In this document: positions 1 to 64,000 of the stretch, piece after piece
Layout of the letters: every line of letters starts with the position of its first letter
How positions within the stretch are numbered: position 1 is the first letter of the stretch
DNA from: Octopus bimaculoides
Lineage: Eukaryota
DNA: 64,000 nucleotides
Assembly (NCBI RefSeq): GCF_001194135.2
Contig: NC_068999.1
Coordinates: forward strand, 6,873,102-6,937,101
Direction of reading: 5' to 3'
Translations under genes and position numbers: made by a program
Notes under the pieces: model-generated
What the model was told of the DNA's origin: nothing
The model's input: only the letters and a program-made list of their open reading frames with translations
The model's database searches: none

Positions 1-2855
1 CCAGCACAGAACAGGGAAATTACTAGTGAATAAAATACTTCATGGCTGACAGCTATGAATGATTATGTCCTTATTAATGGCACCAATCCACAATCAGATG
101 GAGGACAAGCAGAAAAAACACTTCTAATAAGCTGCATGGTAATAAACTTGCATTCCAACCACATGGTACCAGGATCTGTCCCACAGTGTGACACCTTGGG
201 CAAGTGTCTTCTTCCTATAGCCTCGGGCCAACCAAAGCTTTGCGAGTGGATTTGGTAGATGGAAACTGAAAGAAGCCCGTTGTGTGTGTGTATGTATTCA
301 TGTATGTGTCTTTGTGTTTGTATCCCCACCATTGCTTGACAACCAATGTTGGTGTGTTTATGTCCCCTAACTAAGGGGTTCAGCAAAAGAGACTGATAAA
401 ATAAATACTAGACTTACAAAGAATAAATCCTGGGGTCGAGTTGTTCGACTAAAAAACCCTTAGCTGAACAAATCGACCTCAGAGCTTTTTATCCTTAAGC
501 TGGTACTTATTACATTAGTCTCTTTTAGCTGAACCACTAAGTTACAGGGTCGTAAACGTACCAACACCAGTTGTCAAGTGGTGATAAGAAACAAGTACAA
601 ACACACACAGATATGTACACGAACACACACACACACACACACAGATATATATATTTATATATACATACACACACATATATATACAAACACACACACAGAT
701 ATATACAAACACACACACATATATATACACACACAGATATATACATACACACACATAACAGGCTTCTTTCAGTTTCCCTCTACCAAATCCACTCACAAAG
801 CTTTGGTCAGCCTGAAGGTATAGTAGATGACACTCGTCCAAGGTGGCAGGCAGTGGAACTGAACCTGGAACCATGTGAGTGAGACACAAACTTCTTACCA
901 CACAGCCACGACTGCTATATTATCTTTTCATTGTATGTCAATCATTATAATTTATCATCAGATTGAAATAGGATGCAGCTATTACAGCATCGAATAATCC
1001 AATTATTGTTACGGCTTATTTTTGTAATTACTTATCCAATCTTATCGGCCCAAACTGCTGAAGTGTGCACTAATGTATTTCATATAACATATTCTATTTC
1101 GGCTTCACACATGCAGACAAGTACAGGGTGATTTTTTTGTTTGTTGTTGTTGCATGTCGTCATGGCACTCCGTCTGTTACGACGACGAGGGTTCCAGTTG
1201 ATCCGATCAACGGAGAAGCCTGCTCGTGAAATTAATCTGCCAGTGGCTGAGCACTCCACAGACACATGTACCCTTAATGTAGTTCTTGGGGATATTCAGC
1301 GTGACACAGAGTGTGACAAAGCTGGCCCCTTTGAAATACAGGTACAACAGAGACAGGCTCCTTTCAGTTTCCATGTACCAAATCCACTCACGAGGCTTTG
1401 GTTAGCCTGAGGCTTTATCAGAAGACACTCGCCCAAGGTGCCACACAATGGGACTGAACCCAGAACCATGTGGTTGGGAAGCAAGCTTCTTACCACACAG
1501 CCATATCAGCGCCTAATAAAACACATGATGGGCCTCTTTCATCCCCATCCACCATATGCGCTCATCAAGCTTTGGTGATAAATGCAGAATATCTATATAT
1601 AGAATCATTATAATTACAAAAGACACTTCATTTGCTCCAAAATTCTTTATACCTACCGTAATGGGTGGGTGTGGGGAGGGTACAGAAATATTTTCCCATC
1701 AATATAACAAGATTCTCTCCATTGTGTTATGTTAAGGAAAGTAATATTATCTTCATTACTTCACGGTTAGCTGAATATCAGATCTAATTCTTCAGATTGA
1801 AACCATTACTACATACGGCAAACAGTGCAGGAGTGTCTATGTGGTAACTCGACCTGCTAGGAATAGCAACCAAATCTCCCTGATATTACATCCTACTGTT
1901 AAAAAAAAAAAAAAAAAAAGGAAGGAAGGACACATTGGATAAATCATCATCATCATCATCATTTAACACCTGTTATCCATACTGGCATGGGCTTTGACGG
2001 TTTGGACGGTTTCTACAGCTGGATGCCCTTCCTAATGCCAACTACTTTATAGAGTGTACTGGGTGATTTTTTTTTCATGGTACCAAGTACTCAAAAGACA
2101 AGACCACACAACGTGTGCATGTTACTGTCTCCTCATCCTGACATTGTATGATAGTTATCGTGGCACTCCGGCGGTTATGATGACGAGGGTTCCAGTTGAT
2201 CCGATCAACGGAACAGCCTGCTCGTGAAATTAACGTGCAAGTGGCTGAGCACTCCACAGACACGTGTACCCTTAACGTAGTTCTCGGGGGGATATTCAGC
2301 GTGACACAGTGTGACAAGGCTGACCCCTTTGAATTACAGGAATCGAAACCGCAATCCTATGACCACGAGTCTGCTGCCCTAACCACTGGGCCATTGCGCC
2401 TCCACACTCAATCAGGGCTAACCTGGAGTTAAACAACAGCAACACCACCAATGACATTGAAAAATTTAAAGTATATAAGAACATTCGGTGGAAAACAGGT
2501 TGACATCCTCTGTGACTTGCAGTCCTTTCCTAATCAGCTTAAAGAAAATACTTGAATCAATCAAATGTTATTTTTTTTTCCTTCTTTTTAATCCTTACTC
2601 AATCGCTAATGACTCAACGAGATAGCTGACACGTCTGACTTGCAATGACTTCACTGTACTCAAGTATAAAAATAGATGGTTTTTACTTTTACCCCGTAAG
2701 GCCGAAATATTGAAGGACCTGGAGGAATAGGTGAATTAACAGATGGGGATGAAATATGGTATGAGGGGCTACAGAGAAGTTCTTGGCTTTAAGAGTATCG
2801 TGAAAGGCCTGGTTTGGAAGCCCAACCTTCTGTGTTCTTTTCAGGTTAAAAACAA

Positions 2856-2895
<40 letters not shown>

Positions 2896-3464
2896 GCCCG
2901 GATGCAATACCAGGCAGTGGCTCTCTGGCTTTCGATCTTAACTGATTGGAAGTATTATCATGTACATGTTTTATCTTGGTATAAAAGATGGGCTACAGCA
3001 AATATTCTGCTCAATACCACAGATTTGCTTGTCAGTCGCTTAACCATAACTCAATTCTATAGCTGAGTGAACTGGAGTAATGTGAAATAAAAGTGTCTTG
3101 CTCAAGAACACAACACACAGTCTGGTACGGGAATCAAACTCACAACCACATGGTTGTAAGCCTGATGCATTAACCACTTCACCTTCACACAGATACATAC
3201 ATACATTACACAATGGGCTATATATATATATATATATATAAAACAAATAATAAATGAGTATATGCATATATACGAACAAGTATGTGCATACATACATCTA
3301 CTTGTATATATAAGTGCATATCTGGGTACAGGACATTGCAAACAAAACGTAGACAAAAAAATAATAATAATAACCAGAGTACAGAAAACACACAGGCCAC
3401 ATAGAGAACATTTTCCTTCATCAGCTGCCCCCATTCTAACACAGGCGTTTCGAAGAGTAGGGCA

Positions 3465-3509
<45 letters not shown>

Positions 3510-4155
3510 TACATGATGGGCACCCACTCACTTTCCGTCTATCTGATCTACTCGCAAAGCTTTCAGTGGCTCAGGGCTATAGCAGAAGACAACTTTCTTA
3601 AAGTGCTACACAGTGGGGCTGAACCCAAGACTACATGGTCAGGAAGCAAGCTCGTTAAGCACACAACCACATCTGCTCTGATTTCACATGTTCATTCATG
3701 ATGTTCGCAAGCGACACTTCGAAACTTGGAATCTCGCTTGATTATTTCCCCCACATTCCATTGAACAAAACTAACAGTCAGTCTTTTACACAAAAGATCT
3801 GCAATATTATTACCAAATTCAATTTGCTAATATTTGTCAAATATCTTGCAGGGTTTCCTATTTTATTTAATTTTATTTTATTATCACACCTAGATGTATG
3901 TTATAAGATGAAAATTCTCTATTCTGATGCGCATTATAACAATTAACAGATGAAGAATATTAGAGAATGCATTTATATTGTCATGTACCCTGGGGGGAAA
4001 AAGCTTTGTTCAAGTGACAGCAAAAATTTTCTGGAACGTTAAGAATGAAATTATCTTCTAATCCCTTCATTACTTGCAGAATTCATAAAACTAATTATCA
4101 ATAATAATTTTATACATTTTTTTTTTCCTTCTTCAAGTTTTATGCACATGTGTGT

Positions 4156-4193
<38 letters not shown>

Positions 4194-4436
4194 TGGGGAA
4201 ATGTTAGGATATACTGTATGTAATCGACACAATAGAATGCCAGGCTGAACTGGATTGATGGGATGAATATAGCTTAGAACCTCAAGGGCTCTGAATTCAA
4301 ATCCTATCCTAATTAGGTGGATTTTGCTGTTTATTGCTCCACAGTTCATAATATGAGGACCAAAAGTACACCGGATTCAAATGGACATCAATACTTCTTT
4401 ATATGGCATAATTATGTCTCTATCCATGCTTATACT

Positions 4437-4656
4437 CATCATCATCGTTTAACGTCCGCTTTCCATGCTAGCATGGGTTGGACGATTTGACTGAGGATTG
4501 GTGAACCAGATGGCTACACCAGGCTTCAATCTGATTTGGCAGAGTTTCTACAGCTGGATGCCCTCCCTAACGCCAACCACTCCGAGAGTGTAGTGGGTGC
4601 TTTTACATGCCACCGGCATGAAGGCCAGTCAGGCGGTACTGGCAATGGCCATGCTC
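4437..4656 (-). mobile_element. (GAT)n-tailed retroposon 3' fragment (family C), copy on the low-coordinate side of macoilin exon 2
   Basis: catcatcatcgtttaacgtccgctttccatgctagcatgggttggacg...; same family at 5500-5793, 22254-22413, 27176-27322, 41371-41690 and 53903-54045. Confidence 0.85.
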
Positions 4657-5019
4657 CACAAGGCTTTGGTCTGCCCAAGACTATAGTAGAAGACACTTGC
4701 CCAATGTGCCATACAGTGGGACTAAACCCAGAATCATGTGGTTGGGAAGCAAGCTTCTTACCACACAACCATGCCTGCACCTATACATATTTTTTATTCT
4801 TTTACTTGTTTCAGTCATTTGACTGCGGCCATGCTGGAGCACCACCTTACACACACACACATATATATATATTTTTTTTTTTTTCTGTAAAGTTTGTTTC
4901 ACAACTTGGGTTTCATGGCATTGCAATCTTCAAGCAAAAATTCATATAAAGGTATATATGTGCTTAAATCATAAAAAGACTATAATTCTTGAAAAAGATT
5001 TGTTTTTTAAACTACTTAC

Positions 5020-5161
5020 CAGGCCTTGATATTTGAATGAATCATACACACTCCTTAACAATAACCAAAATGGCCACAGATATTCAAATCGAAATTCCAA
5101 CATGAAGTCAGCCATTACAACTATAGCCCAAACCATAAAAAACTTCAGGTAGAGGAATGTA
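5020..5161 (-). CDS. MACO1: Macoilin exon 2 (142 nt), first hydrophobic membrane segment
   Basis: Acceptor ctccttttctatttcag|, donor CTG|GTAAGT; encodes [47 protein letters not shown]. Confidence 0.96.
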
Positions 5162-8100
5162 CTGAAATAGAAAAGGAGAAAAAAAAAAAATTTTAATTTT
5201 TAAAATATAACAAATAGTATAAATCACAAATCTAAAAATCTCTCTGATTAAAAGAAAAGAATAAAACAATTATACAAAACACATAAATATTGATATTTAT
5301 AAATATGGGAGATATCAAAAGATGTGTGTGAGAGTGTGCATGTATGTATGTATGTATATATATGTATATATNNNNNNNNNNNNNNNNNNNNNNNNNNNNN
5401 NNNNNNNNNNNNNNNNNNNNNNNNNNNNNNNNNNNNNNNNNNNNNNNNNNNNNNNNNNNNNNNNNNNNATATATATATATATATATATATATATAATTGT
5501 GATTGTTACCAGTGTCGCCAGTGCCACTGGACTGGCCCCTGTGCAGGTGGCACATAAAAAACACCATTTGAGCGTGGCTGTTGCCACTACCGCCTGACTG
5601 GCCCCTCATGCCGGTGGTACGTAAAAGCACCCACTACACTCTTGGAGTGGTTGGCGTTAGGGAGGGCATCCAGCTGTAGAAACTCTGCCAGATCAGATTG
5701 GAGCCTGGTGCAGCCATCTGGCTGACCAGTGGTCAGTCAAATCGTCCAACCCATGCCAGCATGGAAAGCGGACGTTAAACGATGATGACGATGTACCTGT
5801 ATAAGTAGAAATCTCACTAGCCACCTCATTATTACTGTTTATAACGGTAATAATACTTCATATATATCAATAAATTCTGTATGTTCCATGCAAGCATAGA
5901 AAAATGAATGTTAAGCAATGATGATGATGATGATGGTGATATCCATGTGAATAGATGATAGGGTGTGATTTGAGGATTTAGTTGTTCGTTCTAGCATTCT
6001 TGGCAACCACATAGAAGCTCCTTCAGACAGTATCATAGCTGTTTTACTTTATAGTAAATCTTCTTGAAATGAAGAATACTTTTACTTTCCTTATGGTGCC
6101 ACCACAAAAGCATGGAATAAATATTTCTTGCACACAAGCATGAAGAAATATCACAATGGTAATGGAAGCACAATGAACGGTGCATTAGCAGTTATGGAAG
6201 CAAAGGTTATTATGCCAAGAATCTCCAACCAGGAATTAAAGCAGGATTATACGGTCACTTCATAAAGAACTTAGTGTCACACAACGTCGAGAAAGCTTTT
6301 GACAGAAGTACATTACTTCATAATAAAATGCAGAAAAATCAATTGTCAAAGACATAATTTCAGAAAGTTAGGAACACGAAATTTACAGAGAAATAATAAC
6401 CACTGTGGTTTTCGCCATTTCTTAAAAAGATAAACAAAAAAATAAATAAATAAATAAATAAAAAAAAAAGATATCAAATCCAATATGGAGAGCATATATC
6501 ATCATTATCACCGTTATCATTTTAATGTCTAATGCCCACTTTTCTTTGCTTGCATGGATGAGATGGAATTCGTTGATGCACATTTTCCATGGGTGGGTGG
6601 GTGCCCTTCCTGTTGCCAACCTCACCTGTCCCCAAGTAAGGTACTATTTCCCAATGACCAGAGATATGTTTACACAGAATATTGAAAGTGAACAGCACTT
6701 CTTGTTTGGTGATGACACTCACAACTAGAATACAATGTCAAGATGGGAGACGAATAAACACAACCACACACACATACATACAGACACACACACGACAGAT
6801 TTCTTTCAGTTTCTCTTCACCAAATCCACACGTCTACATATCATCATCATCATCATCATCTAACATCTGTTTCCTGTTTCCTGGATTGGATAGTTTGACA
6901 GGAGCTGGCAAACCAGAAGACTACACCAAGCTCTACTGTCCACTTTAGTATGGTTTCTACGGCTTGATGCCCTTACCAGCGCCAACCACTTTCTGTATAT
7001 GGCACCGGCACCGGTAAGATCACCAAGTAGTAACTTGCGAGACAAAGCTCCCTCAACTAAGAAGGGGACTAGTATTGAGGGTGCTGGCTTAATGTCAGTT
7101 AAAGAGAGGTTAAAGTATGATAGAGGGATAAAAACAGGAGTCTTGTTGTGGAAGAGATACATGCCTACATACATCTATATTTATATACATACACACACAC
7201 ACATACACACAAAATTTTCTTTAAAACAAGAAATGAAATCCCCACCCCATTAATAATGGAAGCTGGTGTAGAAGGAGGAAATGCAAGCAGATCCATCATT
7301 CAACGGTCTTTGAGATAAAAGAAAAAAAATAATAAAAATAAGGCTTTTGTTTGCTAGGTTTGTTCTAAACATGTCATGAACCCACCCCACCATCCGAACA
7401 CCACCATTCTCCCGCTGCCACCGCCGCCATCACCTATTGCATCAGAGAAACACTTGTAATGGATATTAAGGCCTTTGTTGTTTGACAAGATGAAATTTGA
7501 GTTAATCTATCGGTGGGGTTTCTTCCTTGAATATCATATCATCCCAGACATTAAAAACAGAAGGGGATAAGCAGATGAAGATGGCGGAGGTGGTGGTGAT
7601 GATGGCGGTGTTAGTGGGGGGAGAACAGTTTCCCTTGAAAATGATTGTTTAGACAATTTACTTTTGACATCTGTTGAAGGAAAGAAGCTTTTGTTTATAC
7701 TGGTGCTTGACACTATCTTTGCCATATTCCCTTAGGAAAACTAGCATTGCATCATAGAATTCATTTTCAAGAAATATTATTAACATCAACAATTCTTCAA
7801 ATCCTCACAAATTCTTCACGCTTTACAAAATTCAAGAAATGAGTAATCAAGAAATGTTTTCTTAACAATTAAAAAAAAACATACATACATATATATATAT
7901 GTGTGTGTGCGTAAATAAAATTTTAAAAATCCTATTAATTTTAAAGCGAAAGGCGTTTTTAAATGTTTTGCAAAAATAATTCTTTGTATTGGCTTAGAAT
8001 AAGAATGGTAATAATTGATGTGAAATAATTACTTAAAAAAAGCAGCAAGCAGATATGAAATGCTTAAAGAGGGAAGATACAATAAAACAGTAATTTATAA

Positions 8101-9622
8101 AATGCATCCATAATATTGCTTGTTTCACAATAATATCTAACAGGAAAGATGAATTTTTAATTAATCATAATGATTTTTAATACACATAATTATCACCAGC
8201 ATCATTCACAGAATTTACAAATATTTTCCTATCAAAAGCATGTGCTGGCCAAGTATGTTGAATATTTTACCTTCTGTTTCAACCTGGCTACTCTTATTTG
8301 TAGACCCCCTAAAATCCTCAGTTGAATTTACTTGACGCCTCTCTGGGCTATTCTCTACCTCATAACACTATCTCACCCAACAAAAAGCCTTAACACAAGT
8401 GATTTTCAACATGGGTCCATGTGACTCCTAGCAGGGTGGGCACTGTATAAGATTTTTGGGGTCCACACAAGCAAAATAGTAAATAGGGAGTCCACTGTAG
8501 TAGTTTAAGGGTTCATGAAGAAACTTCGCTTTAGTTGTAGTTATTGCAAAGAAGCAACTCAGTTTCTTTCCCTAATGTTTTATACAGGTTCCCAGATACT
8601 GAAACACATGTGTTCCCTCAGAAAGAGTTATTGCATACCTACACAAGTGAAAAACCAATCCCAATACTTGACAGATATTTATTTTATTGACTCCCTGAAA
8701 GATGAAACCCAAAGTTGACCCTGGCAAGATTTAAAATTCAGAATGCCAAGAAACGTAACTGAATGCAACGAAGTATTCTGTCCAGTGTTTCGCTCATTCT
8801 GCTTTGCACTGCAATAAAAATTTTCTTAAGTGGAATAAAGACGGTTGGAAAGGCACTTAATTGAACTTCAAAAGGCTTTGTGGGAATAGAACACTAATTG
8901 ATTAGTATCACAAACTATATTAAACAGGCAAGGTTGAATACGCTCAACTGGGAAAACTATAATGGACTGACTCTAATTGGCTACAATAGGAAAATAGTCA
9001 ATTAATGGAGAAATCATGCAAAGACAATAATAGAGTTACAATTAAGCCGTGTAAGAGACAGATCTAAACATGACATTTGATAATAACGGTAACAACAATA
9101 ATGATAATTCTAATTCTGGCACAAAACCAGCAATTTTTGAGCGGAAGGCTAAGTCAATTATATTGACTCCAGTGCATAACTGGTACTCGTTTTCTCAACC
9201 TTGGAAAGAACAAAAGGCAAAAAAGAAGAAAAAAAAAAATCAACCTCGGTGGCATTTGAAATCAGAACGTAAACAGCTGAAAGAAATTCCATGAAGCATT
9301 TTTTTGACACTCTAATGATTCTGCCAGTTTACTACGTTTCTAATAATAATAATAATAATAATAATAATGATGATGATGATGATGATGATGGTGATGGTGA
9401 TGATGATGATCTTTCGTACTAAAAGCACAAAACCTGAACTTTTGAGGGAGGGGACTAGTCAATTACATTGACCCCAGTGTTTCACTGGTACTTAATTTAT
9501 CGACCCCAAAAGGATGAAAGGCAAAGTTGACCTTGGTGGAATTTGAACTCGGAATGTAAAGATGGACAAAATGCCTCTAAGCATTTTGCCCAGGACAGTA
9601 ACAATTCTGCCAGTACACCATC

Positions 9623-9667
<45 letters not shown>

Positions 9668-11263
9668 TCAAATTTTGGCACGAGGCCAACAAGTTCAGGG
9701 GAATTTGTTAGTCTTGACTGTTGAATTGAAAGTCAATTTGGAAACTTAAAATAATTATGCATCGACTTGCATGAACAGATAGGTCCCTTGTTGTTTACTG
9801 CTCATTGAATTAAAATGAGGCAGATTTTTATGGCTGGGTGTCCTCCCTGTCACTAACCCTCACCTGTTTCCAAGTAAGGTAATATTTTTCTGTGGCCAGA
9901 CATGTTTTCATGGAAGACTGAAGATAGCCACTGCTTGTATGATGGTGACACTCATTTACAACAATCATGCAATATGGAGACAAAGTTGGCCCAGAGCTAT
10001 GGTAGAAGACACTTGCCCAAGGTGTCATGCAAAACCACACAGTTGGGAAGCAAACTTCTAAATCACTGGTACACACAAAATTATTTTCATAAATTCTTTT
10101 ATTTTCAGAATTAATTAAAAGAAAAGCAATATATTTCAACAGAAATATGACAAGGAAAGGGTTAATAAAGACAAAGTTATTTTACCAAATTAATTGAAAC
10201 AAATGCAATCTAGTTCAAGAGAAATATGGTAAGAAAAGGGGTTAAGTAGTTCACTTGGAGCAAGGATGTGGATCAAACAAGCAATTAGTGCATTCCAATG
10301 AAATCAATCAATATTTATCTCATACAAGTGAAATAAATATTGACCTGATTTAATGAACAGGGGTCAAATAAATCGTCTTTAAAGAAAAACAAAGTGTCTT
10401 TTCAAAGATGTTTTTGGGGGGGAGGGGGAATAAACTTTCTTCTGCCTCCTCTCTTCATTTAAACTGATTCTTAAATTTCAAATCCAGCCAGTCATATATA
10501 TTTATAAGTAATTGTGTTAGTACCTCCAACTAATAGTATGTCATCATTAAATATAATTACTTTCTTTAGCCGGCTGGCTTTAGAGCATTCGTTTCTCTTC
10601 AACAAATAGTGCAATGCTTTTCTTCAACATTTTTAACGATTTTATTTCTTTCTTTTACAAAAACTAATTGTGCCCACGGCAAAATTACTTGTCTTATAAG
10701 AAGCTTCTATAAATTTTTAAATTTCATTACCTCATTAGATAGAAATAATTATACCCGACTAAGACAATAAGAGGACAGTGGAATTGGCACAGCCTGGGTA
10801 CTTTTGGTGACCCACCGTTCTCAATTTCAATGGCACCATGACCAGCTTAGCATTGGTAACTAAGCACCGGTATTACACTGGAGTAAATTAAATTGATTAC
10901 ACAATTTTTACCCCAAAATTGGACTAAAAGGATAATTAAAAATATTTTAAATATTTATTATAATCTTTCTTGCATCCAAATGGAAACAAAGAAAAACAAT
11001 CATATAATAGAGCAGCCTTTGACCTTTTAAGATGGTGAGCTGCCCAAATTATTAGCATGTTGGACAAATTGCTTTGCAGCATTTCTCCTAGCTTTATGTT
11101 CTGAGTTCAAATTTTGCAGAGGTCAACTTTGCCTTTCATCTTTTCTGGGGTTCATAAAATAAGCACCAGTCGAGCACTAGGGTTGACACAATCGACAAGT
11201 CTCCACCCTACCTCCATCATAATTTCAGGCCCTGTGCCTGCAGTAGAACAGAAAAAGAAAAGG

Positions 11264-11299
<36 letters not shown>

Positions 11300-14200
11300 T
11301 AAAAATGGGTAGCCTTTGTCAGCCTTGCTTCGCTTGAGAGAAAACTACAAGTTTAGCACAAATGATAAGCACGACCCCAATATCATCTGGGATTACATTG
11401 CTGACAGTCAAGTAATGTTTAGTGGATAGGTAACAGAGTGCTAGTGAAGGTTTGCTCTATTTAGTTTGATGTATATCATCTTTTTGGTGATGATTACAGC
11501 AGAGTGGTGGGTGGTAAACTGGATTTGGTGAGTATGTAGTGAACCCAATTGTTTGAAATTCAATATATATATGTTTGGTAACCAAGTACAGAATTTGAAT
11601 TTATCGTCATTATCAGGACCATCACCACCACCGTTTTAACATCCAATTTCCCATGCTTGCATGGGTCAGACAGAATTCGCCAAGGTGGATTTTCTATGGC
11701 TGGATGACCCATCTTATGCCAATCCTCATCTGTTTTGATGCCAGGTAATATTTCCCCCAAAGCTGAACATGTTTTCATAGACGACTGGAAACGAGCTATT
11801 CTGTAAGATTTATAACTATTCAATGATGTCAAGACAAGAAGATACAAACACACACACACACATATATATTCATATACACACATACACAAACGTATAGACT
11901 CTCACAAACACACATGAATGATGGGCTTCTTTTGGTTTCCATCTACCACATCCAATCACAAGGCTTTGATCAGCCTAGGGCTATAGTGAAAGACAAAATG
12001 TTATGTAGTGGGACAGAAAAAAACCCATATGGTCAGGAACTTAGCACAACCATGCTTGCATCTACAGGAAGTTGTAAAAGAAAAAAAAATGATGTTGGCG
12101 CTACTTTTATGTGTATGAATTGTTTATGTTTATTTATAGCAGATAAAAAAAACATAAATTGTTCTTGTTAAGAATTTCCAGAAAGAAGTCTGAAAGTAAA
12201 TATTTTAAAACTGTTTCATTGAATATGGAGAACATTATTTTGGAAAGTTTCTAAATTTGTTTTGGTTTGCAGTAGAAAAATTAAGAATCCAAATAACAAT
12301 GGAATAAATATATAACAGACCCAGTTACTATTTGTAAAATAATGCCATCTTCCCTTAGTCTTAATTTAGTATTTAAGTAAGCACTTAGAATGTGTTTGGT
12401 ATCTTAACTATTTTGTTACCATATTTCTGTTAAAAAAAAACACTACCATTATTTCAATTAATCTTTAAAATGATGATGAGTTTAGTAAAATAACTTTGTT
12501 GTTATTAAGATGGTGTTTGAAACATAAATTAAAATGAAATTTTGATGGAAGGTTTTAATTTCGATTGCTTTGTCCCTTTGGCATTTAAATTATACTGTCA
12601 AATGTAACGTTAATTTATTCATGTTTTGAATTAGTTGGGCTCAAGAGGGTTATAAACACTGTTTGTAGCTTTGTTAACTTTTTACAGGCAGACTTGAAAT
12701 TTTGTCAGCTTGTGTATGAAATACTAATGGTTTTAGTGTGACCTGATCCAGCCTCTCATGCATATCCTACAATGTCATTCTAAAAATATACAAACACACC
12801 ACTGAAATCTTGAAGCTGCAAAAATAATGTGTGATTAATTCAAAGCAATATGAATAAATAAGCAATACATCTGACAAAAAAATCTGAACACTAAAGGTTA
12901 AAATGATTGAGGATCAAATCATGAAATTTGCATCACAGAACCGAGGGCCATTATGTCTCATATGTTGAGTGTATGACAATAAGGAGAGGCCTACAGTATT
13001 GACTTCTGTGTATGCAGAACAGAGATTATTGAGTGGGGTACGTAGAAACAAGTTCTGTGCATCAGCAATGCTTATATGTGTGGTGAGCAAAAGTAAATCT
13101 ATGCTTGTACAGCTGGGACTTCAGTTTTTAATACGTTACAACATGATAGTGTGCAGCTGTGTCTGGTGTGACATGAGAAGATGTGATTCTGATGTCACCG
13201 GTATAATATAATAACATATGTGCATTATGTGGTAGGTGTCGAGGTGTCATGCAATATAAGAGAGAGGAGACAGTTGAGGGACTATTTTTGGACAACTACA
13301 AATCTTTGAGTTTCTGTTAGATGATAGGTGTACAGCTACTGTCTCAAGATATGGTTGACGAGGCCAGCCATGATTTTTTAAAATAATTATTTTGTATTTA
13401 GCTTTTCTGTAATTAATGAAAATAATTGGATATCAACATTTTACATCCAATATAAATTTTTCTGGTTTGGCTTGCCAAAAATATGACTCTCTGTTTTCCA
13501 ACATTTGGCAAAGTCTCTAAGTTTTAACAAATTGATTTCATTAAAAATCTCATTCATGCCTAATAAAATATCGCTAGTGTGTGTGTGTGTGTGTGTGTAC
13601 ATATGTATAGGCACAGGTATGGTTGTGTGGTTAAGAAGTTTGCTTCCCAACCATGTGGTCTGGGTTCAATCCCTCTGTGAGACACCTTGAAGAAGTGTCT
13701 TCTACTATAGCTCTGGACTGACCAAAGTGGGTTTGGTAGATGAAAACCCAAATAATAGGGGGTGGTTGGAATAGGCAGGTGGCTTGGACATTTGCTTAAA
13801 TTCATATAAGCGGGTGGGTTGGAATAAATGGGGATGGGTGGGAATCAGTAATTGTATAATGTATGTACGAAAATTAGGAAAAAAGCATCTTAAAGTACAT
13901 AATACGATACAACGAGGCAAAAGAAATTAACAAGAGGCAAGTGAAATTAGCACATACGTGTGCTTGAAATGTTCACTTTAGTTAAGATATACGTTTGGAT
14001 AATAAAATAAGACATTTGTTAATTGGTTATAATATAGTTGTGCATTAGTGGAGGTGCAATCGCCCAGTGGTTAGGGCAGCGGACTCGCGGTCATAGGATC
14101 GCGGTTTCGATTCCCAAACCGGGTGTTGTGAGTGTTTATTGAGCGAAAACACCTAAAGTTCCATGAGGCTCCGGCAGGGGATGGTGGCGAACCCTGCTGT

Positions 14201-14993
14201 ACTCTTCCACCACAACTTTCTCTCACTCTTACTTCCTGTTTCTGTTGTGCCTGTAATTCAAAGGGTCAGCCTTGTCACACTGTGTCACGCTGAATATCTC
14301 CGNNNNNNNNNNAGGGGATGGTGGCGAACCCTGCTGTACTCTTCCACCACAACTTTCTCTCACTCTTACTTCCTGTTTCTGTTGTGCCTGTAATTCAAAG
14401 GGTCAGCCTTGTCACACTGTGTCACGCTGAATATCTCCGAGAACTACATTAAGGGTACACGTGTCTGTGGAGTGCTCAGCCACTTGCACGTTAATTTCAC
14501 GAGCAGGCTGTTCCGTTGATCGGATCAACTAGAACCCTCGACGTCGTAAGCGACGGAGTGCCAGCAACACAGTTGTGCATTAGTGCAAAACACTTGGTTA
14601 TAATATAGTTACTGCAACACTTGGTTATAATATAGTTGTGCATTAGTGTAAAACAGAAACAATGTATACAACTGGTGCAGTTATGCATTTTGTTAGAAGA
14701 GTTATTGTTCTCATACACTTGATGTCACTCCAATTGACGTGTTCTTAAGCTTTGTTTTGAGGATATATAAACACATAAATTACAATCTACACCAGTTTAT
14801 TGTTTCTCCTCCAATACTAGCTTTCATGTTGTTCTTTATATTTTAAAACTAACCCAGTCAGAGAAAGTAAATATCAAAGGGATCAGTTTCACACATAAGA
14901 TATGTGTCTGGATGGGTATGTATGTATGTATGTATGAGAGAGAGAGAGAGAGGGAGAGAGAGAGGGGGAGAGAGAGAGAAGGAGAGAGAGAGA

Positions 14994-15031
<38 letters not shown>

Positions 15032-15197
15032 AAGGGAGTGTGTGTATGATTGTATGTGTGTATAAGTACATGTACAGACAAATACTTATATATGTGTAAT
15101 ATGTATGTATTCAAGTCTGTGTATAAATACACACACATTGGAGCATGATGCAGTCCTTGGACCCCTAGGATTCTAGTAAGCCCTTAAATGATGATCG

Positions 15198-15228
<31 letters not shown>

Positions 15229-16768
15229 AAATACACATGTGTAATATGTACATTTGTGCATATGCTAGTGCTAACATGCTATCTTCAAGATAGCAATGTG
15301 TTCTAGGAGATGTTTCACTTTAATTAAATTTATTCATCTAAGTTATCCCCTTTGTAGAGTGGATTTCACTTATCATCTTAATTCAATTCATACATTTGCA
15401 GTGATTCAACTGCCAATATTCTGAGCAGAATTGGAGTTGCAAATTGGATTTATTATACATTATACCGGAAATCTGGAAGATTCTCCCACTTTTGAAACGG
15501 TGCTCTTGTGAAAGTTTTTCTGTACTTTCAATATACAAGCATGAATTAGACATGTCTTAATACACAAAAGTGTTTTAAAAATCATTTCCTGTGGATAAGA
15601 TGGGTTCCTTTAATTGGTTCAACTGATTTCATATTCAGTGTATTCTGTTATGTGATATCGTGTGATGTATAAAAAGGAAAAACATCAAAGTTACAGTGTC
15701 GGATAGACACCTCTTCTCTTCCAATAAATCACAGGAATATTGAAGTTTGGAGCTGACAGAATAATTAATACATTTCACAAAATACTTAGGTGACATTTCT
15801 CACAGCTCTTTACATTCTGAGTTCAAATCCTGCTCAGGAAAACTTTGACCCTATTGAGGTCAATAAAATTAAGTACCAAAGGTGTGGTTGTGTGGTAAGA
15901 AGCTTGCTTCCCAACCACATGGTTCTGAGTTCAGTCCCACTGCATGGTACCATTGGTAAGTATCAACACAACTTTCTCTCACTCTTTCTTCCTGCTTTTG
16001 TCGTATCTGTATTTCAAAGTCGCCAATAAGCTTAGAAATATTACAAATACCTTCCAAAATAATTATACTGACCCCAAACGCACACGTCAACAGCACAAGT
16101 TCACTGTGGAAACACATGGTTTGGGGTTCAGTCCTGGCATGCGGCACCTTGGATAAATGTCTTCTACTATAGCTCCAAGTCAACCAACACATTATGAGTA
16201 ATCTGGTAGATGGAAACTGTGTTGAAGCCCCATTGTATATATGATCCATGGCCCTATATGTGCCAACAGCCTGGTAGTTAAGGATCTCCTGGCATATAGG
16301 ACCACATTTCAATGGGCCATGTCCATGCTCCAAAAAAAAAAAAGTAGGATGTGATTTGAGAGATATTCTGGTTCCCGTTTCTAGCACATAAAAGTGCTTT
16401 TACTGATTCACCAATGGGTTTTGTGCATTTTGTGGGCACTCGCAGATTACAAAGGATGTATGGATATGTATGCTGTGTGTGGGACAGAGAGATGGAAGGA
16501 GGAAGGCGGGGGCTGTGTCGGTGGGGGTACAGAATATGAAGCAGCTGTATTGAGCAAGGGAGAGGGGTGTTCTAAAACTATAAGCATACAAAAAAATAAC
16601 AGCAACAGCGATAATAATAATAATAATAATAATAACAAAATAAAATAAAATAAAAGGATGGACTTCCAAATCAGGAAAACGACAATTGTTTTCTGACCAT
16701 TGTTTCTACAATTAGAACGCCGGCAACACGAAGTATATTTACATAACTACTTTGCAAACAGACAAAGC

Positions 16769-16853
<85 letters not shown>

Positions 16854-19800
16854 GAGAGAGAGAGACACTTAAAGACAACAGAGAGTAAACTCCACAACAC
16901 AACAAAACCAAACAATTAACTCCTTTAACTCCAACTTGCAACTACAAGCACAAATTAACACACACACACACACACAGACACACAATCTCAGTCCAGACTT
17001 TTAATATGTTAGTCAATATCCTCTTTCTCTGTGAGCTTCTACATGGTCACTAGAACCACAAGAAATAGCAGCCAAACCACTCTACCATGTTCTCCCACTT
17101 ATGCACCTGAAAAGGACCGTGTTGGATAATGTAGTCCCAGATACACTGTGCATATGAATATGGGGGGGAGGAGAGCATTTCTGTATGGAGAAGCATGGCT
17201 GTGAAGTAATTAAGAAGCTAGCGTTGCATGCATGTGGTTTTGGGTTGACCAATAATGCCTTACGGGTGAATTTGGTAGACGGAAACTGTGTGGAAGCCCA
17301 TCACATATTACATACATACAAGTCACATGGTTATGTGACTGACCAGACTATTGCTACCAGACTTGTTACACATCGCTGGTCACAATGCGCTTTGCATCGT
17401 TTTAGTTTTTGAATGATGCCATTGCAATGGCGAGGCAAACAGGTCAACATTCCCCCTGAGCGACCTGGAGCAATGTGAAATGAAGTGTTTTGCTCAGTCT
17501 GGGAATTGAACCCACGATCTAGTGATTGTGAGTGCAACAGCCTAACCACCAGTGACGTCACAACTGACGTCTACAGCTGAGCGACCTGGAGCAACATGAA
17601 ATAAAGTGTTTTCATCAAGAACACAACACACAGCCCGGTCTGGGTATCGAACTCACTACCTCATGATTGCAAGCTTAATGCTCTAACCACTCTAAGTGTT
17701 AGTGGGTGGGTGCCTTTTACATGTGACCAGCACCAGCCACAACTACAATTTCACTTGACTTGATAAGTCTTCTCAAGCACAGCAAATCCTCAAAGGGCTG
17801 GCCAGTTTAAATGCTAAAATGTCAATACTACAACCCCCATCTTGATAATGACAATTAATTTACTAGAACCTCCATTTTTTTCCGTCCCCCCACCCAAATT
17901 AATTGAAACAAAAGAAATGTGATGGATTCCATTGGAACTCGCAAGCAACTGCAAGAAGAGTGCACACAATATTTCTCTGCCTATAATAACCATGTCACCA
18001 AATCAACTCACTTTTGATGGATAACTGAACAGTATGAGATATATATTGTCTTAAAACCCGAACCAACACAAACAGATTAATAGATTCAAAGGTAGTTATT
18101 TATTCATTTTGCATATTTTTACATGCATACCCACCACATTCTTCTTATTACCCACCTCTCTCTCTCTATCCCTCATTTTCTCCCCCACCCTCTGTACAGA
18201 TAATATAGATTTTTTTGTTTTTTTTTTGTTTATTGTCTGCATTTCCATCCAGAAAGAATAGCAAAACGTCTGACAGACTTGATGGTCTATTTACCGAGAT
18301 GAAACAACAACCAGTTAAATATAAACTCAGCAAACATTTTAATTCATAAAAATCAGACATGGAACTGCTTTGAAGGTCTTGNNNNNNNNNNNNNNNNNNN
18401 NNNNNNNNNNNNNNNNNNNNNNNNNNNNNNNNNNNNNNNNNNNNNNNNNNNNNNNNNNNNNNNNNNNNNNNNNNNNNNNNNNNNNNNNNNNNNNNNNNNN
18501 NNNNNNNNNNNNNNNNNNNNNNNNNNNNNNNNNNNNNNNNNNNNNNNNNNNNNNNNNNNNNNNNNNNNNNNNNNNNNNNNNNNNNNNNNNNNNNNNNNNN
18601 NNNNNNNNNNNNNNNNNNNNNNNNNNNNNNNNNNNNNNNNNNNNNNNNNNNNNNNNNNNNNNNNNNNNNNNNNNNNNNNNNNNNNNNNNNNNNNNNNNNN
18701 NNNNNNNNNNNNNNNNNNNNNNNNNNNNNNNNNNNNNNNNNNNNNNNNNNNNNNNNNNNNNNNNNNNNNNNNNNNNNNNNNNNNNNNNNNNNNNNNNNNN
18801 NNNNNNNNNNNNNNNNNNNNNNNNNNNNNNNNNNNNNNNNNNNNNNNNNNNNNNNNNNNNNNNNNNNNNNNNNNNNNNNNNNNNNNNNNNNNNNNNNNNN
18901 NNNNNNNNNNNNNNNNNNNNNNNNNNNNNNNNNNNNNNNNNNNNNNNNNNNNNNNNNNNNNNNNNNNNNNNNNNNNNNNNNNNNNNNNNNNNNNTTATCT
19001 TATTTTACAGATTGATAATTTTAGCCACCAGATCTGAAAAAAAAATCTCAGTTCATTTCAAGAAAGCAATATAAAAATAAAACTCTACTGATTATAATTT
19101 GGAATTCAGGAAAAAGTACAAATTATGAATGATCTTTTGCATGTATGCAGGCGTGGCTGTGTGGTTAAAGTTCTGTTTCCAAATCGCATAGAACATGGTT
19201 TGGGGTTCAGTACCACTGCATGGCAGCTTGGGAGAATCTCTTCTCCTTCTGTCATTGTCTCTGTCAGGCCAACTGAAGCCCTGTGAGTGGATTTGGTAGA
19301 TGGAAACTGATAGAAGCCCGTCCGCAGGCATGGCTGTATGGTAAGAAGCTTGCTTTCCAACCACATGGTTCTGGGTTCAGTCCTACTGTGCGGCACCTTG
19401 GGCAAGTGTCTTCTATTATAGCTTCAGGCCAACCAAAACCTTGTGAGTGGATTTGGTAGATGGAAATTGAAAGAAGTCCTCTGTGTGTGTATGTTACTGT
19501 CTCCTGCTTTTGACTTTGCATGATGGTTATAAATGAACATCACCAACATGAGATCAGTGTCCTTCATTTCCAATCTTCCCCAAAAGCATGTCAGGCCACA
19601 AGGACATGTCGAACTTACTCAGAAATAGGAGAAGATTGGCAACAAGAAGAGCATCTGGCCATAGAAAAATTCAATGCCCCAGCACACACTACCAATGTGA
19701 CCAAATGCAAACTTGGGAAGCTGGAAGCACTGCATCACCTTACATCAGAGCCTAGATGTTGTGCCAATAAATTACCACCTTTTCTGAACCATGGCTCATT

Positions 19801-21258
19801 TCCTGCACATATGGAGGTTTAACAATGTGGATGGCATTGAAAATGGGCACAGGGAATTCTTCACCCGAAACCCAGCCAAATGGTATAAGTATGGTATTCA
19901 GCTTCTGGCACAATGATAGTAACTAGCAGACAATAGAATATGATAGGATATGTGTTGTTGTTGGCACTCCGTCGCTTACGACGTCGAGGGTTCCAGTTGA
20001 TCCGATCAACAGAACTGCCTGCTCGTGAAATTAACGTGCAAGTGGCTGAGCACTCCACAGACACGTGTACCCTTAACGTAGTTCTTGGGGATATTCAGTG
20101 TGACACAGTGTGACAAGGCTGACCCTTTGAAATACAGGTACAACAGAAACAGGAAGATAGAATGAGAGAAAGTTGTGGTGAAAGAGTACAGTAGNNNNNN
20201 NNNNNNNNNNNNNNNNNNNNNNNNNNNNNNNNNNNNNNNNNNNNNNNNNNNNNNNNNNNNNNNNNNNNNNNNNNNNNNNNNNNNNNNNNNNNNNNNNNNN
20301 NNNNNNNNNNNNNNNNNNNNNNNNNNNNNNNNNNNNNNNNNNNNNNNNNNNNNNNNNNNNNNNNNNNNNNNNNNNNNNNNNNNNNNNNNNNNNNNNNNNN
20401 NNNNNNNNNNNNNNNNNNNNNNNNNNNNNNNNNNNNNNNNNNNNNNNNNNNNNNNNNNNNNNNNNNNNNNNNNNNNNNNNNNNNNNNNNNNNNNNNNNNN
20501 NNNNNNNNNNNNNNNNNNNNNNNNNNNNNNNNNNNNNNNNNNNNNNNNNNNNNNNNNNNNNNNNNNNNNNNNNNNNNNNNNNNNNNNNNNNNNNNNNNNN
20601 NNNNNNNNNNNNNNNNNNNNNNNNNNNNNNNNNNNNNNNNNNNNNNNNNNNTATATATATATATATATATATATGTATATACACATACACACACACAAAT
20701 GATATATGATAGATATATCATATATCAAAATGAAATTTCTGCCTTAAGTGAGTCTTTATTAGCTCCACAATATATTAATTAGATAAAGAAATTAATGTAC
20801 AAATTGCATGGTGATTGCCAATCAATTGAATAAGACAAGAGCCAGGAAGTTAAGTATAAAGTTTCTGTTATTGACCAGTTCCACTTCATATAATAGCATC
20901 GGAAGGAAAGTAAGGAAAGTAGAGCAACGTCAGCTTTGTCACCAGCCTTAACAGAATCTGCTACTGCCAATAGATAATCCGATAATCCGCTCTGTGATGA
21001 ACCTACAGGAGTCTCATTTTCCTTCAATACCCTAGAGTAATGCATGGTTGTATACATTCTATCTCAATTAATAGTGGAGATTGATTCAGGTTTGTATGTT
21101 TAATCTCTGGCAGGGAAGACAAAGAATAGACTATAAATATAGTGTTGTATGGAGAGAGAGGTGGTAGAGACCGTGAGCGAGAGAGAGAGAGAGAGAGAGA
21201 GAGCAAAGGAGAATGGACAAGGGAAGGAGAGAGCTTGAGCAAGAAAGCGTTAATAAGA

Positions 21259-21299
<41 letters not shown>

Positions 21300-21368
21300 A
21301 GGGAGGGCTAGAGCAAGGAAGAAAGAATAAAAGAGGGACAAAGAACTTGAGCAAAAAAGAGAGAGAGT

Positions 21369-21432
<64 letters not shown>

Positions 21433-24278
21433 TTAAGCCAAGAAAAGAGTAAGGGAGAGAGTAGAAAAGAGAGACAAATGAATTAACATAACAAAATAAA
21501 AATGCAACAAAAAAAAAATAATAAAATCTTGAATCGTAGAGTTAGATAATCTTCAGTTATAAGATGAGATGAAGAGGAGACAAAATGATGGAAAGTAAAT
21601 TCTTTATTTTTCTGTTAAAACACCAAATCATTTTCACACAGATTGTTTGTTGACTTCTATGTCTGTCTTAACTCTAACTCCAACACTTAATACTTATACT
21701 TCCATTTGGGTAACTATAGCAGACTAATAAATGACATACAACTATTGATTCAGCTTAATGATTAAAAGCAAGCCATGCTTTTAAAACCTAGGCTGGAGAC
21801 AACTGAGCAGAGCTAACCAATGACAAAGCTGCTACTCGGTTGCTCATCCTGTTCGAAATGGTGAGTCAAAAAGGGAATCCTTACAAGATTGCTTGAATCA
21901 TAGCGTACCGTCTTCGGAAAGGAAAATATACACAGGTCAACTGTTGCTTCATACCAACCTTGAAAGAGGAGGGGGTGATTTTGGCATGATTATGATATTT
22001 AATGCATATGTCTTGCTTAATTTTGAAAATAATACTAAAATAACCGTCATTATTAACCCTTTAGCATTCAGATTACTCTATCAAATAGCATGCTTATTTA
22101 TTCACATTGTTGTAAGTTAACCATGTGTTATTTTGTAGCTTTGAGATTTTGATGGGGTGATTGTATATTTTTAGAATGACATTGTAGGGTAGGTGTGAGA
22201 GGCCAGATCTGGTGAGTTAGAACGTAAAACAAGTAGAATATTTTGGCCACTTATCATCATCATCATCGTTCAACGTCCGCTTTCTATGCTAGCATGGGTT
22301 GGACGGTTTGACTGAGGACTGGTGAACCAGATGGCTACACCAGGCTCCAATCTGATTTGGCAGAGTTTCTACAGCTGGATGCCCTTCCCAATGCCAACCA
22401 CTCTAAGAGTGTAGGCTGGTTTAAATGCTAATGGGTTAAAATGGTGCTGAAGGCAGCGAGTTGGCAGAACCGTTAGCACACTCGGAATGCTTAGTGACAT
22501 TTTCATCTATCTTTATGTTCTGAGTTCAAATTCCGCTCAGGTCAACTTTGCCTTTCATCCTTTCAGGGTTGACGAAATATGTACCAGTTAAGTACTGGGG
22601 TTGATGCAATCAACTAATCTCCTCCACACAAATTTCAGGTATATAGTAGAATAAATTATTAAGCTGGTGCTTGAAACATAAATTAGCAGGAAATTTTGAT
22701 GGTAGGTCTTAATTTAGATCACTTTTTGTCATTATATTGTTTCAATTAACTTTGAAAATAATGGAGGATTTAGTAAAATAACTGTCATTATTCCGTAAAA
22801 TAACTTTGTAGTTATCAACATGGTGTTTGGAACATTAACATAGAATTTTGATGGAAGGTTTTAATCGAGTACACTTTAAAACAAGACATTTGTATCATAA
22901 ATTCAGGGGCAGTCTCAGGAAGGTTAAGACAGTAGGGGGTGATTTCAGGAGTGATTTGGCTGCTATTTAAACCATGTTGAATGGCTATATACTTGTTGCT
23001 GTAGAGTTCCAAGCCAGCTCTGATCTACCAGACCTACAATCAAACAAGTTCCAAATATGACTATTCCATCTATTTTTCAGATATTGTGCATCAAGGACTA
23101 TCAAATACAATGTATTCTTTTTCTTTCAGGCAGTGAGAGATGTGAATTCGAGAAATTTTGCTGCTATCTCTAGCAAGTCGGGTGACCACATGAAGGTTCT
23201 CTTGTTGACAACTAGCTTAATAATAAAGGAGTGGGGGAAAAACCGTTGCTGGTTGAATGATACACCAGATATTTACAACACACATAACAAAACAAAATCA
23301 ATTATGTTGGCCTACTTAAATAAATCTAAATATTTGGTCACACAAAAAAAAAAAAATTAAATACACATTCCTCGTATTTCTGAACAGTAAATAGCTATAA
23401 TTATAGAATAAAAGATAATAATTTTGTATCCATTTCAAACCACCATTTAAATAAACTGACCACATCACTGAACATATGACGTCATCATCATCATCTGACG
23501 TCCCTTTCTTTTCAAACTGGCATGGATTGGATAGGAACTGACATGCCAGAGGGCTGTGCTGAGTTCCACATTTTGATATGGCAGGGTTTCTGCAGCTAGA
23601 TCACCTTCCTAATGTCAGCTATTTTACAGTGTGTACTGGGTGCCTTTTTTTTTTTCTTTTGTCTTGTGGCACCAACACTAGTAAGGTCGCCAAATACTTG
23701 TAAGCCAATATTCTGTGAAAACACGTCTGGCCATGGGGAAATATTACCTTGCTTGGAAACAGGTGAGGGTTGGCTACGGGAAAAGCATCTGACCATATAA
23801 ACTTTGTCCAACAAATGCAAGCATGGAAGTGGACATTGAAATAACGATGAGTTTGACAGAAACAAAAAAGGCGGCAGAAGATTAAATGTTCAAACTGTTT
23901 TGGGCCTTGACAACTTGACACTTTATCAACACTCGTTTGTTTCTCTTTCATGCTGGAGCAGCCAGCATCTTCTCTTCTTCCCCTATCATGCTTTAAACCT
24001 CTCAGTATAAAGTCAACTCTCAATAGTACACCTCCACCCAGTTGAAGGATCTTATCTTATGAGCTACTTAGTGATCTCACTAGTGCTGGTGCCACCAAAC
24101 AACAAAAAAAAAAAAAGCTCCCAGTATGTTCGGTAAAGTGGTTGGTGTTAGAAAAGGCATCCATCCACAGAAACCATGCCATCGTAAACATTGGAGCTCA
24201 ATTCAGTCCTCTGGCTTATCAGATCCTGTTGAACTGTCCCAACCCATGATAGCACAGAAGATGGATGTTAAATGATTA

Positions 24279-24331
<53 letters not shown>

Positions 24332-24439
24332 TTACACACGTGTGTGTACAATTACCAAACATGAAATTAACATACAATTACCACACACACAAACACATAT
24401 ATATATATATATATGAATATTTGTGTGTGTGTATGTGTG

Positions 24440-24477
<38 letters not shown>

Positions 24478-25486
24478 CTGTTATTGACAAGTACAATTAT
24501 CAAGTGTTAACATTTGAGACCAGGAAGTGTGACGTCTCACTGACAGTTTTACATTTTTCTCATAAATTTTGCCAAAAAAAAAAAAAAAAAAAGATAGACA
24601 GATAGAGGATGGGGAAAAGAACAAAATACTAAAGGAATGGAGGAATTAAATTTATTCCAGCAAATAACATTAAAATAACAAACAACTAGATGTCCAAAAC
24701 AAAATGAAAAAAAAGAACGAAAAGAAGAAGAAAAAAAACAATAAATCAAAAACAAAACCTAGTTTGGAGTAGAAAGAGAGGAAAAAAGTGGGGAGGTTTA
24801 ATTTTTTGTATTTAATGAGGATTTCCCCCCGTATGTTTATGTTTCATCTGCTGCAGCAAAATAATGTAAAATGTGGTGAAAGATTTACTTAATTTGAAGG
24901 CATAGAAGACACACGGGGTATATAAGGCACACCCTGATTTCAAGAGTGCATATTCAAGTACATTAAGGTATGTAATGTAGGCCTAACTTTCTGAGCTGGC
25001 TCAATCATTTGCACACCAAGCACAATGCTGAGCGGCATTTCGTCCGTCTTCAAGTTCTATGCTCAAATTCTACTGAAGTCAACTCTGCATTTCAACCTTT
25101 CAGGGTCAATAAAATACATACCAGTAGAGCACTGGGGTCGATGTAATCCGTCAAATGTAAATAATGTATTTTGGAAGGTTTGCAGATTTTGGCCTTTCGT
25201 TGGTTTCAAGGATAATCAATCATCACTTCTGGGTGAGTAAGACTTGCTAGTAAGTACCAGGCTTTTGTTAATTGCTTTAGGTGCTTATGTAGATGGTCAA
25301 AGGTGGAAGGGCTTTCATTATAGGTTGGCTTGACCATTGGCTAACCAAGAGTTGACCAACAACAATAACATAAGAAAAAAAAAACAACTGATTGGAATAT
25401 CTAGGATCCTAGGTTTGCAATTTGAAAGCTGATCTGAGACTAAATAACAAAAATACCAACATTAACAAAAAAAAAAAATGATAATG

Positions 25487-25519
<33 letters not shown>

Positions 25520-25868
25520 AAGATGAAGCTGGGCAAGTATTTTTTAGGGAAAAAAAAATGTCTTTTTAATCATTAAAAGAAGAGAAAAAAAACCTGAACC
25601 AAACTTGTTAAATATAATAACATCATGGCGCTAAAAATTCATAAATGGTGAGAGAATAAAGAGAATAGGAAACAAAAAGAAAAAAAAATATAAAGATTAA
25701 AAAAAAATTCAATGGTCTGTTATTTGGTTATTCATAATGATCCAACATGAAGTAAATCAATAGAATAACGATACGTATATACATATATATATATACATAT
25801 GTGTGTGTGTGTATATATGTATTCTGAGATTATTATCAGCCAAATACGACACTACAATCAGTACAATG

Positions 25869-25922
<54 letters not shown>

Positions 25923-26094
25923 ATTTAAGTAGGTGATGCATTGGTAGAAGCAAGCCAAAAACTTGCTCAGCTGCTATTCCAGGACGCAAATTGTTCTATC
26001 ACTCCCACTCATGTCTTGGCAACAGTAAACCTCACACATGGCTGGCTGCTCTTCGTGTCAACAACGGCAGCAACGTCTGTGAATGACTATACAT

Positions 26095-26136
<42 letters not shown>

Positions 26137-28656
26137 TTATATTTATTTAAAGTCTGTTTTTCCATGCTAGCATGGGTTGGAAGGGAGCATTTTTGAGACA
26201 GGTTTATTTTTATGGTTGGTGCTCATCCTGTCACCAACCTTTACCTATTTTACAAGGGATTTTAATCCATAGGTCTTCAAAAGTGCAGGGGGACCAATCA
26301 TGAAGTAATGTCAATACAGAACATCATCATCGTCACCATTTAATGTCCATTGTCCATGCTGGCATCGGTTGGATGGTTTGACCAGGGCTGGTAAGCTGAG
26401 GACCGAATGCCCAGTCAGGCATGCCAAATCACCAGCATCCAAACAGCCATGCCGAATCATCTCATTCCGGGTTCCAGATAACCCCTTTATACTTTTCACA
26501 CCACATATTTCCCTAAAGGATTTGATGAGCTCACTACGACTTGTAGAAAGTCCTGTTGTTTATATTTATGTTCAAACACCAGCTTGTATTCAAAATTAAC
26601 TGAAACAAAGGCAGTGTATTTTAATAGAAATCATCATCATCATTTAAAGCATGTTTTCCATGCTGGCATGGGTTGGACGGTTTGACAGGAACTGGCAAGG
26701 CCAAGGGCCACATGAGGTTCGTTCCATAGCCTGTTTTTGGCTTGGTTTCTATGCCTGGATGTCCTTCTTAAAGCCAATCACTTTACAGAGTGCACTGGGT
26801 GCTTTTCACGTAGCACCAGCACCAATGAATTTTATGTGGCACCATATCAGGCCCAAACATTCTAACCGTTTATGTTCAAACTGGCCAGATCCAGCATCTC
26901 ACACCTACTCCACAATATCATTTTAAAAATGAATAATCACATCATCAAAATTCTCAAGACCAAAAGTTAATACATGATTAATTGAAGACAATATTAATAA
27001 ACAAGCTCTACCTTTGACAGAATAATTTGAACGGTAAAGGGTTTAGGGCGACAATATTTTGGCAAGTGATAAAGTCATCTTGAAATGTAGAAGTGGACAA
27101 CATCTCTGCATCTGAATGTGTACATAAATCACTCTACACAAGAAAGTGTATATATATCTCTAACCACAAGAACATTGGCATTAGGAAGGGCATCCAGCTG
27201 TAGAAACTCTGCCAGATCAGATTGGAGCCTGGTGCAGCCATCTAGTTCGCTAGTCCTCAGTCAAATCGTCCAACCCATGCTAGCATGGAAAGCGGACATT
27301 AAACGATGATGAGGATGATGATATATATATTTATACATATAGATATGGATGTGTCCATGTACATATCTGTATACACATATATGTATATCTTTCTAAAAAA
27401 AAAAAATCACATAAGTATATCCCTCTACATATACTCCTTGTTTCCGTCTTTGACTGTGGCCATGCTGGAGCACCGCCTTTAGTTGAACAAATCGACCCCA
27501 GGACTTATTTTTGGTAAGCCTAGTACTTATTCTATTGGTTCTTTTGCCTAACTGCTAAATTATGGGGATGGAAACACAGACCCAAATACACATATATATA
27601 CAATGGGCTTCTTTCAGTTTCCATGTACCAAATCCACTCACAAGGCTTTGGTCAACCTGAGGTTATAGTAGAAGGCACTTGCCCAAGGTGCCATGCAGTG
27701 GGACTGAACCCAGAACCATGTGGTTGGGAAGCAAGCTTCTTACAACACAGCCACTCTTGCGCCTATGTATAACTCCCTAGACAGCGATGCATGTGTATCT
27801 CTCTACATACGTATATACTTCTACACATGAATGTACATGTATACCTGTATACACAAAAATGTGTACGTATATCTCTCTATACATAAATTCATACATATAT
27901 CTGTCTATATGAATGTGTATGTTTGTATATACATAAACACACACATAAAAATGCGTGCGTATACCTCTCCATACATGAATGAATATATATATATATATAT
28001 GATATATATATATATATATATATATATCGCTATACATAAATGTCTATATATATCTCTTTACACGTGTGTGTATGTGTACATGGATGCATGTGTATGTGTG
28101 TTTGTTTTCAATGTGACGAAGCTGTCTAAGTGCTGTTTCAATTTCAGGCCTCTGACATAACATAGCCAATTTATTTTACAGCCTTTCTTTTATTATTTTT
28201 TTTTCCTCACAGAAGAATCAATCGATGGCATGGACCAAACATAAAACAACACAGAAAGTCTTCGAAATAGATTCGGTTCCAAACATTAATCAACCCCCCC
28301 CCCAAAAAAAAATTGCGAAGATAAAATATAAAAATTAAAACCGAAATTACACACACACATATGGAGAAAGAGAGAAAGAAAGAGAGAGAGGGGGAAGGGG
28401 GACTCGAAGCCCCTATCAAATCTAGCTGCAGTTCGCAAGATAAAACTGAAGTGGGGTGGTGGTGGCGGCGGAGAGGGTTCAATTCCTTTGTTAGCGAAAC
28501 AAAAACTGCTCTCGAACACATATGCAGCCACGGTATTCTTTCGTGAACAGACAGTAACAACAAATGCAACAACAGCATTGCCAACACAAACACCAATTAC
28601 CAGCAATCAGCACATTTTTGCGGGCGACACACACAAAGTGCACATGCATATAGATG

Positions 28657-28692
<36 letters not shown>

Positions 28693-29068
28693 GATATGTA
28701 TTAGTGGTTATTTCTGTATGGTAGTAAAGTAAGGATGGTAACATTATATTATTATTATTATTATTCATAGCTGCATTTAGTTTGAAGATGTCGTAAAAAT
28801 AAGACGTGACTAATTCTTTTGTGAGTTTTTGTTTCAACCAACAACGGCGAAATAAAGACCAAGCTGGAGCACCGCTTCCACCGAGTGGCTCTGTTTATAG
28901 TTAGAGTTTGCAGAGCGAATTTTTGTTGTTTCTCTGGAGAACTAAATAAATACGTATATGCGTGTTTACACACACACACAAACACATCAGACACGCGCGT
29001 GCGTATGTACGTATGTATGTATGTTTTACGCAATACAAATGCCACAATTTTAGTGAGAGACGTAAACG

Positions 29069-29101
<33 letters not shown>

Positions 29102-29194
29102 CATACATATATGTATACCTAGAGCTAAAATTAACATTAAATACACACTATCACATGAAAGAGAGAGAGAGAGACGTGTGTGTATAGATAGGTA

Positions 29195-29249
<55 letters not shown>

Positions 29250-29307
29250 ACAGGTGTGTATGTATATACATGTATATATATATATATATATATATCGAGA
29301 GAGAGAG

Positions 29308-29364
<57 letters not shown>

Positions 29365-29365
29365 G

Positions 29366-29403
<38 letters not shown>

Positions 29404-29799
29404 GCAGTAGATATATGTATATATCTACAGCATATAAATATTTGCGTATATAGACATATCCGTATTTTTAAACGTATATCATAGACATACATGTGTGTAT
29501 GCCTTATATGCGCGCGCGCGCATCCAGTGTCTATACATGCAGACACAGTGCGGTGATGATAAAAACGGGGAGAGAGAGAGAAAGCGAGGGAGTCCATCCA
29601 TGCACGGCACAAATTTCCAGTGCGAAAAAAACAAACACTAATAACAACAACCACAACAACAGCACCTAAATAGAACTGACGCCCCCACACAGCAACATGG
29701 AATGCCAATTGGACAGTACAGAGATGGGTTATGTAAAAATAGAAAATTAAACATAAGCACCGCCACACAACACAGATTCGAAACTACGTTTTTAAGCGG

Positions 29800-29833
<34 letters not shown>

Positions 29834-30933
29834 TCTTTCATTCCTGAGTAAGCTTTTATTTATTATAATTAATATTAATAGACAAGGTTCGCGTCCAAAA
29901 GGGTTGACCCAGATTACAATTACACACACACACATATATATATATATTAGAGAGAGAGAGAGAGAGATGGAAGAAGACAAAACGAAGTGGTGCCATTCCA
30001 AAGAATATTAGACACGTAATTACGCAGCGTATATGTGTGTATGTATNNNNNNNNNNNNNNNNNNNNNNNNNNNNNNNNNNNNNNNNNNNNNNNNNNNNNN
30101 NNNNNNNNNNNNNNNNNNNNNNNNNNNNNNNNNNNNNNNNNNNNNNNNNNNNNNNNNNNNNNNNNNNNNNNNNNNNNNNNNNNNNNNNNNNNNNNNNNNN
30201 NNNNNNNNNNNNNNNNNNNNNNNNNNNNNNNNNNNNNNNNNNNNNNNNNNNNNNNNNNNNNNNNNNNNNNNNNNNNNNNNNNNNNNNNNNNNNNNNNNNN
30301 NNNNNNNNNNNNNNNNNNNNNNNNNNNNNNNNNNNNNNNNNNNNNNNNNNNNNNNNNNNNNNNNNNNNNNNNNNNNNNNNNNNNNNNNNNNNNNNNNNNN
30401 NNNNNNNNNNNNNNNNNNNNNNNNNNNNNNNNNNNNNNNNNNNNNNNNNNNNNNNNNNNNNNNNNNNNNNNNNNNNNNNNNNNNNNNNNNNNNNNNNNNN
30501 NNNNNNNNNNNNNNNNNNNNNNNNNNNNNNNNNNNNNNNNNNNNNNNNNNNNNNNNNNNNNNNNNNNNNNNNNNNNNNNNNNNNNNNNNNNNNNNNNNNN
30601 NNNNNNNNNNNNNNNNNNNNNNNNNNNNNNNNNNNNNNNNNNNNNNNNNNNNNNNNNNNNNNNNNNNNNNNNNNNNNNNNNNNNNNNNNNNNNNNNNNNN
30701 NNNNNNNNNNNNNNNNNNNNNNNNNNNNNNNNNNNNNNNNNNNNNNNNNNNNNNNNNNNNNNNNNNNNNNNTATATGTAGTATAGGACAAGCAGTAAGTC
30801 GTCATATTAGAACTCAGAGTTTCAAATACCGGAGCTAAGGCTACTAGGCATTTTCATCGGCTATTTAGACGATCTTAGCTCCGGTATTTGAAACTCTGAG
30901 TTCTATTATGACAAGTTACTGATTGTCCTAAAC

Positions 30934-30988
<55 letters not shown>

Positions 30989-31678
30989 GTCATGTATAAA
31001 CACGTCTTATGTATACACTCGCGCGCACATGCATGTTTATATTTGTATAAATAAATTTATGTATTAGTTTTAGGTGAATATACACACACATTTACATATA
31101 TCAGTGTGTGTGTATACACACAAATTTTATGTATATGTATGTAGGTGTAAATATACGTCCACAATAGGTAGATCAGTGAAGGAGAGAATCGAATTCCACG
31201 GAGACCCCTAGACAAAGCGTATATGCGTGCGTGTGTATATATATATATATATGTGTGTGTGAGTGTTTATATAACAAAACACAAACGAGGCATACAGGAA
31301 GTGAAATAGATTCCTCGAGGTCCTTGGTTCCCGCTGAAAATATTTCCAATCCCCTTTTATTGTCGCACCCCCTCCTAACCATTCCGATCTAGACATAAAG
31401 GGCTGGTGTGGGGGACGCGAACATCACGAATTCACATCCATTACACTTCGTCTGCTCACACCCTTCCCGCTTCTCTCACCCACCACCACCACCACCACCA
31501 CCACCACCATCATCAACATTGCTTAATAGAATCTGAGAGCCTTTATGGCTTCTTTCGGTATACGGCAAAGAAATCAATATTTGAAAGAGCGAAACAACAC
31601 CTCGTTTCGAAACAGCTACTTCACGCTGAACCAAAACACACTATTGTGTGTATGTGTGTGTGTGTGAGAGAGATAGGG

Positions 31679-31747
<69 letters not shown>

Positions 31748-32551
31748 NNNNNNNNNNNNNNNNNNNNNNNNNNNNNNNNNNNNNNNNNNNNNNNNNNNNN
31801 NNNNNNNNNNNNNNNNNNNNNNNNNNNNNNNNNNNNNNNNNNNNNNNNNNNNNNNNNNNNNNNNNNNNNNNNNNNNNNNNNNNNNNNNNNNNNNNNNNNN
31901 NNNNNNNNNNNNNNNNNNNNNNNNNNNNNNNNNNNNNNNNNNNNNNNNNNNTATATATATATATATATTTATAAATGCATTACACAGATGCAATGTATAT
32001 ACATAAACACAATCGTGTTCCGAGCACACTTCGTTAGGGTATTTCGTGTACTGATTGTGATGTGAATCTGCTTCGAAACACTCTCCCCCACCTTCACTCA
32101 TCAGATTTTCCCCCACCTGAAATGGAAGGGTGCCTCGACGCGATCGGTCGCACGATCAGCTAGAAATAGCAGACCAAATCTCCTCCCAAATCACACGTTT
32201 AATTAATTAATTAATTAATTAAACGAAAGCCTACAGTGATGACCATAATCCAGATATATAAAAAAACAAAAAAGGAAAATCCCCTTCCTTCAAGACGAGA
32301 TGGTCACGGTTGCAACGCCTTTTCATCATAGGTCTGCTCGTTCGGAGCTGACCTGGGGTTGAACAACGACTGCAACATCGCCATATCCAACGTTCTGATA
32401 TAAAATTGGTTTTGACAAGCAACGAATATGAACAACAATTGCAGCAGCAGCAGAAAGCGAACCAATGCCAGATCAATAGACAAATCTAGAGAGATCGCTA
32501 GATGTTATAGAAACAAGCAAAGAACATTACGAGTACGTGCATGCATTCGTG

Positions 32552-32596
<45 letters not shown>

Positions 32597-32870
32597 ATTC
32601 AACGGTGAGGTTTTCCCCTGAGTCGTTCAGTTTAGCGACGAAAAGGAAAAACTCAGCTCCAAGAAATAAACACTATTTTCATTGAGTCCTCCTCCACTCT
32701 GTATGTAAGTGTATATATATATATATATAAACAATATATGAGTATATGCATATATATGTACATGTATGTACATACCTTCATCTATATGTACATATAGATA
32801 CATAACTGGGTACATGACGTTGCAAAAGAACATGGACAAAATGATAAACAAGGTACAACAAACAAGCAGG

Positions 32871-32909
<39 letters not shown>

Positions 32910-33003
32910 TTAGGGACAAAATCCAAAATTACAGGTGAAAACTCAAAATCAATTTATAAAAAATTAAAATGAGTTCATGAACCTTGGTTCTTTTCCCTAA
33001 AAC

Positions 33004-33035
<32 letters not shown>

Positions 33036-33080
33036 ATGTATGAGTGCATACATGTAGATATATATGTATATAAAAATGTA

Positions 33081-33127
<47 letters not shown>

Positions 33128-33346
33128 TATAACCACGCTGACAGAGAAAAGAGTGCGAGAACGCGCACGCGCACGAACACAATGCTGTGACAAGAAGATA
33201 ATTCTAGCAAGTACTTGGCAGTCTTAGTTATCTTCATTACACTGTGTGTATAATACATACACACACACACAGATATAAATATACACTATTTTCTTTCACT
33301 CTTTCGGTATAAATCCCTAACAGAACAAGCACTACACTACCTTAGC

Positions 33347-33396
<50 letters not shown>

Positions 33397-35016
33397 GATT
33401 TTATTCGCCACAGGGGCAGATATAAAGTGGACATCAAAAGAACAACACAATGATAAACCAGACGCTCTAAAATATCATATACCACACACAGTAACCGTCA
33501 CTACACACTACGCAAAACACATATCGCCCACTACACAACAAGGGAGCCTTCTGTGTGGACAGCTAGAAATAACAGCCAAATCTCCCTACGTTTCGTCACA
33601 CAAAAACGAAAAAGAATAGGATAGAACGGTCGTGGCTTGAACATCTTAATTAAAAGTACGTTCGATCACAGATAACACTAAACCACAATAACATCGCCTA
33701 CCACACAAAGGAGCTTTCTATGTGGTCACTCGGTCGAGATAGCTAGAAACAACAGCTAAATAATCCCCACACCACGTCTCGTCAAACATGAAAAAGACAG
33801 GATGGTCGTAGAAAAATCGCTGGAAGCGGATACAGAAGTGGCATCACCTTCAGGCGACAAAACACTGACAGAATATACTCTACCAACTTTCTCGAAGACA
33901 GACGCCGAATTAAATCACAGTTTTATTTCATAAAAGCATCGACAGCAGAATTTAATATTTACAATAAACCGTTTTTTCTTTGTCTTTTAAATTTACAAAG
34001 GAATACAAAAGAATCAGCCTTGGTTTTTAGAACAATTTCTACATTCTTTAACTTGTCAAAGAATTACACAGCACGGGCGAGTATTGTGTATACACACACA
34101 CATTATCATTTAATGTATATATATATAAATATATAAATATATATATATANNNNNNNNNNNNNNNNNNNNNNNNNNNNNNNNNNNNNNNNNNNNNNNNNNN
34201 NNNNNNNNNNNNNNNNNNNNNNNNNNNNNNNNNNNNNNNNNNNNNNNNNNNNNNNNNNNNNNNNNNNNNNNNNNNNNNNNNNNNNNNNNNNNNNNNNNNN
34301 NNNNNNNNNNNNNNNNNNNNNNNNNNNNNNNNNNNNNNNNNNNNNNNNNNNNNNNNNNNNNNNNNNNNNNNNNNNNNNNNNNNNNNNNNNNNNNNNNNNN
34401 NNNNNNNNNNNNNNNNNNNNNNNNNNNNNNNNNNNNNNNNNNNNNNNNNNNNNNNNNNNNNNNNNNNNNNNNNNNNNNNNNNNNNNNNNNNNNNNNNNNN
34501 NNNNNNNNNNNNNNNNNNNNNNNNNNNNNNNNNNNNNNNNNNNNNNNNNNNNNNNNNNNNNNNNNNNNNNNNNNNNNNNNNNNNNNNNNNNNNNNNNNNN
34601 NNNNNNNNNNNNNNNNNNNNNNNNNNNNNNNNNNNNNNNNNNNNNNNNNNNNNNNNNNNNNNNNNNNNNNNNNNNNNNNNNNNNNNNNNNNNNNNNNNNN
34701 NNNNNNNNNNNNNNNNNNNNNNNNNNNNNNNNNNNNNNNNNNNNNNNNNNNNNNNNNNNNNNNNNNNNNNNNNNNNNNNNNNNNNNNNNNNNNNNNNNNN
34801 NNNNNNNNNNNNNNNNNNNNNNNNNNNNNNNNNNNNNNNNNNNNNNNNNNNNNNNNNNNNNNNNNNNNNNNNNNNNNNNNNNNNNNNNNNNNNNNNNNNN
34901 NNNNNNNNNNNNNNNNNNNNNNNNNNNNNNNNNNNNNNNNNNNNNNNNNNNNNNNNNNNNNNNNNNNNNNNNNNNNNNNNNNNNNNNNNNNNNNNNNNNN
35001 NNNNNNNNNNNNNNNN

Positions 35017-35053
<37 letters not shown>

Positions 35054-35174
35054 TCATGCATATATGTATATATCTTATATATATATATATTTATTCATGT
35101 GTATGTATATATGTGTGTGTGTGTGTGTTTATATATATATTTGTGTGTGTATATATATATACACATACATACAT

Positions 35175-35215
<41 letters not shown>

Positions 35216-38200
35216 ACTTTGCTAATAAAATATGCACTTAATATAATTGTGTATTTTGCCCTTCTATTTCATGTTTGTGTGTGTGTACATATATATGTGT
35301 GTGTGTGTGTAAAATGTGTTACTGTCACATTCAAACTCAGTTTGCGACACCTTAGTAATACATATTAAAGCAAACTGATGTTGCTGTATGCACAATATAT
35401 CGTCCACCAAATACCAGGAAACATGATGGAAAATTTGAGGATAGCCTCAAACATATCGAAGAGGAATTAAGAAACCTAGATCAGAACATCAACATACTCT
35501 TCCTGGGTGATTTCAACCTCCCACATGTGAAATGGCCAGAAGGCCACCTCCTCTCTGGGATGTCATTGTATGAACAAAAGCATGTAGAATCATTATTTAA
35601 ACTTACTAAAAAGCTGTTCATGGAGCAAGTGATACTCAGGCTAACCATGGGAAACAACATATTGAAACTATGCTTCACAAATAATGTGGACCTTATCCAT
35701 AGTGTGAAGGTGGCACCAACGGCACTCTCAGATTACGACGTTGTTGAACTAACTATGTATAGTCCTGCAGGAACTGTTGGTATCTACCCTATCAGGAGGA
35801 CTCAAACCTTATCCAACCTGAATTTCTACAAGGCAAAATGGGAATCAATCTGCAAAGAAATCCACAAACGAAACTGGTCCAACATTCTGTGTATGTAAGA
35901 CATTCATCTGAAACCGAGCCAGTTTATAAACAGTGCAAGCTATATGCACTAAATATGTCCCAGAAAGAAGGGCCAGCACACCACCAAGCAAGATTCCCAG
36001 GGACAGAAGAGTCCTCAAAGATCTCAAAGAAGCTGAATAGGCAACTAAAGGATAGAGAGGAGTCTATCTTAACAGGGACGCCCCTAGAAATTGAAAACAA
36101 GATCAGACTCTCTCACAGAAGGGAAAGAGCAGAGAGAGGGAGAGAGAAAAAGGCCGTGGAAAGCATAAAAACAAATCCCAAAGCTTTCTATAAATTTGCA
36201 AAAGAAACAGCCACAATACAATATAAAATAGGACCATTGTTTCAAGGGAATGACTCGCTGACGGCGGACCCAGGAAGGATAAGTGAGCAATTTAAAAGTG
36301 TCTTCACTTCCCCCCTTGGACACATGCAGATAAAAAAAATCCAGCTGGAGGCACCAGCCATCAATTACATCAACATTGAGGAAACAGATGTAACAGCGGC
36401 CATACATGAAATGAGCTCATGTTCCGCCACTGGTCCTGATGGCTTCCCGGCTATTCTCCTAAATTCATGTAAGCACGCTTTAGCGAAACCACTTCAGATA
36501 CTTTTCCAAAGTTTTCTTGCAAGTGGTAAACTTCCCAAAAAGCTGAAAGAAGGCATTATATGCCCTGTCCACAAAGATGGAAGCAGAGCAGAGGCCAAAA
36601 ACGTCGGTGAGTTTCCATGGCGAGAAATAAACCGCGTTAAATAGATCGAAGCATGCAATATATCGTTGTTTATTATTTAATCCCTAAGATAGCAGTTCTA
36701 ATCGAAAAGACATTCTAGCCGTGATCATTCAAAATTTTCAGTATATCTTTCAGACCACACTGGCCAATCTATCCTTCCTATTTTAGGATGGTTGGGTTTG
36801 GTTTTGAAGGAAATTTCAGCTGCTATTTCTTGCTGCAGGATCGACCGTGTAGAAATTTCCTTGTTTACTCAATTCAACCATGACAACCCCATCTGATTAT
36901 TACTCCCCCCCACCACCACCACCAACAACATCTTGGTCACTATATCATTCAAATATGTACTTTCCTTCTTTTACACATGATAGGGTGTAGCTTGAGTCGA
37001 TATTTCTAGCAAGACGGGCGACCGCTTATAGGCTTCTTCGCTGGAAACAATAGACGTTATTTTCAGTCTTTCGTCAAGCCCTTTTGGTTCAAAGGGCATT
37101 CCAACCACGACCGTCCAATCTCACCATCCTTTTCCCCACACACACTGCTTCTGTGACAGCCTTTATCCAAGGTTTCCTTTTAACATTTTTAAATGAGAGA
37201 AATTTAACTGCTATTTCTTCTAGTAGCCCACCACCACCACCACCACCGCCATCATATCTCTCTCCTTTGTGTCTTGGGAACCCAAAAAGAATAAGAGAAA
37301 AAAAAAAAAAAAAGAAAAGAACGAAAATACAAAAAGTAGATTTCGTTGGCGTGCCTGATTGAATCCGGTTCTGAAACAAGGATGTTTCTATCATTTATTT
37401 ATTTATTTATAGAAAATATTAATAAAGAAACCCACAAAAAAAAAATATAAAAGAAATAACGGGAGAAAACAATACTACTACTTAAACCGGAACAACTATG
37501 GTAAATTGAATGGTGGAGGCGACTGGCTAAACTTGCCAATCTTCTCATGAAGCCTTCCTCTCTACCGCCTGTAAATTCACATGTATTATAAAAGAGAGAT
37601 GGCCTGGGATTTTTCTCTCTTTTCGTTCATTCATTCAGTCACTCATTCATTCATTCAAGAGTTAAAAGCACCAATCTACTCATAATTGTTTTTAGAGGAT
37701 AAATATCACAAACATAATAGACACAAGTTCATTATATAAGCACCACACGGAAGATCATATAAGCACATATCCATGTATTTATGTATACACGTGTGTGTGT
37801 GTGTATTTTTTTGTGTGAATTCTCCCTCCCCCCAACCACACATAGATATATTATATAAATAATATAATATGTATATATTATATATACATAATATAATATA
37901 TATATTTATTATATATACATAATATATATATATTATATATACATAATATAATATATATATTTACTATATATACATTATATACATAATATAATATATATAT
38001 ATTATATATACATAATATAATATATATATATATTATATATACATACATAATATAACATATATATATATATATATATATACAGAGAGAGAGAGAGAGAGAG
38101 ATGTATATATGTATTAATATTAATTCATATTTATTTCAATATTTGTGCGATTTTCTACATATCTCTCTATATTACCGTATTCTAATATTGCGTAAATATT

Positions 38201-38789
38201 ATTTAGAATACACATGGATATAAACCAGTCTCTCCTACCACAAGTGAATTGCTCATTCACTGAATTATATATCTTAGCGAGGAAATTGGCTAAATTTCCT
38301 TCCACAGACATTTGTACTCTTAACGCAAATCNNNNNNNNNNNNNNNNNNNNNNNNNNNNNNNNNNNNNNNNNNNNNNNNNNNNNNNNNNNNNNNNNNNNN
38401 NNNNNNNNNNNNNNNNNNNNNNNNNNNNNNNNNNNNNNNNNNNNNNNNNNNNNNNNNNNNNNNNNNNNNNNNNNNNNNNNNNNNNNNNNNNNNNNNNNNN
38501 NNNNNNNNNNNNNNNNNNNNNNNNNNNNNNNNNNNNNNNNNNNNNNNNNNNNNNNNNNNNNNNNNNNNNNNNNNNNNNNNNNNNNNNNNNNNNNNNNNNN
38601 NNNNNNNNNNNNNNNNNNNNNNNNNNNNNNNNAAAAGATATTGGGAAGCAATTAAAAGGACCAAGTCTCTATCTATCGGACATCGGGTCACGCTCGTTCG
38701 TTCGGCATATCGAAAACACGTTAAGCGTACAAGTGCCTGTCGAATTTTTCCAGCTACTTCCACCTTAACTAAATGATTTAATGTACAGC

Positions 38790-38824
<35 letters not shown>

Positions 38825-40905
38825 CGTATGTATATCAATGATTCTTTTTATGTTTATATATATATATATATATACACACACATATATGAACGTACGTACA
38901 TTAATGATTATATACATATATATAAATGGCGTAACTACAGGGTTTATGCCATATAAATATATGTGTGTGTGTGTGTGTGTGTGTGAAAAAATATGGCCAG
39001 CCAAACATTAACTAACGGATCGCTCAAATACCTTAAGCAGATTAACACAATTTCTTTTACAAGGTTGATAGTGACTTCGTCAGACTGACGAAAGCAAATA
39101 GACCGAAACTTCGAAGTCGCTGCCAACCGTTTTCGCGCGCGCGCACGTACGAATGCGTGTGTATTTCCGCGCGCACACAATATGTACTTTTACGTCGAAC
39201 TGCTAAAATGAAAATTTACGACCAACAGATATATAAAACACATTTTTAACAGAAACTCAATCACATTACACACACACACAGGTAGACAAACAGACAGACA
39301 GACAAATATAGACGGACACGCACATGCATGCGAGGATCCACGTTTAACGCATGAATGGTTTTCATTTACTTTAGCGATCGACAATATACTTTTATAAATA
39401 TCCTCTTCAGTCCACAAATAGATGGAGAAAAAAAAAAAAATTCTCCTTACAAATGAAACTACAATATTATGAATAAAGCAAAGGCGTTGAAAAGAAGGAT
39501 TTCATTTTAATTTCACGCTTCACTGAATCATTGCCACCTGTCTTTTCACCACGTTTATTCTGAGTATTCCTCGTCTAAAGCTCTTAACAATCTCTTGCAG
39601 CAGAATCTCTACGGCCTTTCGTTTTCCTTGAAGCATCAACAAAATTATCTGAAACCACGTTGTTTATTTATCTCTAGTAACCCGAAGTCAGCTCTGACCT
39701 AGCAGACTTCAAGCCATGCAACCGTGACGCTCCTCCTCCAAGATGTAACGATGTTTAGGGACATATATATTTAAATGTTGTCCTTTTCTCTTTAAGATGC
39801 TAGAATAAAATTTGCGGGAGTTTAGTTCCTGTGTCTAGCAGGTCTAGGAGTGACTACTTCGAGATTCTATCGTGGGGTTCTTAGGAAACAAATTTTATAA
39901 TTCATACGTAGGAATAGCTGTGTGGTAAGTAGCTTGCTTACGAACCACATGGTTCCGGGTACAGTCCCACTGTGTGGCACCTTGGGCAAGTGTCTTCTAC
40001 TATAGCCTCAGGTCGACCAAAGCCTTGTCAGTGGATTTGGTAGACAGAAACTGAAAGAAGCCCGTCGTATATATGTATATATATATATATGTATATGTGT
40101 GTGTGTGTTTGTCCCTCCAACATCGCTTGACAACCGATGCTGGTGTGTTTACGTCCCCCGCAACTTAGCAGTTCAGCAAAAGAGACCGATAGAATAAGTA
40201 CTAGGCTTACAAAGAATAAGTCCTGGGGTCGATTTGCTCGACTAAAGGCGGTGCTCCAGCATGGCCGCAGTCAAATGACTGAAACAAGTAAAAGAGTATA
40301 CATACACACACACACATCTTTCTCTATTGGCAAGAAATCTTGAAATAAACTGAATAATGACATACATAAGTGCACGCGTGCATATGCGTTATCAGTTCAA
40401 GGTTCATTTTCCCATGCTGACTACAGATATAGTTTGTGCATGTGTATGCGTGTATTTACATATGTACACATCATCAGTGGTTTATGTCCACTTTCCATGT
40501 TAGCATGGGTTGGACAGGTCATTGCTGCTCTCCTAGATGGGTTGAACAACTTCATCACATTCATAAGTTTCATTTTAGGCCTGTTTTTTTTTTTTTCACA
40601 GCCGGATACCTTTCCTAATGCCAACAATTTTGCAAAGTGTACAAGGGACATTTTTATCATGGTATTGGCACTAGAGAGAAGAGGGATGAGAACACATTGG
40701 ATGGCCAGGGATTTGGATAAATGGAGAGAATGACCGACAGATATCGATACCACATGTTCACCTGACATTGTGCACTTTTAGCCTGTGTCTTCTGAAGACA
40801 CAGGACAACCAAAGGCTTGTGAGTGGATTTGGTAGATGAATAACTGAAAGAAACCTACTGTATACACACACACACGTATATATATATACATATATATATA
40901 TATAC

Positions 40906-40940
<35 letters not shown>

Positions 40941-43900
40941 CATATATACACACACACACACACGTATATATATATATATATANNNNNNNNNNNNNNNNNN
41001 NNNNNNNNNNNNNNNNNNNNNNNNNNNNNNNNNNNNNNNNNNNNNNNNNNNNNNNNNNNNNNNNNNNNNNNNNNNNNNNNNNNNNNNNNNNNNNNNNNNN
41101 NNNNNNNNNNNNNNNNNNNNNNNNNNNNNNNNNNNNNNNNNNNNNNNNNNNNNNNNNNNNNNNNNNNNNNNNNNNNNNNNNNNNNNNNNNNNNNNNNNNN
41201 NNNNNNNNNNNNNNNNNNNNNNNNNNNNNNNNNNNNNNNNNNNNNNNNNNNNNNNNNNNNNNNNNNNNNNNNNNNNNNNNNNNNNNNNNNNNNNNNNNNN
41301 NNNNNNNNNNNNNNNGCCCAGTGTGCTAACGATTCTGCCAGCTCACCACGTTATTATATCTACACACACATATCATCATCATCGTCGTCGTTGTTTAATG
41401 TCTGCTTTCCATGCTGGCATGGGTTGGACGGTTTGACTGAGAACTGGCAAGCCAGAAGGCTGTACCAGGCTCCAATCTGATCTGGCAAAGTTTCTACAGC
41501 TGGATGCCCTTCCTCATGCCAACCACTTCGAGAGTGTAGTGGATGCTTTTTACATGCCACTGGCACGAGGGCCAGTCAGGTGGTACTGACATCAACCACG
41601 CTTGAATGGTGCTTTTTACAGGCCACTGGCATGGGAGCCAGTCAGGCAGCACTGGTAATGACCACGCTTAGATGGTGCCACTGGCACAGCAATATATTTT
41701 AATGAATGTATATATGTATGCATGTTTCTGTCTCTTCAACTGGATATCATATATTAATTGTAACATGATCACCACCACCATACTAATATGTCACCTTTCA
41801 TCAATGTGATAACTGGCTTCTGAAAGTGTACTGCTTATGGACCCACTGCCATGGAGTACCTCAACATCCAACATTTAACCATTTTGATACCAACTCACTT
41901 GAGACTACCCTTAATTCTATGATAAAAACTTCCTGTTTTAACCCTTTAACATTTAATCCAGCCATACCCGGCCCAAATATTCTACCTGTTTTATGTTTAA
42001 ACTGGCCAGATCTGGTTTCTCTCACCTACTCTAGAATGTCATTCTAGAAAATTAATTGCTACCTCATCAAAATCTCACAGCTACAAGACAATGCATAATT
42101 AATTCAAAACAATGTGAATAAATAAGCATTACCTTCGACAGAATAATGTGAAGGGTTAAAGTGATTTAAATGAAAACATTTCCTCAAATGCCTTATAGAG
42201 GCAAAGCTCAATAGATGGTTTCAAGTCTAGACTCATTCCTCCAGTGGCCCAGATATAACTGAAGCCTTCTCAATCCTGAAGTTGATTTTGAAATTTAGGG
42301 ATCTATACTTGCAGACAAAGCTGTCAAGATATATAAAAGAATCGGCCACATTAAGTCCAACTCCTTGGACATATGTGGTTCCATCCTTGTCCATCCTCGA
42401 GCAGATGTAAGCATCATCTTAGTTTTCTTGAGAATTATCATTGCATGTTCAATAGCAGTAGTGGACAGGTTCATCATTTTCTGAATGACTCGTTTTGAGT
42501 GAGCCACAAGAACACAATCATCAACATACAACAAATTGTAAACAAGGGTTATAAAAGTGCTCGATTGAGACTTGAAATGATTGAGATTAACCCATCAGCA
42601 TTTAGGTAACTCTGTCAAATATAATGCTTATCTGTACACTTTGTTTTGTCTTAATCATAGATTATCTTGCAGCTTCAGTATTTTGATTATGTAACAGTTT
42701 ATTTTTAGAATGACATTGTAGGGCAAGTGTGAGAGGGCAGAGATGGCCAGTTTCAACATAAAACTGATAGAATATTCGGGCCAGATGCAGCCAGTTTAAA
42801 TTGTTTACGTGTTGTGTGTGATAGTGGACAAAGATGTCTAGACTGGAGCCCTTGAAAATGCATGAGCAATCACCATTAGAAAAAATGACATGGAAAACAA
42901 AAAGCTGGCACAAGTACATCCTTCTGGACCACTGGAATCAGATTCTACCAAGTGCTATTTGAGCTGAAGTAGGCCTCCATACCAATATGAAGTTAGACAA
43001 ACAAACCAACAGACTTAAGTGGCCACCCCAACTCTCTCGAGATTCTCCACAGTGCATATCTATTCATGACAGAATTTAACTACATTCCTCTCACACACTT
43101 GTGAAATGCTCCCCTACTCCCTACCCCCGATCTACTGTCCACATTCTCACTTATATTCACCTTATTGTACCTTGAGAGTTTGCTCTGATGCCTACCCTCC
43201 CCCCCTACCAAATTTATCTTCTTCCCACTTACTCCCACATGCTATGGGTTAGTCATGTGTCTCCTCTGTAACAATACACCTGCATGTGATCCTCTATCAT
43301 ACTTTATAAAGCCATCCCTTCTCAAATACACCCACCTCCACTTAACCGAGCAACTTCTCTTTTTCTTCTTTTTGTCCTGCAAGTCACTTGGTGGGCTCAC
43401 TTAGTGCCAGCAACATGATAAAAGCATCCAGTGCACTGTGTAAAGTGGTTGGCATTAGAAAGGGAAACCAGCCATAGAAACCATGCTAAAGTTGACAGTG
43501 GAGCTTGATGCAGTCCTGCAGCTCATTGGATCTTGTCAAACTACCCAACTCATGCCAAAAGAAAAAAACAAAGGGTAAAAGGGAAGTCTGGACTGTAACA
43601 AATTCTTTTGCAACTGTCTGTGATGCTAAGGATCATATCTGTGGTGCCCCTCCCAAATCTAAATCTACACTGAGGCACTGGGACAATGATGATGGACCAT
43701 ACATAGGTCTACTGTCAATTCAGGTAAAACCTGGTGAATATCTTAACCAACAGTTAGAAGCAAAGAAATACCATAAAAGTTAACACAGTTGAGTTTGACA
43801 CCTTCTCCCTTGTCCAGTGAAATCAGTGTAGTGTGTCTCCAACCGAGTGGAACTGGTGAACCATTGCCTTCATTGACAGTTACAGTGGTGGCAAGGTCAG

Positions 43901-46470
43901 CCGTTAAACCAAGCTTGGCAATCTCAGCGGGGACATCATTGGCTCTGTGGAGCTTTTCCTGGCTGCAGCAAGTCTTCTATGAATTCTCATCTATTGTTGA
44001 TGGATTATGAAAAAAAAAAAAAGATCTGCAAAATACTCCATCAACCTTTTTCAGCAGTAGATCCATCTCTAGAATGGAGAGGAGCAAGTATTTGTTTTGA
44101 AGTCCTTTTTCGCTAAGGTGAGTTGAATGTCTATGCATATGCTCAACCATTACCCATTCTTCAGTGTCCTCAGTAAAGTTGGTTTATGGTGCTTCATGTA
44201 GTTCTCTGTAATCAGATATTGCTTTCTCAGAAAATTAGAAGCAATTTTAAGAACAGTATGTATACATGCATTTACATATACATCTATTTATATAAACACA
44301 CATACACGCATTTACATATAGACATAGTTATACATATATTATAAATATACATATACAGTGAAACAGACATGCATATACATATATGTGCATATAGTTATAC
44401 ATACATATGCACATACAGTTATTATACATAGTTATACATACATGTGCACATACAGTTATATATACATGTGCACATACAGTTATACACACATGTGTACATA
44501 GTTATACATACATGTGCACATACAGTTATAGATAGGTATATATAAACAAAATGTTATACATACACACATACAGGAATGTTGTCCTGAAAATAGTGCAAAA
44601 GTAGGCATAAATCTTTGGTATAGTAATTCTTCCTGTTCATCTCCATTGCAAGCAAACAATGACTTGTCAACAGAAGAACTGTAGTGCACCATCACCAAGT
44701 TGACAAAGGAATGGTGCAGGCTGTCCAACATCCACAGAAAGCTATAAGCTGTTTATAGGGACAACACTACTGACAAAAGTAATGTGCTTAGATGGATGAA
44801 GACGCTTGACGAAGGGGAAGCTGGGTTTAAGACAAACCATGCAATGGAAGACCACCACTATGACTACTGACACAAATCGCTAGCATGTGGACGAGGCACA
44901 ATCCTTGAGCTTAGGGAGTCTGCTCTTATTTGATGAAAGAGTACAGACAGGTTTTTTTTTCTTCCTATGTGGTGATAGAGGATGGAAAATGGCTGTTTCT
45001 TTATAATACAGAAACAAAGGCTCAGTCCATGGAATGGTGTCACATGTTCTACAAGGCTTAAGAAGCTCAAGAGTCGGTCATGATGAGGGTATCATTTCGC
45101 TTGGTACTGGTACATTGAGACATCCAAAAAGCATAGAGAAGCCATCAAGGAAAGAGAGACCAAACAAGAATCTGAAAGCAATACATTCACTAGGACTACC
45201 CATATCTGACAACATATCAAGCAATCGGCAAATTCGACTGGCCATAATCCCCTAATCCCCATTCAACCCAGATCTGGACTCCATCTGACTTCCACTCGTT
45301 TAGTCCAACGAAGGACAGTCACCAGAGACAATGATCTGATGACACGGACAAAGTGAAAGTAGCTGTGAAGAAGTGGGTACAACATTGCAAATCTGAATCT
45401 TTCAAAGAGGGATTGAGAACAGGGTTCAACAACGGCACAAATACACAGCTTGCGACAGAGTTTGTGGAGTATCAGCTTTTTAGAAGGGAAGGACAACTCT
45501 ATCAATATGTACAGTTTGAACAAACTATTTCAGATAATGAAAAAAGTTATGCTCACTTTTGGGACAAACTGCATATATTCATATACATACAGGGTGCGAT
45601 GGGTAAATTGTTGCCATTTTATATTTTTAATTTCATGCATGCGCATTGTTTGTTTTTGATTTTGTCAACTACACAGTATAGTAGGGTCAGTTGGGCACCA
45701 TCTGTGAGAAAAACAGCTCCATGACGCAATTCACTCTGCCAGAAATTAGGAAACAACATGCTGTACTGCTTGGCATTTGCACCGGAAGCTCCAGTACGAA
45801 CATTTCAGAGTGTTTAGGTGTCAATCTGAGAACCTGTACGAAGAGTGATAAAAATCAAACATCCAGTCAACATCATGGCATTTGGAGTGATCACTAGTGA
45901 TGGCGGTGTTATGCCTCCACTCATCTTCCCACACAGCCTCAGACTCAATACAGAGACCTACATCAAGTAGTGTGGAGGAGATAATGCTGCCCTGAGTCAA
46001 GGGGGTGACTGCTGGAAGACCCTGTGTCTGGCAACAGGACTCTGCACCATGTCACACAAGCAGGAGAACCCAGTCATGGCTGTCAGATAATTTCTGCGAC
46101 CACATCACCCCTAACATCTGGCCACCTAACTCCCCCAGACTGCAAACCCCTTAATTGTTATGCGTGGAGCGCAGTTGAGCGAGAGACCAACAAAAGTCCT
46201 TGTAACACCAAAGATGAACTGAAGACAAGGATTATGGCAGCATTCACCAACTGAAACAAGGAGACCGTTCAGAAGAGTTGCAGGAGATTCCGAAGTCGTC
46301 TGGAGGCCATGGTTGAAGCCAATGGCGATTTTATTGAATAAATCTACTCTTTTGTATTTCCAGATAGTTTTATGTTACGTCGGTAAATATATCTGTTAAA
46401 ATGAGATGTCAGTGTTATTTTCATTTTTGTGTAATTCAGATGACAATTTATTCACCACACCCTGTATATG

Positions 46471-46542
<72 letters not shown>

Positions 46543-47420
46543 CACACACACAGAGAAAAAAGCATTAGGACCATGTAACCCATGCTAGCATGAAAGCCTA
46601 TGAGTACAATGTGAAATAATGGTTTCAAATTTTGCCACAAGGGCAGCAATTTTGGGGGAGGGGACGAGTCGATTACATTGACCCACCCCCCTCCCCAGTG
46701 TTCAACTGGTACTTATTTTATCGACCCCGAAAGGATGAAAGGCAAAGTCGACCGCGGCGGAATTTGAACTCTGAACGTGAAGACGGGCGAAATGTCGCTC
46801 AGCAGTATTGCCCAGCGTGCTAACGATTCTGCCATCTCGCCGCCTTTACAATGTGAGATAATGATGTTGCTATATAAACATATACATGAACACACACACA
46901 TTATGTAAATATATATATTATATACCCGCACATACATATATGCATACACACATATATATATACACGTTGTACACACACATATATATATATATATATACAC
47001 GCACGAAAATACATACATATAGATATGTATACAATTGTGCGCGCGCTCTGCATTTTTACAGTGGAATCGTTTTTTTGAAATGAGAGGAAGTTGGGGTGGG
47101 TGGAAAAAAGTGAGATTTTGTTTGATCTTGTCTCCTAAACCTTGCATGAACAAGAAAGTGAAACGAAATTGGATGTTGTGGTGTTCATGCCTGCTTTTCA
47201 ACGGGAACCAGCAACGCATATGGAGAGAGAAACCGGCTTGGAAATATGCGAGGTTATTAAACGAAACGAACGTTTATCAACCAGGATTGCCGGGTCGGGG
47301 GTAGAAGACATGCAACTGCTCTTAGACAAAATAACAACAATAATAATGGTCTCTAATTTAGAAACCAGCAATTTTGAGGGAAGGGAGTCAGTCGATATCA
47401 CCGACCAGTATAAGACTGGT

Positions 47421-47456
<36 letters not shown>

Positions 47457-49163
47457 CTTCTTTCTACTAGAAGGCACAAGGCCTGAAAATTTCGGGGAAG
47501 AGGCCAGTCGATATTATCAATCAGTGTGCGTGACTGGTACTTAGTATGATCGACCCTGAAAGATTAAGTGCTAAGTTGAAATGTGAGATTCGAACTCAGA
47601 ACAAAAAGAAATATAGCAAAGCAATGTTTCCCTCGACGACGCTCTTAAACGATTTTCTACCAGTCAAGCCCACCTCAATATTACTAACAATCATTTTAAA
47701 CCAGGCACAATGTATATATCATGTATGAAGAAAATGCACTATCGAATCGGGTCCTTGTATCCGTTGCTGGCAATTTACTTCATCGATGTGAAATAAATGT
47801 CAAAAAGCCGAAAATAATTGTGATAATGATTCCTAAAAGAGACAGATACATTCTGAGAGCAGCGGTGGAAATGTCAGTCAAAGTAATTAGACAAACCGTA
47901 TTTAGTTGGTACTTTTACTTTAATCAATCCCAGAAGGACGAAAGATATACACAGCCAACCTCGGCGAGATTCGAATTTAATAATTAATAACGATGGTAAT
48001 GATTTGTTATATTTGCCACAAGGGCCCAATATACCGAGGACGATATCAAAGGATAAGATGCAAGACGCGAAAAGATGGGTTCATGTCGATCAAAGGGAGA
48101 CATTGCAACTATAAGATAACAAAATGATATAAAAATAGGATTAAGTAAACTACATAATTAGTAAATAGGATCCCCAAAAGGCGGGATCATCCACCTAGAG
48201 TAGGTAATTCGGGGTGAAAACCTCGCACAAGAAAGAATACCGGATTATTCTGCCATCTCCAAGGCATGGGAAGTGCCATCTTTCCTCCTACTTAATAATC
48301 CTTTCTAATATAAGCACAAGGCCTGGAATTCGTGGGGAGGAGGACAGTCGATGGCATCAACCCCAGTAATTAACTGGTTTTTAATTTATTAATCCCGAAA
48401 GGATGAAAGGCAAGGTCGACCTCAATGGAATTTGAACTGAGAACATAGCGGTAGATGAAATACCGCTAAGCATTTCGTCCGTTTGCGGTTTAAGGCACAA
48501 GGCCTGCAATTTTGAAGGGAGGCGATCTGTCTCCAGTATATCGGCTTCAGGTACCTCACTTACCTTCATTACATTATCCCAAAGAAGAAATGAAAAGCGA
48601 AGTATATCTCAGCAGGGTTTGATCTCAGAACATAAAAGGACCAGAAAAAAAAAGAGAAAGAGAGAGATAGAGCAATTGCCAGGCATTTTCCGACGCTTCA
48701 ACGATTCTGCCAACTAAATAATAATAATCATGATGAAAATGATGATGATGACTTTGTTTCTGAAATTTAAGGGAAAGGGATAAGTCTATTGCATAGACCT
48801 AGTGCATGAATGATACTTTATTCTATCGACCCTTGAAATGCAAAGCTGGCCCCGGCAAGATTCCGCCAGCGAAATCCTAATAATAGTAATAATAATAACA
48901 GTTTCTAATTTAGGCATAAAACTCGCGGTTTTAAAGGGAGGTGGTTTAGTCGATACCATCAATCCCCCACCACCACCACCACTAGTATTTGGTTGGTACA
49001 TTTTGTGGGCTCCCGAGGGACGATGAACGAAGCTGACCTCGGTGGGATTCGAACCCAGATCGTTCTGATAAAGCTTTAAATATGTAATGAAAAGGTGAAA
49101 AAATAAAGGAAATCTTGAAGTGAAAGCGGTTCACAATATATTCGGGAAATAGCTGAGGTATAA

Positions 49164-49202
<39 letters not shown>

Positions 49203-49721
49203 CAAATAAACAAGCATCATGATTGAGGGGGATAGAGGAAAAAAAAGGTATGAAATGTGTAACTGAGGACATATTAAGGAATGCAGATGAAAAATAAAAG
49301 GCTTTAGAAAGGGGAAATCGAACAAAGGAGCACCAATAATTTATTAGGGATCGAAATATAGAATTGTAAACATGCGAGTCTCAAAGACTCTTATGTGCCG
49401 GTATAATAATAATAATGAAGGGGATGAGGAAGAGGACTAAACAGAATGAAAGAGAAAGAGTTGCCAGAGAAATTAGAAAGACAAAGAGGTAGAAAGAGAG
49501 GGACGGGAGAAAGACTAGTAGTAGTGAGTAAGTAGGAGGAAGGGGAGGGCGCTCTTTTTCTGCCATATTGAAAAACTAGCAAATGTTGGTTTATCCTTCG
49601 ATCAAAGACATTGAGATTGTGTATTTCTGAGAAATGCTTACCTTCCGTAAATGCTATCAGTTATTTTGCTGCGCTTCACCGGGCGCCGCAGTTTGCCACT
49701 CTCGGCATTCCGTCTCTTCAT
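5020..49721 (-). CDS. MACO1: Macoilin gene, 5' part: join(49721..49642, 5161..5020), 74 codons; continues off the left end of the window
   Basis: Hand-spliced translation [27 protein letters not shown]|[47 protein letters not shown] matches the recalled human macoilin N-terminus ([59 protein letters not shown]). Splice sites are GT-AG and the phase-2 junction rebuilds AGT (Ser). Confidence 0.95.
5500..5793 (+). mobile_element. (GAT)n-tailed retroposon 3' fragment (family C), inverted relative to 4437-4656
   Basis: ...ccaacccatgccagcatggaaagcggacgttaaacgatgatgacgatg. Confidence 0.85.
14050..14568 (+). mobile_element. tRNA-derived SINE (family B, CAA tail)
   Basis: A-box TCGCCCAGTGG, B-box GGTTTCGATTCC. 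The 3' part (gtctgtggagtgctcagccacttgcacg...gacggagtgcca) recurs at 1143-1351, 2153-2408, 19960-20194, 61672-61950 and 63015-63310. Confidence 0.85.
21178..21430. repeat. Compound (GA)n/(GATA)n microsatellite, one of dozens of (TA)n, (TG)n, (GA)n, (TAA)n and (CAT)n tracts in the window
   Basis: Direct reading; other examples at 14935-15030, 25871-25918, 29170-29410 and 33351-33396. Confidence 0.95.
22053..22439. mobile_element. piggyBac-like MITE (TTAA-CCCTTTAGCATT ... AATGCTAATGGG-TTAA) carrying a nested retroposon insertion
   Basis: TTAA at both ends and CCC/GGG termini; related copies near 12570-12900, 26870-27045, 41938-42159, 42590-42800, 55300-55400 and 57290-57460. Confidence 0.7.
30783..30930. 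repeat. Long inverted repeat: 57-bp arms, 34-nt spacer
   Basis: Arms 30783-30839 and 30874-30930 with 4 mismatches; the inner 32 bp are perfect (TAGAACTCAGAGTTTCAAATACCGGAGCTAAG). Confidence 0.95.
35359..36602 (+). mobile_element. CR1/L2-group LINE ORF2 fragment (APE endonuclease C-terminal half, linker and start of RT), frameshifted
   Basis: CTIYRPPN...[14 protein letters not shown] (APE GDFN motif), [55 protein letters not shown]. It stops just before the expected YRPISL of the RT domain. Confidence 0.88.
37845..38100. repeat. AT-only minisatellite (units around tatatacataatataatatatatatat) ending in (AG)n
   Basis: Direct reading. Confidence 0.8.
39908..40296 (+). mobile_element. Full-length tRNA-derived octopus SINE (family A)
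   Basis: A-box-like TAGCTGTGTGG, B-box-like GGTACAGTCCC, internal (TA)/(TG) tract. Many partial copies, e.g. 130-470, 758-915, 1365-1515, 4660-4850, 13611-13750, 19147-19490, 27430-27765, 54965-55185, 60645-60830. Confidence 0.85.
41938..42159. mobile_element. piggyBac-like MITE, same family, opposite orientation
   Basis: TTAA|CCCTTTAACATT ... GAAGGG|TTAA. Confidence 0.7.
42240..44200 (-). mobile_element. Fragmented, degenerate RTE-clade LINE ORF remnant, interrupted by other repeats
   Basis: Minus-strand peptides [11 protein letters not shown] and [32 protein letters not shown] (RT N-terminus, 43730-43950), and [20 protein letters not shown]...ILKKTKMM (YADD region, 42390-42535); multiple stops and frameshifts. 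Confidence 0.7.
44395..44530. repeat. ~24-bp minisatellite (gttatacatacatgtgcacataca)n
   Basis: About 5-6 degenerate tandem units. Confidence 0.75.
44571..45571 (+). mobile_element. Degenerate mariner-type DNA transposon
   Basis: HTH-like [24 protein letters not shown]; frameshifted NPDLAPSDFH (YSPDLAPSDFHLF motif) near 45270; KVAVKKWV...SFKEG tail; degenerate TIRs gttgtcctgaaaa / ttttgggacaaactg. Confidence 0.7.
45590..46464 (+). mobile_element. Internally deleted Tc1/mariner element of the maT (DD37D) type
   Basis: TA flanks at 45588-89 and 46465-66. TIRs CAGGGTGCGATGGGTAAATTGT / reverse complement CAGGGTGTGGTGAATAAATTGT. Peptides [30 protein letters not shown]...WPPNSPDCKPLN and [20 protein letters not shown]. 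The spacing is 37 residues after removing one extra C. Confidence 0.85.
46621..46846 (-). mobile_element. tRNA-derived SINE (family D)
   Basis: Minus-strand head GGCGGCGAGATGGCAGAATCG...GAGTTCAAATTCC. Copies near 8680-8800, 9125-9335, 9410-9625, 11035-11250, 22450-22650, 25010-25150 and 47350-49060. Confidence 0.8.
49642..49721 (-). CDS. MACO1: Macoilin coding exon 1 (80 nt)
   Basis: ATG at 49721-49719; [26 protein letters not shown] plus 2 nt; donor AG|GTAAGC at 49641. Confidence 0.95.
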
Positions 49722-50324
49722 ATTCCAATACGAACCGATGTTTTCTCTCCTTTCTTTCAAGCGAGCTAGCTTAGAAATGACAAAATAACAACACTGTGTA
49801 TGCGTATGTGTACGTGTGTGTGTGTGTGTGTGTGTGTGCCTGCCTATGTATGTATATGTGTGTGTTCTAGCGTGTGTGTGTGCGTACTTATTGTAATTGC
49901 TTGTTTTTGTTGTTGTTATTTGTCTCTTCAGTTTTTTTTTTTTAATTTGTTAAAATCGTAAATCCTCACATTAAACTCTCAACTAATTTTCCACAAATAA
50001 AAATCAAGAATTACGTTAAAAGATAAAACAAAAAACACAAGAAACAAGACAAAAATATATTCCAACGAGACTTGTACGAGATCCTGCCGCGCGTTAGTTT
50101 GACGTAAAAACAACCATTCTCAACAGCGTCTATTACAATACGGAAAGTTCCGTAAACCCAGCATTCACTACGTCAATTTACGTACATTTCCGTATCCCGT
50201 TTCGTTAAAGATCGTTACTTTCCGTAGTTGCTTCAAGAATATTCCGTATAAATTGCATTTCACCCATCTTTTCTCTTTCTCTCTCCGAAATTCTTCAGCT
50301 CTTCGCAATTATTTCCCTCACACC
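49722..50324. promoter_or_regulatory. Bidirectional promoter and 5' UTR region shared by macoilin and CCT8
   Basis: Divergent ATGs 603 nt apart; CpG-retaining sequence; CRE-like TGACGTAA (50100) and TACGTCAA (50169); five TTCCGTA/TACGGAA motifs; 20-nt pyrimidine tract 50267-50286. TSS positions are not determined. Confidence 0.75.
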
Positions 50325-50384
50325 ATGGCACTACACGTACCAAAAGCACCCGGCTTCTCTTCTATGTTAAAAGAGGGTGCAAGG
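50325..50384 (+). CDS. CCT8: CCT8 exon 1 (60 nt)
   Basis: caccATG; MALHVPKAPGFSSMLKEGAR; donor GTAAGT. Confidence 0.97.
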
Positions 50385-51075
50385 GTAAGTTAACGAGTTA
50401 TTTTCGAGGATTTCACTTTAAAATTTAACACAAAAACTTGAAAGACCATGTGAGCAGTCATTAATTAAATTCCAATTAATGGTGCTTGTCTTGTTTATTT
50501 CCTCAGTTTCTTCATTGTTATAATTAATTCTGAACACAATTTTACTCTATGATGTTGCCTCAATTACTTAAAAACATATTTTTACAATAAATTACCACAT
50601 AAGACCTTAATTAATTAAATAAAAACCGCTTTCTTCCTCTCCCAATGGCCGGGGCGTGATGATAAATACCGCTTTTATAATTAATATCTAAACCATGCGG
50701 CCTCTTATTCCCTGTTACTATTAGAATTTCTACCTATTTTTATTTACTACATTTATAGATATGTGTTTTAAATTTTTATAATAATGTCATCTGTTGATTG
50801 CATGTTCTTGATTTTGCATGCTGTGTCATCTAAGCGGGTCATAAAGTTACCCATTGATGGAAATTATGAAGGCACCACATGGCATATTACATCTCATATC
50901 CATGCTTAACGACTGAACCCCATTTATTAAAAAGACTTTATTTTAAATTTTGTATTCTAACAACGGTACAGCATCTCAGTATATTGTTTAATGTCATCAT
51001 CATTTACTCTGGTTCTCCCTTCCCCGCCATTTTGCCCTCTTCTTTTTATTTTATTTCGTAACGTTCGCTGACATG

Positions 51076-51114
<39 letters not shown>

Positions 51115-54100
51115 CACATATAAAATCAAGGGTTCTTTTCGATCAGTCATGAGCAAACAGCGGCTCGTCTGATTAATGAGGCTCGCTTCTTGAAAAAGGT
51201 TCCCCCATGCCGGTCCTAGATAGTCTCTTGTCCTGTCCTGCCAGAAATACCAGCCACATCACATCCCACCTTGTCATACACTAAAAAAAAAAAAAAAAAA
51301 ACATGACACCTTGGATGTTTTAGTTCTAGATAAGGTACTATTCAAGAAGAGTGGTCCCGGTGCGCGCTCTCGCGAATAGTACCCTAGATAATTAGGACGT
51401 GATGGTTACGGATGGAACTCTTTTTATAGTGGGTCTGTTCGATCAGGGTTACCCTGATAAACTGGCTAAACAAAAGAAAAAGACCGGCGATATTCTTGGT
51501 TATTTTTCACATGAATTTTACCGGGATCAATAAAATGAAGTACCCTTAATATACTGCCGATTATTAAATTTTCTGAAGTCACCGCACCCTTATCTTATAA
51601 AATAAGTTATGCTATTTCCGAGGGAAAAGCCATCGCCTCGGTTCTGGCATTTTCTTGCCTGTAATGAAAGTAATTTCGAAAAATGCAGCAATTTTTATGC
51701 CAAATATCTCGAAAATGGCTTATAAGATCACCAGTGTTGAGTTATACTAACAGTGGTTACTAATAATTGCTCAAGTTCTTGTATTTCGTCTACTATTTGC
51801 ACGTGGTTAGTTTTTGACGATACCTAACCGGTTCAGCTCGTCCGTCTTTGGGAGATATGGTTGCCTGTACTATTTCCCCCACTTGTATGAATGAATAACC
51901 GCCTGATTTATTCAAAGTTACAGGACTTATAATATTGACCATAGGGTTTTTGAGTTGCTGCGGAGATTGTTTTTGTGTTGTTGTTGAAAGTAAATTAAAG
52001 TAGTTGGCGTAAGGAAGGGTTTCTAGACCTGCTTATGCTATTTAATAAATGGGCAAGAAAACGGCGTTAATTTGTCTTTATAAAAGCAATGAATGGTTAT
52101 ATTTAAGCATTTAATTACCTGCTCGCAATTGTAGCAGTTTTCCCTCAAATGATACGTCACCATCTTGAAAAAAAGGTTTAATCGGATAACGTTGTGGAAG
52201 AGACAATCTCCAGACACTTAGAAGGGGATGGTTTTTTAAATTTTATTTATTCATTTCTTCCGTTCTAAGATTGATGTTGACATGTCTCCAAAAGACCTTG
52301 TCAATTAGAAACCATCTGAGCCTTTCCAAGTCATAGCACCTACATTGTTGTAGTCATCACCATGATTGTCCAAGTAAACTACCTGGCATTGAAATCGTCT
52401 ATGATAGAACTGATAGAAAGCTCTTCAACTTCACAGACTAAGGAAACGGCCACATTAGTGCAAATTTGTAGTGAAGCCGACAGTCATCCTTTAGGTATTT
52501 GATGAAATGCATTTCTATTTTGGACTGAACGTCAATCCTAAGCTATCATGTATTGACCTTCAAGTACTTTCATTCACAATAGATGGAGAGGCTTTCAGAA
52601 GTGTTGACCACTTTCCATATTTCTCTTCTAATGCTGACATTGATGGCAAGATTCAGTACAAACTTGACTGTGTTTGAGCAGCCTTTGGATGCTTACTGGT
52701 AAGAGTCTTCAAGAACTGAGGTCAAGGCTGATTTGGGCTAAAACAGCAAGAAACATGTGCAAAAGATTCAAATTAAATAACCAAACAACAAAATTTTGCA
52801 AAGTTGTGGTGCAATCTCAATATCAAAATGAACATCTAAATTTAATAAGAAAGTCCTTTCCAGTTTATGCAAGTAAGGAATGAATGAAAGAAAGCAAAAT
52901 GGTTATCACATATTCTATTTTTCAGTTTTACATGCTAGTTCTCTATAGCAGCACTCCGAAGTCTTTGTCCTCTGTTGATTTTTACAAATAAGCTTTTATA
53001 CAAGTTAAATAAAGACCATTTGTCCTGTTCAGCTCCCTTACAGGGTTACTTGACATTTGTAGATTGTTTAAAAACTGCTACTGTTACTTTTTTTTAAAAA
53101 GAAAAAGACACTGACAACATTTGATGAACAAGCATGATTCAGTGAGACAGTTGTTCAACTTTTCTATTGTGTCTGGGGAGAGTCCTCTTTTAATGCCTTA
53201 TCTAACACACTGATTCGATTTCTACTTGTTTACTCGATTTTTTTTCAAAAATTTTTGTTGTGTCTTGAAACCTCTTCAATAGTCGTCCACGTGTCTACCT
53301 ATCTATAAACTAGGCTGAGATATACCATATTTAGAGCGATGAAGTACTTTTTAGGTGTGATTAGTTTTGTAGGAGCAAGCCAGTTGCTGGGGGAAAAAAA
53401 TCAATGAATTTTAGCTGTTTGATCTATAATACCATAGGGTTTAATTTCTCTGTACATTTTTAGATGTTCAAAATAAATATAACGTTTTTGTTTTTTCAGA
53501 GTTATTAGTTTTTCTTTCCTGTTCATTAATAATCTGGAAATTAATTTGCATTTAATTTTATTTTAACAGCATTATATGGGCCTTGAAGAAGCTATCTACA
53601 GAAATATTGATGCTTGTAAAGAGATAGCGAAAACAACAAGATCTGCTTATGGTCCTCATGGTAAGGTGTCATACAATTTTCCTATGCTTTGAAAAGAACT
53701 GGCCAACTTGAATGGTAGACCTAATTGTCTTTCTGGTCAGCATAACCATCTAGCTTTTTGGTACACAGTATTGGGGGCATTTGTGTTGATTATTTACTCT
53801 CTGGATAACTTTGTCATCCATTCTTGAAGGCTTTGGGGTTCATAGGTATTGCCTTTCTTTCTGTGATAAAATTGTCCTTACACAGTATTATTTTGTAGTG
53901 TTTGGCGTTAGGAAGGGCATCCAGCTGTAGAAACTCTGCCAAATCAGATTGGAGCCTGGTGTAGCCATATGGTTTCACCAGTCCTCAGTCAAATCGTCCA
54001 ACCCATGCTAGCATGGAAAGCGGACGTCAAACGATGATGATGATGTTTCTGTAATCTTTGATTTGCCTGTTGCAGAGTTCCTAAAATGACAGGTTTGTGC

Positions 54101-57100
54101 TATATGGGGAGGCGGTAGCAAGTCAGTGATAGTTATGACTGTTGATATGAAACTAATACTGGTCTATGTGTGCGTGGTTGTGTATGCACTGAGACATGTA
54201 CAGAATGTCATGGTGAGGATTGTAGTATGGAATTTTATGATAGTCATGGTAATATGCTTAGTCCAACCCATTACCAGCATGGAAAAACCAGATGTCAAAA
54301 TAAATATGAGGTATCATTGTCAGAAACATGATATATAATCAGAAACTGTAATTGATTTAAGAGAAATTTCGTGACTAAAGCTTTTTTAAAATATGCAAAA
54401 GGAGCTTTGATTACAGCCATCTGCCTTAAATTCATCCTTCTGAACATTACTGATGAATACCTGATATTGGGGAATTCCCTTTTGCTATCATGAGGCTTTT
54501 TTGGAGCTGGATTTTTTTATAGGGAGCATGCCCTTGCTTACCCCGACCTCGGTTTCCAGGCACGAATGGTCCCGAGACCAAGGCTTCTATCATGATTTTT
54601 AAGAAATGTGGTGGTTAACTAACTCTGGAACGCAGGGACGTTCCTCCCTGAGACCTTTCGGAGCCTTCTACCTAATTGAGATCAGATTTTGTTGGTTCTT
54701 GACGAAAGAGAAAAAAATAAGCATTTGAATTTCAAATTATATTAATATTTGACATTTTGCATATTTATTAGCTTTTCCTCTTTAAAAATTTTTTTTTTTT
54801 TTTTTACTTTTGCAGGTCAGAATAAAATGATCATTAACCACATTGAGAAACTATTTGTCACCAATGATGCTGCTACAATTCTTAATGAGCTATCTGTAAG
54901 TTGTAGAACAATGTTTGAAATTAATATTCTTAAATGCCTAATGAAATTAGTGCAGAAGGCCTTATGAGTGTATTTGGTAGATGGAAACTGAAAAAAGCCT
55001 GTTATGTGTGTCTGTTTGTCCTCCCATCATCGCTTGACAACCTATATTGGTGTGTTTATGTCCCTGTAACTTAGCGGTTAGGCAAAAGGGACTGATAGAA
55101 TAAGTATGGAGATCTATTTGACTGAAGGCAGTGCTCCAGCATGGCTGTGGATAAATGACTGAAACAAGTAAAAGAATAAAGAATAAATTCCTAATAATAT
55201 TTAACTGTTTATTAGGGTCCAGTAGAGTAAAATAGAAATCATAAGGGGTCTACAGGCAAAAAATAGTTGGAAACCACTGATTAATTCTTTCTTTTATTTT
55301 TAGAATAGCATTGTAGGGTAGGTGTGAGAGGCCAGTCTGAACATCAAACAGGTAGAATATTTGGACTGGATGTGACCAAGTTAAATGCTAAGGAGTTAAC
55401 CTGTGCTTTTAATAATTGAAAAGTTAACTCCCTTCGTGGATTGAGATTGATCGCTGAAAACACTGTCTTTAAAAGAAATGCTGTAACTAATGGTAACCTG
55501 AAAAGTGTGGATATCTATTTCCAAGTTAGCTGGATTTAGAGGCAAGTTGTATGGTTTGCTTAGACTGATATCAATAAATTATTGATCTTACTGCTCTAGA
55601 CCAGTGTTTCGGATGTGGCGTACTGGCAGATTTTTTTTTTCTCCAATGTACCAGGGACTGGTAATATTTCTTAGTAATATTAATTTATAGCGGAAATAAT
55701 ATATATAATGAATATAATAAAAGTTGATATTTTTTTTAATCTCAATTTATTTTGTAAACAAATACAGTATTACATAAACATTTTATAATGTTTGTTTCTT
55801 TTCTGGAAACTCACTGCGGACCACCACTTTGAGTAGCACTGGTCTAGACTATATCACCTTACGCAGTTGGCTGTATTCAGTTTGAAATCTGTCCATGTTT
55901 TACAGTGATATTTTGTATCTTTCATTTTCTTCCTTTCAGGTTCAACACCCAGCTGCCAAGATGCTGGTGATGGCTAGTCAGCAACAAGAACAAGAATGTG
56001 GTGATGGTACAAATGCTGTTCTGATTCTGGCTGGTTCCTTCCTGGAACACGCTGAAGAACTACTTCGCATGGTAAGCTCTGCGTGAACATTTCTTTCAGC
56101 AGATACATCATATTCTTGGGTATATAAGGCACACCCCAATTTCCACAGACCTAATCTACAAAAAAGTAAAGAAAACTGCAACTAACCCTGAATCCCCTAA
56201 CTAAATGTTTGGTACACTTTTGTGTATAGGAACCATGGAAATTTAGACTGATAACTCTTTGGTAAGCTATTTATAGTAGGCTACGTTTCACTATATACCT
56301 TCACACTACCAAATATCATGACCGACCAAGTCTAGCCAAAACCTGACCTTCAGCATATAAGGCACAGGGTAACTTTTGGGGGTAATGTTTTGGATAAAAG
56401 TGCACCTTGTATGCCAGAAAATATGACAAAATCTCATTCCACTATATTGTGTGTGTGTTTGTTTTTTGTTTTTATTCTCCAGATTAATAGGTTTATCTTT
56501 CTCCATGTAATTTGAAGAGGCATATCTGAAGCCATGATGCTTCTTCACTGACTACGTAGCCACACAGTTTAGGGTCCCCCCCCCCCTTGTATTGTCATTG
56601 TTTTATCCTTGAGCGAGGTGCATAGCTTCATACTTAGTTTGCTTGCATGTGCTACTACTCCGTCCTTGTATAAGTAATCATTTATGTATGTATGTATAGA
56701 GTTTCCTTAATTAGTTTCCAATCTCTTCTTTTTGTAGGGTTTGTCTGTACCTGAAGTAATTGAGGGCTATGAGATTGCTTATGCTAAAGCTGTAGAATAC
56801 TTACCAGGTATGGCTTACTATCTTGTTGCTTTTCCTTGCTTTTACAACTTTTATCTGATGTAATGACTTGTAGCAAAAGCTTCCCATTTATTTTCATTAA
56901 AAAGAGAAAGAAAGAAATTAAGCATTTTATTTTACAAAACTGAGGGTTTTTTTTCATAAACTACATACTGAAGGTTTGTTTGCATTGCCGGTTGTAATTT
57001 CGATCTGTTATCTTTTAGTAAATCTTACATTATTTTTTTTATTTTTTCCTTTTTCAGATCTTGTTGTTGGGCAAGTTAAAGATCTAAGAAACAGAGAAGA

Positions 57101-60100
57101 AGTCAGAAAAATAGTTCGTTCTGCTGTTATGAGCAAACAATACGGTAGCGAAGATTTCTTAGCAGATCTGATAACTGATGCTTGTAGTGAGTATTTTTCA
57201 CTTTTATGTCCAAATTTCATTTTAGTCAAGATGTTATAACCTACCTATATGTTGTTCTGAAGTTATCCTAATCCATGTTATTTAAACTCTTTAGCATTTC
57301 AGATTACTCTTGTCAAATGTAAAGCTTTTTCATTCACATTGCTTTTAATTAATCATGCATTATCTGATAGCTTCGGAATTTTGATGTGATAATATATATT
57401 TTTAGAATGGCATTGAAAGGTAGGTGTGATAGGCTGGTTTAAATGCTAAAAGGTTAATTAAACACTTATGTAGCTAAACTCATTTAATGATTGAAACGGT
57501 AAGCAACAGAATTATTCTGACAGACAGCCTTCTGTAATTACTGTCTCGACACAGTAGTACTAGAGATTGGGATTCTTTGAAAACCAATCCTTATTAGGAT
57601 GGAACTCGTGACTTGACACTTTGGAGACATTGAAGAAACAATACTGATCTAATCATACAACTCATGAGTACAGTTAAATTAATTTACTGAAACGTTTGTT
57701 TCCAAAGCCTTTCCAGATAATTGATTTTTCTAGGCCATGGTTGGTCACTTTGGTCGCCTCACCTTAAATATTAAATGAAATATAGGTACCTGCATCATAA
57801 GTATCAATTAGTGCAGATTATAAGTTCTTGACTGTATCCGTAAAGTTTTTGAATCTGTATCAAGAACGATAACTATTGATAGATGAAATTAGCTTTGGTC
57901 ATTTCACCATAGTACATGTACCAGATGTACATGGTTGAGCTCAAATCTACTTGACCATATTTGACATTAAATTTGTTAATTTATGAATAAGACCATTCAA
58001 AGTATTCATTTTAATGTAGTGTATGACGGGTTTTTGTAAATAGTGTCACATGTACCTTGCAAAATTAAATGTCAACTGAATTTGTGAGTTATGTATCACA
58101 TGAGTAAATAATATTTTACTTCAATTTCAGCTGGAATATTATCCATGAAAAATACTTTCAATGTTGATAATGTCAGAGTCTGCAAGATTCTGGTAAGATT
58201 TTCTTCACTTTGTTTTCATTTCTATATTTCTTCATCAGTAGCTTTGCTGATTGCTTTGGAACCTTCTATTTTGTTAATTGTGTAATTTTAATTATTTGCG
58301 CAAGAAAATGTTTTATGAATTAAAACTACTGATATTTTAAAAAAATAGCAGTTTTGTGTCAAAATCTTTCTAGTTTTTTAACACCTTAAAGTAAATTTGT
58401 AGTTTCTATATGTAAGTCTTTCTCTGTTCTTAGGGTTGTAGTATGATGAATTCCAGTGTGCTTCAAGGAATGGTTTTCAAGCGTGCAGTTGAAGGTGATA
58501 TCACTAAAGCAGAGAAATGCAAAATAGTTATCTATTCCTGCCCATTAGATTCTTTGCAAACAGAAACTAAGGTAAGAGTGACCCTTTTTTTTTTTTTTTA
58601 TACACCTCCCACTAACAATACAATTGATAAGTACATTCTCCCTCTTTCTTTTTTTAAAATCTAATTCTGTCTTTTGTGACTGTTAGCATGGATCTTTCTC
58701 AAAATATTTGGTTTAGGACTTTATATTTGAGAATTAGCATCCAGGTGCAGTCAAACAGTCAAATGACTTACACAAGTGAAAGATTATAATATACTAGAGT
58801 GAGCTGATTCTTTCGGGCTTTTTTTTTCTTGTAAGTTTTAGGTATTTTCATAATTCAAATTTCATTAAAGCAGTTCAAAATTTTTACTTAACGTTTTTAC
58901 AAATGTTTGTAGCAAGTAATTTGTGACAAGAACCACCAAAACCATGGGGTAGGCAGTCCTCTGGTAATTGGCGGAGTGAAAATACTTGTGGCCAAACATT
59001 TCTAAGTTTAAGGCAGGCAGGCTATGAATTTTTTTCAGAAGTCTCCTGCTATATGACAAATAGGTTCATTTCGATTCAAGTACAAACCTTTTTGCTCACT
59101 TTAACATGAAAGGCTGGTGTTTTTATTTATAAAATGACTATTATCACCTGCACTTTAGATTTTATTATTGATGTGGATTTCTTTCAGCAATAATATTACA
59201 TTGAAGAAGTTTTAAATGCTAATAAGCTCTCATTTGAGCAATAATTTATTCCACAACAAACGTTTGGTTTGCAATTATTTGTTAAATTTATTTCACTAAA
59301 TTTTCTACTTAGCCATCTGACTACATACCTACCCAGCAATCTATCTACTTACTCATCTCCTTCCACATGTGTTTAGTCTCTCCATCTACCTTTCTATTTG
59401 TGTAAATCCTTACCTGTCTTTGTCACCTCATCTGTCAATGCAATTGAGCGTTAAAACCTAAACCAACAATTCCATAAGAAAGTTTTACTAATTTCATCCA
59501 TTTCTTAACAGGGAACTGTCCTGATAAAAACTGCCGAAGAATTGCTGAATTTTAGCAAAGGTGAAGAGGACCAAATGGAAAGGGTTAGTTTGTGTTTTCT
59601 TCTGGTAGATTATGGTGTTATTTGCTTTCTGTTTGTTTCTTTCCCCCTAATATTTTCCTGAGGTATCTAATTGCATATATTTTCATTTCAGCATATTCAA
59701 TCCATTGCTGAATCTGGTGTTAATGTGATTGTTACCGGTGGTAAAGTTGGTGAACTTAGTCTCCATTATTGCAACAAATATAACTTGCTAGTCGTTCGTC
59801 TTTTATCCAAATTTGATCTTAGAAGACTAGCTCGTTCTGTATCAGCAACTGTCCTCCCCAAAGTTGTAAGTAAACAGTTTTTCTAATATTAATCTCTTCA
59901 TAATAATAATAATAATAATAGTAATAGCTGATATGAATATTGGTTAGTTAGATTGATTCTCTGATCACACTTTCCACCATGCAGAGAGAAAGAGTAAGCA
60001 TTTGAGGTGCTAGATGAGTGTACAAACTAAGGCTTGGTGGCAGGCACTGAGTAAATGTCCCCATGTTAACAAAGTATTACTTAGAAAGTTAACCGTCATA

Positions 60101-62257
60101 TGACCAATAAGACTTAACTATGCCTGTTTTAATCTTGATTACAAAGTAATTGTGCTGATCAAAATAGCCTGATTTAGAGGTGTCTTTATATAATTCTTGA
60201 TGCTTTCATCAACAAAAGAAAATAACAAACTCTCCACAAGGCAAGCACACAGCAGGAGAGCTCTTCAGAGGAAGAACTCCCATCCAACAAGTGTTTCTGC
60301 CCTTATACCTGATGCCCTGCAGGAGTCAGGCCCACTTGGGTCATGACTCTTGTGTGTCCTGCTGCTGCTTTCCAAAATCCTGTCTCCAGCAGGATTTGAA
60401 CCTGGGTGGTTGTTTTTGTGAACTTGTGCTCCCAGGTCTGTGTTTCAGTCGACTCTGACTGACAAAGCAACCAGTTCTCTTCTTCCTTATATTCCTGTGA
60501 ATAACTAATGGAATCCATAATTAGGTCTATTAGTCATTTCTAGACTAACTTAAAAATTCTAAAGCATTTAGTTTCCGATACCAGTGTTGTCAGTGGTCAA
60601 AGCAGATGCTGTAGAAGTAAAGCTGGTGCCTGTTTTATTAGGTGCGGGCATGGCTATGTGGTTAAGAAATTCACTATATGGTTTCAGGTTTGGTCTTGCT
60701 GCGAGGCACCTTGGGCAAGGCTGACCAATGCTTTGTGAGTGAATTTGGTTAATGGAAATAAGTACTGGGGTCAAATTGACTAAACCATTCCATCAGCTGC
60801 TCTGCATGGCTGTAGTCCACTGATTGAATCAAAAGACAAGTCTGGACTTCAGATTTTAATTTTAGTTATGTCCACTTCAAAGAACATCTTTTCGTACTTA
60901 ATCCACCTCAAAATTATGGCATTTTATTAATAAAATAAATTGACTGTTTGGGAATATGTTAGTGGCTCATTTGAGAAACTTGCAATGTTAGAATATATAT
61001 TTTATAGTACACCTGACATATTTAATTATGCTATTTTCTATTCTAGACTGTTCCAACCACTGAAGAGATGGGGTATTGTGACCATGTTTATGTAGATGAA
61101 ATTGGAGAAACTGCTGTTGTGATATTTAAACAAGGTGAGTAGGACACCTGCATTTTATTTCTTAATTATTGATAATGATTGATGCACTTATTAGCCTGAT
61201 TGTTTATTTTTATTCCATTTTTTTTCTCTCTCTGATTTTAGAGAAGGAAGACACTGCAGTCTCTACAATTGTAGTCAGGGGTTCGTCTGACAATATTGTA
61301 GATGATATTGAAAGATGTATTGATGATGGTGTCAACACATTCAAAGCTATGACAAAGGTAAGGGCTGAAACATTAGTTGTTATATCGGTCCTGTAGTGCC
61401 TTCTATTAATTACTCCCCCCGATTCTGTTGGAAGCTAGAGATTTTCATAAGATGCTGTTAGCCAAGTACTATTATTTAAGGAAAGAAAAACAGGAATGTA
61501 TGTATATAAACTATTGCATGAATTTGGGTGAAATTTGTTGATAGCATTATAATGACTAATATACATTGAAGATGTAGTTTTAACCTGTTATTTCACTTTC
61601 ATTTACCAAGTAGTTTGAATGCAGATAAGTCAGTTTTTAAGTTTTTTTCCGGGGATGGGGTATACATTTCTGAAGGTGCATGGCTTAGTGGTTAGGGTGT
61701 TTGGCTCAAGGTCATGAGTTCAATTCCTGGCAGCACATTGTGTCCTTGAAGAAGACACTCAGTTTCACAAAAGTGATTAGTACCTGTAAATCGAATGGGT
61801 CGCAATCTGTGTCACACTGAATCTCTTTGAAAATACCTGAAAGGTATATGTGTCTGGAGTACCCAGCCACTTGCATGTTGATTTCACAAGCAGGCTGTTC
61901 TCTTCATCGGGTCAACTGCAACACTTGTTCTCAGAACTGATGGAGAGCCCCGCTCTTCTGTTAAGTTTCGTATACATCTGGAATCAGAAATATAAACTGT
62001 AGTGATACAGAAAAATACTTTCTGTAAACCAAATATGATTAATGGTCTGTGAGGACAAAGATTGAAAACTATGGCACTATTTTATACACATCTGTGATTG
62101 TGGACATTTAGTTTGTGTACCATTGTACATTGTTGTAAAATAGTGTTTTTATTAATATTATGTGATATTGCATATTTTATTGCAGGATAGTAGATTGGTT
62201 GCTGGTGGAGGTGCAGTGGAAATTGAACTGGCTAAAAGAATTACTACTTTTGGTGAG
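50325..62257 (+). CDS. CCT8: T-complex protein 1 subunit theta (CCT8), exons 1-13 (1284 nt, 428 codons); 3' exons lie beyond the window
   Basis: Thirteen GT-AG exons splice in frame to MALHVPKAPGFSSMLKEGAR-HYMGLEEAIYRNIDACKEIAKTTRSAYGPHG-QNKMIINHIEKLFVTNDAATIL...GDGTN...DSRLVAGGGAVEIELAKRITTFGE. The MALHVPKAPG N-terminus and the GDGT and AGGGA motifs are characteristic of CCT theta. Confidence 0.98.
52390..52715 (+). mobile_element. RTE-clade LINE RT C-terminal remnant in CCT8 intron 1
   Basis: Peptides RTDRKLFN, FGLNVNPK and TIDGEAFRSVDHFPYFSSNADIDGKIQYKL...AAFG..LVRVFK resemble the RTE post-YADD region; degenerate. Confidence 0.6.
53570..53660 (+). CDS. CCT8: CCT8 exon 2 (91 nt)
   Basis: ttttaacag|HYMGLEEAIYRNIDACKEIAKTTRSAYGPH|GTAAGG. 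Confidence 0.97.
53903..54045 (+). mobile_element. Family C retroposon short 3' fragment in CCT8 intron 2
   Basis: Near-identical to 27176-27322 and to the reverse complement of 22254-22413; GAT tail. Confidence 0.85.
54816..54895 (+). CDS. CCT8: CCT8 exon 3 (80 nt)
   Basis: tttgcag|(G)QNKMIINHIEKLFVTNDAATILNELS|GTAAGT. Confidence 0.97.
55602..55841 (-). mobile_element. hAT-Charlie-type MITE (240 bp)
   Basis: Ends CAGTGTTTC / reverse complement CAGTGCTACTCAAAGTGGTGGTCCGCAG; 8-bp TSD ctctagac / gtctagac fits the Charlie target NTCTAGAN. Confidence 0.75.
55940..56071 (+). CDS. CCT8: CCT8 exon 4 (132 nt)
   Basis: VQHPAAKMLVMASQQQEQECGDGTNAVLILAGSFLEHAEELLRM; contains the GDGT ATP-binding motif; AG/GT flanks. 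Confidence 0.97.
56738..56807 (+). CDS. CCT8: CCT8 exon 5 (70 nt)
   Basis: tttgtag|GLSVPEVIEGYEIAYAKAVEYLP|GTATGG. Confidence 0.95.
57058..57186 (+). CDS. CCT8: CCT8 exon 6 (129 nt)
   Basis: (D)LVVGQVKDLRNREEVRKIVRSAVMSKQYGSEDFLADLITDAC; donor GTGAGT. Confidence 0.96.
58131..58192 (+). CDS. CCT8: CCT8 exon 7 (62 nt)
   Basis: (T)GILSMKNTFNVDNVRVCKIL; AG/GTAAG flanks. Confidence 0.96.
58434..58571 (+). CDS. CCT8: CCT8 exon 8 (138 nt)
   Basis: GCSMMNSSVLQGMVFKRAVEGDITKAEKCKIVIYSCPLDSLQTETK. Confidence 0.97.
59512..59583 (+). CDS. CCT8: CCT8 exon 9 (72 nt)
   Basis: GTVLIKTAEELLNFSKGEEDQMER; donor GTTAGT. Confidence 0.96.
59692..59865 (+). CDS. CCT8: CCT8 exon 10 (174 nt)
   Basis: HIQSIAESGVNVIVTGGKVGELSLHYCNKYNLLVVRLLSKFDLRRLARSVSATVLPKV. 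Confidence 0.96.
60290..60460 (-). mobile_element. Older tRNA-derived SINE fragment in CCT8 intron 10
   Basis: Minus-strand B-box GGTTCAAATCC followed by a GC-rich core (gagtcatgacccaagtgggcctgactcctgcagggcatcag). Confidence 0.5.
61047..61134 (+). CDS. CCT8: CCT8 exon 11 (88 nt)
   Basis: TVPTTEEMGYCDHVYVDEIGETAVVIFKQ; donor GTGAGT. Confidence 0.96.
61242..61357 (+). CDS. CCT8: CCT8 exon 12 (116 nt)
   Basis: (E)KEDTAVSTIVVRGSSDNIVDDIERCIDDGVNTFKAMTK. Confidence 0.97.
62186..62257 (+). CDS. CCT8: CCT8 exon 13 (72 nt)
   Basis: DSRLVAGGGAVEIELAKRITTFGE; donor GTAAGT. Confidence 0.97.
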
Positions 62258-62900
62258 GTAAGTCAAATCAGTTGAATTGTACTAAAATTTAATTTATAGC
62301 TGTTAATATAAAATATATATACATACACACACACAAACACTCACGTACTATATGGCAACCATGGCTGTGCGGTTAAAAAGCCTGCTTCCTAATCATATGG
62401 TCTTGAGTTCAATCTCACTGCATGACACCTTGTGAATAGGAGTTTGGTACAGAAAATGGTTTCGTCTTTTAGACATTTCTAGACAGCTGCTTGCACATGA
62501 AGGATGGAGCTATGTTAATTTCATGAGCAGGTTGTTCTGTTGATCAGATTAACTGGAAACCTTGTAGGCAATGAAGTGCCAGTCTTTTTTATTTGTTTGT
62601 TCCATTGACATGATAACAATAGCCAGATCTGGGCTATTTTCTTCTCCAGTACTAATGAAAGCAACATAAGATATCTTGTGTATGCTGTGTGATCTCTTGT
62701 TGCACACTGGTCTTTCTGGCTATGGAAATCACATTTTAGATCACTAATTCTGTTTTGTTTCAAGTCTTATTCAATGAGGATGATAACAATTCTTTCATAA
62801 GATTCTGGATGTGGGTTTTCTAACTGTTCAACATGCTTCCCCAAATGTTGCCGTTCATTACAGCCAGGACTTTCTCTTTGGTATTGGTTCGAGTAATGTG

Positions 62901-62982
62901 ACTGTTGCCATGATGATTCCCATGTTGGATTCCCCTTCTGATTTGATATGGAGACATTCAACTTTCTGATAACTGCAACAGT
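62901..62982 (+). ncRNA. Intronic box C/D snoRNA, copy 1 (predicted 28S rRNA 2'-O-methylation guide)
   Basis: Perfect 8-bp terminal stem ACTGTTGC (62901-08) / GCAACAGT (62975-82). Box C ATGATGA 62910-16, guide GTTGGATTCCCCT 62924-36, D' CTGA 62938-41, C'-like ATGGAGA 62948-54, box D CTGA 62966-69. Sense strand of CCT8 intron 13. Confidence 0.82.
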
Positions 62983-63784
62983 TTGTGTGTATGTGTATTT
63001 CTCTTTTTATATAAGTGGAGACAAATGGTTTAATGGTTAGGGTGTTTGGCTCATGGTCGTAGGTTCAATTCCCAGCAGCATGTTGTGTCCTTGAGCAAGA
63101 CACTTTATTTCACGTTGCTCTAGTCTACTCAGCTGGCAAAAGTGAGTTGTGTTCTAGATTCAAAGGACCGGCCTTGTTGCATTCTGCTTCATGCTGAATC
63201 CGAAAAATATGTTAAAGGTATGCGTGTCTGTGGAGTGCTCAACCACCTGCATGTTGCTTTCATAAACAGTCTGTTCTGTTGATTTGATCGACTGCAACCC
63301 TTACCTTAACCAACAGAGTACCAGTCATATAGGTATAATGATTGTGGTGACTGACTTCATTGGATATCTGATGAAAGCTAATAGGTTGAAACATCGGAGT
63401 CACTGTTGCCAATCTTCCAGTGAAACGATATAAATACAAAAAATGGAACAAAAACGCCATGGAGGACGATAAAACATTCGGACAGATAGATGACCTGAAG
63501 GTGGACAAGAGAAACAACAATTAGGACAGGCAAAAAACAATGGGTGGCCTTCTTTCCTCAGTCAAGTTACCAGAAGTCCTTACTGTTTCGGGCAGTTACA
63601 CTTGAGACAATTCGATCTGGTTGCCCCCAATAAAGTTAAGACCATTAGATTTTTTTGTCAGAAAGTTAGCGAATGTGTATGGTATGTTCTCATGGGTATT
63701 TATGTATAGATGCTGGCAGGGCTGGGGTTATTTAAAAAGTTGGCTTTAATTTCTCTCTTTTCTCTTTCTCCTCGTTGAGGTCAT

Positions 63785-63873
63785 CTGTTGTTAACGTTAA
63801 ATATGATGATGATTATATGGATTCCCCTTCTGACTTCTATGGAGATGTTCCATTTTCTGATTACTGGCAACAG
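63785..63873 (+). ncRNA. Intronic box C/D snoRNA, copy 2 (paralogue of copy 1)
   Basis: Terminal stem CTGTTG (63785-90) / CAACAG (63868-73). Box C ATGATGA 63803-09, guide TGGATTCCCCT 63818-28, D' CTGA 63830-33, ATGGAGA 63839-45, box D CTGA 63857-60. Confidence 0.8.
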
Positions 63874-64000
63874 TGTATGGCATGTGTGTGTGTGTACTAA
63901 GAAATGAGTCTTTTGTCATCTAAAAACAAATGTGATGAATGAACAGTCTACTTGGGGATGACTGCCCAGTTGCAAAACAATGCCTAAAATGTATTCATCC

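What the first reader, a model, noticed from the sequence alone, without database searches (positions are those of the whole stretch)
62901..63873. Duplicated box C/D snoRNA pair in CCT8 intron 13, predicted to guide 28S rRNA 2'-O-methylation (human Gm3606/3627-equivalent)
Seen in sequence: two units of about 80-90 nt, roughly 0.9 kb apart, each with a terminal stem, box C (ATGATGA), D' (CTGA), C'-like ATGGAGA and box D (CTGA). TGGATTCCCCTTCTGA is identical in both, while the D-proximal segments have diverged (acattcaacttt vs atgttccatttt), the pattern expected when selection acts on one guide. Established knowledge, recalled: eukaryotic 28S rRNA contains ...CCAGGGGAAUCCGACUGUUUAAUU.... The copy-1 guide pairs with it over 13 nt (one G:U) and the copy-2 guide over 10 nt. 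The D+5 rule puts the methyl on the third G of AGGGG. Inference: counting from the recalled pseudouridines 3616/3618, this is human Gm3606 (3627 in newer numbering). I do not recall vertebrate CCT8 as a snoRNA host or a settled guide for this site, so this may be an unannotated snoRNA family and host pairing.
Basis: partly seen in the sequence, partly recalled or inferred. Interest (0 to 1): 0.8.

Follow-up and report, generated by a model that had tools for sequence, protein, structure and literature searches.

The report
Octopus SNORD101-like snoRNA array in CCT8
The two units are real box C/D small nucleolar RNA genes in an intron of the octopus CCT8 chaperonin gene, predicted to direct one conserved ribose methylation of 28S rRNA; they belong to a guide type already known from plants (snoR60) and mammals (SNORD101), so this is a sound annotation rather than a new kind of RNA.

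Summary
The window is Octopus bimaculoides. Two sense-strand box C/D units lie in CCT8 intron 13, each with C, D', C' and D boxes, a closing stem and the shared 15-mer GGATTCCCCTTCTGA.

The target prediction holds. On three complete eukaryotic rDNA units the D' guide has one clear best match, 28S CAGGGGAAUCCGAC, which puts the methyl on the third G.

The family is not new. Rfam gives sub-threshold matches to snoR60 and SNORD101 (clan CL00074), whose consensus carries the same guide. AtsnoR60 guides Arabidopsis 25S Gm2125, listed as equivalent to human Gm3627. Mouse Snord101 knock-down abolished 28S-Gm3283.

The "pair" is the start of an array:
- O. bimaculoides has at least 5 copies in intron 13.
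- Argonauta has 10, Sepia 7, O. sinensis 10-11 and O. vulgaris 7, all inside CCT8.
- CCT8 of four non-cephalopod molluscs has none.

Octopus-Argonauta similarity in the intron is confined to the snoRNA itself.

Two extras are unexplained. All O. vulgaris and O. sinensis copies carry a weakened guide. The C'-to-D spacer is complementary to the distal D' guide, as it also is in plant snoR60.

No expression or methylation data could be obtained. Verdict: new member of a known kind, with a cephalopod-specific host; interest is moderate.

The parts
62183..62257 (+). CCT8 coding exon 13 (residues about 405-428); the intron that follows hosts the snoRNAs
   Evidence: tblastn of Octopus sinensis CCT8 (P0001) against the window; the exon start is approximate
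62901..62982 (+). snoRNA copy 1 with its closing stem (type A, Argonauta/Sepia-like); the mature RNA is probably about 62905-62973
   Evidence: (SNORD101 27.0 bits, E 0.0097); similarity to Argonauta is confined to 62901/62909-62971
62901..62908 (+). copy 1, 5' arm of the closing stem (ACTGTTGC)
62910..62916 (+). copy 1 box C (ATGATGA)
   Evidence: invariant in alignments A2 and A3
62924..62937 (+). copy 1 D' antisense element (GTTGGATTCCCCTT); pairs with 28S AGGGGAAUCCGAC
   Evidence: -24.4 kcal/mol; 13 bp with one G:U
62938..62941 (+). copy 1 box D' (CTGA)
62948..62954 (+). copy 1 box C' (ATGGAGA, degenerate)
62955..62965 (+). copy 1 C'-to-D spacer (CATTCAACTTT); no convincing rRNA target; complementary to GTTGGAT of the D' guide
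62966..62969 (+). copy 1 box D (CTGA)
62975..62982 (+). copy 1, 3' arm of the closing stem (GCAACAGT)
63005..63305 (+). interspersed (SINE-like) repeat inserted between the two copies; not part of the snoRNA
   Evidence: 8 further partial copies on both strands of the window; ARAGORN finds no tRNA
63785..63873 (+). snoRNA copy 2 with its external stem (type B, first member of a young tandem family); the mature RNA is probably about 63799-63864
   Evidence: (snoR60 31.1 bits, E 3.8e-4)
63803..63809 (+). copy 2 box C (ATGATGA; an overlapping alternative lies at 63806-63812)
63818..63829 (+). copy 2 D' antisense element (TGGATTCCCCTT)
   Evidence: -19.9 kcal/mol; 11 bp with one G:U
63830..63833 (+). 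copy 2 box D' (CTGA)
63839..63845 (+). copy 2 box C' (ATGGAGA)
63846..63856 (+). copy 2 C'-to-D spacer (TGTTCCATTTT)
63857..63860 (+). copy 2 box D (CTGA)

Best explanation
The two units are intron-encoded box C/D snoRNA genes of Octopus bimaculoides. They are the first two of at least five copies in CCT8 intron 13.

Proposed mechanism:
1. Each unit is transcribed as part of the CCT8 pre-mRNA.
2. A stem in or beside the unit brings box C and box D together. The core proteins (Snu13, Nop56, Nop58, fibrillarin) assemble on them, and exonucleases trim the intron to an RNA of about 68-70 nt.
3. The element just upstream of box D' (GUUGGAUUCCCCUU in copy 1) pairs with 28S rRNA 5'-AGGGGAAUCCGAC-3'.
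4. Fibrillarin methylates the 2'-OH of the nucleotide opposite the fifth guide position, the third G. This site corresponds to human 28S Gm3606/Gm3627, Arabidopsis 25S Gm2125 and, by inference from the guide sequence, mouse Gm3283.

The RNAs are cephalopod counterparts of plant snoR60 and mammalian SNORD101, carried by a different, cephalopod-specific host gene and amplified by tandem duplication.

Shown here: the anatomy, host, copy number, conservation, complementarity and family resemblance. Inferred: expression, processing, RNP assembly and the methylation itself.
For: Anatomy and non-chance occurrence.

Family:
- The best Rfam matches are snoR60 (31.1 bits, E 3.8e-4) and SNORD101 (27.0 bits, E 0.0097). 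Both are in clan CL00074, and both consensus sequences contain GGAU(U/A)CCCCUUC.
- Sepia copies reach 33.4-37.5 bits against snoR60, whose cut-off is 40.

Target:
- On three Rfam-confirmed complete rDNA units, the D' guide's top hit in every unit is 28S CAGGGGAAUCCGAC, with a G at the fifth position. The run is 12 of the 13 positions scanned, with 1 G:U.
- The runners-up need 4-5 G:U pairs.
- Duplex energies are -20 to -24 kcal/mol.

Literature:
- AtsnoR60 is assigned to 25S Gm2125, listed as equivalent to human Gm3627 (PMC8583080).
- Knock-down of mouse Snord101 abolished 28S-Gm3283 (PMC11863803).

Selection:
- Copies sit in the sense strand of CCT8 introns in five cephalopods. Boxes C, D' and D and the guide core are invariant, while the closing stems differ by lineage: CUGUUGC/GCAACAG in octopods and CAGUAGA/UCUACUG in Sepia.
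- Octopus-Argonauta similarity in the intron is limited to window 62901/62909-62971, essentially the snoRNA.
Against: - No small-RNA, RNP or RiboMeth-seq evidence could be obtained, so expression and methylation are inferred.
- No cephalopod 28S sequence was available. The target motif was verified only in other eukaryotes' rDNA.
- Rfam scores are below the gathering cut-offs.
- Copy 2 belongs to a young tandem family whose whole 250-650-bp units are 85-95% identical. Its conservation among paralogues therefore says little.
- Copy 2 has a shorter guide, and its box C is 9 nt from the external stem rather than 1 nt.
- In O. vulgaris and O. sinensis every copy of that family has a weakened guide (-14.8 kcal/mol). 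This shows the family can drift.
- Several snoRNAs in one intron, far from the 3' splice site, is not the arrangement known to be processed efficiently in vertebrates.
Confidence: 0.8

Rival explanations
1. Only the older copy (copy 1, type A) is a working guide. Copy 2 and its tandem relatives are recently amplified, decaying or redundant snoRNA-derived repeats, carried along by unequal crossing-over in a microsatellite-rich intron.
For: - Whole repeat units, not just the snoRNA, are 85-95% identical.
- Each unit is followed by a (TG)n tract.
- Copy 2 has a shorter guide and a remote external stem, and its fold is no better than shuffles (z = -0.34).
- The sister lineage, O. vulgaris and O. 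sinensis, carries only this type, with a 1-nt insertion and a U-to-C change in the guide.
Against: - All boxes are intact in every type B copy of three Octopus species.
- In O. bimaculoides the guide GGAUUCCCCUU is identical in all five copies.
- O. vulgaris and O. sinensis have lost the type A segment, so type B would be their only CCT8-borne copy.
- The C'-to-D spacer and distal guide still change together in type B.
Confidence: 0.12
2. The RNAs are real snoRNAs, but their main role is not methylation of this G. They might instead use the C'-to-D spacer as a second guide for another RNA, or act as a folding chaperone that holds this 28S segment.
For: - The spacer core AUUCAAC is conserved between Octopus copy 1, Argonauta and Sepia.
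- Gm3627 is reported absent in Xenopus laevis, so the methylation is dispensable in some animals.
Against: - The spacer has no match better than 9-10 bp, some with G:U pairs, in three complete rDNA units, and the hits are not the same site in each unit.
- Its conservation is explained by complementarity to the D' guide.
- The D' guide geometry is canonical, and both known relatives direct methylation at this site.
Confidence: 0.05
3. The box-like motifs arise by chance in AT-rich intron sequence, or belong to an ordinary dispersed repeat.
For: The window is 35% G+C and repeat-rich.
Against: - Expected chance matches are 0.03 against two loci observed.
- Only two copies occur in 64 kb, both in the sense strand of one intron.
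- The units are conserved in five cephalopods.
- Rfam E-values are 4e-4 and 1e-2.
Confidence: 0.01

Closest known systems
Plant snoR60 (Rfam RF00339; AtsnoR60)
   Same: - Box C/D RNA of about 70 nt.
- The D' antisense element GGAUUCCCCUU is identical to the Rfam consensus.
- Same target: Arabidopsis 25S Gm2125, listed as human Gm3627.
- Same complementarity between the distal D' guide and the C'-to-D spacer, in the same register (consensus ACUcGGAUU / AAuuCgAGU).
   Different: - Scores are below the Rfam cut-off: 31.1 bits for copy 2 and up to 37.5 in Sepia, against 40.
- The host is an animal protein-coding intron, in a multi-copy array.
- D' is a perfect CUGA here, against CAGg in the plant consensus.
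- The distal guide and spacer carry compensating differences.
Mammalian SNORD101 / U101 (Rfam RF00186)
   Same: - Same clan (CL00074).
- The guide UGUCGGAUACCCCUU pairs with the same 28S segment.
- Knock-down in mouse cells removed 28S-Gm3283.
   Different: - The mammalian guide has an internal A-A mismatch; the cephalopod guide is a perfect match there.
- SNORD101 has a D'-to-C' hairpin (CACUC/GAGUG) and an unrelated D spacer.
- By my recollection its host is RPS12, one copy per intron. Here the host is CCT8, with 5-11 copies.
- The score of 27 is well below the cut-off of 47.
Zebrafish SNORD201
   Same: Reported as related in sequence to SNORD101.
   Different: The reported similarity excludes the antisense element, so it guides another site. 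The cephalopod RNAs keep the element.
Multi-copy intronic snoRNA arrays (plant and Drosophila intronic clusters, mammalian SNORD115/116 repeats; recalled, not tested)
   Same: Tandemly amplified, near-identical C/D snoRNA genes inside one transcription unit, evolving in concert.
   Different: Here several copies share single introns of a housekeeping chaperonin gene, and no repeated exons were detected between them.

Membership tests
Box C/D snoRNA (class) | Box C (RUGAUGA) near the 5' end and box D (CUGA) near the 3' end | tested here: met
   Both copies have ATGATGA and CTGA. Box D is invariant in 13 distinct cephalopod sequences, and box C is invariant except for its last base, G in one Sepia copy.
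Box C/D snoRNA (class) | Terminal or external stem that brings boxes C and D together | tested here: met
   9-bp stems in both copies and 6-8 bp in Argonauta, Sepia and O. vulgaris. The stem sequences differ between octopods and Sepia.
Box C/D snoRNA (class) | Internal D' and C' boxes with spacers of suitable length | tested here: met
   D' is CTGA and C' is ATGGAGA (degenerate). The C-D' spacer is 20-21 nt, D'-C' is 5-6 nt and C'-D is 11 nt.
Box C/D snoRNA (class) | Antisense element of at least 10 nt ending next to D or D', complementary to rRNA, with the target opposite position 5 | tested here: met
   11-13 bp with 28S CAGGGGAAUCCGAC. This is the unique top hit in three rDNA units, with a G at position 5. 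Cephalopod 28S itself was not available.
Box C/D snoRNA (class) | Stable small RNA bound by fibrillarin, Nop56, Nop58 and Snu13 | not testable with these tools
   No expression or RNP data were accessible.
Rfam clan CL00074 (snoR60 RF00339 / SNORD101 RF00186) | Covariance-model score at or above the curated gathering cut-off | tested here: not met
   Copy 2 scores 31.1 against 40 for snoR60. Copy 1 scores 27.0 against 47 for SNORD101. The best Sepia copy scores 37.5 against 40. These are nonetheless the top-ranked families.
Rfam clan CL00074 (snoR60 RF00339 / SNORD101 RF00186) | D'-side antisense element GGAU(U/A)CCCCUU directed at the LSU site equivalent to human Gm3627 | tested here: met
   Identical to the snoR60 consensus and one base from the SNORD101 consensus. 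Site equivalence comes from PMC8583080.
Rfam clan CL00074 (snoR60 RF00339 / SNORD101 RF00186) | Loss of the snoRNA abolishes methylation of that G | not testable with these tools
   Shown only for mouse Snord101.
Orthologue of mammalian SNORD101 by position | Same host gene (RPS12 intron, recalled from memory) | tested here: not met
   The host here is CCT8. Octopus RPS12 could not be examined.

The most novel reading that the evidence does not exclude
Two linked readings are not excluded.

(1) The complementarity between the distal D' guide and the C'-to-D spacer is kept in the same register from plant snoR60 to cephalopods, through compensating changes. It may be a functional internal helix that pre-folds or masks the guide and must open for rRNA binding.

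(2) In the O. vulgaris/O. sinensis lineage the whole CCT8 array has been replaced by copies with a weakened guide (7 bp, a bulge, then 3 bp). Closely related octopus species may therefore differ in the level, or presence, of an rRNA methylation shared by plants and mammals. That would be a natural case of ribosome modification turnover driven by concerted evolution of a tandem snoRNA array.
Probability: 0.2. Interest if true: 0.55.

Novelty: new member of a known kind. Interest (0 to 1): 0.35.

Why it matters
It adds an apparently unannotated guide RNA to a cephalopod genome, since standard Rfam thresholds miss it.

It extends the snoR60/SNORD101 guide for the Gm3627-equivalent site to lophotrochozoans, in a form that matches 28S perfectly at the position where the mammalian guide has a mismatch. 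That supports an ancient origin for this modification, whose human guide was listed inconsistently until 2025.

It also shows a lineage-specific host (CCT8) and rapid turnover of copy number and guide sequence within a genus. This gives a simple comparative test, O. bimaculoides against O. vulgaris, of how much guide pairing a methylation site needs.

Tried and rejected
- Rfam at gathering thresholds on the whole window: nothing. Permissive mode over 49-64 kb found no other snoRNA in CCT8 and only microsatellite-driven 'mir-297'-type matches.
- My recollection that SNORD143/144 guide this site was wrong; a published table lists them for Um2415.
- Earlier literature assignments of human Gm3606/3627 to SNORD12 and SNORD31 conflict with each other and with the later knock-down of Snord101.
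- The C'-to-D spacers as second guides: at best 9-10 bp with rRNA. One weak candidate is 18S GUAGUUGGAU, whose position-5 U is, by my recollection, a pseudouridine in yeast. I rejected these as convincing targets.
- The altered O. vulgaris guide against 18S GGAAUUCC: only 8 bp and -12.4 kcal/mol, weaker than its residual match to the 28S site.
- Tandem Repeats Finder on the arrays found nothing because the periods exceed 500 nt; self-BLAST was used instead.
- MAFFT could not put the closing stems of different lineages in register, so I made no formal covariation count for them.
- ARAGORN found no tRNA in the repeat between the copies.
- No supplementary tables were held for the Snord101 paper. 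The mouse G3283 to human G3606 equivalence therefore rests on the guide sequence, not on a printed table.
- I considered fetching octopus rDNA or octopus RPS12 through protein look-ups, but did not try: the hit lists would be swamped by other taxa.

Full report
**What is there**

The sequence at 62901-63873 contains two units on the + strand with complete box C/D anatomy.
- Copy 1 runs from a 5' stem arm (62901-62908) through box C (62910-62916), a 21-nt spacer ending in GTTGGATTCCCCTT, D' CTGA (62938-62941), a degenerate C' ATGGAGA (62948-62954), an 11-nt spacer and box D (62966-62969), to the 3' stem arm (62975-62982).
- Copy 2 has the same order between 63785 and 63873.
- A pattern of box C, D' and D with these spacings occurs only at these two places in the 64-kb window, against 0.03 matches expected from shuffles.
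- The 15-mer GGATTCCCCTTCTGA occurs exactly twice.
- Both units fold with a 9-bp stem that closes boxes C and D.

**Host and organism**

- Stop-to-stop reading frames showed chaperonin-like exons.
- A protein search identified them as T-complex protein 1 subunit theta, best hit Octopus sinensis.
- The window is identical to the O. bimaculoides CCT8 locus: window 62901 equals L002 15577.

**Family**

- At Rfam's curated thresholds the window has no match.
- In permissive mode the best matches are copy 2 to plant snoR60 (31.1 bits, cut-off 40, E 3.8e-4) and copy 1 to SNORD101 (27.0 bits, cut-off 47, E 0.0097).
- Both families belong to clan CL00074, and their consensus sequences contain GGAUUCCCCUUC and GGAUACCCCUUC, the same antisense element.
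- Sepia copies score 33.4-37.5 bits against snoR60.
- So this is a divergent relative of a described guide type, not a new family. It falls short of the formal Rfam cut-offs.

**Target**

No cephalopod rRNA was available.
- I fetched 61 metagenomic contigs that carry the recalled 28S motif. Three of them hold complete 18S, 5.8S and 28S genes by Rfam.
- Scanned against those units, the D' guides of copy 1, copy 2, Argonauta and Sepia have the same top hit in every unit: 28S CAGGGGAAUCCGAC, with the third G opposite guide position 5.
- The next-best sites need 4-5 G:U pairs.
- Duplex energies are -19.7 to -24.4 kcal/mol.
- Copy 1 forms 13 bp including one G:U. Copy 2 forms 11 bp including one G:U.

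**Literature**

- A RiboMeth-seq study of Arabidopsis lists 25S Gm2125 as guided by AtsnoR60 and as equivalent to human Gm3627 (PMC8583080).
- In mouse cells, knock-down of the former orphan Snord101 abolished 28S-Gm3283 (PMC11863803).
- The antisense oligonucleotide used there, and the Rfam consensus, show a guide that pairs with the same 28S segment with one internal mismatch. I infer from this that mouse G3283 is the same site; no table printing the equivalence was available.
- Gm3627 is reported absent from Xenopus laevis.
- Zebrafish SNORD201 resembles SNORD101 outside the guide.

**Comparative evidence**

I retrieved CCT8 loci for O. sinensis, O. bimaculoides, Argonauta hians, Sepia pharaonis and O. 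vulgaris.
- O. bimaculoides has five copies in intron 13: the two in the window and three beyond its end, around a 2.2-kb assembly gap.
- Argonauta has ten copies, five in intron 12 and five in intron 13.
- Sepia has seven, lying between exons 4 and 6 and between exons 10 and 12.
- O. sinensis has ten or eleven copies and O. vulgaris seven, all in intron 13.
- All copies are in the sense strand.
- Boxes C, D' and D and the guide core are invariant across 13 distinct sequences.
- The closing stems differ by lineage, CUGUUGC/GCAACAG in octopods and CAGUAGA/UCUACUG in Sepia.
- Between Octopus and Argonauta, detectable similarity in the intron is confined to window 62901/62909-62971, which is the snoRNA. 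This is the signature of purifying selection on the RNA.
- CCT8 of Haliotis rubra, Pinctada imbricata, Lottia gigantea and Liolophura sinensis carries no such element. The CCT8 residence therefore looks cephalopod-specific.

**Two types and their turnover**

- Copy 1 is the Argonauta/Sepia-like type A, with spacer AUUCAACUU.
- Copy 2 is the first member of type B, a young tandem family whose whole units of about 250-380 bp are 88-92% identical in O. bimaculoides. The corresponding units in O. sinensis are about 530-650 bp and 85-95% identical.
- In O. sinensis and O. vulgaris the type A segment is missing.
- Every type B copy there reads UGUGGAAUUCCCCCU before D'. That is a one-base insertion plus a U-to-C change.
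- The changes cut the duplex with the 28S site to 7 bp, a bulge and 3 bp (-14.8 kcal/mol).
- Two independent assemblies agree, so this is not an assembly artefact. Whether these copies still work, or whether another locus compensates, cannot be told here.

**The second spacer**

- It has no convincing rRNA target, but it does not drift freely.
- In each sequence type it is complementary to the distal half of the D' guide:
  - GUUGGAU/AUUCAAC in copy 1 and Argonauta
  - AGUUGGAUU/AAUUCAACU in most Sepia copies
  - AAUUGGAU/AUUCAAUU in another Sepia copy
  - GUGGAA/UUCCAC in O. vulgaris
  - a shifted AUGGA/UCCAU in copy 2
- A formal count gives 77% of cells paired, against 46-61% when the partners are slid.
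- Two pairs show compensating changes in six cells. The covariation score is 0.175 against 0.108 in shuffles, reached by 4 of 500 shuffles.
- The same complementarity, in the same register and with C:G where cephalopods have U:A, is visible in the Rfam consensus of plant snoR60.
- The sequences are related and few, so this is suggestive only.
- A plausible reading is an internal helix that zips the two spacers in the free RNA and must open for rRNA binding.

**Mechanism**

The best-supported account is the canonical one.
1. The units are processed from the CCT8 intron and assemble with the core C/D proteins.
2. They pair through the D' element with 28S.
3. Fibrillarin methylates the third G of AGGGGAAUCC.

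Anatomy, host, conservation and complementarity are shown here. Expression, processing and methylation are inferred.

Several snoRNAs in one intron, hundreds of bases from the 3' splice site, suggests processing helped by the flanking stems rather than by the splice-site distance used in vertebrates. This last point rests on general knowledge, not on a test here.

**Verdict**

- The claim of a new family is not supported.
- The host pairing appears new and cephalopod-specific.
- This is a new member of a known kind. The modest extra interest comes from the array dynamics, the weakened guide in O. vulgaris and O. sinensis, and the guide-spacer complementarity.

Noticed in passing
L001 19460-25848 and L005 18918-23400 (O. 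sinensis and O. vulgaris CCT8 intron 13): All 7-11 array copies carry an altered D' guide, UGUGGAAUUCCCCCU (one inserted A and one U-to-C). It pairs much less well with the 28S site. The type A copy present in O. bimaculoides is missing.
   Followed up: partly
window 62924-62931 with 62956-62962, and the same positions in all cephalopod copies: The C'-to-D spacer is complementary to the distal D' guide in every sequence type, with compensating changes. The same pairing appears in the Rfam snoR60 consensus.
   Followed up: partly
window 63005-63305: An interspersed, SINE-like repeat sits between the two snoRNA copies. Eight other partial copies occur on both strands of the window, for example 61680-61926, 14393-14538 and 2186-2334.
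   Followed up: partly
window about 47325-49721 (- strand) and the upstream end of L001-L005, L007, L069 and L070: A macoilin-family gene (PF09726) lies head-to-head immediately upstream of CCT8 in octopods, Sepia, Pinctada, Lottia and Liolophura. This synteny is conserved across molluscs, with roughly 600 bp between the two genes in the window.
   Followed up: no
L002 16547-16676 and 18835-18964, flanking the N run 16677-18834: The 130 bases on either side of the assembly gap in O. bimaculoides intron 13 are 100% identical. The gap probably marks a collapsed or mis-joined part of the snoRNA array, and the true copy number is uncertain.
   Followed up: no
L003 16029-16088 (Argonauta): One array copy has GUCGGAUUCCCC instead of GUUGGAUUCCCC. 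This turns the single G:U pair with 28S into G:C, as in mammalian SNORD101.
   Followed up: no
window 49796-49860 and 51061-51134; L004 20336-20416: Sub-threshold Rfam matches to mir-297, mir-466 and mir-1277 fall on (TG)n/(TA)n microsatellites and are low-complexity artefacts.
   Followed up: yes
window 5372-41315: There are nine runs of N (3,607 bases in all) in the upstream part of the window. None lies in or near the finding.
   Followed up: no
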